Of a DNA stretch of 10,978 bases, positions 1 through 10,978 are shown piece by piece. Source of the DNA: an archaeon (lineage in GTDB: Archaea; Iainarchaeota; Iainarchaeia; Iainarchaeales; 1-14-0-10-31-34). The notes beneath the pieces are model-generated. The model saw nothing but the letters and a program-made list of their open reading frames with translations, was not told the origin of the DNA and made no database searches. Both the position numbers and the translations under genes were made by a program. Where the stretch lies: positions 1 through 10,978 of the forward strand of contig JBDRIL010000022.1 of NCBI GenBank assembly GCA_043815885.1, written 5' to 3'. Numbering within the stretch: position 1 is the stretch's first letter; each line of letters starts with the position of its first letter.

Positions 1-1302
1 ATGAAGAAAAACATATTTGTCCTGCTTTCAATTGTATTCCTTGCATTAAATGCCTATGCGCCAATTTCTTCCCAGGAAGCCAGAAACTTTATTGTAGCTG
101 AATCAAATTTCTTAGAGGCAGGAGACAGCATTGAAATCTATCCAAATTTTCCGGTTGCCTCGGGAGAGGAAAAGTATTGGGTGGCAGTAATCTCCACCTT
201 TGATGAATCAAGCGGTTTCCTTGCAGTAAAGTATTCAGAAAAAGAGTTATGCTTGGATGATTCAATTAACACTGATTTATTTGCAACTGTTTACATCCTT
301 AAATCAATTGAGGTCTATAAAGCTACTCCTACTTGGTTATTCTCTAATAACAATGCAGGATATTTTGAAAGCCTAGGCAAAACACTTTCATCCAATGAGG
401 CAAATGATTTAAGCATAATAGAGGGAAGTCTGAGTGGAAGCGAAGCAGAACAAAAAATTAATTCAATGCATTCAATGCTTAACTTAATGGAAGACCAGTC
501 AATAAAACTGAAGAATAAATTCATTTACATTCTTGAACTGGAAAATGAATTCATGAATTCCACTAACGTAAACCAGACAGATTCACTAAAGCAGGAATAC
601 GACAGGGCAACAGAGTTATTGAATGAATTCGAGTTAATGAGGATTGACTACGAGACAAAGGTAAAGGAATTGCAATCAATAATAAATAAATCTGATTTAG
701 AGCCAGGGGAAAAACAGCAGTTAGGCATTCTTGCAAATCCCCCGGGAGACTTAGCAAAGGTTTCTTCCCTTAAAAGCCAGGGAGACAGTCTGGGGCAGAG
801 AATAAATGAAGCCTATTCAAAAGCTGAATCGAATAAAAAGACATGGGTTGACAATGTAGGGGTGATGGTGAAGAGGGATGAGGCATATAATGTTCTTTAT
901 GGAGTGGATGAAGACTTATACAAGAAGACAGGTCAAACATATAATAAGATAAGTGATGCAGTGAGTGAAATTCTTTCAGATGCATTAAGGCCCTTCTGGA
1001 AGGAACAGGAGAGAGTGAATGATTTAAGGAGTACATGGAAGAAGGCAGAAAATGACTTTAATCAAAAAAATTATAAGTCAGTGGAAAGCTATGCAAGCAG
1101 GCTAAAGAACGACATAACAATAATAGTGGAGGGCGGATTTGCTGAAGAGGAACAGCCATTAAATGAAATGGCTTTTACAATTGCAATTGGATTAATTGTT
1201 TTGCTTGTGGTAATTGTAATTATAAAGAACAGGGAAAAGATATTCTCTATTGCAAAAGGAGAGGAAGAGGAGAAGGTAATAAATGAATGGAAGAAGATTT
1301 GA
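1..1302 (+). CDS. Hypothetical membrane-anchored surface protein (433 aa) with signal peptide, long helical/coiled-coil ectodomain and C-terminal TM helix
   Basis: N-terminus MKKNIFVLLSIVFLALNAYA is signal-peptide-like. The middle is E/K/L-rich and heptad-like. C-terminal hydrophobic run MAFTIAIGLIVLLVVIVII is followed by a charged tail. No family recognised; upstream sequence is outside the window. Confidence 0.8.
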   Translation: MKKNIFVLLSIVFLALNAYAPISSQEARNFIVAESNFLEAGDSIEIYPNFPVASGEEKYWVAVISTFDESSGFLAVKYSEKELCLDDSINTDLFATVYILKSIEVYKATPTWLFSNNNAGYFESLGKTLSSNEANDLSIIEGSLSGSEAEQKINSMHSMLNLMEDQSIKLKNKFIYILELENEFMNSTNVNQTDSLKQEYDRATELLNEFELMRIDYETKVKELQSIINKSDLEPGEKQQLGILANPPGDLAKVSSLKSQGDSLGQRINEAYSKAESNKKTWVDNVGVMVKRDEAYNVLYGVDEDLYKKTGQTYNKISDAVSEILSDALRPFWKEQERVNDLRSTWKKAENDFNQKNYKSVESYASRLKNDITIIVEGGFAEEEQPLNEMAFTIAIGLIVLLVVIVIIKNREKIFSIAKGEEEEKVINEWKKI

Positions 1303-2104
1303 ATTAATTTTATTCTGTTTAATTCTCTTTCCTTTAATGGTTAAAGCAGATATCCTTGCATCAGTGAATGCAAAAGGAATTCAAGGAATTACTTCTGTTT
1401 ATCCGGAAGAAACAACAGAATTTGAGGTAAGGTTTTTCAATAACAGCGAAGAAGGAGTGGAGAATTTAAAAGCAGAGGTTTCAGTGGACGAGGGATTAGC
1501 AATAGTTGAATTCTTTAAGCTGGAAAAAACAAAATGGATTGACATTGAATACATTCCTCCAAAAAAAGAAGTAGTCAGGAGCTTTAAGGTAAAGCCATTA
1601 ATGCAGGCAGAAAAACCAAAAATATATGTTACCTACGGAAAAGAGAGATATGAGAACACAGTGGCAACTTTTTTGGGGGTAGTTTCATCTCCATTGGAAG
1701 TAAATGCAGAACTCTCAAAGCAGAGGACAAGAGAGGCGGAAAGGAATTCAGTTAAAATGGAAGTAAAGAATATTGACGGAAACGAATTAAAGGACTTAAA
1801 TATTTTTCTCAATGGAGGAAAAATGATTTTAATTGAACCGCAAACCTTATTCAGGGAAACACTTGCTCCAGAAGAATCCATGAAAGGAGAATTCTTTTTT
1901 ACTCCTGATGCAACCGTATTTGGAGAAGAAAATGCAGTGCTGTCAATTTCATTTGAGGATGCAAATGGAATGCATGTAATTGAAAAAACATTTACAGTAA
2001 AGATAGAAGAAATTAATCTTCTTCCATATGCATTAATAACATTAGTGATAGTAGTAATTCTTTTCCTGTTCTTCTCCAGAAGAAAAAAAGCAGTTCAGGA
2101 ATAA
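1283..2104 (+). CDS. Hypothetical cell-surface protein (273 aa) with two Ig-like (CARDB/S-layer-associated-like) beta domains and a C-terminal TM anchor
   Basis: Hydrophobic N-terminus ending VKA. Two segments share the pattern 'V..N.....L.NL/DL.....' then 'I/L.P.E....F...P'. C-terminal LLPYALITLVIVVILFLFF is followed by SRRKK. Overlaps the upstream ORF by 20 nt, suggesting an operon. The fold call is by eye. Confidence 0.75.
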   Translation: MNGRRFELILFCLILFPLMVKADILASVNAKGIQGITSVYPEETTEFEVRFFNNSEEGVENLKAEVSVDEGLAIVEFFKLEKTKWIDIEYIPPKKEVVRSFKVKPLMQAEKPKIYVTYGKERYENTVATFLGVVSSPLEVNAELSKQRTREAERNSVKMEVKNIDGNELKDLNIFLNGGKMILIEPQTLFRETLAPEESMKGEFFFTPDATVFGEENAVLSISFEDANGMHVIEKTFTVKIEEINLLPYALITLVIVVILFLFFSRRKKAVQE

Positions 2105-3240
2105 ATTTCAATTACATCGTTATTCTTTAATTCATATTTTTTTGAAACCCTTTGCCCGGGAAACTTGCTTGAACCCCATACCTTTACAAATTTCAGGTTT
2201 CTGGCAAAATCCTTATGGAGTTTTCTTGCAACTCCTTCAACTGTAGAACCCTTATCCAAAACCATTGGTTCACTGAAATCAACTTCTTCTCCTGGTTTTT
2301 TGGTGAAGATAAGAATTCTATCCAAAAGCAAAAAGATTTTTTCCTTTAATTCATCCAAATTATCTTCTTCCAGGTAAACGAAATCCATTACTTTGTTGTT
2401 TAAGTTCCTGAATTTCCTGTTTTTCTTTTTTTCCTTCCATTTAGTCAGAATAATTAATGACTTCTTGTAGACAATCCTTGCGTCCAATACCTCTGCAACC
2501 TTTTCAAGGGTAGTTGCTTCATTCAGTATTACGTTTGCCTTAAAATAGCCCAATCCCTTCAAAAAATCAATTAATTCTTCCCTCTTTACTTTCAGGAATT
2601 TTTCTCCGGAAATATTTATTCCGGGAAATTCGGAAACCTTTACATCAATCAATGGCTTGCTCTCAGAAACCTTTACATTCACTTTATTCAGTTCATTCAG
2701 GAGAATCCTTAATTGTTCTTCTGCAACCCCGTCCTCCAGCACAAAAACAATTGCATCACTGTTTCTAACCACTGAAAGAATCTGAGTTCCATTGGCTTTT
2801 CCTTTGGCTGAACCTTCAATTATTGCAGGGGCTTCAACTACCTGCACTCCTGCTTCATTGTAATTCATCATTCCAACCTCTGGTTTAGTGGTAGTAAAAG
2901 GATAGTCCCTTACCTCTACATTCACGTTAGTTAATTTATTCAGGAGAAAGCTCTTTCCTGAATTAGGCATTCCAACAAGAATTGCCTGGCCGATTCCCTC
3001 CTTCTTCACGTGAAGGGAAGGCGCACTGCCTTTCTTTGCAGGAGACTTTCTCTGTCTTTCCATCTTGCTCTTCAACTGCGCAAGCTTCTTGCTGAGTTCA
3101 GCCCTAAGGTTTTCCCCTCCCTTATGCTTCGGAGCCTTGGACTTCATTTCAATTAACGCAGCCAGTTTCTCAGAATCAGTCTTTGCATTCTCAAACTTCT
3201 CCTGGGCTTTAATGAAATCAATCGATACATTCGCAGGCAT
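2095..3240 (-). CDS. OBG/DRG-family GTP-binding protein with C-terminal TGS domain (archaeal MPAN...PKHKG type)
   Basis: N-terminal MPAN...PKHKG; G1 GMPNSGKS; G2 YPFTT; IIEGSAKGKANG; TGS-like C-terminus (FTKKPG...LHKDF...VWGSSKFPGQRV...L.NNDVIEI). Confidence 0.92.
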   Translation of the reverse strand: MPANVSIDFIKAQEKFENAKTDSEKLAALIEMKSKAPKHKGGENLRAELSKKLAQLKSKMERQRKSPAKKGSAPSLHVKKEGIGQAILVGMPNSGKSFLLNKLTNVNVEVRDYPFTTTKPEVGMMNYNEAGVQVVEAPAIIEGSAKGKANGTQILSVVRNSDAIVFVLEDGVAEEQLRILLNELNKVNVKVSESKPLIDVKVSEFPGINISGEKFLKVKREELIDFLKGLGYFKANVILNEATTLEKVAEVLDARIVYKKSLIILTKWKEKKKNRKFRNLNNKVMDFVYLEEDNLDELKEKIFLLLDRILIFTKKPGEEVDFSEPMVLDKGSTVEGVARKLHKDFARNLKFVKVWGSSKFPGQRVSKKYELKNNDVIEIYS

Positions 3241-3259
3241 AACTTAATTGAATAAAAAT

Positions 3260-3280
3260 AAGCTTATAAAAAGGATTTTT
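3260..3280. repeat. Direct repeat copy 1, AAGCTTATAAAAAGGATTTTT (21 bp)
   Basis: Identical to 3935-3955. Extends to 27 bp with one mismatch (3254-3280 vs 3929-3955). Confidence 0.95.
3263..3280 (-). promoter_or_regulatory. Putative BRE/TATA promoter of the DRG GTPase gene (probably leaderless mRNA)
   Basis: The minus strand reads AAAAATCC-TT-TTTATAAG. The TATA-like TTTATAAG lies 23-30 nt upstream of the ATG at 3240, and no SD is evident. Confidence 0.65.
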
Positions 3281-3281
3281 A

Positions 3282-3338
3282 TTTGCCCGGGCAAAACTTA
3301 TTTAAACTATTTGGAATACATGTATTATTGATATTACA
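3282..3338 (+). promoter_or_regulatory. Putative promoter/operator region of the toxin-antitoxin operon
   Basis: Perfect palindrome TTTGCCCGGGCAAA (3282-3295). BRE/TATA-like GCAAAAC-TTATTTAAA (3291-3306). Perfect palindrome AATACATGTATT (3315-3326) and overlapping imperfect inverted repeat TGTATTAT-tg-ATATTACA (3321-3338) directly before the ATG. Confidence 0.6.
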
Positions 3339-3578
3339 ATGGAACTAAAAATTAACTGGAACCACAAGAGATGCAAGCATGCAATTGAAAGAATGTGGTT
3401 AAGAGGAATATCTCATTTGGAAATCAAGCAAGCGCTTTTGAAAGGGCAAAAAATAAAAAGAGGGATGGGTCTAATGGAATCAATTTATTCATATTACAGC
3501 GTTATTTATGTTGAAAGATTTTTTATGAGGAATACAATAAGAAAGGTTTATCCAATAACAGTAAAAATTATGGAGTGA
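3339..3578 (+). CDS. DUF4258-like (RelE/BrnT-fold) putative type II toxin, 79 aa
   Basis: Small basic protein with HAIERMWLRGIS..EI..AL..G and a C-terminal ITV motif typical of DUF4258. It lies directly upstream of an antitoxin-like gene. Confidence 0.8.
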   Translation: MELKINWNHKRCKHAIERMWLRGISHLEIKQALLKGQKIKRGMGLMESIYSYYSVIYVERFFMRNTIRKVYPITVKIME

Positions 3579-3583
3579 TTTGA

Positions 3584-3928
3584 ATGAAGGGAAAACTATT
3601 GTCTTTAACATGCTCTTGCGGGGGAAAAATGAAAAAGGCTTTTGTGCCGGTGGAATTCTTTGGAATAGATTTTGGTGTGAGAGAGGCAGAGGTATGCACT
3701 AAATGCAATGCGGAATACTTGGACGAAAAATTAATGGAAAAAATAGAAAAAGAGATAAAAAAGAAAGGATTGTTTGGCTTGGAATCAAAAGTGAAAGTAA
3801 CAAAATCAGGGAATTCACTGGTAATAAGAATTCCTCCGGAAATAGCAAAATTCACTGGCCTGAAATATGAGTCTTTACTCAGGATATTTCCTGTAGGCAA
3901 AAAAAGAATCGAAATAGAAGCCCTATAA
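3584..3928 (+). CDS. Putative antitoxin: YgiT/MqsA-type zinc finger fused to a C-terminal AbrB/MazE/SpoVT DNA-binding domain, 114 aa
   Basis: CSCGGKM...VCTKCNAEYLD zinc ribbon; KVTKSGNSLVIRIPPEIAK AbrB signature; SD-like GGAGTGA at 3572-3578; 5-nt gap from the toxin gene. Confidence 0.82.
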   Translation: MKGKLLSLTCSCGGKMKKAFVPVEFFGIDFGVREAEVCTKCNAEYLDEKLMEKIEKEIKKKGLFGLESKVKVTKSGNSLVIRIPPEIAKFTGLKYESLLRIFPVGKKRIEIEAL

Positions 3929-3934
3929 AAAAAC

Positions 3935-3955
3935 AAGCTTATAAAAAGGATTTTT
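3935..3955. repeat. Direct repeat copy 2, AAGCTTATAAAAAGGATTTTT (21 bp)
   Basis: Identical to 3260-3280 at an offset of 675 bp, starting 7 nt after the antitoxin stop codon. Confidence 0.95.
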
Positions 3956-3974
3956 TAGGGGCAATCAGCCCTCC

Positions 3975-3990
3975 CGAAAATCATTTAATC
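3975..3990 (+). promoter_or_regulatory. Putative BRE/TATA promoter of the XPD helicase gene
   Basis: CGAAAAT (BRE-like) is followed by ATTTAATC, which ends about 25 nt upstream of the ATG at 4015. Confidence 0.5.
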
Positions 3991-4014
3991 ATCTCCACTG
4001 ATTCTTTTTATTGA

Positions 4015-5916
4015 ATGGAATTAAAAGACATCTATTTTCGTTTTTCTTCTCCAAGGGAACAGCAAAAAGAATTGTTATTGGATACAGTCAATGCAATGCA
4101 GGAAGGAAAACACTTAGTAGCGCATGCCCCTACAGGTTTGGGGAAAACGGATTCAACCCTCTCTGCAGCAATAACTGTTGCATTAAAGGAAAACAAAACT
4201 GTTTTCTTTCTCACTCCAAAGATTTCACAGCACGAGATAGCGGTTCAGGTTGTCAGAGACATAGCAAAAAAATATAAACTGAATTTAAAGGCAGTGGATT
4301 TGGTTGGAAGGAGGTATGCCTGCACTGACCCAATTCTTGGAAGAAGTGATTTTGACGGATTCTATGAAATATGTGCAAGAAAAAGAAGAAACGAGGAATG
4401 CGTTTACTACAGGAATGCAAGAGGATATGAGAAAAAGGAAAGGGAAATAGCAAAACTTCATTTGGATAGAATGATGAAGAAGTATGAAACAGTATGGAGC
4501 CATCACGAAGTAAAGGAATACTGTGAGAATGAAAGGCCGATGTGTGCATACGAGGCATTGATTGAAATAGCAAAGAATTCAGACGTAATAATTGCTGACT
4601 ACTTTCATTTATTCAATCCCTCAATACAGGAAGTAATCCTCCCAAAATTAAAGGTAAAATTAGAGGATTCAATAATAGTAGTGGATGAAGCACACAATTT
4701 AGGGGACAGGATAAGAAACCTACTGTCTTCCACTGTTTCAAGCTTTTCTCTTAGAAGAGGAGAAGAAGAATTAAAGAAATTAAACAGAATGGATTTAGCT
4801 GAAAAACTGCATGAACTAGAAAAAATAATTAAAGGAATAGCAAGGCATTCACTGAAAGACAAAGGAGAAGAGGCATTGATTTCAAAGGAATCATTAATGA
4901 AACCATTGGATTCACTTGTACCTGAAATAGAAGAATTTGTTGAAGAATTGAGAGCGAATGCAACAGATTACATGGAAGCAACCTCCAAAACAAAATCTTC
5001 TTTGCTTCCAATAGCTAATTTCCTTGAGAAATGGCCGCAGGAACTGGAAGCGCATATAAGAATGATTAAGATGAATAGAGGAGGAAATTATGCTGTTTCA
5101 TTGAAGGCACTGGATCCAAGCATTGTCTCAAGAAAGATTTTTTCAAAAGCACATTCAGCAGTATTAATGAGTGGAACACTACTTCCAACAAAAATGTATG
5201 CAGACTTGCTGGGTTTGGAAGAAGAAAGAACTTTACTGAAAGAATATTCCTCTCCCTTTCCAAAGGAAAACAGAATGAATTTAATTGTTCCAACATCAAC
5301 CACAAAATACACTGAAAGAAAAACAGAGGAATTCAAGAAAATAGCAGAAGAGACAGCAAGAATAGTGAACAGTGTTCCGGGAAATTCAGCAGTATTCTTT
5401 CCTTCTTTTAAACTATTATCTCAAATCGAGCCATACATGGATGGGTTATGTAGAAGAGAGATGCTTATCCAGAAGGCGGGAATGAATTCAAATGAAATAA
5501 ATAATCTCTTGACTCACTTCAGGAATTCTGGAAGTGGTTTCGGCTCAGTTCTTCTTGCAGTGGCTCAAGGAAGTCTTGCTGAAGGAATCGATCTCCCTGG
5601 AAATCAGCTCTTGTGTGCAGTGATTGTTGGAATTCCTCTGGCAGAAATGAATCTGGAGATTAAATGCCTGATTGATTACTTTGAGGAAAAATTCCACAGG
5701 GGATGGCACTATGCATACATCTATCCTGCAGTCAATAAAGCAATCCAGGCAGGAGGAAGGGTAATAAGGGATGAAGGCGATGAAGGAATAGTTGTTTTTT
5801 TGGATAAAAGATATATCTGGAAGAATTACAGCAACTGCTTTCCAAAGGATTTCTCCAAAATAATCACAAGCGAACCAGAAAAATACGTTAAATTATTCTG
5901 GGAGAAAAAAGATTAA
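4015..5916 (+). CDS. xpd: XPD/Rad3/DinG-family Fe-S cluster ATP-dependent DNA helicase, 633 aa
   Basis: Q motif PREQQ; Walker A APTGLGKT; Fe-S cysteines (YAC, EIC, EEC, MCAY); DEAHNL; MSGTL; FFPSF; GSLAEGIDLPG; motif VI QAGGRVIR. Confidence 0.93.
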   Translation: MELKDIYFRFSSPREQQKELLLDTVNAMQEGKHLVAHAPTGLGKTDSTLSAAITVALKENKTVFFLTPKISQHEIAVQVVRDIAKKYKLNLKAVDLVGRRYACTDPILGRSDFDGFYEICARKRRNEECVYYRNARGYEKKEREIAKLHLDRMMKKYETVWSHHEVKEYCENERPMCAYEALIEIAKNSDVIIADYFHLFNPSIQEVILPKLKVKLEDSIIVVDEAHNLGDRIRNLLSSTVSSFSLRRGEEELKKLNRMDLAEKLHELEKIIKGIARHSLKDKGEEALISKESLMKPLDSLVPEIEEFVEELRANATDYMEATSKTKSSLLPIANFLEKWPQELEAHIRMIKMNRGGNYAVSLKALDPSIVSRKIFSKAHSAVLMSGTLLPTKMYADLLGLEEERTLLKEYSSPFPKENRMNLIVPTSTTKYTERKTEEFKKIAEETARIVNSVPGNSAVFFPSFKLLSQIEPYMDGLCRREMLIQKAGMNSNEINNLLTHFRNSGSGFGSVLLAVAQGSLAEGIDLPGNQLLCAVIVGIPLAEMNLEIKCLIDYFEEKFHRGWHYAYIYPAVNKAIQAGGRVIRDEGDEGIVVFLDKRYIWKNYSNCFPKDFSKIITSEPEKYVKLFWEKKD

Positions 5917-6836
5917 ATTCCCTTCAGGTATCTGAAAACATTTATTGCGGCTTTTGCTCCGTCACCTGCAGCAATAATTATCTGCTGTTCATTTCCAGCA
6001 ATATCTCCAGAAGCAAAAACCCCTTTCAACGAGGTTTCATTTCTTTCATTCACTTCAATAAAACCATTCTTATCCAATTTTATCCCTAAATTTTTTGCCA
6101 GCCCGTTATTCGGGATAACTCCAATTCTAATAAATACTCCGTCACATTTAATTTCTTCAATTTTTCCTGTTTCAGTATTTTTTGCCTTTATACCTTCCAC
6201 TTTTTCCTTTCCAAGAATTTCCTGCGTTAATAACTTATACATAACTTTAACATTTTTTGACCCCTCAATCCTCTTTAGATACGTTTTCTCTGCACTCAAT
6301 TCCCCTGCATTAGTAATTAGTATTACTTCCCTGCATATTTCACTCAGGTAAGTTGAAGCAATTGCCCCGCTGTTCCCTCCTCCGATTACTGCTACTCTTT
6401 TTCCTTTAAAAAAGAATCCATCGCATAAAGGACAATAGCTCACTCCCTTTCCTTTCAGTTCCTTTTCCCCTTTTACATTCAATTCCTTTTCCTTTGTTCC
6501 TGTTGCGAGAAGAATTGCCTTTGCTTCAATTTTTTTATTTTCAAAATCCAGTTCAAAGTAATTCTTTCCTTCCTTCTTTTCCTTTATTTCCTTTACCTCT
6601 CCAAAATTAATCTTTACTCCCAGTTCCTTTGCATGTTCTGCCATTTTTTTTGCCAATTCCTCTCCAGTGATGCTCGTAAAACCAGTATAATTCTCTATTA
6701 AGTGAGTTGTTGTTGGAGTTCCTCCCACTACCTTATTCTCAAACACCTCTGCCTTCAGTCCATTCCTTACTGCATATATTGCCGCAGTCAATCCACTTGG
6801 ACCCGAGCCAATCACAGCCAAATCAATTGAATCCAT
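5913..6836 (-). CDS. trxB: Thioredoxin reductase-like FAD-dependent disulfide oxidoreductase, 307 aa
   Basis: GSGPSG FAD motif; IENYTG; ATG; GKGVSYCPLCDG redox CxxC; GGGNSG; TSLKGVFASGD; AAGDGAKAA. Its stop overlaps the xpd stop (TTAA at 5913-5916). Confidence 0.92.
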   Translation of the reverse strand: MDSIDLAVIGSGPSGLTAAIYAVRNGLKAEVFENKVVGGTPTTTHLIENYTGFTSITGEELAKKMAEHAKELGVKINFGEVKEIKEKKEGKNYFELDFENKKIEAKAILLATGTKEKELNVKGEKELKGKGVSYCPLCDGFFFKGKRVAVIGGGNSGAIASTYLSEICREVILITNAGELSAEKTYLKRIEGSKNVKVMYKLLTQEILGKEKVEGIKAKNTETGKIEEIKCDGVFIRIGVIPNNGLAKNLGIKLDKNGFIEVNERNETSLKGVFASGDIAGNEQQIIIAAGDGAKAAINVFRYLKGI

Positions 6837-6868
6837 TTTCTTGCCTTTAAAATAAATTACTCGCCCTT

Positions 6869-6885
6869 TATTTAAATACTTTATC
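6869..6885 (-). promoter_or_regulatory. Putative BRE/TATA promoter of trxB
   Basis: The minus strand reads GATAAAG-TA-TTTAAATA, ending 33 nt upstream of the ATG at 6836. Confidence 0.55.
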
Positions 6886-6903
6886 TAAATTCTTCCCTCA
6901 ACC

Positions 6904-6971
6904 CAAAACCTTTAAATAGCTGAAAAACATTTATATTATCTTATATATAGAGTTTAGTTATAATAGGTGGA
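6904..6971 (+). promoter_or_regulatory. Tandem BRE/TATA-like elements and RBS for the exported-protein operon
   Basis: CAAAACC-TTTAAATA (6904-6918), GAAAAACA-TTTATATT (6922-6937), and SD-like AGGTGGA (6965-6971) before the ATG at 6975. Confidence 0.6.
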
Positions 6972-6974
6972 GAA

Positions 6975-8267
6975 ATGAAAAAGATTCTTTTATTCCTGAT
7001 ATTCGTTTTGCTGCTTTCCTTTGTTAATGCAAAAGAAAAGAGAATTGATATAGATGATTTCCAAAGGAAAGGTGATTTATTAGTTTATACAGACGGAGTA
7101 TCATTAGGTAATGATGATTCATTGGTTTTATATTACAAAGACTCCCCGAAATACTCTTTAACTGCAGAGATAGTATCAGGATTTTGGGGGGCGGATGTTA
7201 CTCTTTATTCAACAACTCATCCAGAAGCTAAACAGGAATCATGCAAGAAAACAGGAATGCTAGATATAGGGGTGGGGTACATGTTTAATATATATAGAAG
7301 TGAAGAATCATGCGGTTTTGATAAAGTCGATACTGATGCCTACAATATTTCTTATTCTTTTGGGTATTCTGCCTCATTTCTTGCAGCAGGAGATGCATTC
7401 ATAAATAAAATTGAGATTAAATCATCAGCTATAGAGGGGTTAGATGTTTCCTCAATTGGTAATGCAAAAGAAAAGAGAATTGATATAGAGAATTTCCAAA
7501 GGAAAGGCGATTTATTAATTTATACAAAAGGAGTATCTTTGGATTATGATGACTTATTGGTTTTATATTACAAGGACTCCCCGAAATACTCTTTAGCGCC
7601 ACTTACTGCAGCAGGATTTTTTGGGGGGGAGGTTACTCTATTCTCAACAACTCATCCAGAAAGCAAACAAGAATCATGCAAGAAAACAGGAATGGCAGAC
7701 ATAGGAGTGGGGTTTCTTAATTTCCATAGAAGTGAAGAATCATGCGGTTTTGATAAAGTCGATACTGATGCCTACAATATTTCTTATTCTTTTGGGTATT
7801 CTTTTACAACTGGAAATGTACTCATAAACAAAATTGAGATTAAATCATCAGCTATAGGGGATTTAGATGAGAAGCCGGTGACTATTCCTGACAACTCGGT
7901 TCCAGAGGTAAAAAATGTCAGGATTGATAAATCTAAACCATCAGTAGAAGATAATTTAGAATGTTTATATGATTATTCTGATGCAGATGACGACTATGAA
8001 GCAAAAGAGAAAACAAGTATTAGATGGTACAAGAAAGGTTTACTGCAATCAGGGTTAAAGGAAAAAATACTTGAATCAAAGTATACCGCTATAGGAGACC
8101 ACTGGTACTGTACAGTTACTCCTGTTGCAAATAAGGGAAGCACTCCAGGAAAAACCGTGAAAAGCAGTGAAGTATTGATTGAGGAAGTTAAACCCGAACC
8201 ACTTCAATTGAGTGAACTTAATGAAAGAATACTTTATTATTACAACAAAATATTTGAGGCAAAATAA
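6975..8267 (+). CDS. Secreted protein (430 aa): signal peptide, two tandem ~140-aa Cys-paired domains and an Ig-like (AIR9/A9-like) domain
   Basis: Signal peptide MKKILLFLIFVLLLSFVNA; obvious internal duplication. Region 7902-8180 has the pattern L.C.Y.Y.D.D.D.E.....S..RWY...T..GD...C.VTP....G....S..V seen in A9-type Ig repeats (by eye). Confidence 0.85.
   Translation: MKKILLFLIFVLLLSFVNAKEKRIDIDDFQRKGDLLVYTDGVSLGNDDSLVLYYKDSPKYSLTAEIVSGFWGADVTLYSTTHPEAKQESCKKTGMLDIGVGYMFNIYRSEESCGFDKVDTDAYNISYSFGYSASFLAAGDAFINKIEIKSSAIEGLDVSSIGNAKEKRIDIENFQRKGDLLIYTKGVSLDYDDLLVLYYKDSPKYSLAPLTAAGFFGGEVTLFSTTHPESKQESCKKTGMADIGVGFLNFHRSEESCGFDKVDTDAYNISYSFGYSFTTGNVLINKIEIKSSAIGDLDEKPVTIPDNSVPEVKNVRIDKSKPSVEDNLECLYDYSDADDDYEAKEKTSIRWYKKGLLQSGLKEKILESKYTAIGDHWYCTVTPVANKGSTPGKTVKSSEVLIEEVKPEPLQLSELNERILYYYNKIFEAK
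7025..7869 (+). repeat. Intragenic tandem duplication: about 7025-7446 and 7460-7869 (435-nt offset at the 5' end)
   Basis: Both units begin TAATGCAAAAGAAAAGAGAATTGATATAGA and end near ATTGAGATTAAATCATCAGCTATAG. A 77-nt block is identical (7294-7370 = 7726-7802). Confidence 0.97.
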
Positions 8268-8878
8268 TGAATAAATCAATGATGATTGCAGGAATTGTCG
8301 TTATTGCAGTAATTGCAGTAGCAATCTATTTATTTCTCCCAAAAGAGGGAGTTGAAAAAGAGCTTTCCTTTGGGGAAGGATTGAATGAAATCAATTCTAT
8401 CTGGAGCAAGAACAATATTTCTCCAGGCAGCCTGAAATATGAAGCTGATTTAGATAAAATAGATGCTTCTTCATTAAATTCACTTAAGGATGATTTAATT
8501 TCCTTTAAGTCATCACTTTCTTCTTTTTCTCAAACCAATGAAGTTCAAGCCCTGGATAACTTAATTGAAGTTGAATTAGATTTAATTGATGCATCTGTTT
8601 CAAGAAAGAAGGTTTCCTCTGGAATGGCTTTCCTTGATTCAATTGAATATGATGCAGATAAAATGTGTGAGAATTTACCTAAAGTAGAGGGCATTGTTGA
8701 AGATATTGAGGAAGGATTCACTCAAACAAATTCCTATAACGATAAATTGCTTTTATTCTCCCAAGAAAACCCCCCAGAATCAACACAGGCAGGATTACAG
8801 GAATTAAACACAAATGTAACAGAACAAAAAATAAAGGATTTGAAGGATTCATTAAGTAATCTTAAGGTGAGTTGCTGA
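8267..8878 (+). CDS. Hypothetical N-terminally membrane-anchored, acidic helical protein, 203 aa
   Basis: Hydrophobic MMIAGIVVIAVIAVAIYLFL followed by an amphipathic helical ectodomain with two Cys. TAATG stop/start overlap with the upstream gene. Confidence 0.8.
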   Translation: MNKSMMIAGIVVIAVIAVAIYLFLPKEGVEKELSFGEGLNEINSIWSKNNISPGSLKYEADLDKIDASSLNSLKDDLISFKSSLSSFSQTNEVQALDNLIEVELDLIDASVSRKKVSSGMAFLDSIEYDADKMCENLPKVEGIVEDIEEGFTQTNSYNDKLLLFSQENPPESTQAGLQELNTNVTEQKIKDLKDSLSNLKVSC

Positions 8879-8889
8879 AAGGTGAATGA

Positions 8890-10978
8890 ATGAATAAAAA
8901 AATTATTTTCACTTCTTTTACTATCTTATTTCTAATCACAATTATTAGTTCAGCTTACGCTGAAACGTTTAACTTTAATGTGGGGGGAGAAAAAACAGTC
9001 TACCAAAAAGAAGGAATTACAATAAAAGTAGAATACGATGGATCTGGGCTTGGATTTCCTACAGGAAAAAGATTTGCAGGCATTAGGGCAAAAATCATGG
9101 TTCAGGGAGAGGAAACAGAACTGGATTGTTCTAAATTGCCCTTTGTTTTTAGGGCCGAGCTTAGTCAGGGGGAAACTGCAACCTGTAATATTGAAGCAGC
9201 TTACTTAGGTGTTTTTGGGAGAGAGGATAAGGTTCTGGATTTAAAGTTGACTGCTTTGGATGAAGAATCTTCTCAGCACCCGATTTCTCTTGAAGTCAAT
9301 GTGATTCCTCATGAAGAACTCATTAAGTTATTTGCTGCCAAAGCCTTTGAAGCCGAAGTCAAGACAATTGACCATAAATCCAAGGAATTTAAGGAAATGA
9401 AGCAAGGAGACGTCAGGTTATTGGAGGAAGGATACTACGTTAAGTTGAATACACTGGAATTCAGTTACAATTATTTCTCTAAAGCGGTTTTTTCTTTTTC
9501 AAGGGATTCAAGAGGAAGCGGGGAGATCTGTAAATTCTCGTTGTCGGATTGTGATGCGTTTACAGGATGCAAGTTTGTAAATGGCTGCTCCAAGTTCCTG
9601 GAATTAGAAATAAAAGATTATTTTGTTCCAAGCGAAGGCTTTTTTCCAGCAACTGACAGGATAAGTTTCTGGCTTTACTACAAGTTTATTGGTGAACCCC
9701 CAATAGTACCAATTATTCCATTGAATGAAATGCAGAAGGAAATAGATAACAAGGCATTAAATTATTATAATTGTTTTTTAAACAAAGAGAACTGTGTTGG
9801 GATTGATAAGAAAATTGTCGATGCGTATGGAGGAGAATGTGATGCCGAGATGGAAAAAGCAAGAGGGATTGAAAAAACAATTAATGAAAATGACAATGGA
9901 ATGGAAGCTGATTTAATCAGGGCAATTATTACAATTGAAAGTAATTGGAATCCTAATGCACAAAATCCTCCTTCTTACGGAATAATGCAGGTTACAAGGC
10001 AAAACCTTCAATGCGGCCCATGGAGTAATATGATTGGAAATGATTGCAACAAACAAAGTGGCACTATATGGGATAATTACTGGTCTTATTGGACTGACGC
10101 ATCGAAAAACATTAACAGGGGAACGAAGATTTACAATGAATACGCTGAAGCAGAAATACAAAGACTGGTTTTTAATAAAGGATGCAATGATATTGAGCTC
10201 CAAAACGCAAAACAAAACTGGAGCACTGCCTTAAATCTAGGGGCTTACAATGCTGGGCCAGGATACATTAAATGTGATTCCATTCCAGAAACAGCCGGCT
10301 TGGCAGAGCCAAAAAAATATGCGGAAATGGTTCTGGCTTGGCACAGAGTGTTTGCTGAAAACTATGGAAAGAAAGGACAGGAAGGTTATTGCCAGGCAAG
10401 AGAAGAGCCTTTGCCTGATACTGGTTTTTGTCTTCATGCTGTTAAAGAGAAAGAAGGAAATAAGATTTGTGTTGGTGAAAAAGGAAAAGAAGTTAACCCA
10501 AAAGAAGAGTGTATCACTATTAAAGGCGAAGAAAAGTATCCTTGCATTGAAAAAGAAGACTTATCTAATATGCATGTTTGTGTTGAGCAGGATGGAAGGC
10601 CTTTGACTTGTTCTCCTGATGGTAAGCCTTATTTGGTTGAGGGTTTGGTTAAGGGTAAGACTATTAAGGTTAAGTTCATTAACCTTTCTTCTAAGGAGAA
10701 GCCTATTTTTATTGGTTTTAATGGGAATAAACCGTTTAAGGATGTGTCTAGGAATTTGGCTGAGTTTACTGATTCGATTTTGGATGCTGATTCCTGTGAG
10801 TTTTCTTTGTTGTCAGAGCAAAAGTATAATGGTTTTGAGAGTGGTTCTTTCGAGTTTACGATAACTGATTGGACTGGAGAAGAGTTTGAAATTTATGGTT
10901 GTCAGGATAAGGATGGCGATGGAAGTTGTCTGTATCCTACTAGTAAGACTGATGGATTGTATGTTGAGCCTTCTTATG
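8890..10978 (+). CDS. Secreted multidomain Cys-rich protein with an SLT/GH23 lytic transglycosylase domain (>=696 aa, truncated by the window end; not in the ORF track)
   Basis: Hand translation is open from ATG 8890 to the window end. GGTGA RBS at 8881-8885; signal peptide MNKKIIFTSFTILFLITIISSAYA. SLT motifs: LIRAIITIESNWNPNA (Glu codon 9937-9939), YGIMQV (GIMQ 9979-9990), DASKNINRGTKIY (10096-10134), GAYNAGPG (10240-10263), EPKKYAEMVL (10306-10335). Confidence 0.9.
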   Translation, partial: MNKKIIFTSFTILFLITIISSAYAETFNFNVGGEKTVYQKEGITIKVEYDGSGLGFPTGKRFAGIRAKIMVQGEETELDCSKLPFVFRAELSQGETATCNIEAAYLGVFGREDKVLDLKLTALDEESSQHPISLEVNVIPHEELIKLFAAKAFEAEVKTIDHKSKEFKEMKQGDVRLLEEGYYVKLNTLEFSYNYFSKAVFSFSRDSRGSGEICKFSLSDCDAFTGCKFVNGCSKFLELEIKDYFVPSEGFFPATDRISFWLYYKFIGEPPIVPIIPLNEMQKEIDNKALNYYNCFLNKENCVGIDKKIVDAYGGECDAEMEKARGIEKTINENDNGMEADLIRAIITIESNWNPNAQNPPSYGIMQVTRQNLQCGPWSNMIGNDCNKQSGTIWDNYWSYWTDASKNINRGTKIYNEYAEAEIQRLVFNKGCNDIELQNAKQNWSTALNLGAYNAGPGYIKCDSIPETAGLAEPKKYAEMVLAWHRVFAENYGKKGQEGYCQAREEPLPDTGFCLHAVKEKEGNKICVGEKGKEVNPKEECITIKGEEKYPCIEKEDLSNMHVCVEQDGRPLTCSPDGKPYLVEGLVKGKTIKVKFINLSSKEKPIFIGFNGNKPFKDVSRNLAEFTDSILDADSCEFSLLSEQKYNGFESGSFEFTITDWTGEEFEIYGCQDKDGDGSCLYPTSKTDGLYVEPSY

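Follow-up and report, generated by a model that had tools for sequence, protein, structure and literature searches.

A candidate surface-protein cassette with a lytic transglycosylase domain and a widespread membrane-anchored companion family in an Iainarchaeum/Diapherotrites-type archaeon

The DNA analysed here, called the window throughout, is a contiguous stretch of 10,978 nucleotides, and three co-oriented open reading frames on its forward strand, here named genes A, B and C, form the locus that had been singled out by the original prediction. The features of the locus are listed in window coordinates.

6911-6918, + strand: TATA-box-like element TTTAAATA with the archaeal consensus, 57 nt ahead of the ATG of gene A
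6966-6972, + strand: Shine-Dalgarno-like GGTGGAG ahead of gene A, read directly from the sequence
6975-8267, + strand: gene A, open reading frame of 430 aa
6975-7031, + strand: signal peptide of A, residues 1-19 (hhalign, BLASTP)
7021-7869, + strand: tandem duplication within A, copies 7021-7446 and 7456-7869
8208-8258, + strand: C-terminal helix of A with the motif N..(I/V)L..Y..(I/V)(F/M), common to the A' proteins described below
8267-8878, + strand: gene B, open reading frame of 203 aa
8881-8885, + strand: Shine-Dalgarno-like GGTGA in the spacer between B and C, read from the sequence
8890-10978 and beyond, + strand: gene C, first 696 codons, open reading frame to 10977 and still open at the window end
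9886-10269, + strand: SLT/GH23 lytic transglycosylase domain of C, residues 333-460 (Pfam PF01464)
10558-10977, + strand: Cys-containing domain of C, residues ~557-696, common to the C-type proteins of relatives

The tight coupling of the three genes was confirmed. The TAA stop codon of A (8265-8267) overlaps the ATG of B (8267-8269) within a TAATG at 8265-8269, and B and C are separated by 11 nt (8879-8889, aaggtgaatga) that contain the GGTGA at 8881-8885. The element TTTAAATA is the probable promoter of A-B-C, and we infer that the three genes are co-transcribed. Four exact matches to TTTAWATA, this element included, occur in the window. Every one lies between genes and none inside A-B-C, but their number is not above chance (shuffle mean of 2.77 for the window). 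All three products had been expected to be exported or membrane-anchored and, as read directly from the translations, A, B and C each possess an N-terminal signal or anchor segment.

The suspicion that the operon runs past the window proved correct. At its end the window is identical over 121 nt to the reverse-complemented end of contig C46, the reading frame of C continues there, and a protein from a relative reads through the same C22/C46 junction sequence (LYVEPSC-EAASITI). In total C amounts to about 892 aa, 696 of them encoded in the window and about 196 on C46. The protein begins with a signal peptide read from the translation (MNKKIIFTSFTILFLITIISSAYA, followed by ETF), and its assignment as an SLT protein is sustained by a PF01464 score of 28.9 bits (cut-off 21.3; E = 8.9e-7) and by a score of 30.5 bits, again above the cut-off, in the genome-level search. 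Homology of this domain to relatives extends over about residues 314-505. Its motifs E-S, GxMQ and AYNxG are intact, and E350-S351, S362-Y-G-I-M-Q367 and Y453-N454 are invariant in six aligned sequences. Profile comparisons matched MltC (1.2e-8), goose-type lysozyme (2.4e-7) and EmtA (1.7e-6), and aligned the ESSF of C with the IESSF of MltC, the glutamate of which we take to be the catalytic residue. C therefore has in common with MltC, EmtA/MltE and goose-type lysozymes (PDB 9vi7, 4c5f, 2y8p, 3gxk) the GH23 signature of the Glu in E-S, GLMQ and AYNxG, a distant likeness found at the profile level only: a single-sequence PDB search with the SLT domain gave no true match, and identity to the nearest bacterial relatives amounts to 25-28%. 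Unlike in bacterial MltC and EmtA, the domain forms part of an archaeal protein with several domains. A second, decayed SLT copy is also present in C. The Cys-containing domain has 27-42% identity in its matches from relatives and no Pfam family at E<=5, and C ends in a Cys-rich tail, CxxC...CLACxDYxFxxGVF, conserved in seven family proteins and found in a weaker form at 12 of 27 loci. As a predicted Sec-exported protein with a catalytically intact GH23 domain, C would be the effector of the cassette.

Gene B belongs to an unnamed, widespread family. A hydrophobic segment that looks uncleaved was read from the translation at residues 6-24, and the AlphaFold2 model (mean pLDDT of 87.9) shows a membrane anchor at the N-terminus and an outer domain made up of helices alone. 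The family comprises 216 cluster representatives at E<=1e-3, with the window B as top-scoring member (E = 6.4e-69), and within the same order it was found in 102 of 196 genomes, spread over 54 of 73 genera. Its members are about 200 aa long and are characterized by an N-terminal hydrophobic anchor, a helical outer domain and two invariant cysteines, traits that B fits; in B numbering these are Cys134 and Cys203, invariant across 60 sequences. No Pfam or NCBIfam family matched B, and no Pfam family was common to family members (0 of 60). Foldseek with the B model gave no match at E<=0.001 and the best VIA-align hit, to spectrin repeats, had a Z of 8.7, in a range common for helical bundles; the model shows an unremarkable bundle of helices, for which no match was informative. 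One B paralogue of the same genome adjoins dnaK/dnaJ. The lipase-specific foldase Lif of Pseudomonas and Burkholderia is a membrane-anchored private chaperone encoded beside its secreted client. By analogy B may be compared with it, given the N-terminal anchor, the all-helical outer domain and the position beside, and presumed co-expression with, one secreted enzyme, whereas no sequence or fold match between the two was obtained (Pfam, NCBIfam, Foldseek, VIA-align), and B is set apart by its size of about 200 aa, its conserved Cys pair and the diversity of its potential clients.

Gene A is predicted to encode a beta-rich, secreted protein composed of a signal peptide (MKKILLFLIFVLLLSFVNA, followed by KEK, read from the translation), two tandem copies of a domain of ~145 aa, an Ig-like-looking domain and a C-terminal helix. 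The tandem duplication is real, as the copies are 85-97% identical in nucleotides (repeat families D1-D3), and it is a recent event; the copies differ with a dS of 0.25 and a dN of 0.16 (ratio about 0.63), and the differences are clustered, mainly in three patches. The 'Ig' label for the C-terminal domain stands as a lead: no Pfam family matched even at E<=5, and the nearest clusters by language-model features (scores 0.91-0.95) have 10-54% of members with Ig_2, Big_9 or PKD. No Pfam or NCBIfam family matched A as a whole, and homologue searches returned A alone, both in nine genomes of the family and among 5.8 billion clustered proteins, the latter with a word-based search of limited sensitivity.

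A B homologue lies just upstream of a C homologue in 8 of 8 other family genomes, and the order A-B-C is matched by A'-B2-C' in four genomes of the sister genus, where A', the protein in the slot of A, is unrelated to A. The two have in common a signal peptide (67% identity, BLASTP) and a C-terminal helix motif and nothing else; hhalign restricted their alignment to residues 1-24 (E = 2.7e-6). The helix motif was found in one of 2954 open reading frames of the same genome, which is A, and among 404 open reading frames of 27 loci in just the four A' proteins, with an expression built from the same five sequences on which it was scored. Residues 412-428 of A form a helix in a structure model of low confidence. 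A may be the occupant of a fast-changing slot whose two borders, the signal peptide and the C-terminal helix, are conserved. As A is without a homologue, its tie to B and C consists of its position, the 67%-identical signal peptide and the short motif, and the proposal that A binds a target cell is a conjecture; A is probably a binding or specificity subunit.

B genes are coupled to secreted proteins well beyond this locus. A large secreted open reading frame (>=300 aa, N-terminal hydrophobic segment, same strand, within 150 nt) directly follows 33 of 40 B genes, compared to 35 of 350 other genes at the same loci; the count covers 27 loci picked around B matches in related genomes, which are not independent samples. 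Such a neighbour is lacking for 7 of the 40. In 25 of the 33 pairs the genes overlap, a figure that longest-ORF start calls may inflate. Of 35 B-linked proteins scanned from beyond the family, six matched a Pfam family at E<=1e-5. Five of the six carry peptidoglycan-hydrolase domains, namely Amidase_3 (E = 8e-34, together with PKD; 3.5e-16 in another), Amidase_2 with SLT, or SLT (2.7e-20), the sixth having PKD alone. A Lon-type protease domain is present in the B-linked secreted protein of one locus, and Glucosaminidase stayed below its cut-off in every appearance. Since 29 of the 35 have no significant Pfam family, the term 'peptidoglycan' may describe some cassettes only. Within the family, SLT was found in 3 of 3 scanned sister-genus C proteins. 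Across the order, at least 12 of 69 SLT matches have one of the listed B genes on their own contig at a distance of no more than 8 kb, a lower bound given short contigs and 27 B matches outside the comparison. Most SLT-containing open reading frames of the order are small (~250-420 aa) and apart from B, and B is not an obligate SLT partner.

B would be the dedicated companion in the cassette, a type-II membrane-anchored helical protein stapled by its conserved Cys pair and made in step with the neighbouring secreted protein by way of stop and start codons that overlap or nearly do so. Its most likely role is that of a chaperone or dock which matures the adjacent secreted protein or retains it on the outer side of the membrane.

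The host is a tiny groundwater archaeon with a genome of 1.16 Mb that is 91.7% complete, and the closest relatives of the locus are MAGs labelled Iainarchaeum, Diapherotrites or Micrarchaeota, which bears out the earlier guess of a DPANN archaeon. No transpeptidase, Amidase_2 or Amidase_3 was found in the 91.7% complete genome, and its one Mur-ligase-type match is of a kind also present in wall-less control archaea. Murein synthesis is therefore not evident, and the substrate of C is probably foreign to the archaeon. Pilins, secretion ATPases or further hydrolases, for which the original prediction had suggested inspecting the downstream genes, are absent from the 20 kb examined, as are pore-forming genes. 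C is followed by a T-run, a TrmB-family regulator on C46 (PF01978, 75.2 bits vs 25.6; Regulator_TrmB, 24.7 bits vs a cut-off of 22.2) and convergent surface-protein genes; homologues of the neighbouring 625-aa surface protein occur at 13 of 27 loci.

On balance, and with modest confidence, we favour the explanation that A-B-C is one transcription unit of an Iainarchaeum/Diapherotrites-type archaeon for cell-surface proteins aimed at bacterial peptidoglycan, with bacteria as the presumed target. The statement that no named system has this layout overstated the novelty: in DPANN archaea, SLT proteins that are both large and extracellular have been described, and the same anti-bacterial-wall reading, binding or degrading of bacterial cell walls, has been given for them in the accessible parts of PMC8204110 (fam00969-type murein-like LT proteins; 2021) and PMC9723730 (GH23 proteins; Vigneron et al., 2022). 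Like those proteins, as far as these parts describe them, C combines a murein-less DPANN host, a signal peptide and an SLT/GH23 domain, and it fits the fam00969-type description of a large exported SLT protein in a DPANN archaeon, a likeness of description. The published proteins are from Pace- and Woesearchaeota, in contrast to the Iainarchaeum, Diapherotrites or Micrarchaeota MAGs considered here, and they reach up to 3,000 aa compared to about 892 aa for C; a conserved B partner, a Cys-rich tail and a variable A slot are not among the features mentioned in the same parts. What is new is the B family, the Cys-rich tail motif and the occurrence in this lineage, whose MAGs bear the labels Iainarchaeum/Diapherotrites.

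A rather unlikely alternative is scavenging instead of attack, in which amino sugars and peptides from wall debris would feed a free-living or loosely associated fermenter that has no cell-to-cell apparatus, and B would merely aid secretion or folding. The enzyme domains would be identical to those behind the favoured explanation, the lack of genes for pili, secretion ATPases or pore formation in the 20 kb downstream is in agreement with it, and the available part of PMC11537232 proposes that another DPANN group obtains amino acids from the peptidoglycan of dead bacteria. However, the conserved tail of C and the C-terminal motif of A, both with a membrane-anchored neighbour, fit surface display better, and the adjoining surface-protein genes (625-aa protein homologues at 13 of 27 loci) likewise argue for display over free release.

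A glycan other than murein is an improbable substrate of the SLT domain, whether pseudomurein from a methanogen serving as host, a chitin-like polymer or, in the course of envelope remodelling, surface glycans of the archaeon itself. In favour of this alternative, archaea are without murein, the domain is just 25-28% identical to its nearest bacterial relatives, its profile scores place it between lytic transglycosylases and goose-type lysozymes, and GH23 also has members acting on other GlcNAc polymers, including chitin. Against this, the domain has the catalytic motifs of family-1 enzymes that act on murein, and Amidase_2 and Amidase_3, both present in sister cassettes, cleave the MurNAc-L-Ala bond specific to bacterial murein. 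Equally improbable is that A, B and C are envelope neighbours with a common promoter and no joint function, B having a general membrane role, a view with which the absence of A homologues, B paralogues away from secreted proteins and the distance of most SLT genes of the order from B are consistent, and against which stand the eight-fold enrichment of large secreted open reading frames right after B, across 20 families and mostly with overlapping codons, and the B-C order kept in 8 of 8 family genomes.

Going beyond the favoured explanation, the B proteins could be cognate docks or chaperones of a modular, cargo-swappable surface 'rack' in Iainarchaeales, each cargo with its own B copy, a proposal that is speculative and unlikely on present evidence. 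Unrelated secreted proteins would be framed by a signal peptide at one end and a docking motif at the C-terminal end, both conserved, the docking motif being either the helix of the A type or the CxxC...CLACxDYKF tail of the C type. Such a design would allow a quick exchange of bacterial-wall-cutting and binding modules and, if true, would give archaea an equivalent of cohesin-dockerin or polymorphic-effector systems.

The cassette bears on the little-explored question of how DPANN archaea make physical contact with other cells, and on whether some of them live on bacteria instead of archaea. It provides testable parts: an intact murein-type glycosidase domain, a small conserved membrane partner that roughly half the genomes in one archaeal order encode, and short conserved motifs at the ends of secreted proteins that are otherwise unrelated. 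Should B turn out to be a dock or chaperone, it would serve as a marker for a secreted 'interaction proteome' in metagenomes, including many domain-less cargo proteins.

The window is the entire contig C22 (10,978 nt), and its region from 6975 to 10978 was filled by three ORFs on the plus strand, here called A, B and C. The source genome amounts to 1.16 Mb in 62 contigs and is estimated to be 91.7% complete.

Features of the cassette and its upstream region on contig C22
6911-6918: TATA box, consensus, TTTAAATA, upstream of A
6966-6972: GGTGGAG, upstream of A
6975-8267, plus strand: gene A, ORF of 430 aa
8267-8878, plus strand: gene B, ORF of 203 aa
8890-10977, plus strand: gene C, ORF of 696 aa, open at the contig end (without stop codon)

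As originally noted, the stop codon of A overlaps the start codon of B (TAATG at 8265-8269) and the 11-nt spacer between B and C contains GGTGA. A single 1292-nt contig from sequencing-run DNA ran from the end of A through the whole of B into the first part of C. Inside A, B and C there is no other exact match to the TATA consensus, and the four exact matches in the window are not above chance; a scan for bacterial promoters and terminators, which is unsuited to archaea, stayed at chance level. Inspection of the N-termini by eye indicated cleavable signal peptides for A and C and an uncleaved anchor for B, in agreement with the claim that all three products are exported or membrane-anchored.

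Synteny in relatives, proposed as a check of the cassette, held for two of the three genes. In all eight other genomes of the family, B is located upstream of C on the same strand and within a few kb, but A has no homologue there. In four genomes of the sister genus the genes run B1-A'-B2-C'-(TrmB), and neighbors either overlap at their stop and start codons or lie 0-1 nt apart; two more contigs break off inside this cluster. One family genome harbors only B-C''-TrmB, where C'' is devoid of an SLT domain and retains the Cys domain and the tail. We regard this as a real, conserved surface cassette. An expanded version was encountered at locus L029 (G003:C19, 2303-13836). Two of its B genes are near-identical, and a further B-like gene is shorter; of its four large secreted proteins, one terminates in a Lon-protease-type domain (E 1.7e-7) and two contain the Cys-rich tail motif internally.

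B belongs to a real, conserved family, for which no entry was found in Pfam or NCBIfam. Among 1.84 billion cluster representatives, 216 matched a profile built from 13 B relatives at E ≤ 1e-3, nearly all of them about 200 aa long. Two cysteine residues, Cys134 and the C-terminal Cys203, do not vary across 60 sequences, and no Pfam family was common to the members (0/60). In the order Iainarchaeales, 102 of 196 genomes and 54 of 73 genera have the B family, with one to four copies in each genome. A phylum-wide search gave matches in none of seven added genomes from families outside the order sample, a number too small to set the limits of the family. When B was employed in a word-based search of clustered proteins, only the query was returned; this method overlooked B relatives at 30-42% identity that were found by other tools. 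In the confident AlphaFold2 model of B (pLDDT 87.9), a helical bundle comes after an N-terminal helix; Foldseek gave no match in the PDB at E ≤ 0.001, and a wide comparison with VIA-align retrieved only generic helical bundles. In a tree of B proteins, the B of the window groups with that of genome G002 (support 92/90), and no resolved grouping with the B1 or B2 clade of the sister genus was obtained. A second, divergent B-family gene of the same genome (G000:C50:13787-14365, plus strand; 192 aa; E 2e-19 to the B profile) is located directly 3' of dnaK and dnaJ, with no secreted protein adjacent, and the same dnaK/dnaJ context was found for a B-like gene of a relative (L051).

The genes next to B were compared at 27 loci drawn from 20 families of the order. 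A large secreted ORF, here one that codes for 300 aa or more with a hydrophobic N-terminal segment and lies on the same strand within 150 nt of B, comes directly after 33 of the 40 B genes, compared to 35 of 350 for other genes at these loci; in these counts genomes related to one another are not independent samples, loci were picked around B matches and the longest ORFs were taken. B and the next ORF overlap in 25 of the 33 pairs. Outside the family, 29 of 35 scanned B-linked proteins had no significant Pfam family, and peptidoglycan-hydrolase domains were detected in five of the six that had one.

B-linked proteins with a Pfam family
Protein 1: Amidase_3 (E 8e-34), PKD and a sub-threshold glucosaminidase
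Protein 2: Amidase_3 (E 3.5e-16)
Protein 3: Amidase_2 and SLT, 2291 aa
Protein 4: SLT (E 2.7e-20), 1903 aa
Sixth protein: PKD only

At least 12 of the order's 69 SLT matches are found no more than 8 kb from a listed B gene. The association of B with SLT is not exclusive, and SLT ORFs of the order are mostly small (about 250-420 aa), located elsewhere in the genome and unlinked to B. A few genomes of the order encode giant SLT ORFs of up to 3466 aa, and a weak, sub-threshold SLT-like match was noted in the own genome at C14:9035-9169.

The SLT assignment of C was confirmed by a Pfam domain above the cut-off at residues 333-460. An alignment of C with five relatives revealed an invariant E-S pair, the SYGxMQ stretch and the YN of AYNxG. 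The profile of this SLT alignment matched the solved structures of MltC (E 1.2e-8), goose-type lysozymes (2.4e-7) and EmtA (1.7e-6), with ESSF of C aligning to IESSF of MltC, while a single-sequence search of the SLT region against the PDB gave spurious matches only. The closest SLT-domain relatives of C come from MAGs that carry the labels Iainarchaeum, Diapherotrites or Micrarchaeota.

The expectation that the operon continues beyond the window was borne out. Over its final 121 nt, the window matches the end of contig C46 from the same genome exactly, in reverse complement (nine other contig joins of the assembly overlap by 141 nt), the frame of C runs on over C46 for about 196 more residues, and the equivalent junction is read through in the protein of a relative; because of these three observations, full-length C would comprise about 892 aa, with the C22/C46 join deduced from the assembly. 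The portion on C46 (L004, 19290-20000, minus strand) includes a second segment of SLT type. It can be aligned with the active SLT domain found in relatives, except that precisely the part bearing the catalytic E-S and GLMQ motifs is absent; the intact SLT copy sits farther upstream within C than this degenerate one. The C-terminal tail, CxxCxxxxxCLACxDYxFxxGVF, is kept in seven of seven family proteins compared. Modeling of the B ectodomain (residues 28-203, 13-row alignment) together with the last 197 residues of C (7-row alignment) gave a complex score of 0.02 (mark 0.32) in a run without controls, which speaks neither for nor against binding.

Downstream of the stop codon of C, a T-run and a TATA-like box precede a gene for a TrmB-family regulator on the same strand, 88 nt away, beyond which lie three convergent genes whose products are Ig-like surface proteins with a C-terminal anchor. 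Pilins, secretion ATPases or further hydrolases, suggested as possible downstream genes, were not found after C. On the same neighboring contig, a gene for S-adenosylmethionine synthetase (L004, 10074-12839, minus strand) is split in frame by a LAGLIDADG intein, with Pfam S-AdoMet_synt N, M and C domains, LAGLIDADG_3 and Intein_splicing; the synthetase of a relative (L033) has 386 aa and no insert.

Neighboring genes on C22 encode a DRG-type GTPase, an XPD-type helicase and a thioredoxin-reductase-like flavoprotein; these genes and the genome size are consistent with a DPANN archaeon. The flavoprotein gene (5913-6836, minus strand) is divergent and upstream of the cassette, and similar genes of about 311 aa, judged from their C-terminal sequences only, are divergent upstream of B genes in other families (L033 and L039); this neighbor may be linked to the exported Cys-rich proteins. 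C22 encodes further unnamed surface proteins, namely the products of two overlapping genes at 1-2104 (433 and 273 aa) with an N-terminal signal-like segment, a C-terminal hydrophobic anchor and no significant Pfam family. Two adjacent small genes at 3339-3928 (plus strand) may form a toxin-antitoxin pair. The product of one, 79 aa long, weakly matches DUF4258; that of the other, 114 aa long, contains zinc-ribbon-like Cys pairs and gives a weak match of MazE/AbrB type, and both matches are below cut-off.

A was assigned to no family in Pfam or NCBIfam, and a word-based search against 5.8 billion clusters returned the query alone. It contains a recent tandem duplication, and differences between the repeat copies cluster in three patches with dN/dS of about 0.63. 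This ratio provides no evidence of positive selection, and the variable loops claimed originally are a descriptive label; the differences are suggestive, short of proof, of relaxed or diversifying change. The last domain appeared Ig-like by language-model features only, but not by any Pfam family. A single-sequence AlphaFold2 model was unusable (mean pLDDT 33.4) and the Atlas model was poor (pLDDT 0.64, TM < 0.4 to anything). In the sister genus, the same place before B2 is held by A', a secreted protein of 339-408 aa unrelated to A. With hhalign, only the signal peptides of A and four A' proteins align (67% identity), and all five share the C-terminal motif N..(I/V)L..Y..(I/V)(F/M). This motif was derived from those five tails, so that its evidence is its rarity elsewhere: it occurred in no other ORF among 2954 in the own genome and 404 in the 27 loci. 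Because the ends are conserved and the middle is replaced, the position of A appears to be a slot for exchangeable proteins.

Large extracellular SLT proteins are described for Pace- and Woesearchaeota in available passages of PMC8204110 and PMC9723730, where they are proposed to bind or degrade the walls of bacteria, and such DPANN proteins are mentioned in those of PMC10936187 and PMC11537232. C resembles the proteins of PMC8204110, as far as described in these passages, in being a large exported SLT protein. In the available text of the literature on Diapherotrites/Iainarchaeota and transglycosylase, murein or amidase, neither the cassette nor a B-like partner was found. Large extracellular SLT proteins were already known in Pace- and Woesearchaeota; what is new here is the B family, together with the end motifs and the lineage.

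The own genome, at its estimated completeness, shows no transpeptidase and no muramoyl-alanine amidase, and its single Mur-ligase-type gene is of a kind also found in wall-less control archaea. Muramoyl-alanine amidases cut a bond exclusive to bacterial murein. Because the sister amidases are murein-specific and the own genome lacks such enzymes and transpeptidases, bacterial peptidoglycan is the likeliest substrate, judging from gene content. Beyond the observed layout, domains and conservation, we infer that A, B and C would be expressed from one promoter and would cross the membrane via the Sec route. B would remain anchored; its helical domain, stapled by a disulfide, would face outward, and there B may hold or mature the protein made beside it. 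C would cleave the glycan strands of bacterial murein, and binding or specificity would come from A.
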